62,978 bases of DNA, filler included, from Octopus bimaculoides (GCF_001194135.2; 5 parts of 5 records of this genome joined end to end with filler, not necessarily neighbours in it); one strand, 5' to 3'. Shown: positions 1 to 62,978, counted from the whole stretch's first letter. Notes: generated by a model from the letters alone, not told the origin. Numbers and translations are program-made.

Positions 1-11736: not shown

Positions 11737-12679
11737 NNNNNNNNNNNNNNNNNNNNNNNNNNNNNNNNNNNNNNNNNNNNNNNNNNNNNNNNNNNNNNNN
11801 NNNNNNNNNNNNNNNNNNNNNNNNNNNNNNNNNNNNNNNNNNNNNNNNNNNNNNNNNNNNNNNNNNNNNNNNNNNNNNNNNNNNNNNNNNNNNNNNNNNN
11901 NNNNNNNNNNNNNNNNNNNNNNNNNNNNNNNNNNNNNNNNNNNNNNNNNNNNNNNNNNNNNNNNNNNNNNNNNNNNNNNNNNNNNNNNNNNNNNNNNNNN
12001 NNNNNNNNNNNNNNNNNNNNNNNNNNNNNNNNNNNNNNNNNNNNNNNNNNNNNNNNNNNNNNNNNNNNNNNNNNNNNNNNNNNNNNNNNNNNNNNNNNNN
12101 NNNNNNNNNNTATATATATATATATATATGTCGATGGTACAAAGAATAGAATAGAAGTCGATATTCAACTCAGAGCATATATATATTTCTTGATCATTTA
12201 GCTGTAAATTTGGACAAGTGACTCAAAGGCTAAGCGGTTGGTTCAATTATCAAAAGTTTGATTGGTACAATACACAAAAATTCAAAGTCTTGCGTCACTT
12301 ATGTAAATTTTGGAGTCACACTGATACACAAATACCCACATATATTTAAAAACATACACACAAGCCATGTACTACAACAGCATACACACATACATATATA
12401 AAGAGAGAGAATACTAGAATAAGAGACGGAGAGACGGAGAAGAAAAAAAATGTTCCATTTATTTAAGTTCTGAGATCAAGTCACGATGTCGACTACTTTG
12501 CTTTTCAATTCTTAGAGGTCGTTAAAATAAAATGCTAGTCTAGCATTGAGAGTTGATCGTATTGACTAACCCCTCCCCTCAAGACTCATGACCTCCTGCC
12601 TAAATCAGAAATATTTATCAAAGTATATATGTAATTTATGTGTATATTACGCATGATACATACATGCATACATACACAC

Positions 12680-12715
<36 letters not shown>

Positions 12716-12878
12716 ATANNNNNNNNNNNNNNNNNNNNNNNNNNNNNNNNNNNNNNNNNNNNNNNNNNNNNNNNNNNNNNNNNNNNNNNNNNNNNNNNNN
12801 NNNNNNNNNNNNNNNNNNNNNNNNNNNNNNNNNNNNNNNNNNNNNNNNNNNNNNNNNNNNNNNNNNATATATATATAC

Positions 12879-12909
<31 letters not shown>

Positions 12910-13250
12910 CATTTCGAGGAGAAACAAGATAGAGAGCGAGAGGGTAGAGGGAGAGAGAGAGAGAGAAAGAGAGAGACGCAGAGGCGTATATAGATATATA
13001 TATACTACATACAAAAGTGAATGTGAACGATATCCTGATGTATTGATTCAAATAGATCTAAAGATGCGTGTAGGAGTGGTTGTTTCTGTGCGTGGCGTCG
13101 GATAAATATATTATTCATTGAAGGTCACATGTACCTTAAACACGATGTGCGTGATGATGCGTCTGCGGGGAAACAAGTTTCAACAGTGTTTGATGTAATA
13201 AAATTTGATTTGTTCTGCTATTAGAATGTGCCCAATATATATATATATAC

Positions 13251-13284
<34 letters not shown>

Positions 13285-13309
13285 GTGTATGCATGTATGT
13301 ATTATCTAG

Positions 13310-13346
<37 letters not shown>

Positions 13347-13391
13347 CATATGAATATACACATGTATACATATATGTAATATATGTATAGA

Positions 13392-14274
13392 CGAGGACTG
13401 ATCAATAAGTATCCGGACTGTTGCCATACTAACGATGCTAAAGCACGCAGGGTAGAGCCACTTGACACAGATTGACCCTGACGTCTGCTATGCATGTGCA
13501 CTAAGTTTTAATGTTCTGGTTCACTTCTGCTGTTTAAAGCAGCGCTTGGAAGGAACATGTGTAGCATGTGATCGTCGCATTGACCAGGAGAGAGAAAGTG
13601 CTTAGAGGCCTACGCAATGTTGCAGAAAGTGTATGAGAATGAATATACGAGCTGCGCACAAGTGTACGAGTGGTTCAGACGTTTCCAAGATGGCCGAAAA
13701 AATGTCGATATTGACGAACGTTCTGAGAAAACCTCAACCAGCAGAACTGAGAAAAGCATCGCGGATGTGCGTGCAGCTGTGTGGGGAAATCGTCGAATCG
13801 CAATCCGTAAGTTAGCAGAGGATGTGCAGATTAGTTACGATTCAGTTCAGTTCAGTTCATTATCACTGAAAATTTGGGTATGAGACGCGTATCTGGCAAG
13901 TTTGTGCTCAAACTACTTTCAGCTGAGCAAAAAGACACTCGAGTTTCAGTTGAGCAAGATCTCTTTGATTGTGTCGAGAAGGATGAAAAATTATAGAAAC
14001 TTTGCTTTGGCCTCAGAGAAGATATAGCCAAGCTTTTGGCAAATCGTGATGCTGATTCTCTGCTCAACTTTCTCTGTCATGCTCAATGCGACGACCACAC
14101 GCTACACACCTTCCTTCCAAGTACTGCTGTAAATGGCAGAAGTGAGCTAGAACGTTAAAACTTAGTGCACATGCACTGCAGAGTTGAAAGTCAATCTGTG
14201 CCAAGCAGCTTTAATTTGCGTATTTTAGCTTCGTTACTCTGGCAACAGTCCAGATACTTATTGATCAGACCACA
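13392..14274. mobile_element. Non-autonomous mariner derivative made of two inverted 5' ends
   Basis: The left arm starts CGAGGACTGATCAATAAGTATCCGGACTGTTGCCA and the right arm ends TGGCAACAGTCCAGATACTTATTGATCAGACCACA followed by TA. The inverted similarity exceeds 200 bp. The left arm encodes LQKVYENEYTSCAQVYEWFRRFQDGRKNVDIDERS...RRIAIRKLAEDVQIS and RRVSGKFVLKLL; the right arm (minus) encodes MTEKVEQRISITICQKLG. Confidence 0.85.
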
Positions 14275-14309
14275 TATATACATCTATAATCAGATAAAGA
14301 GATACACAC

Positions 14310-14360
<51 letters not shown>

Positions 14361-14824
14361 TACACACACACACACATATATATGTATATACACGTGTATA
14401 CATATACATATATAAACTAAATAACCTAAATGCCGGAGTTCTAATAGATTCAAAAATTCAACAGAGAACTCGATAAAATTCCAATAAAATGAAATATCGT
14501 AGAGAAAGAGAAACTGTACCTAAATGGGCATACTGATATAGTTTATGCATTGCAAAAAAATTCCACACTTAACGACAATAAGAAGTAGATTCGATAAAAC
14601 AGTCTGCATACATCTCACAAGTAAAGAGTAAACAACAGCACTTAAGTGGCTCTAAACCGAATCAGTCTGCAGTGATTCTACTGTTATTTCGTTGATTAGC
14701 ATTATATTTAGAAAGCAATTCACAGTGTCATTTGAGCGTCGGTCTAAATTGAACAATTTGCATAAAGGGAAAGAAGACAGCATATTGTTTGTTAAAAAAA
14801 TCAAGAAACAAGCTAGATTATGAC

Positions 14825-15440
14825 TGGGAGAGTGGTTTATTCAAAGAAGCTGTTTTCAGCTTCCAACACGTCCTCATGACGGTTCCAGAACCCGACGCTT
14901 GAGTTCATAACTGTGTCTTTCCGAACACCTCTTTCATATTGGTCTGCAGCTCAACCTTGGTGCTACAAACAGCGGTTGATGTCTCAACCGCGACCCACAC
15001 ATAGTAATCTATGGGATTAAAAACGGGGGAATTAAGACGCTAGAAACTGCGGTTAGTAAAGTCGTAGAAACTCTCAGACAAGAAATACTGACTCTTTCCG
15101 GAAGTATGGCACGGAGCCAAATCAGGCTGCCACACATATGACCTCCTAGCAGCAACCCTGTCCAAACAGAGATTGACCAGTTTCCAGTAGCTTCACATAG
15201 CCATCTGAATTGTGTTTAAGGCCGTGTGTAAAGATGTGTAGGTGAATCCCCGTGTGTGGATGGAGCCAAAATACTTGTCGTGTCCTTTCCTACTGACTAC
15301 GGCTTCTCAGTTTCTGTTGCAGCTGTCCACGTCCCGCCTTACAGCCTTTACAGTATTCAGAGAGCATCGAGCCGCAGTAATAATGCTGGTATTTTGATAC
15401 CCAGAGTAAAACATCGTGATACAAGTAACAGTCTCAATAT
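14825..15440 (-). pseudogene. DD37D (maT/Bmmar1-like) transposase remnant with a large internal deletion
   Basis: Minus strand: N-terminal TVKAVRRDVDSCNRN*EAVVSRKGH...TRGF is joined to NSDGYVKLLE, then YVWQPDLAPCHTSGKSQ...NSPVFNPIDYYVW. I count 37 residues between the second and third catalytic D. Confidence 0.82.
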
Positions 15441-15574
15441 TCAGATGACTTCCCGTCCTTCATATCAACTACCCCTTTCTCAGCAACAACTTTACTCCTT
15501 ATGCTCTCCAACGTTGACTGTTTATGAAGGCACGAAGAAGCGATTCCTGAAAAAAGGAGACGTAAATTAGCCCG

Positions 15575-15594
15575 TACAATCTGTATGTGTGTAT

Positions 15595-15628
<34 letters not shown>

Positions 15629-16030
15629 GCACGCACACACACACACACACACACACGCACACACACATATATATATATACATACATACATATATACATAC
15701 ATATACGCACGCACACACACACACACGCACGCTCACACACACATATATATATACATACATATACGCACGCACACACACAAACATGCACACATACACACAC
15801 GCTTACACACATGCATATAACGGTGCATGTATAATACTCTTGATATATAAACAAACAATTTCTATGTATCGATTTATCTATCTATATATCTATATCTATG
15901 TATCTGCCTATCTACCTATCATTATATATTTATATATCTATACATATATGCATGTGTGTGTGTTTGTGTGTGTGTGTGTGCGTTTATATGTGTGTAGTGA
16001 ACGTATGTGCCTATGTGTATTTGTGTGTTT
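15575..16030. repeat. Long compound CA/TA/TATC/TG microsatellite block
   Basis: Directly visible. It produces the many HT/CV/YI pseudo-ORFs. Confidence 0.95.
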
Positions 16031-16578
16031 ATAGGATGAACGTAATAGAGCTAATTGTTTGACCTTTCATTATCAGTTGTGTACATCGATAGGTGATTAG
16101 CGCCTATTCACTTCAGAAAATTGCCTACCACTATACTAGAAATTTGGTAGCATATAAACTGGGTACAGCATAATAACGAACATCCTTTCAATTACAGACC
16201 TCTTGTTGTGTAGTCCAAGGTCGGTAATCTTCGAACAAACTTGTGGTCAAAAGCATTTTACTGTGTATATACCGCCGCAGTTTCTTCATCTGAGTTATCG
16301 ATTGTGATCTAATTTTTGAAAAAGTTGGATATCATTTTTTAGGGAGATTTAGTCGTTATATTTGACAGATCGATCGAACATTCCGAAGGGACTCCATCGC
16401 TGGTTCTCCACTGTTCCTTGCAATAATGATATTAACTAAACATGTAGTAAAAATTAACACGTATCGCGAGCATGTGAGTGCTGACGTTACGCAAATTTAT
16501 GAAACACATTATGGAACAGTTGCAATAAAATAATCTAGTTATGTACTAAGCTTTTTCTGCCGTTTTTCTCGCCCGCAC

Positions 16579-16635
<57 letters not shown>

Positions 16636-16755
16636 GTATTTTTCTACCCGTAGTGATCTCGTTGATATTACACTTTTAGCCCTATCCATATGCCCTACTA
16701 CTTTTTACTTGTTATTATAATTATAAAAAAGAAAATATTTCTAAAATATTTCACG

Positions 16756-16948
16756 GGCGCAGGTGTAGCTGTGTGATAAGAAATTAGTTTTGTTTCTAAA
16801 CCACATGGTTCCAGATTCGGTCCCACTGCGTGGCATTTTGAGCCCGTGTCTTCTGCTAGAACCTTGGGCCAACGAAACCTTGTGAGGGGACTAGGTAAAC
16901 AGAAACTCAAAAGAAGCCCAATGTATGTGTGTCTGTGTCTGGTTGTGC

Positions 16949-16994
<46 letters not shown>

Positions 16995-17230
16995 TTGTGT
17001 GTGTGTGTGTGTGGTGTCTATGTGTGTTTGTGTCTGTGATTGTCTCCCACCACTGCTTGACAACTGGTGTTGTTTGTTGCATCCCTGCGACATAGCAGTT
17101 TGGCCAAAGACTGATAAAATAGGCTTTAAAACAATAAGTATTGGGATCGAATTGTTCGACTAAAAATTCATCAAAGTGGTGCTTCAGCATGGCCGTAGTC
17201 TAATGACTGAAGCAAGTAAAAGAATAGAAT
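16756..17230 (+). mobile_element. Full-length SINE family A (tRNA head, internal TA/TG microsatellite, tail 1)
   Basis: Head GGCGCAGGTGTAGCTGTGTGATAAG...GGTTCCAGATTCGGTCCCACTGCGTGGC, an internal (TG)(TA)(TG) tract, and tail CAGCATGGCCGTAGTCTAATGACTGAAGCAAGTAAAAGAATAG. Confidence 0.85.
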
Positions 17231-18045
17231 ATTTAACACAAGTATACTCGGCGCGTATTCTGATGTATTTTTCGTAGCTACTCATATTTTCTAGATAGTC
17301 GGCATCATCTTATAAGATTTATTTCATATAGCAGCCAACGTTTTCAGAATTATTGGCAAATAAATAAAGGCCGACTTAAAATATTCGTTTGCTCATAAAT
17401 TTTCATTCAAATTTCAAATGACGTTAGACCAAAGCCAAATTTCTAGCACAGCTAACACATCAACGTTCCTGATAATGTTTGACACAAATTTTACAATCAA
17501 CACTAATTCACGAGCAGGACAGCGAATTTCCCGCAGTCGCTAGTACATTCCACAGCCTAGTAACTTGCACAGTACAGTATTAATAAACTTGTATCATTTA
17601 TTTTATACTAATGTACAAGTATCTGTAAATTCAGTAAATTTAATATCTGTTTACTTTAAGGCGGCAAGTGGGAGGAGTCGTTAGCATACTTAGCGGCATT
17701 TCGTTCAAAACCTAAATGACCATCTAACAAAGCCAAATTTCAAGTAGTAGTATTTTGTGATATAACTGTAAATTTTCGATACAGATGTCTACTTTCCTTG
17801 TAAAACAGTGTTTCTCATGCATTTTACATTATCTCCTCAGTTCCTTTTAAAATAACACTTTTTCAGCACCCTTTTATACGATGTAACGGCGTCTTCCGTT
17901 TTTAACATACATTGGCGTTATATCTCATCGGAATAATTTAATTCAGGTTAGTAACACGGATGGCTATTTACCAAAGCAACATCCTACCACAAGGTGATTA
18001 ACATAAGCATTGGTGGTCTATATTCCACTTTGTTTATTATTTACT

Positions 18046-18205
18046 AGGCGTGGCAGCGGGATCAAAAAGCTCATTTTGCAACTTTGTAGTTTCAGGTTCA
18101 GTCCCACTGCGTGGCACATTGGACAAGTGTCACCTACTATAACTGCAGGCAGACTAATGTCTTTTGAGTGAATTAAATAGACATAAACTGTGTGGAAACG
18201 CGTTG
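18046..18205 (+). mobile_element. SINE family A, diverged 5' part
   Basis: Contains TCAGGTTCAGTCCCACTGCGTGGCACATTGGACAAGTGTC. Confidence 0.65.
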
Positions 18206-19773
18206 TTGTTGTAAGAAACTTGCTTCCGGTATAGCGTTTGTCAGTTGGATTGTTGGTTTTGTTTGTTATTTAAATCCTCCTCTAACCCCCACTCGTTTTG
18301 TTTTTATTTCGTGGTTTTAAATACAGTCCAAATCTACCATACATTTCTCTTTATGATATCCAACTAATTTGTTAAATACTTCAAAATCAAAATTGCTTAA
18401 ATATGTGTACCAGAAACTTTAGTTAAAAATTAAGGAAATAGATTCTTGGGAGATTTCTTACTATGACAGAATTTTATTCCATTATTCTAATATCTCCTGA
18501 AAGTTATACATATACATGTATAAACGCATATAGAAACATATATAAATGTATACACATACACACNNNNNNNNNNNNNNNNNNNNNNNNNNNNNNNNNNNNN
18601 NNNNNNNNNNNNNNNNNNNNNNNNNNNNNNNNNNNNNNNNNNNNNNNNNNNNNNNNNNNNNNNNNNNNNNNNNNNNNNNNNNNNNNNNNNNNNNNNNNNN
18701 NNNNNNNNNNNNNNNNNNNNNNNNNNNNNNNNNNNNNNNNNNNNNNNNNNNNNNNNNNNNNNNNNNNNNNNNNNNNNNNNNNNNNNNNNNNNNNNNNNNN
18801 NNNNNNNNNNNNNNNNNNNNNNNNNNNNNNNNNNNTGGGAAAATTAATTATTTTTAATGAAATTTTCTACAAATATGCTTCAGATCGTGTAGATTCCGAT
18901 TAAATTGGAATTCATTGTGAAAACCGTTTGTCCTTAAAGGAGTTTCAGAAAATTCACACCATTAGGCCTTGTTGCATACTTATATGTGTGTATTTACGTG
19001 AGTATATATGTAGTTTTAATTATATCTTTATGCACGCACATACACACGTAAACAAACTGGCACACTGTTGCTTACGACGATCACAAGTATTCAAAACTTC
19101 TTCACCACTCTTCCAAATTCATTCTTCCTCTTAAAAAGAAGGCTTTCGCCTACTTGGACTATATTTCGTACCACTGTACGGCTGTCTGTTTGCTAATATT
19201 GTTGATGGACATGCAGCATGTCGCTGCCATTTCACATATAAAGTCCAGGATTATATGAAAAAGTGTGAAGCCTGTCAACTGACTTTTTTCCATAGATGCA
19301 TTAAAGAATTATTTGGAAATTATAAAGAGAAACGAATAGTAGATTCGAACTGTCCGAAAATAAAAAAAATTGTGTATGTGTGTGTTTGGGATTAATTTTT
19401 TTTTTGCATAATCGTATCAATTCCATTATGCAGAAGACAGAATCGAACAACTTTTGTAAAAATTCGTAAAAATAAAAAAAATTATGAGGGGTTTTAGCAC
19501 GTGCTTACATAATAATTCCGCCAATTGGGCGTTCCGCCAATTGATTTTATTGAAGCTTATGTTTAATTTTGTGTTAATTTTTCAGTTAATATATCTTATT
19601 TATTCATCATTGTTTTTCTTTTTTTTTTTATTATTTACACGTTCTGTTAATAGCTGTCTTGTTGTATTTCATCTAGGTCTCTGCTTTATCGGATCATTAG
19701 TAATATATTTATATATTTCATTCACGAAATCCTGGGTTGCTATTTTTCACAAGGGTTTTTGTGGTTTCTTTAC

Positions 19774-19812
<39 letters not shown>

Positions 19813-19844
19813 CTATAGCAATTGCAGCTTCGACATATGAACTA

Positions 19845-19962
19845 TAGAGTTCCGAGGAGGGTGAGGAATTACTTCATGGAAAGTTCCGAGGAAAGGGAGT
19901 AGGGGGAGGAAATGAATCCTGGAAAGTTCCAAGGCAGGGGAGGAGGCGACGAATTACTTCCT
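19845..19962. repeat. G-rich degenerate tandem repeat (~30-42 bp units containing GGAAAGTTCCGAGG and GAATTACTTC)
   Basis: AAGTTCC(G/A)AGG occurs three times and GAATTACTTC twice. The array is truncated by a spacer. Confidence 0.6.
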
Positions 19963-20062
19963 NNNNNNNNNNNNNNNNNNNNNNNNNNNNNNNNNNNNNN
20001 NNNNNNTTAATTAATTAANNNNNNNNNNNNNNNNNNNNNNNNNNNNNNNNNNNNNNNNNNNN
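19963..20062. other. Artificial 100-nt scaffold spacer (44 N, TTAATTAATTAA, 44 N)
   Basis: Identical construct in four places; the 12-mer gives stops in all six frames. Confidence 0.92.
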
Positions 20063-20224
20063 TCGTAAAATTTTCTCCGCCACTTTCTCTCAACTGCGAT
20101 AATTATTAACTCGTAATTGAACAGTAAATGTGTATTTTTATATACTTTGGACTTAGTGTTATCACATTAGAATTAAAAGTGAAAGATTAAAAATGAAACA
20201 CTATTCACTTTTGACACGTAATAC

Positions 20225-20415
20225 CGAACCAGTCTAAAAGATTGCTCCGGGCCCGCATTAGGCAGGAAGTTGAAACTCTTTTTGTTGGCCCCATGACACT
20301 CCATGGACCCTAAGTAATGCAGGTGTAAAATTTGAATGAAATCGGTTGGGTAGTTCTCGAGTTTTAGGGATAGGGATTCACACAAACATGCTCAATTATA
20401 TATATATATATATAT
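20225..20415 (+). mobile_element. Possible non-autonomous Helitron-type element end
   Basis: GTGTAAAATTTGAATGAAATCGGTTGGGTAGTTCTCGAG...ACACAAAC...TTATATATATATAGAAG, similar in style to 5050-5164. Confidence 0.3.
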
Positions 20416-20958
20416 AGAAGAAGTGTGAGATTTTTTAACTTGATAAAAAAATTATAACTTATTCAGGTGCAAAAATTTTAAACTGCAAAGGAATCATGTT
20501 ACCATTTTTTGACTGCATGCTATTTATTCATTTACTTATTTAAACATTTTTTTAATGCACTCATTTTAATTTTCTTTTCGTCGCAATTTTGATGAAATCC
20601 TGCCGAATAATCACGTTGATTTACTTAATTTCCTTTCTTTGTACTTTAACTCTCATCTTGTCATTATCACCTTGTCTGATTTTTACCTATTTTCTGCCAC
20701 TTCCGCTCTCCCCTACAGCATTAAACACCTCTTGCCGACATTAGCACTTGTGATATTCCTTCATCCGGTTCTTTCTGCACTTTATCATATCTTATAAGCT
20801 TTGCCCTCAATTCGGTTTTCCGAATTAGGAATTTTGTCTATCTCTCCGCTGAAAAGAAAATACAACCCACTTCCTCTTCAGCTTCCTCTCTCCCATTCCT
20901 TTCTTTCCTTTCTTTCTTTCCTTTCTTTCTTTCTTTCTTTCTTTCTTTNNNNNNNNNN

Positions 20959-22385
20959 CAATCAAAAGCTTTCGATAGGGTAGACCATCACTACTTGGAA
21001 GCTGTCCTTAAAGTGGCTGGTTTCGATCCCATCTTCCGAGATTGGATTGCTGCGTTATACAGCGGCATCCGCTCGGTAGTTCGCGTAAATGGTCATCTAT
21101 CCAGACCATTTAACATCATGCGTTCAGTTCGTCAAGGATGCCCCCTCTCGTCGTTTCTGTATGTATTGACTCTTGAGCCAATACTGCGGAAACTGGCGAC
21201 GCTGAGGGGCATCCCACGAGAGCTGGGATGCGGGAGGAGCGTGTCTGCATACGCGGACGACGTCACAGTCATAGTGTCGAGTTACAAGCACATCGACCTG
21301 GTCGGCGAGACACTAAAAGAATACGAAGCGGTAGCGGGAGCAAAAGTTAACCGGGAAAAGTCAGTGGGCTTGCGACTCGGCACCTGGAGAAGCAAACCCA
21401 TGTCGTCCAACAGCGTCTCTATTGTGGGACGGTGGACCAATGGACCGGTTAAATTGCTTGGAGTCTGGTTCGATCCGGACCTCCAAATGGAGAAGAACTG
21501 GGGCAAAATAACGACTAGGGTGGCCACTCTCACCCAACAATGAGCCGAGAGGAAGCTATCCCTAAAAGGTTGGGCAGAGGTGGCGAACGCGTACATCGCA
21601 TCCGTCATCAATTACCGTCTGATCGTCATGCCTTGTCCCGACCCGACCATCACCAAACTGGAACGCATACTCTTCCAATTCTTGTGGAAGGGAAGCGTTC
21701 CGATGGTTAGGCGATCCATTTGCTGTCAACATCCGCTAAATGGAGGGCTAGACATGCCGTGGTTGATGATGCGCGGACATGCGCTGAGACTGCGACATCT
21801 ACGGCGCTTCATAGACGACGGTGAACAGGTGTGGTCGCCGTTTGTGCGACGCGCTTTCCCGCAGCTCGTCTCCTTGGCCGAACTGCAGTCGTGGATCAAA
21901 CAGAGACCGAGGCTAGGCGAATGGCACCGCGAGTATCGCGTTGCTCTCAAGCAATTCTGTCGTCCGGGACCGAACTTGTGCGACTTTATTACAACAAAGG
22001 CGTTCTATAGAGGATTAGTGGAGGGGAGGTGCGACGACGTTCTCGGGCAGAATCTGGGCGTCGACGAGGAACACCTGACCCGCCTGTTCAGGACAACTTT
22101 CGGGCCGGGACCTATGGATAATCACCGAAGATCCCTGGCGTGGCAGTGCTATCGAGAAGCATAATCTATCTGTTCAGGATAAGCTCTACAGGCACGGTTC
22201 GAGACACATCGGACCGACTTACCCGAGATGCGGTCAGAGCGACGAAACCGTTCTGCACGCACTCGTGCAGTGTCCAATCATTTCGGATTTGTCGCCATAT
22301 GCTGAACACGGCTGCTGTCACGTGTAGGACGAATCCGCCTTTCGGCCGAGTCTATCGTAAAATTTTCTCCGCCACTTTCTCTCAA
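20959..22385 (+). pseudogene. L1/Tx1-type non-LTR retrotransposon ORF2 fragment (RT domain through the C-terminal CCHC region)
   Basis: SKAFDRVDH, VRQGCPLS, AYADDVT, KVNREKS, VKLLGVWF and RKLSLKG in order. One in-frame TGA at 21541-21543, a TAA plus frameshift at ~22162, then DKLYRHG...PRCGQSDETVLHALVQCP. Much higher GC than the flanks. Confidence 0.92.
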
Positions 22386-23107
22386 CTGCGATAATTATTA
22401 ACTCGTAATTGAACAGTAAATGTGTATTTTTATATACTTTGGACTTAGTGTTATCACATTAGAATTAAAAGTGAAAGATTAAAAATGAAACACTANNNNN
22501 NNNNNNNNNNNNNNNNNNNNNNNNNNNNNNNNNNNNNNNNNNNNNNNNNNNNNNNNNNNNNNNNNNNNNNNNNNNNNNNNNNNNNNNNNNNNNNNNNNNN
22601 NNNNNNNNNNNNNNNNNNNNNNNNNNNNNNNNNNNNNNNNNNNNNNNNNNNNNNNNNNNNNNNNNNNNNNNNNNNNNNNNNNNNNNNNNNNNNNNNNNNN
22701 NNNNNNNNNNNNNNNNNNNNNNNNNNNNNNNNNNNNNNNNNNNNNNNNNNNNNNNNNNNNNNNNNNNNNNNNNNNNNNNNNNNNNNNNNNNNNNNNNNNN
22801 NNNNNNNNNNNNNNNNNNNNNNNNNNNNNNNNNNNNNNNNNNNNNNNNNNNNNNNNNNNNNNNNNNNNNNNNNNNNNNNNNNNNNNNNNNNNNNNNNNNN
22901 NNNNNNNNNNNNNNNNNNNNNNNNNNNNNNNNNNNNNNNNNNNNNNNNNNNNNNNNNNNNNNNNNNNNNNNNNNNNNNNNNNNNNNNNNNNNNNNNNNNN
23001 NNNNNNNNNNNNNNNNNNNNNNNNNNNNNNNNNNNNNNNNNNNNNNNNNNNNNNNNNNNNNNNNNNNNNNNNNNNNNNNNNNNNNNNNNNNNNCTACACT
23101 CTCTCTC

Positions 23108-23153
<46 letters not shown>

Positions 23154-23917
23154 TATCCTTATCGTTTCTTTTCCTCTGATCCTGTCATTACTCACTCCTT
23201 CTTTTGCTTTCCCCACCCTCCCCTAGTTTGCTCATTTTTTTTTTTATCTTCCTCCGCCTCCGCCTCCGCTTATTTTAATCTTTCTTTCTCTCCATCTCTC
23301 TTTCTTCCCTATCTCTTTCATTCTCTCCCTCCTCTCTCTCTCTCTCTGTTTTGTTTCTTTCAACGCCTATCTGGTTAGTAAATTTATAACCATAAGACAC
23401 CTCCAATACAAGGTTAATTTTCTTCCTTCCAGCATCCGACAATCGAAACTTTCCCTAGCGTTTTCCTACCCTGAAATTTTAGACCCCTAATCGTAAAAGT
23501 TTTGCTATTGATGCTTTATGCTTTTGATGCAGTACAGGGGTAATATATTCCGAATTTCTTCAAACCACAATTCATCTTAGTTTAACTCCTTTCTCTCACT
23601 CCAGATTGCTTTATTGCATGTCCCTTTATTTATCTATGAAATTGTTGATTGGTTTCGGTTAAATTTATTATTTTTTTTTATAGCTACTCTCTTCTGATAA
23701 TTGAGTTTTTCAAGGACAGATTTTCAGCTTTATTTGTGAGGGATCAATTTATAATCAAAACTTTTCTTTTTATTACCTTCAAACTGCTTTATTTTTCACT
23801 TTCTATAATTTAGAAACGTAATTGTGTGTTTGTTTGTTTAACCATTCCCACATAAACAATAATATTTCTTAAATCACCGTATACCATCGATATTTTTTTC
23901 TTTTCTGAAAATCCATC

Positions 23918-24112
23918 AGTGAGCTGCAAGAATCGTTACCGCATCAGACAAAATGCTCAGCGGCAGATCTTCCGTTTTTACGCTGCAACTTCAACTGTCG
24001 CCGAAGCTGACTGTACCGTTCAACCTTTCGGTGTTGAGTAAATAAGTACCAGCTATACACTGGGGTCGATGTAATCGACTAACCCCGTCCCTACAAATTT
24101 TCAGACCTTGTT
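23918..24112 (+). mobile_element. SINE family B
   Basis: GTGAGCTGCAAGAATCGTTA...AATGCTCAGCGG...AATAAGTACCAG...GGGGTCGATGTAATCGACTAACCCC. Confidence 0.75.
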
Positions 24113-24655
24113 GAAGACTATTATCATTTTCGTTGTTGTTTTGTTTTAAATGAGTTGTTCCAAATCTCACCCGGAGATCTCCAGTAACAGCAAGTCGGGT
24201 GGCTTATTATGGGTGTTATTTATGTGTAAGGAGACCAAATACTGAGAATTACGATTTCATTAGAAGTTTGTTGTAATATTTGCTATTTTGAAAGGGTTTA
24301 AAAGATTCAGATGTTCTCAGGTTGACTGTCTTTCTTAGAATAGGGACTACTTGACAGAGTTACTCTTATGATGTGGGTGGTACTCATAAGAACAATTTTT
24401 TGTAAGATCTGCTATTTTGGGTTTCCTGATATTTTGACCATAGTTATTATCCCCAAAGCCCTGATGCTCACAAGAACAGTTGCCGTTCCTGAGCAGACGC
24501 TTTATCAATGTCATTTTTCACCACAATATCTGATTTACTGGCCTGAATCGCTCGATCAGTTTGAATACTAAAGTCCGTAAGACATTGTCAACCTAAACCT
24601 ACAGGATGTTCTAGTTACGACCACACTGTCCCATTATCTAATGTACCCTAACCCT

Positions 24656-24659
<4 letters not shown>

Positions 24660-24741
<82 letters not shown>

Positions 24742-24755
24742 GCGCACACACACAG
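24660..24755. repeat. (CA)n microsatellite
   Basis: Directly visible. Confidence 0.95.
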
Positions 24756-26759
24756 AACAACAAAAACAATGAGGTGTTATTTGAGAGAGATTTCGCTGCT
24801 ATTTTTAGCACGCAGAACGCACGTGTGGTGGGCTCTTTGGTCGGCTCACAGTCGATCTGTGGAATTGGATGCCTGCTTCAGTATATTCATGAAATGAGGC
24901 CGAAGATTGTCAAATACCAAACCTGCGACATCCATTATTTTTTTGAATAGAATATTCTTGGGGTATTTTCCTTCACACACACACACACACACTGAGTAGC
25001 AAAAACATTACAACTGAATTTTGATTCAGATTTTTTTTTTTTTTGAGACTACCAAAATCTATTGCAGATATTCTAACTCTTATTAAAGTAAACACATTCA
25101 AATGATGAAGTCCTCCACTTGTTGTGTTGCTGTTATTGCTCTCACGGTTGTTATTCAATCTCCAGGTCAGCCATAATTTAAGAAAACTACGATGAAAAGC
25201 ATTCTAGCAATGGCTGCCTTATCTGTTCAGAGATCAGTTGGACTTCATTATCTAATGTGTCCTTTCCTTCTTTAAACTAAATAAGAGCTTACTCATATTG
25301 TGAAAAAGCACTCACTACATGCTTAAATCCACTCAAGACAAACCAGGGTGATGGCTGAAAATACGAAAAGGAAAAGACAAGATTGAAAAGGGGCTGACTT
25401 CTCCGAAATCTCAATTAATTAAATTTACATATAGAATCGAAAATTTAATCTGATCTTCGCCTGACACGCTGACAGTTATTGACATGTGTCGATAGTCATC
25501 AATGAAGCATAATCTCAACTTATTTATTATTACTTCATAAAATATTACTGAAGGTACGCCGACTGCGTATATGAAAGCTGTCCGGTTCTGTTAGCATTTT
25601 AATATTTGACTGCCATTAGCATTTTCCATTCAGTTACACGTCAAAGTAAAACGATAAGAACAAAGATGAACGACTCAATAGTTACAAGGTACAACCTTCT
25701 TAATGGAATTAATTCTAAAGACGAAGAATTATTTTATTCTAATTACTATTAGCATGCAGAGCCAGAGAGCATTGGCGTGACATTATAAGACAGTTGAATA
25801 GTGATATAGAAGTGCATTTCTGGAGATACTTGAGAGACTTGAATGTTCTTAGTATATCGATGATGGCGAAACACGAATAAAAGCGCAGCGTAAAAACAAA
25901 ACAAAATGAATTACGTCAGTTTTGATGTATATATTTGTTCATATTTATGTTCTATGCCATACAGCGAACATTAACCTCGTTGGTTACAAATCTTTCAACA
26001 AGCCAATCAGTGGTGCGTTGGAATTTCTTACGGTATGTGTGTGTGTGTATGAGAGCAAGAGGGAGAGAGAGAGAGAAAGATAGAGAGGAAAGGAGACAGA
26101 GAGAAAGAAAAAAGAGAGAGAAAGAGAGAGAGAGAGAATGGAGAGAGATAACGAGTTGGTGAGATTACAAACATACGTAAATACATATACGTATACATAG
26201 AAATGTATGTATGCATACATACACGCACACCTGCACACACACACACANNNNNNNNNNNNNNNNNNNNNNNNNNNNNNNNNNNNNNNNNNNNNNNNNNNNN
26301 NNNNNNNNNNNNNNNNNNNNNNNNNNNNNNNNNNNNNNNNNNNNNNNNNNNNNNNNNNNNNNNNNNNNNNNNNNNNNNNNNNNNNNNNNNNNNNNNNNNN
26401 NNNNNNNNNNNNNNNNNNNNNNNNNNNNNNNNNNNNNNNNNNNNNNNNNNNNNNNNNNNNNNNNNNNNNNNNNNNNNNNNNNNNNNNNNNNNNNNNNNNN
26501 NNNNNNNNNNNNNNNNNNNNNNNNNNNNNNNNNNNNNNNNNNNNNNNNNNNNNNNNNNNNNNNNNNNNNNNNNNNNNTATATATATATATATATATATGT
26601 ATAGCAATGTTAATTCTCTAAATGGGGCTAAAAGCAACAGTAACATCCACCCCTAGGGGTCAGCCACACTTAAGTGGCAATATACTACACTTTATATATG
26701 TATATATATATATAAATAAGTAAAAATGGGATTACACAACCCTGGCAGATATCAAGTAT

Positions 26760-26931
26760 ATAGGCGCAGGTGTAGCTGTGCGATAAGAAGCTTGCTTCCC
26801 AACTACATGGTTCTGGTTTCAGTCAGACGTTGTGGTACCTTAGACACGTTTCTTCTACTACAGCCTCGGGCCGACCAAAGCCTTGTGAATGGATTTGGTA
26901 GATGGAAACTGAAAGAAGCCCGTCGCATATA

Positions 26932-26972
<41 letters not shown>

Positions 26973-27079
26973 TGTGTGTGTGTGCGTCTTTATTCCTCAT
27001 CCCCGCTTGACAATCGGTGTTAGTGTGTTTCCATGAGAGTAACTTAGCGGTTCGGCAAAAATGACCGATAGAATAAGTA
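26760..27079 (+). mobile_element. SINE family A, 3'-truncated and fused to a mariner end
   Basis: Head ATAGGCGCAGGTGTAGCTGTG, then CAGCCTCGGGCCGACCAAAGCCTTGTG, an internal (TG)n, ending at CCGATAGAATAAGTA. Confidence 0.85.
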
Positions 27080-27665
27080 TCCGGTATGTTGCCATAGTAA
27101 CGAAGCTAAAACATGCAGAATGAAGCTGCTTGGCAAAGATTGACCTTAAACTCTGCTGTTCACGCGCACTAAGTTTTAATGTTCCAGCTCACTTCCTCTG
27201 TTTACAGCACTGCTTGGAATGAACTTGAGTAGCGTGTAATCATCGCACTGACCATGACAGAGAAAATTGTCATGGCGATACCTGCTCAAAGGCCTAAGCA
27301 AAGTGGCAGAAAGTGTATAGAGAGGAGTGTATGAGTCGCACACAAGTGTACGAGTGGATCAGACATTTCCAAGATGGCCCAAAAATGCGATATTGATGAA
27401 CGTTCTGGGAGATCCACGACCAGCAGAACTGAGAAAAACATCACAGACGTACGTGCAGCTGTGAGGGGAAATCGTCGAATCACCATCCGTGAGTTATCAG
27501 AAAATGTGCAGATTAGTTACGGTTCAGTTCAGTCCATTATCACTGAAGATATGGGTGTGAGACACGTGTCTGCCATGTTTGTGCCAAAACAGCTTTCAGC
27601 TGACCAAAATGACACTTGGGTTTCAGTTGCACAAGATCTTGATGTGTCGAGAACGATGTAAAACA
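27072..27665 (+). mobile_element. 5' half of the same mariner family as 13392-14274
   Basis: Starts AATAAGTATCCGG-ATGTTGCCATAGTAACGAAGCTAAA. Encodes AQKCDIDERSGRSTTSRTEKNITDVRAAVRGNRRITIRELSENVQISYGSVQSIITEDMGVRHVSAMFVPKQLS (HTH region and WVP-equivalent motif). Confidence 0.88.
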
Positions 27666-27869
27666 AATCTGTAAAACACAACTCTGTGCAACTTTTTGCC
27701 CTAAAATAGGAGCATTTCTTTTTTTACTTTTTTTTTGTAAATTTGGAATATTTTTAATGGCAGATTTCTGGAGGTTCGTATCTTGTCTCCACTGTCGTAC
27801 TCAGCCTTTCGAAGGCTTCTGTCGGTTAGGCTTTACCATATTTATATATTTCCCATTCCCCCCGCTTTG

Positions 27870-28670
27870 GTAACCATTGGATTACATCGATCCCGGTACT
27901 AGACTGCGACATATTTTATCGACCCCACTAGGATAAAACGAAAAGTCGACTTCAGCGGAATTTGAGCTCGGAACACATAGGCGGTCGAAACACCGCCTAC
28001 TATTTTTCCCGGTGTGCTAACGATTCCGCCAGAACGCCCCACGAATTCTCTATATAAGAATCTTTTCTATTATAGGTACAAGGCCTGAAAATTTACATCG
28101 ATTCCAGTCCTCGACTGGTACTTATTTTATCAACTCCGAAGAGTGAAATATTTCTAAGAATTTTATCTGGCGTGCTAACGATTCTACCAGCTCTCCACCT
28201 TTTGAGAAACAAAAATATAATATTTCTTCCTTACATAGGTACAGGGCCTGAAATTTGAGGTAAGGAAACAATAGAAAATATCGACCGCACTACTTGTTAA
28301 GTACTTTATTTTATCGATCTTGAAAGGATAAAAAAATGTAAAGTTGGCATCGGCGTAATTCGAACTCAAAGCGTAAAGATTTACAAGTACTGCTTGATAT
28401 TTTGTCCAACGCTGTAATATTTCTACCAATCCACAAAATTATTTGGGATATTATTATAATTCTTTGTACTATTAGGCACAAGGCCTGAGTTTTGGCGGAG
28501 AAGGATAGCCAAATACTTGGACTCCAGTGCTCAACTGGTACTTTTTTTATTACCACTTTAAGGATGAAAAACAAAGTCCATGTCGGCAGCATTTGAACTG
28601 AGAACATAAAACCGGAAGAAATGCCGCTTAGGATTTTTCCCTGTGTGTCAACGATTCTGCTCGGTCACTG
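27870..28670 (-). mobile_element. Head-to-tail array of four SINE family B copies
   Basis: Copies at ~27870-28040, 28057-28201, 28222-28432 and 28460-28670. Each has AGGCACAAGGCCTG...ACTGGTACTT...GAATTTGAACTC-type blocks in the same orientation. Confidence 0.8.
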
Positions 28671-31658
28671 CATATAATTGTGCGTGCAAATGCTCGAATA
28701 GACAAAATATAATACAACCTGGCTGAAAGATTTCTGGTTCGTATTCTGTTACCAGCACCACATTATGTTCCTGACGAAGTCACCTAACTCTCAAACAGGC
28801 CAGTCTACTTGGTGATTACAGGAACCATATGTTAAAAGATATTTCACTTTTAGAAGCAGACTAGCATTGTTAAACTTTTAAATGGTACGTCGCCTCCAGT
28901 ACTAAGAATAATTTACTCTATAGATTGGGATTTGTGTCCCCAGCACAACGCCCCAGACTTTTATTTCCGAATCTACTCGACCCATCTCATTGTCGCTCAG
29001 TTCTTTGCCGGCTTTAGACTAATGTTTGATGAATTGGGATACGACATTTGTCTCTCCCCACCCCTTAAGAGTATAGAAATAGAAGATAAACACCATCTCT
29101 GTTGTTGTTATGTTGGTATTTAGCTCCAATTAGCCTTGATAGACCAGAACTATGGTCAAAAGTGTTCCAGTCATGACCATCGCGTTATTTTGTATATCTA
29201 GCCTTGCACTGTCCAATGTATCCTTCCATCTTTTTTTTTTCTAAAAGACGATAGGTTGAGATTTAAAAGAATTTTGTCTGCTATTATTAACAAATTCGAA
29301 TGACCGCATAAATCAGTGCGTGCCAAACTTTTTTTTACCATTGTTTTCTTTCTTTTACTGACAGTTTTTCAATGTCATCTTTCTTTTACCAACGCTTTTT
29401 CAACAGCCCCTTACAACGATTAAACAAAATTAAATACACCACGTATACATATGAATATATACACACAAGCAAGTCAGGACATTACACAGGTGCAGTGACC
29501 GTCTTTATTGCATGTATACTTAATGCCAAACGATGGAGATCCGCCATCACATACTAACGTCCACTTTAGCCATAATTATATACGTTTCTGGTCAAAATTG
29601 ACAGAGGGAGACAACCCTGATACGTTAATTAGCATAAACTCATTATGGGATGCTAGTCAGTGTATCCGAATTTCTTCCTTCATTCAAACTAGTAGGAAAA
29701 TATTTTGTCATCGTAACCTAGCTCACCGACGTTTAATGTAGAAGAAACCACATACTTTTCAAAGCAGCTTTTGGTGACGTGATTTTCTGCCAAGTTTAGG
29801 GAAAATATTCACAAAGCCAGGCAGATAGAAATATTTGTCTTATCTCACGCAACAATTGCAACGGAAACAGCCCGACGGCTAAAGATGCTTTTCTAGCATA
29901 AACGAAAGGATCTTTTCTAGTTTAAATGCAGTTAAGCATTCTGCTTAGTATCCAAGTTAATTTCTACCGAATTCTTCCCTTCAAAACGATAGTTCTCCGC
30001 GATTATGTTAGGGAGTGCATTTTAGAGTACATGTATGTATGTATGTATGTTTGTATGTAATTACTTTCTCTAACAGTGTAGTTATTTACTTCCTCCTTTG
30101 GTTAAATTACGCACACATTTAATCACATACTGATGCATCTCAACACACAGAGACACAGACACACACAGAGGCACATACACATATATATATGCATGCGTGT
30201 GTGTGTGTATGTATGAATATTAACATCCGATTGAAGTTATTACCAAGTGGTTTCATGCCAAAAAAATGGAAAGGTAAATTTAGCAATCATCAGATATGGG
30301 TAAATGAGAAAGAAAGGACAGGGCTCTTTGCTACTAGTGGCCTGAAAACACCACATCCGGTCTATAGGTTTCATGAATGAAAGAACAGCCATAAGAGATA
30401 GACTAACGGAGCAAAAGAACAAAACGGATAAGGCTCTCTTAAACCCATCGTATTTTTGTCCCTCGGATTGCTCCCTTTTAGTCGGCTAACCACAGATGTC
30501 ACACCGTAGTCAGGTTTTCTTTGAGAGGAAAGTCGGTCGTCAGTGAAACTTCGAAGTCTCAGTCAACATATTCCTTGTAAAAATATAGTTTCTACTCTGC
30601 TTCAATATTCTAACCCAACCTTTACTTAATACTTGTCTGTTTTTATTTATGATCAAACATAAAAAAACCCACATTAAAATAGTGGGAAGGGCTGAATATT
30701 TTCTCAATGTCTTTTTTTATTTTGTTATATCTAAATCACAGGGCATGTAATTGACGCAGCCATAGTTTCTGGTACCTTCGAGTAAAACTCGACTTAAGTT
30801 TTCTCTGCTTAATGAAGCCAGTGTTGTTTAATTGTTCTGAATTAGTGATCAAATTGTTTCACTGTAGAAAATAAGTTTTTGTTTAACCCATGCTACTAAA
30901 TTTCCTATATTTGCCAAGCTATTGTTCTTTTACCCAATTTTTTTCATATGCAATTGTTTTAATTTTCTTTTGTCTTTATCTTTCAATTATATAAAAAATA
31001 AATAATGATTTTTAATATTAATGAAGAAGCAATACATAGCCTTATTAGGAAATAAACTAATAAATAAAACATTAGCTTTTGATAATGGTAACGAAGAGAA
31101 AGAATACAATGTGTATCCGAAGACTATAATATTGTTACTGACTCTGATCAAAGCGGCTTTTGAAAACGATGCTGATTATAGTAAACTTTAATACGACATT
31201 GTTTCGTTATTTTTGTCAGTAATGCAAATTTTTATTTGTTATTTTCCCAACAAGGAAATGTTATTATAATGAGTGTATTTCTACGTGTATATATATTGTT
31301 TATATGTCGATAATATATAGAATATATAAAATATATCATATGCTGACTTCAATATTATGGTTATTTTTTTTAGAAAATAAAAGCTATTAATACTATTTTT
31401 CAACGTAAAAATATATAAATTTCAATCATCTTTTTTTTTTCGTTTTAATATTTTTTTTCTCATTTTTAAATTGAAAATTTCTCCTTTTATAATATGTCTC
31501 TCTTTTAACTTTACTAAAGTGGAATAAAACATTGATATAATGTAGACGCAACACTCTGCATATTAAATGTAGGAAGAAAAAAATAATGGAGCTTGCCTCT
31601 GTCACCCCCCTTCCTTTTGATACTCTCTTCATACACACATCAACACATATAGAGATGC

Positions 31659-31810
31659 TTTCTAGCGTAGGCACAAGGCCTGAACTTTTGAGAGCGGAGG
31701 CCAGTCGCTTTCGTCGACCCCAGAACTTGACTGGTACTTACTTTATCAACCCCGAAGGAGCAGAAGGAGAAGCCGACCTCAGCGGAATTTGAACTCAGAA
31801 CAAGAAGTCA
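31659..31810 (-). mobile_element. SINE family B, 5'-truncated
   Basis: AGGCACAAGGCCTGAA...ACTGGTACTTA...CCGACCTCAGCGGAATTTGAACTCAGAAC. Confidence 0.8.
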
Positions 31811-32229
31811 GAATTTTTGATAATTATTATTAAGCGCTTTCATCTCGTTTCAGAGAATCATCGGAAATGATACTTTTACAGGAAATTTATATACATATAT
31901 GTAAGCTAGTTGAAAAGTTCTGGAGTTGAATTGGGAAGAAAATGCTCTATATTATTTTGAATCTATGTGTATATATATATATATATATACGTGTGTGTAT
32001 ATGTGAATGTATGTTTGTAGGTATGTGTGTGTAGTGAATATTTGGAGGCTTGGTTAGAGGGACAAAAAGGGGAAAAGGAAGAAAAAAGAAAGAGAATAGC
32101 GATTCCTTGTTCAGTAATTATATTTTTTTCTTCACGGTAAAAGAATTTCGTATTCGTTCAGTAGAAAAAAATATGATCTAAATTAGTAAAGTACTTCCCT
32201 AAGCTATTTGAAATGTCAGCCGATTGATC

Positions 32230-33140
32230 TTTCAAATCAACTTCTATAAGTTCAGGCATATTTTCGTTGATCAAAGATAACTCCTAACCTGCAAAACTGA
32301 GTAATTCGTTTTTCACGACGCCTTATCAAAAGATATAAGTTTCCATGCAAAGAAACAAATCTATTTCTTTGGAGTTCTTGTGTGTATTTTGGGTTGAGTG
32401 ATGAGTAAAATTTCCTGTATCTGTTTCCACCCAAAATATTAGGTAAATAACATAAACGGGCTGTTCACACGGTGATACCAAATAGATTAGTAAATATAGA
32501 TCTTTTCTCTCTTAAAAAACTTATATAGCAATTCATCAACGGGAATGAGGAATTTGCCAAGAGATAACCAGCGAATTCTGTACGATAAAGCATTATTGCA
32601 TATTCTGCTACCATTTCTTTATAAAGCTCCTTAAATGTGCTACTGGAGAAGTTCACAGTTTTGATTGTATCTTCAAAAACATATTTGTAATAGATTTGAA
32701 GACATTTTGGCTCCAAAACATAACGACGTATAAAACAATAATCAGTATAAGAACTCTTTTGTTTTATAAAACCGTGAAATCATTTCTTTTGGCTCATCAT
32801 ACAAGGAGGACAATCAACAGACACTTATGAAGCGTGACACCAATGTCTTTCTGACGTTTCCATAAGTCTAGAAACTCGTCTTCTATATTGAAAACATCTT
32901 TTCCTTTTACAGTTGTAGACAATTCATTAAAAATGACAATGATAATCCTTTTCGTTGTTCACATTCAGTGTAATTGGTCGAACAACGCAGCATCAATTTC
33001 GTTAATTCTATAAATTACTTGTCGCTACATATTCAATGTTAGTTGCCATATTGTTCGGCGCCGGTCTGTACGGTTCTTAAGCCCGATAGAGTTCGCAATT
33101 CTAAAGAGATTGTTCGCACTTCTTGTAAGTTCTCTCTCAT
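32230..33140 (-). pseudogene. hAT (Buster/Charlie/SPIN-type) transposase remnant
   Basis: Minus strand fragments MATNIE, KGKDVFNIEDEFL, TIKTVNF...FKELYKEMVAEYAIMLYRTE and LCYLPNI match the Buster-type motifs DMAxNI, TTGEDIF, VNFI...FKxLCxEMGAEH..LLYHTEVRWLS and LAYLADI in order. Confidence 0.72.
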
Positions 33141-33269
33141 CTTGTCATGAGAGTAATGTCTATGTTTACCTGCGGTGTGGTTCGATATCACTTTATCGTC
33201 TTTGCTTTCGTTTTTTTATACTGTAATTGTTTCCTCTTTTGTTTTAAAACTGCAATTTCTAGCAAAACC

Positions 33270-33270
<1 letters not shown>

Positions 33271-33335
<65 letters not shown>
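33271..33335. repeat. (TAA)n microsatellite, about 21 units
   Basis: Directly visible; abuts the R4/Dong fragment. Confidence 0.97.
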
Positions 33336-33336
33336 T

Positions 33337-33861
33337 ATTCCATCTGGCCACTAGCCAAGAAGGAATATAAGAGACGCCAGGATAGTATAACAAGGCTTGT
33401 CCATTGGACGCTTTGAAACAAGTATGGTCTTGACAGAGAAAAAAATTGGATCGATCACAAACCCGGAGGCATCACCAAAAATGGTAATGCAAAGATCCTT
33501 TGGGATTCTATGATCCAGTGCGACGATGAGATTGAGAATAGGAAGCCAGACATAGTGTTAATAGAGAAAGAAAGTAAACTATGCTGGATCATAGATATAG
33601 CATGCCAAGGTGACAACAAGGTATGCGAGAAGGAAGAAAGAAAAGTCGCGAGGTATGAAAGGTTAGCTTGGGAGGTAAAGCAGTTGTGGTCGATGAAAAA
33701 AGTGGTAGTGGTACCAATAATTGTCTAAGCCATTTGGAACAGTGAGCAAAAATCTCGAGAAGTACGTGGAACAAATAGGGGCTGCAATAAGGTTGGAGCA
33801 CTTGCAGAAAACAGCACTGCTTGGAATCGCTCGAATACTGCGGAAAGTGCTTGAAAAATAA
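33337..33861 (+). pseudogene. R4/Dong-type non-LTR retrotransposon C-terminus (restriction-like PD-(D/E)xK endonuclease), 5'-truncated
   Basis: KRRQDSITRLVHWTL (RHD motif), KILWD, NRKPDIVL, IIDIAC, KVARY, VVVVPII, then after a frameshift LQKTALLGIARILRKVLEK* ending at 33861. Confidence 0.88.
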
Positions 33862-34043
33862 GAGGTGTTAGGGTAGAAAGAATTTATGTTTGCGTGATTT
33901 CCTGCGCTGAGGGAACGTCTTAAACATGTCCATTCCAGTTTGTGGGTTCAATACAGCAGTAAGTGCAACGTAGAAGCGAATATATTGAAATATCGATTTA
34001 TTGATTTCCCAAACGAGTGATTGATTGACCGATATATGTATCC

Positions 34044-34082
<39 letters not shown>

Positions 34083-34289
34083 AGATGCATATTTGTGTGT
34101 GTGTATATATATATGTGTATATATATATGTATATATGCATACAGGCATGCACGCACACTTACACACGCGCGCGCACGCACACACGTATACATAGAGGATA
34201 TATCGATGGACCGTTAGATAGATATAAATAGACAGATTGTCCTTATTCAAGTATTCAACGACAAATATTGAATAGATAATATCATTGTG

Positions 34290-34344
34290 GCTTTAAGGAT
34301 ATTATTATTATTATTGATAACAATACAACAATAGCAATAACAAC

Positions 34345-34377
<33 letters not shown>

Positions 34378-34405
34378 CATAATAATAATAATAATAATAA
34401 TAATA
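34290..34405. repeat. (TTA)n / (CAA)n / (TAA)n microsatellite block
   Basis: Directly visible. Confidence 0.95.
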
Positions 34406-34435
34406 AACGCCGACACTAGTACCACCTGGCCACTT

Positions 34436-35598
34436 ATTGTTTGCGCGCAATGATAATTTCCGGATCAGTGAAATATTTCTATAATACTTTCACTGCAATT
34501 TGTTTGTCTCTTTCAGCAAACTTAGTTTTAAGTTTCTCAGTGGCCACAATACACGAAATACTCCCTTGCGTTAGGCAAGAAGCCGCACCACTGGACAGAC
34601 ATTGCTTATTTTCAATCAATGCCACAGGATATATGAATGTCTAAGGATTCGTTTGAAGATAACTAAATTTACACTCAACTGATCGTTCCTTCTCTATTTC
34701 ATTAGAGAGCTGGTGGATGGATTAGTAGGTTATTTCCATTTGGTTAAACGCAGTTGAGTAGGTAAGGTTTATATCATTAGGCTTAATGTTGTTGGAGGTG
34801 TCAGCTATTACAGTTAAATTGTTTCTCGTTTTACTTGTAGANNNNNNNNNNNNNNNNNNNNNNNNNNNNNNNNNNNNNNNNNNNNNNNNNNNNNNNNNNN
34901 NNNNNNNNNNNNNNNNNNNNNNNNNNNNNNNNNNNNNNNNNNNNNNNNNNNNNNNNNNNNNNNNNNNNNNNNNNNNNNNNNNNNNNNNNNNNNNNNNNNN
35001 NNNNNNNNNNNNNNNNNNNNNNNNNNNNNNNNNNNNNNNNNNNNNNNNNNNNNNNNNNNNNNNNNNNNNNNNNNNNNNNNNNNNNNNNNNNNNNNNNNNN
35101 NNNNNNNNNNNNNNNNNNNNNNNNNNNNNNNNNNNNNNNNNNNNNNNNNNNNNNNNNNNNNNNNNNNNNNNNNNNNNNNNNNNNNNNNNNNNNNNATTGT
35201 TTGCGCGCAATGATAATTTCCGGATCAGTGAAATATTTCTATAGTATTTTCACTGCAATTTGTTTGTCTCTTTCAGCAAGCTTAGTTTTAAGTTACTCGG
35301 TGGCCATAATATACGAAATTCTCCCTTGTGTTAGGCAAGAAGCTGCACCACTGGACAAACATTGCTTATTTTCAATCAATGCCACAGAATATATGAATGT
35401 CTAAGGATTCGTTTGAAGATAACTAAATTTACACACAACTGATCGTTCCTTCTCTATTTCATTAGAGAGCTGGTGGATGGATTAGCAGGTTATTTCCATT
35501 TGGTTAAATGCAGTTGAGGAGGTAAGGTTTATATCATTAGGCTTAATGTTGGAGGTGTCAGCTATTACAGTTAAATTGTTTCTCGTTTTACTTGTAGA
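34436..35598. repeat. ~405 bp direct duplication across a gap (34436-34841 versus 35196-35598)
   Basis: Aligned by eye: about 16 substitutions plus one 3-bp indel. Confidence 0.92.
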
Positions 35599-35911
35599 TA
35601 TGACGAAGCTATATATAAGCTTAGTATCTTGTAATGTCGCTAAATTAATGACCCCAATTAACAAATGGAAAATCATAAAATTTATTATTGTGTTGATTAT
35701 TGCATTAATAATACTTCAACTTATAACCAGCTAATACCTAATTGTTGTCCTGTTCGAAGTAATTGCCTTTCAAAATCCACAGTGACTGTTAAATTCAATA
35801 TCCATCTGAAGTGTATTACCTACATTGGCATAAACGTTAAGCCATTTAAACATGTATTCATGACAAGAAAACACTGAACTCTTTCATGATCCAAGTTATA
35901 ATCTAAATTAT

Positions 35912-36129
35912 CTCTAACATAGGCACAAGGCTTTGAATTTTACATGAAAGGGTCAGACGATACCGTTGACTGCCAGTTCTTGACTGATATATTATTTTGT
36001 CGACCCCAGGGAGGTGAAAGGTGAAGTTGATCCTGGTGGAAATTGAATTCAGAACGTAAAGAACTGGAACAAATAACCACAAGGCAGTTTTTCCGAACCT
36101 CTAACGGCCCTCCCAGTCCACCGTCCTTA
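35912..36129 (-). mobile_element. SINE family B, diverged
   Basis: ATAGGCACAAGGC...GTCGACCCC...GGTGAAAGGTGAAGTTGA...GAATTCAGAACGTAAAGA. Confidence 0.7.
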
Positions 36130-36130
36130 C

Positions 36131-36204
36131 CAGATGAGGCTATGATAACGAGGCACTGCACAGATGAGGCTATGATAACGAGGCACTGCACAGATAAGGC
36201 TACT
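36131..36204. repeat. Perfect 30-bp tandem duplication plus a partial third unit
   Basis: CAGATGAGGCTATGATAACGAGGCACTGCA at 36131-36160 and 36161-36190, then CAGATAAGGCTA. Confidence 0.95.
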
Positions 36205-36249
36205 GTAAACAAGACCGGCATTGTAAGACTTGACCAATATTTTTTTTTA

Positions 36250-36622
36250 GTGGTGAGGAGCTTGCTTACCAACCACATGGTTCCAGGTTCAGTCCCACTG
36301 CTTGCCACCAGGACTTATTCTTTGTAAGCCTAGTACTTATTCTGTCGGTCTCTTTTGCCGAACCGCTAAGTTAAGGGGACGTAAACACACCAGCATCGGT
36401 CGTCAAGCGATGATGGGGGACAAACACGGGCATACACACACGCACACACATATATATATATACGACGGGCTTCTTTCAGTTTCCATCTACCAAATCCACT
36501 CAAGGCTTTGGTCGGCCCGAGGCTGTAGTAGAAGACACTCGCCCAAGGTGCCACGCAGTAAGACTGAACCCGGAACCATGTGGTTGGTTAGCAAGCTACT
36601 TACCACACAGCCACTTCTGCGC
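36250..36622 (-). mobile_element. Young SINE family A copy (minus, ~36305-36622) abutting an oppositely oriented family A head (plus, ~36250-36305)
   Basis: The minus copy is near-identical to 38523-38815 and 26760-27079. The plus head is GAGCTTGCTTACCAACCACATGGTTCCAGGTTCAGTCCCACTGC. Confidence 0.85.
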
Positions 36623-37129
36623 TTATATATACATATACATGTATANNNNNNNNNNNNNNNNNNNNNNNNNNNNNNNNNNNNNNNNNNNNNNNNNNNNNNN
36701 NNNNNNNNNNNNNNNNNNNNNNNNNNNNNNNNNNNNNNNNNNNNNNNNNNNNNNNNNNNNNNNNNNNNNNNNNNNNNNNNNNNNNNNNNNNNNNNNNNNN
36801 NNNNNNNNNNNNNNNNNNNNNNNNNNNNNNNNNNNNNNNNNNNNNNNNNNNNNNNNNNNNNNNNNNNNNNNNNNNNNNNNNNNNNNNNNNNNNNNNNNNN
36901 NNNNNNNNNNNNNNNNNNNNNNNNNNNNNNNNNNNNNNNNNNNNNNNNNNNNNNNNNNNNNNNNNNNNNNNNNNNNNNNNNNNNNNNNNNNNNNNNNNNN
37001 NNNNNNNNNNNNNNNNNNNNNNNNNNNNNNNNNNNNNNNNNNNNNNNNNNNNNNNNNNNNNNNNNNNNNNNNNNNNNNNNNNNNNNNNNNNNNNNNNNNN
37101 NNNNNNNNNNNNNNNNNNNNNNNNNNNNN

Positions 37130-37638
37130 GCAGATCTTCCCCTGGGGTTTTGTTCTCTTTCTTCCACTAATAGCGGAGAAGAGAGTAAAAAACAACAACA
37201 AGAACAACAGCAAACGGATATTTTCTTTGCTTGTCGTGTTACTAGAGGATAAGGAGAGAGAGAGGAGTTAGACTGAGAGAGGGATGCTAAGCAGACAGAT
37301 AGGCAGGTATATGTGTGTGAGTGAATCAAGTGAGAGAGAGGGAGAGAGAGAAGAGAGAGAAAGCGATGAAAGGATAGAGAGGTCAGATTTTAAAAATGTT
37401 TAATTTGTGTCATGTGGAAAATATTCCATCAATATTGCACAAATGATGTTGGCATCAGTTTTAAAATCCATTCAAGACTTGGCCCCCGTACTATCCGCCC
37501 ACTGCAAAAATCGAACTCCGTACATATAGCAACATTACGTCACAATCACTTTACCTCAACCAGNNNNNNNNNNCCACTTCTGCGCTTATATATACATATA
37601 CATGTATACAAACGTACAAACAGACTCAGAGAGAGAAA

Positions 37639-37672
<34 letters not shown>

Positions 37673-38422
37673 TAGGGAGAGAGAGACAGAGAAAGAGTCA
37701 AACAATGGAGTAGATAGATTGATTAAGAGAAAGAGAAGAGTATAGCAGGAAGAGAAGGCTGGAGATAAATAACAATATCACAAATTAGTGATTAATAAAT
37801 TCGCTGTCGTCTGTCTTTCGCAGAGAACATAACCTGTTGCAGATCTTCCCTTGGGGTTTTGTTCTCTTTCTTCCACTAATAGCGGAGAAGAGAGTAAAAA
37901 CAACAAGAACAAGAACAACAACAAACGGATATTTTCTTTGCTTGTCGTGTTACTAGATTCTTATTGCAATCTTTATTAAAATTCGTATATGTCTATCAAT
38001 CAGGGAAAAATGAAAGCAAAACAGACATCGGCGGGATTTGAACTTAGGACATTGAAAGTCAAGGATGTTTTGACAGCGTCTATCGATTCTGGTACTTCAC
38101 TAACTACAAAAAAAAAGAAGAAAAAACAAACAAAAAGCAAACTAAAAAAAAAATAACTGAAGAACTTTTGAAAATGAAGGAAACTGCTGAATTCTGTAGA
38201 AAAGTATTACTACATACAGGTTTACGTGTAGGCAGAGAGAGAGAGAGAGATGCTAAGCAGACAGATAGGCAGGTATATGTGTGTGAGTGAATCAAGTGAG
38301 AGAGAGGGAGAGAGAGAAGAGAGAGAAAGCGATGAAAGGATAGAGAGGTCAGATTTTAAAAATGTTTAATTTGTGTCATGTGGAAAATATTCCATCAATA
38401 TTGCACAAATGATGTTGGCATC
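37130..38422. repeat. Probable uncollapsed haplotype pair
   Basis: 37130-37246 approximates 37839-37957; 37283-37456 equals 38249-38422; 36611-36645 equals 37574-37608. All copies end at gaps. Confidence 0.75.
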
Positions 38423-38522
38423 NNNNNNNNNNNNNNNNNNNNNNNNNNNNNNNNNNNNNNNNNNNNTTAATTAATTAANNNNNNNNNNNNNNNNNNNNNN
38501 NNNNNNNNNNNNNNNNNNNNNN
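38423..38522. other. Artificial 100-nt scaffold spacer
   Basis: 44 N, TTAATTAATTAA (38467-38478), 44 N. Confidence 0.92.
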
Positions 38523-38815
38523 AAAGCCTTGTGAGTGGATTTGGTAGACGGAAACTGAAAGAAGCCCGTCGTATATATGTATATATATATATGTGTATGT
38601 GTGTATGTGTGTCTGTGTTTGTCCCCCCCACCATCGCTTGACAACCGATGCTGGTGTGTTTACGTCCCCGTAAATTAGCGGTTCGGCAAAAAGAGACCGA
38701 TAGAATAAGTACTAGGCTTACAAAGAATAAGTCCTGGGGTCGATTTGCTCGACAAAAGGCGGTACTCTAGCATGGCCGCAGTCAAATGACTGAAACAAGT
38801 AAAAGAGTAAAAGAG
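38523..38815 (+). mobile_element. SINE family A, 3' two-thirds, young
   Basis: AAAGCCTTGTGAGTGGATTTGGTAGACGGAAACTGAAAGAAGCCCGTCG, TA/TG tract, and tail CATGGCCGCAGTCAAATGACTGAAACAAGTAAAAGAGTAAAAGAG. Confidence 0.88.
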
Positions 38816-38843
38816 TATATATAATACAAAACGCGACAAGAAC

Positions 38844-39257
38844 GCAAAACATGCAGACAGTAAGGTGATACAAGAAAGGGACAACAAAACATCCAGATAG
38901 ACGAAAACAAGGACAGGTCATTCGGAGTTTTCTTTCCTCAGTCGAGATCCAGATTATCTTTGCAATTTCGGCTGGTTATTTTCCATACTGCTCCAGTGTA
39001 ACATTGTACGTCTTTTTTTCCCGTCCTTGTTTTTGTATACATTTGCTGCTTTCTTCCAAGGAATCTAATGCTCATAGCTTAGTTTCTCCTTCGGGCTGGC
39101 CAGACTGGAGCAATATCGAGAATAACCAGCCGAAATTGCAAAGATAATCTGGATCTCGACCGAGGTATGAAAACTGCGGATAACCTGTCCTTGTTTTCTT
39201 TGTATCGTCTATTTTGTTGTCCCTTTCTTGTATCACCTAACTGTCTGGATGTTTTGC
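38844..39257. repeat. ~155 bp inverted repeat (38844-38997 / 39104-39257) with a ~105 bp spacer
   Basis: The arms share GGTGATACAAGAAAGGGACAACAAAA and GTCGAGATCCAGATTATCTTTGCAATTTCGGCTGGTTATT in opposite orientation. Confidence 0.9.
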
Positions 39258-39443
39258 GTTCATCTCCCATTTTGTATTATTTNNNNNNNNNNNNNNNNNN
39301 NNNNNNNNNNNNNNNNNNNNNNNNNNNNNNNNNNNNNNNNNNNNNNNNNNNNNNNNNNNNNNNNNNNNNNNNNNNNNNNNNNNNNNNNNNNNNNNNNNNN
39401 NNNNNNNNNNNNNNNNNNNNNNNNNNNNNNNNNNNNNNNNNNN

Positions 39444-39491
<48 letters not shown>

Positions 39492-39679
39492 AGTATGTAT
39501 GTGCATGTATATATATATATGTGTGTGTGTATGAATGCATGTATATATGTATACCTCTTTAAATCTTTGATTAGCTTCAGCTTCAAAGCTATAGTCATGC
39601 CGGGCTACCACCGTTGGCTTTGCTACACCTTCATTATTTGAAACCTTTTCTGAATTGTGACATTTAGTGAATATATATA

Positions 39680-40008
39680 GGCGTAGAAATAACTATGTGG
39701 TAAGAAGCTTGTTTCCAACCACATTGTTCCGAGATCAGTTCCACTGCGTGTCACCTTGGGCTACAGTCATTTACACAGTGTGTAACAAGGCTGGCCCTTT
39801 GAAATACAGTTACAAGAACACGAAGAAAGAGTGAGAGAAAGTTGTGGTGAATGAGTACAATAGGGTTCGCCACCACCCCCTGCCGGAGCCTCGTGGAGCT
39901 TTAGGTATTTTTGCTCAATAAACACTCACAACGCCCGGTCTGGGAATCAAAACCGCGATCCCACGATCGTGAGTCCGCTGCGCTAACCACTGGGCCATTG
40001 CGCCTTCA
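39680..40008. mobile_element. SINE A head (plus, ~39680-39765) joined to SINE family C (minus, ~39770-40008)
   Basis: A head ATAGGCGTAG...CAGTTCCACTGCGTGTCACCTTGGG. The family C minus strand starts GGCGCAATGGCCCAGTGGTTAGCGCAGCGGACTC...TTTTGATTCCCAGACCGGGCG and matches 58894-59143. Confidence 0.8.
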
Positions 40009-40031
40009 CACACACGCGCGCGCGCACGAAC

Positions 40032-40068
<37 letters not shown>

Positions 40069-41705
40069 CGAATTGCCACATATCAGAAGAGGTTTCAAAT
40101 AATGAAAGCGTAACAAAGCCTACAGTGGTAGCCCAGCATGAGCGTAGCTTTTAAGGTGATGCTAGTCAAACACTGTCGTGCGTGTCCATATAATCATTTT
40201 GGCAGAGAAACGCAAGAAATTCATGACCTAACAAAGCCAATGCAAAATAAATATTTATGGTAGGCGTTGAAGAAAACATTTCAGTTGCCTGATGACCAAA
40301 AACTGTGCTGAAAATTTGAAAACGATATTAACGATCAGAATAAAATTCTGTTGAAGATATCAAGAATTTTCAATGCAGTAAAGCTGAACAACATTGAACA
40401 AGATAACCGTCAATCAAATGAAAAAAAAAATTCCTTCTCGATTCCATGAAACGTCTTCAATATTTTCAAGTACAGATTTGGCGAAACGACTCGCAATACA
40501 CAAACCTCGTTATTCAAAAGCAGACAGCTTACCAAAATCCTGGAAATAGAAAAAAGTATATGAATACTCGTTGAAAATGTTTCTAAATGAAGCTTTCAAA
40601 CAAACGTCAACAAGTTTCCTGGGTCATTTTAGAAATACTGAAAAAGAGAATAAAATTTCGATTTTATAAAACTGAGTAATGATATTGACGTTCTGGTACA
40701 TCCAAGACATGTTAAATAGAAATATAAGAAACTAAAATAGGCTGGAAGAAAATTTCTATGTAAGAAATGATCATTGATTATGTATAATAGAAAAACTGGA
40801 GATGATCTTTTCGTAGGTATGGATAACTAGTCAAAAACATGCAATTGAATCAAACCGATTGGTAAATACATCACAAACCAAATTCTATAAATAACAGGTA
40901 CTATTAGTATATTTGCTTCAATATGTTATTTGAATTGAATCTAAATGTTCCATCCGAAGTTAATATGATGAAAAACTTCATGATGGGCTTTAACGATAGC
41001 CATTACTCGGAGACACTTTATATTTACATAGCACAAATTTCAGCAATAGCTACAGGCATTGGGCTATGTTTGAATACACCATGTCCCACAGGTATAATAA
41101 AAGCAAAGAATTATATTTTTGGCATAATATAATAATATATGAAATATATCGATTAATAAAGTACCTCAGCCATCTTATTGGTATTCATAAACAGAGTCAC
41201 TGTATTTCTACCATTTCTATATGTCTATGTATATACTTATCTACCTGCGTGCGCACGCACACACAAAAACACACAGACACATGCGCAAGGTCATAGAAAT
41301 TTCTAGTTTAGTGCCCAAGCACACATCCAACTCAATAGAAAGAGAAGCTTGAGTTTTGTTGTTCATCGTGTATGAGGCAAACATTTACATCAACTTTCTT
41401 CTATCAATATTTCCACAATGTATGACTGATCCTACATAAGCCTTCTCCACTCTGTGCAGTCTAACGGCTATAATACTGTCACTTGAACCCTCATACTGGA
41501 GAACCCAATATATATATCCATTATAAGCAAATCAGGATGTATGTAAGTAAGATAGACCGCATTCAGTTTGCAGTGCAGGAGATACTTCCTGAAATGCTTC
41601 CAAAACATAAAATTATGTCTGCTTTGTTTTAAATTTCTCGATTTCATTTAAATAGATAGTTAATTCTGGGACATCCTGTATATACTTATCAGTGTGTGTA
41701 TGTAT

Positions 41706-41766
<61 letters not shown>

Positions 41767-41770
41767 TATA

Positions 41771-42459
41771 GGGTTGGAAAAATTATAGAAATTTTTCTAC
41801 CAGTGGCCTAGCATGTATACAACGTCAATAGACATATTTTTCATATAAAAATCAGTGTACATTTAAAAACAAAAGAGGTGAGCCTTAGCAGGTCGCCTTA
41901 CATACTAGAAGGAACAGTCGAAAAAGTCCAAACCACAGTTAAGAGCAATTTCAAAGGGAATGAAAAATAAAAACGTTTACCATGTTTTACAGCCGGACCT
42001 CAGGTTTCAGACTTTAATTAGCAAATAAAATAATTTGCGAGGCGAGGTTCTCATCGGCAGATACGCTAAAATATTAATATATAAATTAGAGACAAAATAA
42101 CACGTCTCATCCTTACATATAATTTTTCAAAACCTCCGCGCAAGCGCAGTTTCAATCGACAGCAAGTAAAGATTGCGATTAAAAACTTCAGAAATGCATT
42201 TCTTAAAATTAGTACAGGGTAGGAAAAATTATAGAAATTTCTTCTACCAGTGGCCTAGCATGTATACAAACTCAATAGATATATTTTTCATATAAAAATT
42301 AGTTAGTGTACATTTAAACACAAAAGAGGTAAGCCTTAACAGGTTACCTTACATACTAGAAGGAACAGTCAGAAAAGTCCAAACCATAGTTAAGAGCAAT
42401 TTCGAAGGAAATGAAAAATAAGAACATTTACCATGTTTTACAGCCGGACCTTAGGTTTC
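41771..42459. repeat. Diverged ~240 bp direct repeat (41771-42008 and 42217-42459)
   Basis: Both copies run from GGGT(T/A)GGAAAAATTATAGAAATTT...CTACCAGTGGCCTAGCATGTATACA to CATGTTTTACAGCCGGACCT. Confidence 0.9.
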
Positions 42460-42519
42460 GAACTATTCGCCTGTTAAGGCTCACTTCTTTTGTGTTCAGA
42501 TGTACACTAATGTATATAC

Positions 42520-42557
<38 letters not shown>

Positions 42558-42600
<43 letters not shown>

Positions 42601-42601
42601 C
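42558..42601. repeat. (GATA)n microsatellite
   Basis: Directly visible. Confidence 0.95.
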
Positions 42602-42608
42602 AGATATA

Positions 42609-42639
<31 letters not shown>

Positions 42640-42739
42640 NNNNNNNNNNNNNNNNNNNNNNNNNNNNNNNNNNNNNNNNNNNNTTAATTAATTAANNNNN
42701 NNNNNNNNNNNNNNNNNNNNNNNNNNNNNNNNNNNNNNN
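42640..42739. other. Artificial 100-nt scaffold spacer
   Basis: 44 N, TTAATTAATTAA (42684-42695), 44 N. Confidence 0.92.
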
Positions 42740-42995
42740 CTTACACTCTGATGGGTATTCACATTGACATTACACATCCAACGGAGCATACTGGCTTCAT
42801 TCCTTGCGAGCTTACGTATGTCCTCAGCAGTTACAGCCCATGTTTCACTGCCATGTAGCATGGCTGTTCGTACGCATGCGTCATACAGTCTGCCTTTTAC
42901 TCTGAGTGAGAGTCCCTTTGTCGCCAGCAGGGGTAAGAGCTCTCTAAACTTTGCCCAGGCTATTCTTATTCTAGCAGCTACACTTTCAGCGCACC
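42740..42995 (-). pseudogene. RTE-clade LINE ORF fragment (post-RT region), frame open
   Basis: Minus strand ESVAARIRIAWAKFRELLPLLATKGLSLRVKGRLYDACVRTAMLHGSETWAVTAEDIRKLARNEASMLRWMCNV is a typical RTE signature. Confidence 0.88.
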
Positions 42996-43489
42996 CACAT
43001 ATATATATACATATATATATGATAAAAATGGTGGTGGTGAAGTTTAGTTGCCACTCACAAATGAGTGTGACTTGATAGCGTGTACCATACTTTCACTAAC
43101 TGTTATAGCTGCCTGTGTAGTCACGAGCAGATATAGACACTCTGTTGGGATTCCTATCCTTGACCTAGCAGGTGTCAAGAATGACAGAACTAGACCAGGA
43201 ATTGGTTGGTTGGTTGGTTTTAATTTTCAATCAATTAGTGTGGAAGAGCAATGTGAAATGATGTTGCCCAAGGACATGACATGCTGCTTGGTTTGGTCCA
43301 GGAATTGAACTCATGACCTCTATGGTCATAAGCCTAATATCTAATATGTTAATCATCTGGCTTTGACTTCACAACATGTCCATTATATGAAAGATAAACA
43401 TGTACTAAGAGTCATGTGATGTATTGATATCACGTGACTACCATTTGGTCAAAGAAACAAGATAATTTACCAAATATAGATAATAGATT

Positions 43490-43775
43490 TAGGGCTGCGA
43501 GCTGGCTGAATTGTTAGCACGCCAGGCCAAATGCTTTGCGGTATTTCGTCTGCTGTTATGTTCTGAGTTCAAATTCTGCTGAGGTCGACTTTGCCTTTCA
43601 TTCTTTTGGGGTCAGTTAAATAAGTACCTTGCCTTTCATTCTTTTAGGGTCAGTTAAATAAGTACCAGTTATGCACTGGGTTTTATGTAATTGACTTAAT
43701 CCCTTTGTCTGTCCTTATTTGTTCCCTCTATGTTTAGCCCCCCCCCCTGTGGGCAATAAAGAAATAAATATAGAT
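43490..43775 (+). mobile_element. SINE family B with alternative tail (B2) and a 38-bp internal tandem duplication of the core
   Basis: TTGCCTTTCATTCTTTT(G/A)GGGTCAGTTAAATAAGTACC at 43591-43628 and 43629-43666. Tail CTATGTTTAGCCCC...TGTGGGCAATAAAGAAATA. Confidence 0.85.
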
Positions 43776-44189
43776 AAAAGCGAAAATGTCTTAGTTTTGT
43801 GGATGAACAGCTTGAGTCACTTAAGAAATTAAATGTCTTATGATATGTTGGGTGTCTTGTGATATATTGAGTGTCTTGTGATGTTTTAGGTGTCTTAGAA
43901 AGAAAGAAAGTGGGTGGAAATTGATACCAGATATTGTTTTACAGTAGAAATGAAATGATATGGTCAGGGTCATATAACAATGGAGGAAGCACAATTGAGA
44001 GAATAATAATAAATAGTTCTGAATACATAAAAAGTAGCCAAATAGATATGGTATTGGATTGCTAGTGCCACAGCCAATTGTTTTATTAGTCACTTTCACC
44101 AGATGTCACAACACAACTTTGTTTTGAATTAGTCAACAGAAGGGAAATTCAATGTGGCCACCCAACCTGCTAAAAATAGCAGTAATATC

Positions 44190-44575
44190 TTATCGCCATC
44201 ATTTTAATATTGACTTTTCCATGTTTGCATGGGTTGGACAGAATTTGTTGATGCAGATTTTCTATGACTGGATTCCCTTCCTGTTGCCACCACTCACCTA
44301 TTTCCAAATTAGGTAAAATGCTCCACCTAACCAGATATGTTTTTCATGGAAGATTGGAAATAAATAATATCACCTGTATAGTGGTGATACTTGTTTATAA
44401 CTATCATGCAATGTCAGAACAAGGAGATACTAACACAGACACATAACAGGCTTCTTTCAGTTTCCTTCTTCAGAAAGCTTTGGTTGACACTGGGGCTATA
44501 GTAGAAAACATCTCCATGTACTACACAGGGGGACAGCTTGAAACCATTTGTCTGGGAAGCAAACTTATTAACTAC
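44190..44575 (-). mobile_element. SINE family A head and core with an RTE-like tail
   Basis: 44445-44575 matches the A core (CAGGCTTCTTTCAGTTTCC...GGGGCTATAGTAGAA). 44190-44440 matches the tail of 48600-48830 and ends TTTTCCATGTTTGCATGGGTTGGACAG. Confidence 0.65.
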
Positions 44576-44612
44576 AATAATCCATTAGATAAATAATATA
44601 GTAGTCTTAGTA

Positions 44613-44815
44613 AGGGGGTGAGCTGGCAGAATCGGTAGCACCCCTGGTGAAATGCTTAGTGGTATTTCGTCTGTCTACTTTCTGAGTTCAAATTCCACCG
44701 AGGTCAACTTTGCCTTTCATCCTTTCAGTGTTAATAAATTAAGTACCAAGGTCGATGTAATTGACTTACCCGCTCCCTCAAAATTTCAGGCCTTGTGCTT
44801 ACAGTAGAAAGGAAT
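44613..44815 (+). mobile_element. SINE family B, CpG-decayed
   Basis: GGGTGAGCTGGCAGAATCG...CTGAGTTCAAATTCCACCGAGGTCAACTTTGCCTTTCATCCTTTCAG...AAATTTCAGGCCTTGTGC. Confidence 0.85.
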
Positions 44816-45394
44816 ATAGTAGTCTTAGACATATATCTAAAAAGAAGAAAGGATGGGTGGTCACTGTTGGAATGTTTTAGATCATAGATCTTGATCAGAG
44901 CTGATCTGGACTGAATCTAATCAACAGTAACAACCTCTTCCTTTATTTTGAATTGAGATTAGGTATGTTATAATCATATCATTTGTATTGTTATATTATG
45001 ATTTTATTTCCAATATGGAATTATTTTCAAAACAAGGATGACTGAAGTAATTAATTTAAAAAATAAATAACAGTGTTTATATATTGCTACAATGTAAAGA
45101 ACATGGTTGGTGAGTCCCAAGAATGGTCTAATATTTTCACAGAAAGGAATAATATGCTGTAATTTAAAATGTAATAAAATCTATATATGTGTGTGGTAAT
45201 TATTGTTAAGAATATGGACTAAAGAAACTCTCATTGGAGTAAGTGTGTGGCCAAAGTTTGGTTTCTAGTTGTATTTATTGTTCTGAGGAATAGCTTAGAG
45301 AATGACTTCTAACATTTCAATTTCAGTTGAAAAGATTACCCCCCACCAAAAAAAAAAGTTGATTGTTGATGATTCGTTCACTCTATTTCTTACT

Positions 45395-45605
45395 CAGTGC
45401 TTTGGCTAGTGTACTGGACAAAATGCCGAGTGGCACTTCTTCCAGCTTTTTACATTCTGACTGAGTTTAAATACCACTGAGGTTGACTTTGGCTTTCATC
45501 CTTTCGGGGTTGATAAAATAAGGACCAGTTGAGCACTAGGTTTTTGTGTAATTGACTAATCCCTTTCCCCTAAAACTGATGATCTTATGCCAAAATTAGA
45601 AAGAA
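45395..45605 (+). mobile_element. SINE family B, diverged
   Basis: CTGAGGTTGACTTTGGCTTTCATCCTTTCGGGGTTGATAAAATAAG. Confidence 0.75.
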
Positions 45606-45714
45606 TTATAATTATTCTTTAGCAGTTTTACTCTGGTCTGCTTAAACCCCACTTATCTGGCTTAAAATCACCTCTTTCAGGATTTTTGGTCATGCAAGCT
45701 GTGCAGCAACCTCA

Positions 45715-45910
45715 CTAGTGATGGTGCATGAAAAGACACCCAGTACACACTGTGTAGTGGTTACTGTTAGGAAGTGCATCCAACCATAGAAACCATGCCG
45801 AAGTAGGCAGTGGTGCACAAAGCAGTCTTTAGACTCAGTTGGATCCTGTCAAAACTGTGTAATTTATTATATACCAGCAAAAACATGGATGCTAAATGAT
45901 GATAATGATA
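45715..45910 (+). mobile_element. SINE family E / RTE-type 3' tail fragment
   Basis: CACCCAGTACAC...GTTAGGAAGTGCATCCAACCATAGAAACCATGCC...AAACATGGATGCTAAATGATGATAATGAT, similar to 50790-50950 and 53330-53545. Confidence 0.6.
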
Positions 45911-46134
45911 CCATTTAAATTTCAACTGGTCTGAGATTACCCCAGGATCTCTGATACAAATTTCCTCCTTTAAATGGAATTAAACTACAGCTTTCCATCA
46001 AACTTTCATGTTAATCTATATTGCAAACACCAGCTTAATAAAGACAAAATAATTTCATTGAGTTCTTCATGGTTTTCAAAATTAATTGAAACAAAGGCAG
46101 TGTCATAAATATGGTAAAAAAAAAAAAGGGTTAA

Positions 46135-46355
46135 CCCTTCCATTACCAACCTGGCTGAAACCACCTCTGGCTCTGTAGTACAAATGTTTTATTTTCATAA
46201 GTTTTGAATTAAAATCTTTCACCAAACCTTAGTCACAATTAATGTTCCTAACGCTAGCTTAATGATAACTAAGTTATTTTACTAAATTCTTTGTTATATT
46301 TAAAATAATTGCGAGAAAAACAGAGCATCTCAAAATAAATACAGTAACGAAAGGG
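46135..46355. mobile_element. piggyBac-type MITE, 221 bp
   Basis: TTAA(46131-46134)|CCCTTCCATTACC...GTAACGAAAGGG|TTAA(46356-46359). The 3' end of another copy (~45990-46130, ...ATGGTAA..AAGGG) shares the left TTAA. Confidence 0.8.
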
Positions 46356-46954
46356 TTAAAGTAATCCAAATTAAAAAGCTCTATTAAAATTTCATGTTAA
46401 TTTATGTTCTTAGAAGCATCTCCTCATCGTTAGACCTTACTAATTTTACAAAGTATAACTGTATTGAGTTCTAGAACAATGAGTACTGTCATGGCTAAGT
46501 GGGATCATAGTGTGTATGTGTGTGCATATGTTTGTGCATACGTGCTAGCAAGTAATCTTTACAGTTCCTGTCTATCAAATTCATTAGTCCTGTAAAGTCT
46601 CCTGTTGAATTGAGTTCACTTTGTACTCTGGTTTCTGGTTTCCAGTTATGGCTGTCTGTCTTCATTTGGAATGTGTTTGACGGAAAATAAGAAAGGCAAT
46701 TGACACTATTTATCATGCATGATGAGATACATAAAATATCAAGTTCTGAATTGGCGCCAAGGACTTAGGTTTTTAGGGTGGAGTAAATGCGGACAGTGGA
46801 ATTATATAACTGTTTCCAGAGTTATTAGTAACATTAGAGAAATCAAATTCTTTCAATTATGGATCAATGGAAACACAGTGTGGTTTTTAAAATTATATTT
46901 GTGTTTGGATATTTCTTCCACGAGTAAAAGACTTGAAATGATTTTAGTTAGAAT

Positions 46955-47295
46955 ATTGGCATGGCTGGTTGGTTTACAAGTTTGCTTTGCAACCATGTGG
47001 TTTTGGGTCTAAGTCCGTGGACTGACCAATACCTTTTGAGTGAATTTGATAGAAGGAAACTGTTCAGAATCCTGTCTACATACCTATGTATGTGTGTTTT
47101 TGTTTGTTTATTCTCCCTCCCTCTCATTGCTTGACAACTGGTGTTAGTCTGTTAACATTCCTGTGACTTAACAGTTTAGCCAAAAGAGACTGATAAATAC
47201 ATACCAGACTTACTGTAAGTACAAATGTTGATTTGTTTGACTAACCCTACAAGGTGGTGCTCCAGCATGGCCCTAATGCAATGACTGAAACAATA
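46955..47295 (+). mobile_element. SINE family A, old and CpG-decayed
   Basis: GCATGGCTG...GCTTTGCAACCATGTGGTTTTGGG...TTGCTTGACAACTGGTGTT...GGTGGTGCTCCAGCATGGCC...AATGACTGAAACAA. Confidence 0.75.
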
Positions 47296-47315
47296 GTAAC
47301 TGATATATTTCAATA

Positions 47316-47550
47316 AGGGCGGCGAGCTGGCAAAATCATTAGCACGCTGGGCGAAATGCCTAGTGGTATTTCGTCTGCCATTACATTCTGAGTTTAAATT
47401 CCGCCAAGGTCAACTTCACCTTTCGTCCTTTCAGGGTCGATTAAGTACCAGTTACACACTGGGGTCAATGTAATCAACTTAATCCCTTTGTCAGTCCTTG
47501 TTTGTCCCCTCTATGTTTAGCACCCTGTGGGTAATAAAGAAATAGATAGA
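47316..47550 (+). mobile_element. SINE family B with B2 tail, CpG-decayed
   Basis: GGCGGCGAGCTGGCAAAATC...AAGTACCAGTTACACACTGGGGTCAATGTAATCAACTTAATCCCTTTG...GTGGGTAATAAAGAAATAG. Confidence 0.88.
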
Positions 47551-47654
47551 TTTCTACTCTATACTTTATTTATTCAAAGCCTGAAGACTCTACTCTTCTG
47601 CTATAAACTTTGATATAGTTTCAGTTGTAGTTGTTGTAGTTACTATCAGAACAT

Positions 47655-47860
47655 AGAAGGCAGCAAAGATGGCAGAATCCTCAGCACACCAGACAAAATG
47701 CTTAGCGGTATTTTGCCCATCTTTATGTTCTGCCAAGGTCGACTTTACCTTTCATCTTTTCTGGGTCAATAAAATAAGTACCAGTTATATCATGGGGTCA
47801 ATGAAATTGACTTACACCTTCCCTTGAACTTGCGGGCCTTGTGCCAAAATTTGTAACCAA
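47655..47860 (+). mobile_element. SINE family B
   Basis: AAGGCAGC...AAATGCTTAGCGGTATTT...AAGGTCGACTTTACCTTTCATC...GGGCCTTGTGCCAAAATTTG. Confidence 0.8.
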
Positions 47861-47895
47861 TATTGGAGAATATGAAACAAAGGGTTCAGTTTTAA

Positions 47896-48330
47896 GCATT
47901 TTGATGCTAACCCAACTGAAACTGCCACTGGTTTTATGATGCAAACTTCCTGTTTTAAACTTCTACCAAACTTTCATGTTATGTTCCAAACACCAGTTTA
48001 ATATTCTTTTCTACTCTAGGCACAAAGCCTGAAATTTTGGGGAGGGGTCCAGTTGATTAGATCAACCCCAGTATGCAACTGGTACTTAATTTATCGACCC
48101 CCCCCCCCAATAGGATGAAAGGCAAAGTTGACCTCAGTGGAATTTGAACTCAGAACGTAAAGACAGACAAAATACCGCTAAGCATTTCGTCCAGTGTGCT
48201 AACGTGTCTTCCAGCTCGCCGCCTTACACCAGATAAATATTGACAAAGTTATTTTGCTAAATTCTTTACTATTTTCACAATTAATTGAAACAGTGGCATG
48301 TATTTCAACCGAAATATGGTTATGAAAGGG
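47896..48330. mobile_element. piggyBac-type MITE interrupted by a SINE B insertion (48006-48225, minus)
   Basis: The MITE ends ...ATGGTTATGAAAGGG|TTAA(48331-48334). The SINE is flanked by a candidate 16-bp TSD: ACACCAGTTTAATATT (47990-48005) and ACACCAGATAAATATT (48226-48241). Confidence 0.72.
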
Positions 48331-48461
48331 TTAAAGTAAATGTAGTTTACATAATTTTAATTGAAATTCCAGTTTGTTCTACATGAATTTTATAGTATTA
48401 ACTTTTTATCTGTTGTGGAGGTGCGATAGAGAAATGAAGATATTAAATTTTTTAATTGATA

Positions 48462-48830
48462 GGCATAGGTGTGGCTGTGTGGTTAACAAATTTGCTTTTT
48501 TATCACAGTTTTGAGTTCATTTCCACCGTGTGGTGCTTTGGACAAAGATCTATATAGCCCCAGGCTGATCAAAACTAAAAGAAGCCAGTCATGCATGTGT
48601 ATGTTACTGTCTTCTTGTCTTGAGATCACATGATGGTTGTGAAATGGTTGTCACTGTTATATAAATTATGTCCTTCATTTCTAATCTTCCATGAAAATGT
48701 CAGAGCATAGGTAAATATTACCTTATTTGGAAAAGGTTGAGGGTTGGTTACAGGAAGGGCACTAGCCATAGAAAATCTGCCTCAATGAATTCCATCTGAT
48801 CCATGCAAGCATGGAAAAATGGACAAACTA
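48462..48830 (+). mobile_element. SINE family A head with an RTE-like tail
   Basis: Head GGCATAGGTGTGGCTGTGTGGTTAA and core AAAGAAGCC. Tail GGTTACAGGAAGGGCACTAGCCATAGAAAATCTGCCTCAATGAATTCCATCTGATCCATGCAAGCATGGAAAAATGGAC. Confidence 0.7.
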
Positions 48831-49924
48831 CCAGCTTTAAGGGTTTTCAGTTCAAATCCCCTTGTTTCATTATGCATTGTGGGCCATACACAATGAAACA
48901 TCTATTGTAGGTCATACACAATAAGACATGTACATTTCTGTTTGAAATTCACCAGCTGTATTAGATATCAGCCAGATCTTCTGAAGATATTGACTGGCAT
49001 TGTATTGACGCCATAGATGCAAAGCACCAGGGACAAAAGACCACAGGACCATATATATTCTCCTCCTCGAATACCTAGAACTATGTTAACCTTTTTGTTG
49101 TTGTTCTTTTTATTTCCTTCCTATTCTCAACTGAAAAAAAAGTTGATTAATGAAGAAAAAAAATTTATCCTTGTATAACTTGGGTGTGTAATATTTGATG
49201 ATAGTTAAGGAAGACTGTGAGAAATAAATTTTTCATGTTAGCTAAAGAAAATAATTTGTTTTCATGACTGAATAAATATTTATTTTGTTAGTTATCCTTC
49301 ATTACAGGGAGTGCTGTCCAGAACATTTTCCTTTTTCACTCTCACACTATCACAAACATGAATGTATGTCATGTGTGCGTATGTATGCATATAGTATCTT
49401 CATAAACAGTATATAATGATCATCTGAACTCCCTCCTCCCTCTGCTTCTGTTAATTACCTTAATTACTGCATTGTAATCTCCTTAAATGATGGGAAAATG
49501 CATGTTTGTGTTTGGGTTTTCATTAACGAATAGTGTGGAGCTGCCCTGGATGTTTTTCTTTATCTAGTTCAGTATTTCTCTGTTGTGGGTTCAAATTCTA
49601 CCAGATGTAACCTTACTTTGCATTTTTTGTGTTAGTAAAATTTATACCAGTAATGATTATGATTATGATGGTGATGGTTGTGGTGGTGGTGGTGTTGGTG
49701 GTGATGGTAATGATGATGATGAGCTTATTGTATGCAGTACTGAGGTGGACGACATCGCAACAGAAAAGAGTAAATGGTGGAGATAAAGTGGCAATAAAGA
49801 AGTTGGCAATGAAGGCCAAAAGTACACATGCACTGTACACAGAATAAAGTCATTTTTCTCTGTCCCCACCTCTGGCAGAATGCACACTCACATGAGATAG
49901 TTGCCTCCATAGTATTCACTCTTT

Positions 49925-50045
49925 AGTTAGAGCATTCAGGGAAACTTTGTCGAGACTTGTTCATTCTGTGATGTTGTCTTTCCATCTCTTAGGTTACTTG
50001 CTTCTGTTTCTTTTCCCATTAACCATGCCTTCCAAACTGATCTTG
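49925..50045 (-). pseudogene. RTE-clade LINE C-terminal fragment
   Basis: Minus strand MVNGKRNRSK*PKRWKDNITE*T resembles the GxxxGKRxRGRPxxRWxDNIxEW motif. Confidence 0.55.
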
Positions 50046-50059
50046 CTCATGTATGACAA

Positions 50060-50273
50060 CCCTTTCGATACCAATCTGGTTGAAACTGCTTCTGACTCTG
50101 CATTACAAAATATGTTGTTTTCAAAAGTTCTGGATTAAAATCTTCCACCAAACCACAATTTATGTTCCTAACAAGTTTAATGATAACTAAGTTATTTTAC
50201 TAAATTCTTGTTATATTTCAAATTAATTGAAAGAAACACAGAGCATCTCAACAGGTATATGGTAACAAAAGGG
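50060..50273. mobile_element. piggyBac-type MITE, same family as 46135-46355
   Basis: CCCTTTCGATACC...GGTAACAAAAGGG|TTAA. The internal AATGATAACTAAGTTATTTTACTAAATTCTT is shared with 46135-46355. Confidence 0.8.
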
Positions 50274-50789
50274 TTAAACTGCATCCGGTGGTGAGGTTCC
50301 AGCTTGGGAGTTCTGGAGTTGTGACAGCATGGAGTTGACCCTTAATTATCATTACTTCCAGATCTGTTCTGACCTGGAATGGTAGTACCTATCCGGATCC
50401 TATCTATGGGTTAAACAGATTTTTTTGTTCTGGTAAAATGGTTGAACATCTGTCATGCTTACAGAAAATGTGTGTTCAAGTTTTACAGGCAGTTGCTGAC
50501 TTCTTCCATCCAAGGGGCTTTTAACCCAATATTCTATAGATTTTATCTACTACAAGTTACACTGTGAAATAAAAAAAATATTTACTTTAATTCTTCCAGG
50601 TTCTAAATTCTTATGATGTAAAACAAAAAAACAAGTGATTAAAATTTAAGAAATAAAAATATAAAAACCTATGCTTAATAAAGCCACCTATATTCTGTCC
50701 AGCAAAAACCCTGTTCTGGCCCCTTTCCTTCATACTTTAAACCTCTGTAGCCCAAATCAGTCAAAGGTCTTAGTGTTGTGAATTACATG

Positions 50790-50950
50790 GTGACCTTGTT
50801 AATGTTGGCACTATGAAACAAACACCTAGTGCAACCTGTTGGTATTAGAAGGGGCATCCAGCCATAGAAACCATGCCAGAGCAAATAGGAGTTGAATGGC
50901 ACTTGATGCAGTTCTTCCCCTCAATCCATGCTGATATGAAAGACAGATGC
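50790..50950 (+). mobile_element. SINE family E / RTE-type tail fragment
   Basis: GGTATTAGAAGGGGCATCCAGCCATAGAAACCATGCC...CAATCCATGCTGATATGAAAGACAGATG. Confidence 0.55.
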
Positions 50951-51059
50951 TACCAGGTCGGGTGAGATATGGAGAAATGCTGCAGTGTGTTTGCTGCATT
51001 CACCAGTTGTGAGTTTCTGCTCATGTCATCCTGAGCAGCTCTCCAGCTAGTGTCCTAGT

Positions 51060-51260
51060 CAGTCTCCGTCTCCACATGATATTTCCTCATCTATTGTGAC
51101 CACATAGCATGTGACTGACCAACCAACACAAGCTGTCACCTCAGCCAGATCCTCAGGGAAGAGAACATGATGCACAGGATCCAATTTGGAAAATTGAGCA
51201 ACATGACCAAACAGTCTGAGTTGATGCTCCCGAATCATACAAGTAACAGGATATATCCCA
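51060..51260 (-). pseudogene. RTE-clade LINE C-terminal fragment
   Basis: VTCMIREHQLRLFGHVAQFSKLDPVH matches the RxRxLRWFGHVxR motif. Confidence 0.7.
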
Positions 51261-51919
51261 GTTTCTGAGTTGAGTTGATTATGGGCTACAAACATTATAA
51301 TGAGGACAATTGTTTATCTTTATTTTATCAATCAAACTTGTGTATAACAAAATTACGAATAATGTTTTTCAACCTGATGAAGTGTTGGTACAAATTTTGT
51401 AAAGCTTTAAATTATATTTTAAAAAGTGTATGCTGTACATACATACATCTTGCAGTGTGCTGCAGTGCACCATTTGAATAGCACTGCCCTTGATAGATAA
51501 AAAAGGAACTGGAAAGTCATCACCGGAATGTCTTTGATCAATGACCTGCACAATCATGACTGACTTGGTTCTAAGTAACAATTACAACTATGATTTAATG
51601 AAACAACAATAAAAATTGATAAACAACACTATTCAGTTCTGCTTGAGTAAATTTGTGGTATCAAAGTAGCTGATTGAAGCCATTATTATCACGACAAGCC
51701 TGTTTTCATTGTAAAATTGGTGTCCTAAAATGTAGGTCTTATATATGTGATCTTATCATTAACTCTTTTCATACTAACCCCCCCCCCCCTGTGATAATGC
51801 TGCTATTGAGATTTTCCACACTTCAGTCTTAACTCTTTCTTTATCCATTCCAAAGAGAAGAAGCACAAGACTGAAGACATTTAGCTCAATGAAGGATGTG
51901 CCCCAAACAAAAGCTAGAC

Positions 51920-52125
51920 AATCCTTTCTACTAAAGGCACAAGGCCTGAAATGTTGGCGGAGGGGACTAGTCAATTACATCAACCCCAGTGTTTCACTGG
52001 TACTTAATTTATTGACCCTGAAAGGATGAAAGGCAAAGTCAACCATGGCAGAATTTAAACTCAGAACGTAAGAACGGGTAAAATATCGCTAAGCGTTTCA
52101 TCCAGCGTGCTAACAATTCGGCTAG
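51920..52125 (-). mobile_element. SINE family B, CpG-decayed
   Basis: AAGGCACAAGGCCTGAAAT...ACTGGTACTTAATTTATTGACCCTGAAAGGATGAAAGGCAAAGTCAACC. Confidence 0.85.
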
Positions 52126-52470
52126 ACAATGCCATATGTGTCAGACTCTTCAATAGCACCGTCCTACCTGTGCTTTTATATGCAAGTGAGACCTGGGAAG
52201 TGCATTCGAAATGAGATAATTCCAGAATGAAGCAGAGTGAATGATGCAATTACAGAGCATCAAAAGTGTAAGTTCTGCTGAGTTGGAATGTCTCATGGTT
52301 CACAGACAGGTGGAACCATGCAGTTGCTGAGATGTATCCAAGAGATCAAAAAAGGCCACTTGGAAGGCCTCCATGACAATGGGAAGATGATTTAGTCAAA
52401 CAATTTGGGTCAATATAGAAAAGAATGGCACAACCAAGACAAAATTGGAAGCACATTGTGACCAGTGAGG
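52125..52470 (+). pseudogene. RTE-clade LINE 3' fragment with an internal deletion
   Basis: RLFNSTVLPVLLYASETW and RWNHAVAEMYPRDQKRPLGRPP*QWEDDL. Confidence 0.8.
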
Positions 52471-52940
52471 TATAACAGCATCTGATAGTCTGGTCAATAC
52501 TGTGACACTCTCTTCTCAGTCCAGATCTCAGCAATAATGGAGCCATTTCCCCTTGTCTTCTTTTGACTTTCTATCTTTCCAAACATGGTTGTATGTGCAA
52601 GTGACCCTTTCATTCCATTTGATGTGTCCAAACCACTGCATTTTTTGACTTGATGTTGTTTCTGGGTCTTATTTCCCAATCAACTACTACAATTCCTTTT
52701 CATTTAACCCCTGACCCCTTTTTTTTCACTTCTGTACAATTGGCCTATATTTTTTTAATATGTAGCCCTTGCAATGAATAAAGATTTCCTACATAATGAC
52801 AATCCCCATCAATGACATTTCTTTTTTTTTTATTGTAGGGAGAGTTGGGGAAGTGACTGTATATGATTTATGTTTTCAAAGCTCTTATGAAGTTATAAGC
52901 TGATAATTAGTATCACTGTGCCAAAGTGAAATAGTAAAAT

Positions 52941-53545
52941 GTCGTCGTCGCCGTCGTTGTTATTTAACGTCTGCCTTCCATGCTAGCATGGGTGGGATGG
53001 TTTCACAAGATCCAGCTCCAGTCCAGTGGCACTGGCAACGACCTCGCTTGAATGATTTTCTAACGTGCCACCAGCACAAGTGCCAGAAGGCGACACTGGT
53101 AATGATGGTGCTATTTATGGGGCACTAGCACGGAAGCCAGACAGCTGCTCTGGCAATGAACTCGCACGGACAGTGCTGTTAGTGCTCCACTGGCCCAGGT
53201 GCCAGTCATTGAATATGGTTCAATTACGATTTCGATTTCACTTGCCCCAACAGGTCTTCGCAAGCAGTGTTTATGTCCAATGAAAGACAGGTTAGCATGG
53301 GTGCCAATCACCATTTTGAGCGTGGCTGTTGCCAGTACCGTGTGACTGGCCCTCGTGCCGGTGGCACGTAAAAGCACCCAATACACTCTCGGAGTGGTTG
53401 TCATTAAGAAGGGCATCCAGCTTTAGAAACTCTGCCAGATCAGATTGGAGCCTGGTGCAGCCTTCTGGCTTGCCAGTCCTCAGTTAAATTGTCCAGCCCA
53501 TGCTAGCATGGAAAGCGGACGTTAAACGATGATGATGATGATGAT
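52941..53545. mobile_element. Two RTE-tailed (family E) SINE-like units back-to-back, forming 30-bp terminal inverted repeats
   Basis: TTTAACGTCTGCCTTCCATGCTAGCATGGG (52963-52992) versus CCCATGCTAGCATGGAAAGCGGACGTTAAA (53497-53526), 28/30 complementary. Outer tails are (GTC)n and (GAT)n. Confidence 0.75.
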
Positions 53546-54364
53546 ATATATATANNNNNNNNNNNNNNNNNNNNNNNNNNNNNNNNNNNNNNNNNNNNNN
53601 NNNNNNNNNNNNNNNNNNNNNNNNNNNNNNNNNNNNNNNNNNNNNNNNNNNNNNNNNNNNNNNNNNNNNNNNNNNNNNNNNNNNNNNNNNNNNNNNNNNN
53701 NNNNNNNNNNNNNNNNNNNNNNNNNNNNNNNNNNNNNNNNNNNNNNNNNNNNNNNNNNNNNNNNNNNNNNNNNNNNNNNNNNNNNNNNNNNNNNNNNNNN
53801 NNNNNNNNNNNNNNNNNNNNNNNNNNNNNNNNNNNNNNNNNNNNNNNNNNNNNNNNNNNNNAAAGAAGTACAAAATGAAGAAAATAATATATTAAAAAAA
53901 TGATATATAAAAAAATAAATATACCAATACATTATATTGTCTTTGAGCTTTTGAAGTTCAATGGTAGTTCATGTATATAATGGTTGGAAAAATAAGGATG
54001 CATGAGAATTGAGAGTTGTGTTAGGTTTAAAAAAAGAGTTAAAAGTTTGTGTTAAGCAGGAAGTGTGGTGTCAAAACAGGAAGTGTGTGTAAGGGGAGAC
54101 AAATGTTTTTAGTTGGAGTTATGAACTCTTTTTCAACGGGAAGTTTATGTCTGTTCCTAGAGAAATAAGGTGTTAAGAAATGGTTGGAATTTCTCTATGA
54201 AAAAATTCTCCTTCTTGATTCTTTCTTGTGTGGAGATTCTGTCTTTACATTGGTAGAAAGGGAANNNNNNNNNNNNNNNNNNNNNNNNNNNNNNNNNNNN
54301 NNNNNNNNNNNNNNNNNNNNNNNNNNNNNNNNNNNNNNNNNNNNNNNNNNNNNNNNNNNNNNNN

Positions 54365-55125
54365 GAGGGTAATTTTCTCTTCCTCTTTGACTAGGACTGC
54401 CTCCACCACCCACACAGGATCCACGTCCGCTGGGACCCTTGTTATATTAATTCTGGACATTCTCATCCCCATATAGGTGGGGATGAGCGCCACGTCTTCA
54501 GTTTTCAGAGTCTCTACGGAATGCTTTTGTGCCATTTCCTTGTTGGCAAACATTACTTCCACTGTACCAAACTTCTTGCCTCTTATCATATACATAACGT
54601 CGCTCCATATTTCCTTCAAACACCTTTCAATCTTCTTTTCTGTAAATCTTTCGATTTTTCTTTTTTGTAAACAATAAATTTTAAAATTATTGTTTTCTGT
54701 TTTTTCTCTAGCATAAATTGCTCCGGTGGTTGTATTTGAACCACGCTATCTTTCACTTCCATCATTTTTTTATATTTTATGTAGTCCGACTTGTTCGTCG
54801 ACAGCTGCCGGGTTCGACCCCCAGCTGCCAACGCAAAACTTTTTTTTTCCTTTCTCGCCTGCTCAGTCTGGATGCTAAGCGCATCGATAATCCTTTTGGT
54901 CACAATACTTTCTGACAAAGTTGGGAAATCTTCTTGTGAAAGCTCTGACGAGCTTTCCGACACGTCTCCAAATATTTCATACATCCTGCTGTGCGCTTTG
55001 GTAACGGGGGAATTACAAATTCCTTTTTCGGGGGAATCCACTTCTGTGCCAACGTTAGGCCTCCTGCTAGACGACATTCTTCCCCCCAACGGGGGAATAA
55101 ACAAACGTGTGCTTTCTACAAGCAC
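54365..55125 (-). pseudogene. Probable ORF1 (gag-like/RRM) of an L1/Tx1-type LINE, one frameshift near 54620, interrupted by a gap
   Basis: ORF 54616-55125 (disordered, S/E-rich then K-rich) is continued in another frame by KEIWSDVMYMIRGKKFGTVEVMFANKEMAQKHSVETLKTEDVALIPTYMGMRMSRINITRVP. No splice structure is evident. The family assignment is from recalled resemblance only. Confidence 0.5.
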
Positions 55126-55775
55126 TCAATGTTTTCAAATAAAAACTCCAACAGTTAGAATTTTAACAGAACTGCAGTTAATAAAAAAGTAGTTATTATA
55201 AATAATAACACTAATAACCAGCAATTTTCACCACGAACACATGTGCGACGCGTAACCAACAAACTCACAGAGACGAAATACCGCTAAGCATTTCGACCGG
55301 TATGCTAACGTTTCTGCCAGCTCGCTGTCTTACAATAATTATATATTAAAGTATAACCTGTCCTGCTATATTAAGTAACTGAGTCGTTCTCTTCTAGAGA
55401 TAATGATAGCACAACTAAAATTGTATTCAAATATATTCAAGTCCTAATATAAATGGTTTGACAAGTGTCGTCTTATGTAATCGGTGACACGGTCACCCGG
55501 GAAAGTTTTTCCTTCTTTTTTTTATAGTCTTGGGTCAACCAAATCATCGAGTGAAATTTAGTAGAAGAAAAACATGTGAAAACCTGCAGACAGAAAGTAT
55601 GTAAGAGCAATCTTGTTCTTAGGTGATAGCGTCAAGAACACTAGTCGATTTCAAGAACCATTACTTGGTTCTTGAATTTATTTAGTAGAATCGGCTCCGT
55701 TAGCAGCATTGGGATGAGATTTCCAGTTTAAAGATAACATCGTTCTGGTCCTCCCAACAGGGGAAATGTCCTTAA

Positions 55776-56599
55776 CACGTTGCCTGCCACAGGACATCGA
55801 TATGATCTGCTTCTATTTGCCAAAAGAGTTTTATTAATTTTCTCAAATCAGAAAGCTGAAATATTTTGTGTGGTGGTATATAGGTACATAATACCTGTAA
55901 TTACACTACAATGACGTGATAGGAGTTATCTCATAGTAATGCAAAATGCTCAGATTGGTTTGCTATGAAGGCTTTGAGGGTATAATATTCATTATTTGAC
56001 GATGTCTCTTCATTGTATAATGTTTTCTTTATTTTTTCAGATTTATAAAGAACTATTATAAATTTTGATTTGTAATATATAAGATGCCAAAAAACCTTTC
56101 CAATGAAAATATTGCTGGAATGCTTCAGGAACTCGCGGAAAATGAACTATTGGAAGATGATATCTTAGAGTCAGAAAATGAATACTCAGATGCTTTGGAT
56201 AAAAATCATGTAGCAAGTACCAGTGGAAGTAATACTAGTGACGCCAGTTCTACTGACGAAGATGAACAATTAGTTGCTCGAGGTTGTAAGAGACAACACA
56301 GTTCTGCTACAGCAAGTTCTCCGGCACCAACTGCATCGACATCTAATACTTATACTTGATATATATAGGTGTCTTACAAAATATATTTCCTGGCAGGTGC
56401 CATGATACGGGTTAACTCGTATCATTGGGCAAATAAAGGGCGTCTTTAGTGTTTCCACAACACATTCACAATGTTAGTTCCAGACGCCAGTTCATTTTAA
56501 GCGTGTTACAATAAAATGGACCTCTATGAGTATGCTCGTACCTGGCAAAATTGTATAGATTGCCAACTTCGAGATAACTCGTAGTCAGCAGTCAACGTG
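55776..56599 (+). mobile_element. Internally deleted piggyBac-family transposon, 824 bp, with both ends
   Basis: TTAA(55772-55775)|CACGTTGCCTGC...GCAGTCAACGTG|TTAA(56600-56603). Subterminal inverted repeats GAGTTATCTC (55923-55932) and GAGATAACTC (56571-56580). Near-palindrome GATACGGGTTAACTCGTATC at ~56404-56423. Confidence 0.85.
56084..56359 (+). pseudogene. Acidic, Ser-rich N-terminal region of a piggyBac transposase (91 aa, catalytic domain deleted)
   Basis: MPKNLSNENIAGMLQELAENELLEDDILESENEYSD...SSTDEDEQ lies inside the TTAA-flanked element; piggyBac transposases have such acidic disordered N-termini. Confidence 0.65.
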
Positions 56600-56885
56600 T
56601 TAAATGAATCATGGATGTTACCCTTCTTTTTCTAACTAAATTAGTAAAAAAATATATAAAAACAGCCAACTAAATCAATGTCTTTTGTCGCATACTTCTC
56701 ACTCATAAAATAAATTCCTACGTTCATTCATTAGTTAATTGATTAAATAATGCAAACGTTTATTAATGAGGCAAAAACTCACAATAACCTGGAACAAACA
56801 GGTCTTTCTTGCTCTTTTCTTTCTTTCTTTCATTTCTCTTTCTTTCATTTCTCTTTCTTTCTCTTCTTTTTCTCTTCTCTTCACT

Positions 56886-56928
<43 letters not shown>

Positions 56929-56994
56929 CTTTCTCTTTCTCTCTTTCCTCACTTTTATCCATTCTCTCTTTTTGCCTTTATATGTCTCTCATGT

Positions 56995-57270
56995 GAAGGC
57001 GCGTGACATAGTGATTAGGGATATTCAGCTCACAATCGTAAAGTCGTGAGTTCGATTCCCGGCAGCGCGTTGTGTCCTTGAGCAAGATACTTTATTTCAC
57101 GTTGCTCTAGTCCACTCAGCTGAGAAAAGTGAGCCGTACTTGTAATTCAAAAGGGCCAACCATGTCGCATTCTGTGTCATGCTCGATCTCCCTGACAACT
57201 ACGTTAAGGGTAGGCGTATCTGTGGAGAACTCAGCCACTTGCACGTTGATTTCAAGAGCAAGCTGTTCCG
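56995..57270 (+). mobile_element. SINE family D
   Basis: tRNA head GAAGGCGCGTGACATAGTGATTAGG...GAGTTCGATTCCCGG, core GTGTCCTTGAGCAAGATACTTTAT, and a tail shared with family C. Confidence 0.8.
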
Positions 57271-57370
57271 NNNNNNNNNNNNNNNNNNNNNNNNNNNNNN
57301 NNNNNNNNNNNNNNTTAATTAATTAANNNNNNNNNNNNNNNNNNNNNNNNNNNNNNNNNNNNNNNNNNNN
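57271..57370. other. Artificial 100-nt scaffold spacer
   Basis: 44 N, TTAATTAATTAA (57315-57326), 44 N. Confidence 0.92.
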
Positions 57371-57399
57371 TATATATATATATATATATATATATATGC

Positions 57400-57550
57400 G
57401 ACAAGCTTCTTTCAGTTTCCGTCACAAAGCTTTGGTCGGCCCAAGACTATATAGTACAAGATACTTGCCGAAGATGCCACGCAGTGGAACTGAACGCAGA
57501 ACCATGTGGTTGGGAAGCAAGCTTATTATCACACAGCCACTCCTACGTCT
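57400..57550 (-). mobile_element. SINE family A, 5' part
   Basis: GCTTCTTTCAGTTTCCGTC...AAGCTTTGGTCGGCCC...CCACGCAGTGGAACTGAA...CACAGCCACTCCTACGTCTAT. Confidence 0.85.
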
Positions 57551-57589
57551 ATAGAAGATGATGATGATGAAGATAGTGGTAAACAGTAT

Positions 57590-58143
57590 TGGTTTCAAAT
57601 TTTGGCACAAGGCCAGCAATTTTGGCGGGAGGGGGCTAAGTCGATTACATCGACCCCATTGCTCACATGGGTACTTATTTTATCGACTCTGAAAGAATGA
57701 AAAGCAAAGTCGATCCCAGCGGAATTTGAACTCAGAACGCGCAAATGGACGAAGCACCGCTGAGCATTTCGCCTGTTGCGCCCACGACGCTGCCAGCTTG
57801 CCACCTTAATTCCGACCTCGGCTGAATTTGAACTCAGAACGTAAAGACGGACGAAGTACCGCTAAGCATTCCGCCCGGCGTGCTAACGTTTCTCCCAGCT
57901 CGCCACCTTAATAGTGGTAACAGTATTTTTTTTTTCTACTCTAGGCACAAAGCTCGACATTTTGGGGTAAAGGACCAGTCGATTAGATCGACTCCAGTAT
58001 GCAACTGGTACTTAATTTACCGACCCTGAAAGGATGAAAGGCAAAGTCGACCTCGGTGGAATTTGAACTCGGAACGTAAAGACACATGAAATACCGCTAA
58101 GTATTTCGCCCGGCGTGCGAACGTTTCTACCAGCTCGCCATCT
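57590..58143 (-). mobile_element. Head-to-tail cluster of SINE family B (about 57590-57808, 57812-57909, 57932-58143)
   Basis: Repeated GAATTTGAACTC(A/G)GAAC...CCGCTAAGCATT...CCAGCTCGCCA blocks with CpGs largely intact. Confidence 0.88.
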
Positions 58144-58893
58144 TATAGTGGGTATCAGCATTGACCATTATATTATGACGATTCTGCAACAAATGTTTCT
58201 TTTGTTCGTTCGACAGCCGGAACTTTCTTCCCCAGAGAATCACATACAATCGGTGCATTCTTTATAGACACTTTATACTGACCATACAAGTGAATCTTGT
58301 ACAGGATCGTCGTAATGACCACTCGGTACTTCCCAAAGGTCAAGCTTTTTAAATTACTGTCCGTTCGTTACTCGTCATCTATTGGATAGGTATTTACATT
58401 GTTTGCGTCTACTCAATTTTCACTATCAGTGTTTGGAACGACTGTTCTGGGAATATGGTGATAGAGATGTGAGGAGGCTTAAGAATCCAGATTCTGTGAA
58501 AGTTGACAACGATGTGTACCAAAAGACAATGGTGACAATTATGGTAAATCCATGAAAATTTGTTTTATTGCTGTCAATGTTTTGATTAATTTGAGGAGTG
58601 GGAATGTTGAAAATTCTGGTCATAACAACACTTCGTCAATAGCCGGCGGAAATGATAAAGGAGGGAAGAAGTCATTCGGTATAGACTCTACTACGTGAGT
58701 AGGAACACGATATAAACATCACACGGCTCTTGTTTTTTATTGTTGTTGTTATCTTAATTTAGCCTCAGGTCAGCTCTGAAAGAACGGAGCTATGAAAACA
58801 GCTACAAGATCACCTTTCCAGTCTTTGATATACCGAACCCCTTTTTTAATCCACATTAAATTACCTGTATAATTTACAAGTACCTGTATTTTT

Positions 58894-59143
58894 CAGACCG
58901 GGCGTTCTGAGTGTTTATTGAGCGAAAACATCTAAAGCTTCACGAGGCTCCGGCAGGGGATGGTGGCGAACCCTGCTGTACTCTTTCACCACAACTTTCT
59001 CTCACTCTTACTTCCTGTTTCTGTTGTGCCTGTACTTCAAAGGGTCAGCCTTGTCACATTGTGTCACGCTGAATATCCCCAAGAACTACGTTAAGGGTAC
59101 ACGTGTCTGTGGAGTGCTCAGCCACTTGCACGTTAATTTCACG
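58894..59143 (+). mobile_element. SINE family C, 5'-truncated
   Basis: CAGACCGGGCGTT...CACGAGGCTCCGGCAGGGGATGGTGGCGAACCCTG...CTACGTTAAGGGTACACGTGTCTGTGGAG, the reverse complement of 39770-39950. Confidence 0.85.
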
Positions 59144-60019
59144 GCCATGCTGGGGCATCGTCTTTTGAATGATTTCAGTCGAGCAGATCAGCCTTGGTAA
59201 TTGTATTTATTTNNNNNNNNNNNNNNNNNNNNNNNNNNNNNNNNNNNNNNNNNNNNNNNNNNNNNNNNNNNNNNNNNNNNNNNNNNNNNNNNNNNNNNNN
59301 NNNNNNNNNNNNNNNNNNNNNNNNNNNNNNNNNNNNNNNNNNNNNNNNNNNNNNNNNNNNNNNNNNNNNNNNNNNNNNNNNNNNNNNNNNNNNNNNNNNN
59401 NNNNNNNNNNNNNNNNNNNNNNNNNNNNNNNNNNNNNNNNNNNNNNNNNNNNNNNNNNNNNNNNNNNNNNNNNNNNNNNNNNNNNNNNNNNNNNNNNNNN
59501 NNNNNNNNNNNNNNNNNNNNNNNNNNNNNNNNNNNNNNNNNNNNNNNNNNNNNNNNNNNNNNNNNNNNNNNNNNNNNNNNNNNNNNNNNNNNNNNNNNNN
59601 NNNNNNNNNNNNNNNNNNNNNNNNNNNNNNNNNNNNNNNNNNNNNNNNNNNNNNNNNNNNNNNNNNNNNNNNNNNNNNNNNNNNNNNNNNNNNNNNNNNN
59701 NNNNNNNNNNNNNNNNNNNNNNNNNNNNNNNNNNNNNNNNNNNNNNNNNNNNNNNNNNNNNNNNNNNNNNNNNNNNNNNNNNNNNNNNNNNNNNNNNNNN
59801 NNNNNNNNNNNNNNNNNNNNNNNNNNNNNNNNNNNNNNNNNNNNNNNNNNNNNNNNNNNNNNNNNNNNNNNNNNNNNNNNNNNNNNNNNNNNNNNNNNNN
59901 NNNNNNNNNNNNNNNNNNNNNNNNNNNNNNNNNNNNNNNNNNNNNNNNNNNNNNNNNNNNNNNNNNNNNNNNNNNNNNNNNNNNNNNNNNNNNNNNNNNN
60001 NNNNNNNNNNNNNTAATAA

Positions 60020-60395
60020 TTCTTTCTATTCTAGGCACAAGGCCTTAAATTTTGAGGGAGAAGACTTGTCGATTACACCGACTCCAGTGTCTTACTGGTA
60101 CTTAATTTATCGACTCCGAAAGGATAAAAGGCAAAGTCGATCTCGGCGGAATTTGAACTCAGAACGTAACGCCAGACGAAATACCGCTAAGCATTTCGCC
60201 CGGCGTGCTAACGTTTCTTATTCCTTTATTGCCTACAAGGGGCTAAACATAGAGGGACAAACAAGAACAGACAAAGGGAAAGGATGAAAGGCAAAGTCCG
60301 ACCTTGGCGGAATTTGAACTATGAACGTAGCGACGGGCGAAATACCGGTAAGCATTTCGCCCGGCGTGCTAACGTTTCTGGCAGCTGGCCGCCTT
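60020..60395 (-). mobile_element. SINE family B head-to-tail dimer (one copy with tail B2, one with tail B1)
   Basis: 60020-60216 is a B1 copy. 60217-60280 is the B2 tail (TTATTGCCTACAAGGGGCTAAACATAGAGG) joined to a second core and head at 60280-60395. Confidence 0.85.
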
Positions 60396-60984
60396 TCGCT
60401 GCCTTAATAATAATGATGACGACGACGGTCATGATGATGATGATGAAAAGAAAGGAAAGAAGGGGACATTGCAATGATGTAGTCTTGGATACACTATGTC
60501 TGGAAAACAAAACCCAAACAGAAAAACAGCCGGGCGGTGTTATGTTCAGTGATCTGGAAATTAACAACAAAAACAAACCTTGTATAATTTATAATTTATA
60601 CTCGACGTGCTGGAAATAACAGGTTTGCTAGATAAGTTCGAAACGGGGCGGAACAGTAACAACAACAACAGCAGCAACAACAATAGCTGCAAAAACAGCT
60701 GATAAGCTATTGATTGAATACAAGCTAACTCATACTTACACATATGTAGGTTAGCTTACACACACACAAACATACAAACTCGCACATTTAATATGCTTCA
60801 ACGCACATCGTTTGTAGCTGAGATGCTGTGTGTTGTAGGGATAACAAAAAAAAAAAAAAGAAGAGAGTCTGGTTCTTCCCTTCGTATCATGTTTTAACTA
60901 TAAAGCTGAATGCCTTGCCGAAGGAGACAATAGAATATATATTTTTATTTTTAAATAAATACAAATTGTGGAATTTGTAGGGAG

Positions 60985-61590
60985 GGAACTAGTCAGTTAT
61001 ATCGGTGCGGGCAGTTTATTATAATGGACCCTGGATGGATGAAAGGCAATGTTGATCTCAGTGGGGATTTGAAATCTAAACGTAATGAGTGGGAAAGGAT
61101 ATCGCAAGGGTTTTTTGTCCGACTTTCTAATGATTATGTTACCCAACCTAAAGGTCACGATATAGTAATTATTTCACAAGGCCTTGGAAATTTCGGGGGA
61201 AGGGGGCTAGTCGATTACATCGACCCCCAATGCGTAACTTGAGCTTATTTCATCGACCCAGAAAGGATGAAAGGCAAAGTCGACCTCGGCGGAATTTGAA
61301 CTCAAGAGCGATGCGGCAAACGAAATATCGCTAAGCATTTCACTCGACGTGCTAACGATTCTGCCAGCTCACCGCCTGAATAATAAATAAATAAATAAAT
61401 AAATAAATAATAATAATAATTTCATATTTTGGCACAAAGCCAGCAATTTCGGGGCGGGAGTAAGCCGACTGCACCGCCCCCGACTTCGAAAGGTTGAAAG
61501 AAAAAGTCGGCTTCAGCGGAATTTGAACTCGGAACGTAAAGACAGACGAATGCCGCTAAACACTTTGCCCGGCCTGCTAACGATTTTGCT
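60985..61590 (-). mobile_element. Three SINE family B copies head-to-tail (about 60985-61140, 61165-61378, 61425-61590)
   Basis: GAAAGGATGAAAGGCAAAGTCGACCTCGGCGGAATTTGAACTC and variants, separated by a (TAAA)n/(TAA)n tract. Confidence 0.85.
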
Positions 61591-62324
61591 AGGACGGATA
61601 TAATTCATGCCTTCACTGCCTAATTGAGGCACCTGTATGGTTACGTGATGTGCTAGAAATAGCAACTAAATTCCACACTACCATCGTAAAAGGTATTGGG
61701 ACACATTGAATAATTTTAATATTAGATTTATTATATCTGAACAAAATCTTTGGAAGGATCATAGTAGAGACCATTTTCTTGCTANNNNNNNNNNNNNNNN
61801 NNNNNNNNNNNNNNNNNNNNNNNNNNNNNNNNNNNNNNNNNNNNNNNNNNNNNNNNNNNNNNNNNNNNNNNNNNNNNNNNNNNNNNNNNNNNNNNNNNNN
61901 NNNNNNNNNNNNNNNNNNNNNNNNNNNNNNNNNNNNNNNNNNNNNNNNNNNNNNNNNNNNNNNNNNNNNNNNNNNNNNNNNNNNNNNNNNNNNNNNNNNN
62001 NNNNNNNNNNNNNNNNNNNNNNNNNNNNNNNNNNNNNNNNNNNNNNNNNNNNNNNNNNNNNNNNNNNNNNNNNNNNNNNNNNNNNNNNNNNNNNNNNNNN
62101 NNNNNNNNNNNNNNNNNNNNNNNNNNNNNNNNNNNNNNNNNNNNNNNNNNNNNNNNNNNNNNNNNNNNNNNNNNNNNNNNNNNNNNNNNNNNNNNNNNNN
62201 NNNNNNNNNNNATATATATATATATATATATACAATACATATGTTTGAGTGTCTGTGTTTGTCCCTCAACATCGCTTGACAAACGATACCTTAGGATGAG
62301 AACCCAGCTTCGAAATTACCCCAA

Positions 62325-62370
62325 GACACCTGATGAAGGCTGGAGGGTATATCAGCCGAAACGTTGTATT
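62325..62370 (+). ncRNA. Minimal type-I hammerhead ribozyme motif, probably from a Penelope-like element pseudo-LTR
   Basis: Stem I 5' GACAC (62325-62329), core CTGATGA (62330-62336), one extra A, stem II GGCTG (62338-62342)/CAGCC (62353-62357), GAAA (62358-62361), C-G-T-T with palindromic ACGT, then GTATT (62366-62370) pairing with GACAC apart from one mismatch. Confidence 0.65.
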
Positions 62371-62409
62371 AACAACAAACAATTAGTAATTAGAAATTCG
62401 TTTAGATTT

Positions 62410-62550
62410 TCTTATAGCCTCGGGCCGACCAAAGCATTGTGAGTGGATTTGGTAAACTGAAACTGAAAGAAGCCCGTCGTATGTATATATATATATATAT
62501 ACATATGTTTGAGTGTCTGTGTTTGTCCCTCAACATCGCTTGACAACCGA
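62410..62550 (+). mobile_element. SINE family A, middle part
   Basis: TATAGCCTCGGGCCGACCAAAGC...AACTGAAAGAAGCCCGTCG, (TA)n, GTGTCTGTGTTTGTCCC...CATCGCTTGACAACCGA. Confidence 0.85.
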
Positions 62551-62877
62551 GTACTCGGTTGGTATTTATTGTATCGACTCCGAAAAGATGAACATAATAA
62601 TTGTTTTAGTACCAGAAGAGGAACGGATGAAGAGATATCACAAGAATAAAACTGCAGAAATGGAAGAGAAAGCGAACGCACACATAGATACACACACGAA
62701 CAACTCAAACACGAACGACCTACAAGCAAGCAAGCAAGCAAGCAAACAAACAAACAAAAATGAATAGATGTACTATTTATTACCGACCAAGCTACTTCAT
62801 CACGCTACGTAAGACATCATCATATTCGAAGCAGAATTGAAGCAGAAAAAATATATAACGTAAAACAAAGAGATGGT

Positions 62878-62915
<38 letters not shown>

Positions 62916-62978
62916 TGCCAGATAGGTAAAAAGATATGAAGCTACATTTGTTCATATTGATTGGAACATATTTATAAA

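What the first reader, a model, noticed from the sequence alone, without database searches (positions are those of the whole stretch)
43050..52900. A ~10 kb domain of CpG-specific decay, suggesting a fossil germline-methylated region and probably a hidden gene body
Seen: family B SINEs here differ from intact copies elsewhere (57932-58143, 60050-60216, 61200-61378) mainly at CpGs. In the 47316-47550 copy I count about 11 CpG-to-TpG/CpA changes (ATCGTT>ATCATT, GCCGGG>GCTGGG, AGCGGT>AGTGGT, TACGTT>TACATT, GTCGAC>GTCAAC, TTCGGG>TTCAGG, GTCGAT>GTCAAT and others) with few other differences. The 43490, 44613 and 51920 copies show the same pattern, and unique sequence here is visibly CpG-poor. Established: invertebrate methylation is mosaic and concentrated on bodies of broadly expressed genes, and 5mC deaminates to T. 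Inference: the SINEs act as built-in methylation reporters and mark this segment as intronic sequence of an unannotated constitutive gene. Caveat: the left edge lies close to an artificial spacer (42640-42739), so the boundary may be an assembly join.
Basis: partly seen in the sequence, partly recalled or inferred. Interest (0 to 1): 0.7.

Follow-up and report, generated by a model that had tools for sequence, protein, structure and literature searches.

The report
CpG-depleted (once-methylated) stretch of octopus DNA
About 11 kb of this octopus sequence has lost three quarters of its CpG sites by the C-to-T decay typical of germline DNA methylation, and the next block has not; this mosaic is real but already well known in octopus, and no gene could be shown inside the stretch.

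Summary
From the piece's left edge (42740) to 52940, CpG observed/expected is 0.24 (83 seen, 345 expected). GpC is normal (0.93) and TpG/CpA are in excess. In 54365-57270 CpG o/e is 0.85 at the same G+C (37-38%). Seven copies of a tRNA-like SINE in the poor stretch keep only 29 of 102-110 ancestral CpG sites, at about 9% non-CpG divergence. Copies of the same SINE in CpG-normal DNA of two other Octopus loci keep 46 of 69 although they are more diverged. So this is CpG-specific decay, not age.

The apparent edge at about 52,900 is the end of a young CpG-rich repeat (52941-53545). With that repeat masked, the step falls at 54,423, on an assembly gap (54265-54364).

The best reading is a domain of long-term germline CpG methylation, as published for Octopus bimaculoides. 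The "hidden gene body" part is plausible but unproven:
- No exon-like ORF in the stretch matches any of 5.8 billion protein clusters or Pfam.
- No strand asymmetry marks transcription.
- The locus could not be placed in an annotated genome.

The thing is real, ordinary, and of an already known kind.

The parts
42740..52940 (.). Core of the CpG-depleted domain. It is cut by the piece's left edge, so the true left boundary is unknown.
   Evidence: CpG 83 observed against 345 expected (o/e 0.24); GpC 0.93; TG o/e 1.37; CA o/e 1.26; G+C 0.37. The non-repeat fraction has o/e 0.16.
52941..53545 (.). Young, CpG-rich composite repeat. It has 44-nt inverted ends (52963-53006 and 53483-53526) and triplet-repeat tails, and it runs into gap 1. 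It creates the apparent domain edge at about 52,900.
   Evidence: CpG o/e 0.63 at G+C 0.51. Its 3' 200 nt belong to an abundant element, with 30 or more copies in L001/L002. This copy keeps 7 of 9 consensus CpGs at 6% divergence. Young copies inside other CpG-poor DNA also keep their CpGs.
53555..53861 (.). Assembly gap 1 (307 N).
53862..54264 (.). CpG-poor stretch between the two gaps; probably still part of the depleted domain.
   Evidence: 1 CpG against 6.9 expected. P(1 or fewer) is 0.026 if o/e were 0.8 and 0.51 if it were 0.24.
54265..54364 (.). Assembly gap 2 (100 N). The most likely position of the real switch from CpG-poor to CpG-normal DNA.
   Evidence: With 52941-53545 masked, the change point moves to 54,423 (support 54,229-54,487, log-likelihood ratio 36.9; o/e 0.23 on the left, 0.90 on the right).
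54365..57270 (.). CpG-normal block used as the internal contrast.
   Evidence: CpG o/e 0.85 (89 of 105). Sub-blocks are 0.86, 0.94, 0.60 and 0.89. There is no TG/CA excess. The non-repeat fraction has o/e 0.66.
43490..43770 (+). SINE copy (family F1, tRNA-like head) with an internal 38-nt tandem duplication at 43591-43666.
   Evidence: 5 of 16 CpG sites intact; non-CpG divergence 7.8%.
44610..44817 (+). SINE F1 copy.
   Evidence: 4 of 16 CpG sites intact; non-CpG divergence 5.0%.
45413..45597 (+). SINE F1 copy, 5'-truncated and the most diverged.
   Evidence: 1 of 14 CpG sites intact; non-CpG divergence 19%.
47316..47548 (+).
   Evidence: 7 of 16 CpG sites intact and 9 changed to TG or CA. 8 transitions and no transversions in 124 other sites.
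47657..47864 (+). SINE F1 copy.
   Evidence: 2 of 16 CpG sites intact; non-CpG divergence 10.4%.
48000..48227 (-). SINE F1 copy.
   Evidence: 7 of 16 CpG sites intact; non-CpG divergence 6.2%.
51903..52125 (-). SINE F1 copy.
   Evidence: 3 of 16 CpG sites intact; non-CpG divergence 12.6%.
55267..55348 (-). 5' fragment of SINE F1 in the CpG-normal block; the only in-piece control copy.
   Evidence: 6 of 8 head CpG sites intact at 3 of 44 non-CpG differences. The same sites in the poor-domain copies are 19 of 54 intact (Fisher p = 0.05).
42742..42996 (-). C-terminal fragment of a non-LTR retrotransposon reverse transcriptase, cut by the piece's edge.
   Evidence: 88% aa identity to an O. bimaculoides RT-domain protein (P0002) and 54-79% to others.
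54712..55110 (-). ORF of a repeated element in the CpG-normal block.
   Evidence: 76% aa identity to the first 131 residues of the NCBI O. bimaculoides model 'PDCD6IP, partial'. That first exon lies 57 kb upstream of the real exons.
56162..56356 (+). N-terminal fragment of a piggyBac-type transposase gene.
   Evidence: 74% aa identity over 65 residues to an O. bimaculoides PiggyBac-derived protein (P0007). The rest of that protein is not found downstream.

Best explanation
The piece is Octopus nuclear DNA. From at least 42740 to about 54264 it lies in a domain whose CpGs have been methylated in the germline for a long time. 5-methylcytosine deaminates to thymine, so every sequence resident there has steadily turned CpG into TpG or CpA. 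That includes unique DNA, old SINEs and old retrotransposon fragments. Recent insertions such as the repeat at 52941-53545 have not yet decayed. The adjoining block 54365-57270 has stayed unmethylated and keeps near-expected CpG.

Shown here: the depletion, its CpG specificity, its independence from sequence age and G+C, and its dependence on residence time. Inferred: that 5mC is the cause, and that the domain is a transcribed gene body. In octopus, gene bodies are where most methylation sits, so an intron of a broadly expressed gene is the most likely setting (about even odds). No gene was detected. The confidence given is for the methylation-domain reading, not for the gene-body sub-claim.
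For: **Composition**
- CpG o/e is 0.24 against 0.85 at equal G+C. GpC is normal. The TG/CA surplus (+377) is of the order of the CpG deficit (-262).
- The change-point log-likelihood ratio is 35-37.

**SINE F1 as a neutral reporter**
- In the window's poor domain 29 of 102 CpG sites are intact at 8.7% non-CpG divergence.
- Copies in CpG-normal flanks of O. bimaculoides and O. vulgaris loci L001 and L002 have 46 of 69 intact at about 14% divergence.
- The relative loss rate k is 14.2 against 2.5 (likelihood-ratio p = 8e-15). Copies in other CpG-poor flanks give k = 17.
- A second repeat family (F2) gives the same direction: k = 8.9 against 3.9, p = 0.03.

**Other lines**
- Non-repeat DNA has o/e 0.16 against 0.66.
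- Calibration: the well-supported exon-intron region of the ALIX/PDCD6IP gene in L001 (67.4-85.8 kb) has CpG o/e 0.23-0.45, the same range as here.
- The organism is Octopus: 74-88% aa identity to O. bimaculoides transposon proteins.
- Published methylome: under 10% of CpGs are methylated, enriched in introns and exons of about 14,000 broadly expressed genes and low in intergenic DNA and transposons (PMC9476566).
Against: **Limits on the methylation reading**
- No methylation data were available. 5mC is inferred from its mutational footprint only.
- The SINE CpG sites were inferred from the decayed copies themselves, which is partly circular. The CpG-normal copies elsewhere do carry CG at those sites.
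- The in-piece control is one 80-nt fragment (p = 0.05).
- The real right boundary falls on a 100-N gap, so adjacency of the two blocks rests on scaffolding.

**Against the gene-body sub-claim**
- No exon, Pfam domain or Rfam family was found in the domain.
- CpG decay shows no TG/CA strand bias (27 against 34).
- The T>A skew is no stronger than in the CpG-normal block.
- In L001 and L002, tens of kb of CpG-poor DNA lie outside convincing gene models.
Confidence: 0.8

Rival explanations
1. The domain is methylated, or was, but is not a gene body. It would be an intergenic or repeat-rich stretch methylated for another reason, such as repeat-directed or heterochromatin-associated methylation, or spreading from a neighbouring gene. 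This rivals only the gene-body sub-claim of the best explanation, not the methylation reading.
For: - No exon or transcript evidence.
- At least 38% of the domain is repeat-derived.
- The octopus methylome paper reports that intergenic repeats are somewhat more methylated than repeat-free intergenic DNA.
- CpG-poor DNA lies outside convincing gene models in L001 (1-5 kb, 12-30 kb, 39-53 kb) and L002 (5-20 kb).
Against: - Published data put the great majority of methylated CpGs in introns and exons, and find transposon methylation low overall.
- Non-repeat DNA here is even more depleted (o/e 0.16) than the repeats (0.35). That argues for domain-wide rather than repeat-targeted methylation.
- An 11-kb intron without exons is unremarkable: the ALIX locus used here has introns of several kb.
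Confidence: 0.3
2. Age artefact. The CpG-poor part is simply older sequence, and the CpG-normal part is made of recent insertions, with no regional difference in CpG mutability.
For: - The apparent edge at 52,942 is indeed the end of a young CpG-rich repeat.
- The CpG-normal block contains transposon-derived ORFs.
- Young repeat copies keep their CpGs even in CpG-poor surroundings.
Against: - After normalising by non-CpG divergence, CpG sites are lost 5-6 times faster in CpG-poor than in CpG-normal surroundings (k = 14-17 against 2.5, p = 8e-15 to 1e-22).
- Copies in CpG-normal DNA are the more diverged ones.
- The SINE fragment at 55267 is as diverged as the poor-domain copies yet keeps 6 of 8 CpGs. 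At the poor-domain rate, 6 or more of 8 has P of about 0.03 (my own binomial arithmetic from the rate).
- The piggyBac relic at 56162-56356 is truncated and only 74% identical to its nearest relative, yet has o/e 0.6.
Confidence: 0.04
3. Methylation-independent regional mutation bias, for example low recombination or weak GC-biased gene conversion, or replication-timing effects that lower CpG.
For: No direct methylation measurement was possible. CpG o/e is only a proxy.
Against: - G+C is the same in both blocks (0.37 and 0.38), and GpC is unaffected.
- The deficit is specific to CpG and is mirrored by TG/CA surplus.
- Non-CpG C/G transitions in the SINEs are low (0.047 per base) while CpG transitions are 0.31.
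- The species has a working DNMT1/UHRF1 system and mosaic methylation.
Confidence: 0.06
4. The step is an assembly artefact. The CpG-normal block beyond gap 2 comes from a different locus wrongly scaffolded here.
For: With the young repeat masked, the change point falls on the 100-N gap at 54265-54364. The O. bimaculoides locus L001 also carries many gaps.
Against: - This concerns only the boundary, not the domain, which is 10.2 kb of gap-free sequence.
- Switches between o/e 0.2-0.4 and 0.7-0.9 on a scale of a few kb recur in the O. bimaculoides comparison locus L001. Such a step therefore needs no misjoin.
Confidence: 0.1

Closest known systems
Mosaic (gene-body) DNA methylation of Octopus bimaculoides and other invertebrates, and its CpG o/e footprint
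   Same: The footprint matches. There is a domain-wide CpG deficit with normal GpC and surplus TpG/CpA, next to CpG-normal DNA. The values match those of a broadly expressed gene (ALIX region, o/e 0.23-0.45). [quoted passage not shown] CpG depletion is a standard proxy for historical germline methylation in invertebrates (PMC8857923 and PMC8857917).
   Different: Nothing differs in kind. In this case the gene itself is not demonstrated, and no 5mC measurement is attached.
Repeat copies used as neutral reporters of CpG decay (divergence-from-consensus analyses of transposons; the classic Alu CpG-decay analyses in primates, from my own knowledge)
   Same: CpG sites of a SINE decay several-fold faster than its other sites where the DNA is methylated, and the loss grows with the copy's age.
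   Different: In mammals nearly all copies are methylated, so the reporter measures age. In this mosaic genome the same reporter separates methylated from unmethylated neighbourhoods (k = 14-17 against 2.5).
tRNA-derived octopus SINEs (OR1, OR2 and OK of Ohshima and Okada 1994; OR1 is classed as a CORE-SINE, PMC4824008)
   Same: Family F1 is about 210-280 nt, interspersed, present in both orientations, and found in O. bimaculoides and O. vulgaris loci as well. By eye its 5' part has tRNA-like A-box and B-box motifs, and its centre resembles a CORE domain.
   Different: Identity with a named family was not tested, because no SINE library was on hand. ARAGORN and Rfam do not call a tRNA in any copy.

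Membership tests
Historically germline-methylated, CpG-depleted domain (invertebrate mosaic methylation) | CpG observed/expected far below 1 while GpC is about 1, at a G+C equal to neighbouring CpG-normal DNA | tested here: met
   o/e 0.24 against 0.85; GpC 0.93 against 1.00; G+C 0.37 against 0.38.
Historically germline-methylated, CpG-depleted domain (invertebrate mosaic methylation) | Reciprocal surplus of the deamination products TpG and CpA | tested here: met
   TG +233 and CA +144 against CG -262 in 42740-52940. There is almost none in 54365-57270.
Historically germline-methylated, CpG-depleted domain (invertebrate mosaic methylation) | CpG-specific hypermutability in neutral resident sequences, beyond what their age explains | tested here: met
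   SINE F1: CpG transitions 0.31 per base against 0.047 for other C/G. Relative loss rate 14.2 against 2.5 in CpG-normal Octopus DNA, p = 8e-15. Family F2 goes the same way, p = 0.03.
Historically germline-methylated, CpG-depleted domain (invertebrate mosaic methylation) | 5-methylcytosine actually present on the interval in germ cells | not testable with these tools
   No bisulfite or nanopore data can be overlaid, and the locus could not be placed in the reference genome.
Gene body (intron) of a broadly expressed gene | Exons or other coding signal inside or flanking the interval | tested here: not met
   No hit for any ORF segment of 33 aa or more of 42740-53560, on either strand, among 5.8 billion protein clusters. 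No Pfam domain. A positive control shows that O. bimaculoides proteins are in the database. An exon-free intron stretch would give the same result.
Gene body (intron) of a broadly expressed gene | Transcription-associated strand asymmetry (base skews; unequal TG and CA decay) | tested here: inconclusive
   T>A skew is +0.038 (z = 3.1), against +0.075 on the ALIX sense strand, but +0.092 in the CpG-normal block. TG:CA decay is 27:34 here and 8:11 in ALIX, so the test has no power.
Gene body (intron) of a broadly expressed gene | Lies within an annotated or RNA-supported transcription unit | not testable with these tools
   No eukaryotic genome search is available, and five exact-ORF look-ups found nothing.
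tRNA-derived SINE of Octopus (OR1/OR2/OK type) | Short interspersed multi-copy element shared by Octopus species | tested here: met
   8 copies in the piece, 14 in L001 (O. bimaculoides) and 5 in L002 (O. vulgaris), in both orientations.
tRNA-derived SINE of Octopus (OR1/OR2/OK type) | 5' part recognisable as a tRNA; sequence match to a named family | tested here: inconclusive
   ARAGORN and Rfam find no tRNA. The box-like motifs were seen by eye only. No SINE library or published consensus could be retrieved.

The most novel reading that the evidence does not exclude
The domain is a long-term germline-methylated block with no gene in it. That would be a case of gene-independent domain methylation in a mosaic invertebrate genome. 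Alternatively it marks a real but still unannotated housekeeping transcription unit, which divergence-normalised SINE CpG loss could find genome-wide without any methylation data.
Probability: 0.2. Interest if true: 0.35.

Novelty: already known. Interest (0 to 1): 0.15.

Why it matters
This adds nothing new about methylation biology. CpG depletion as the footprint of germline methylation, and mosaic gene-body methylation in octopus, are both published.

The practical points are modest:
- In octopus, divergence-normalised CpG loss in the abundant SINEs separates methylated-type from unmethylated-type neighbourhoods cleanly (about 6-fold). It could serve as a sequence-only annotation layer.
- Young repeat insertions and assembly gaps can fake or hide domain edges. 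CpG o/e boundaries should be called after masking young repeats.
- CpG-poor DNA in the comparison loci extends beyond convincing gene models. "CpG-poor" should therefore not be read as "gene" without RNA evidence.

Tried and rejected
- **Tandem duplication of about 3.9 kb.** Repeat spacings suggested it. Self-BLAST shows only dispersed SINE and repeat copies, so I rejected it.
- **Rfam and ARAGORN** on the piece found nothing relevant.
- **Pfam.** Scans of all stop-to-stop segments of 35 aa or more in six frames gave no family at E <= 0.1.
- **More SINE copies.** The SINE pattern is absent from the metagenome and viral collections, and a SINE string is absent from the paper library.
- **Placing the locus.** Five ORFs used as exact-protein look-ups were not on record.
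- **Exon search.** Concatenated ORF segments of the CpG-poor domain, run against 5.8 billion clusters, gave no hit on either strand.
- **Transcription-strand signals** (T/A and G/C skews, TG against CA decay in oriented repeats) did not discriminate, even in the ALIX control.
- **RT-like fragments seen by eye.** The one at 52143-52367(+) has only weak support: four RT proteins align there at E = 0.035-0.25. The one at 51059-51295(-) has none, so neither is listed as a part.
I rejected about 52,900 in favour of gap 2, after masking the young repeat.

Full report
**What the piece is.** Only 42740-57270 is genome. It contains two runs of N, at 53555-53861 and 54265-54364. Three transposon-derived ORF fragments identify the source as an Octopus genome, and show that the protein database used below holds octopus proteins:
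- a reverse-transcriptase tail at 42742-42996(-), 88% aa identical to an O. bimaculoides protein;
- an ORF at 54712-55110(-), 76% identical to the first exon of an O. bimaculoides gene model;
- a piggyBac N-terminus at 56162-56356(+), 74% identical to an O. bimaculoides protein.

**Checking the observation: composition.**
- In 1-kb windows CpG o/e is 0.12-0.44 from 42740 to about 53200 and 0.75-1.05 from 54240 onwards. GpC stays near 1.
- Block totals are 83 CpG against 345 expected (0.24) in 42740-52940, and 89 against 105 (0.85) in 54365-57270. G+C is 0.37 and 0.38.
- The poor block carries +233 TpG and +144 CpA over expectation, against a deficit of 262 CpG. The normal block shows no such surplus.
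- A one-change-point Poisson model puts the step at 52,942 with a log-likelihood ratio of 35.
- DNA that matches neither the piece's own repeats nor 100 kb of other Octopus sequence is even poorer: o/e 0.16, against 0.66 in the normal block.

**Checking the observation: the SINEs.**
- Seven copies of one SINE family (F1) lie in the poor block, and a 5' fragment lies in the normal block.
- From the alignment I inferred 16 ancestral CpG sites. Each shows a CG/TG/CA mixture, and all but one retain CG in at least one copy.
- Pooled, 29 of 110 CpG sites are intact and 65 show TG, CA or TA. Only 9.6% of the other positions differ. Per base, CpG transitions are 0.31 against 0.047 for non-CpG C/G transitions.
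- The fragment at 55267 in the normal block keeps 6 of 8 sites, against 19 of 54 for the same sites in the poor block (p = 0.05).

- L001: 95.8 kb of O. bimaculoides around the ALIX/PDCD6IP gene.
- L002: 20.9 kb of O. vulgaris.

For each F1 copy I scored CpG-site retention, non-CpG divergence, and CpG o/e of the 1.5-kb flanks with repeats masked.
- Copies in CpG-normal flanks keep 52 of 77 sites at 14.4% divergence.
- Copies in CpG-poor flanks keep 51 of 227 at about 10%.
- I fitted retention = exp(-k x divergence). The fit gives k = 14.2 for the window's poor block, 17.1 for other CpG-poor flanks and 2.5 for CpG-normal flanks. The likelihood-ratio test gives p = 8e-15 for window-poor against external-normal, and p = 2e-22 overall.
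- A second abundant 200-nt repeat (F2), with 9 consensus CpGs, goes the same way: k = 8.9 against 3.9, p = 0.03.

CpGs in this block were lost 5-6 times faster than in CpG-normal Octopus DNA for the same amount of other change.

**Where the domain ends.**
- The change point at 52,942 is the first base of a roughly 600-nt composite repeat (52941-53545). The repeat has 44-nt inverted ends and triplet-repeat tails, and it runs into gap 1.
- Its F2 part is young: 6% divergence, 7 of 9 CpGs intact. Equally young F2 and F1 copies inside CpG-poor DNA of L001 also keep their CpGs. So this repeat says nothing about the domain.
- Behind gap 1, 53862-54264 again has 1 CpG against 6.9 expected (P = 0.026 under o/e 0.8).
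- With the repeat masked, the change point moves to 54,423 (support 54,229-54,487), which is on gap 2.
- The domain is therefore at least about 11.5 kb. It is open to the left, because the piece's edge cuts it. Its right edge is hidden in a 100-N gap. The adjacency of the CpG-normal block depends on the scaffold, but similar switches occur within L001.

**What it most likely is.** The signature is a CpG-only deficit, TG/CA surplus, equal G+C, time-dependent decay of resident repeats and sharp mosaicism. That is the established footprint of germline cytosine methylation. It fits the published octopus methylome (PMC9476566):
- they cluster in introns and exons of a subset of about 14,000 genes with broad expression;
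- methylation is low in intergenic DNA and transposons.

As a calibration, the well-supported exon-intron part of ALIX in L001 (67.4-85.8 kb) has CpG o/e 0.23-0.45. That is the range seen here.

**The 'hidden gene' inference.** I could not support it directly.
- Every stop-to-stop segment of 33 aa or more in 42740-53560, on both strands, was searched against 5.8 billion protein clusters. Recognisable RT and low-complexity segments were left out. There was no hit at E <= 1e-3.
- Pfam and Rfam found nothing.
- T>A skew (+0.038) has the sign of the ALIX sense strand (+0.075). The CpG-normal block has +0.092, so the skew is not diagnostic.
- Oriented CpG decay is symmetric here (27 TG, 34 CA) and in ALIX (8, 11).
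- The locus could not be placed in an annotated assembly.
- CpG-poor stretches in L001 (1-5, 12-30 and 39-53 kb) and L002 (5-20 kb) lie outside convincing gene structure. The L001 model is itself chimeric, with a transposon-derived first exon 57 kb upstream.

An exon-free 11-kb piece of intron would produce exactly these negatives. The gene-body reading therefore stays the most likely setting by prior (about even odds), but it is not a finding.

**Comparison with what is known, and novelty.** This is an instance of mosaic invertebrate methylation read through CpG o/e, a standard proxy (PMC8857923 and PMC8857917). Using repeat copies as decay reporters is also established practice. The SINE resembles the tRNA-derived octopus SINEs of Ohshima and Okada (OR1 is a CORE-SINE, PMC4824008), but I could not test family identity. 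Nothing here departs from known kinds.

**Verdict.**
- Observation: confirmed, with corrected boundaries.
- Interpretation: half supported. Methylation-type decay is supported. The gene is not shown.
- Novelty: already known.
- Interest: low.

Noticed in passing
L001 10001-10387 against L001 67405-85817 (O. bimaculoides CM046606.1): The NCBI model 'programmed cell death 6-interacting protein, partial' starts with a 129-aa exon. That exon belongs to a repeated-element ORF family (76% aa identical to window 54712-55110(-)) and sits in a CpG-rich patch 57 kb upstream of the real BRO1/ALIX exons. The model is probably chimeric.
   Followed up: partly
window 52941-53545: A composite repeat of about 600 nt with 44-nt inverted ends (52963-53006 and 53483-53526) and (CGT)n / (GAT)n tails. 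Its last 200 nt are an abundant short element with 30 or more copies in 100 kb of L001/L002, and its inner parts recur next to such copies (L001 31415-31771, L002 16382-16650). Its class (SINE, MITE or foldback) was not determined.
   Followed up: partly
window 43591-43666: An exact-looking 38-nt tandem duplication (2.0 copies, 97% match) inside the SINE copy at 43490-43770.
   Followed up: no
window 54365-54750(-) and 54616-55125(-): Two overlapping ORFs of the same repeated element in different frames. The downstream one (124 aa, running into gap 2) has no database relative. They may be one ORF split by a frameshift.
   Followed up: no
window 46133-46360, 50058-50278, 48222-48339, 46027-46099; and 44215-44463 inverted against 48572-48818: Two further dispersed repeat families inside the CpG-poor block (72-81% identity between copies). 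Neither was classified.
   Followed up: no
window 56803-56947: A 145-nt pyrimidine-rich (TC / TCTT) microsatellite in the CpG-normal block.
   Followed up: no
L001 whole locus: CpG o/e alternates between 0.2-0.45 and 0.7-0.9 in blocks of 5-15 kb, across what is annotated as a single 57-kb intron. Either methylation history is patchy within it, or, more likely, that 'intron' is intergenic or holds other units.
   Followed up: no
window 52143-52367(+): A weak reverse-transcriptase-like stretch. Four different RT proteins align there at homologous positions with E = 0.035-0.25. It is probably a very old retrotransposon relic inside the CpG-poor block.
   Followed up: partly
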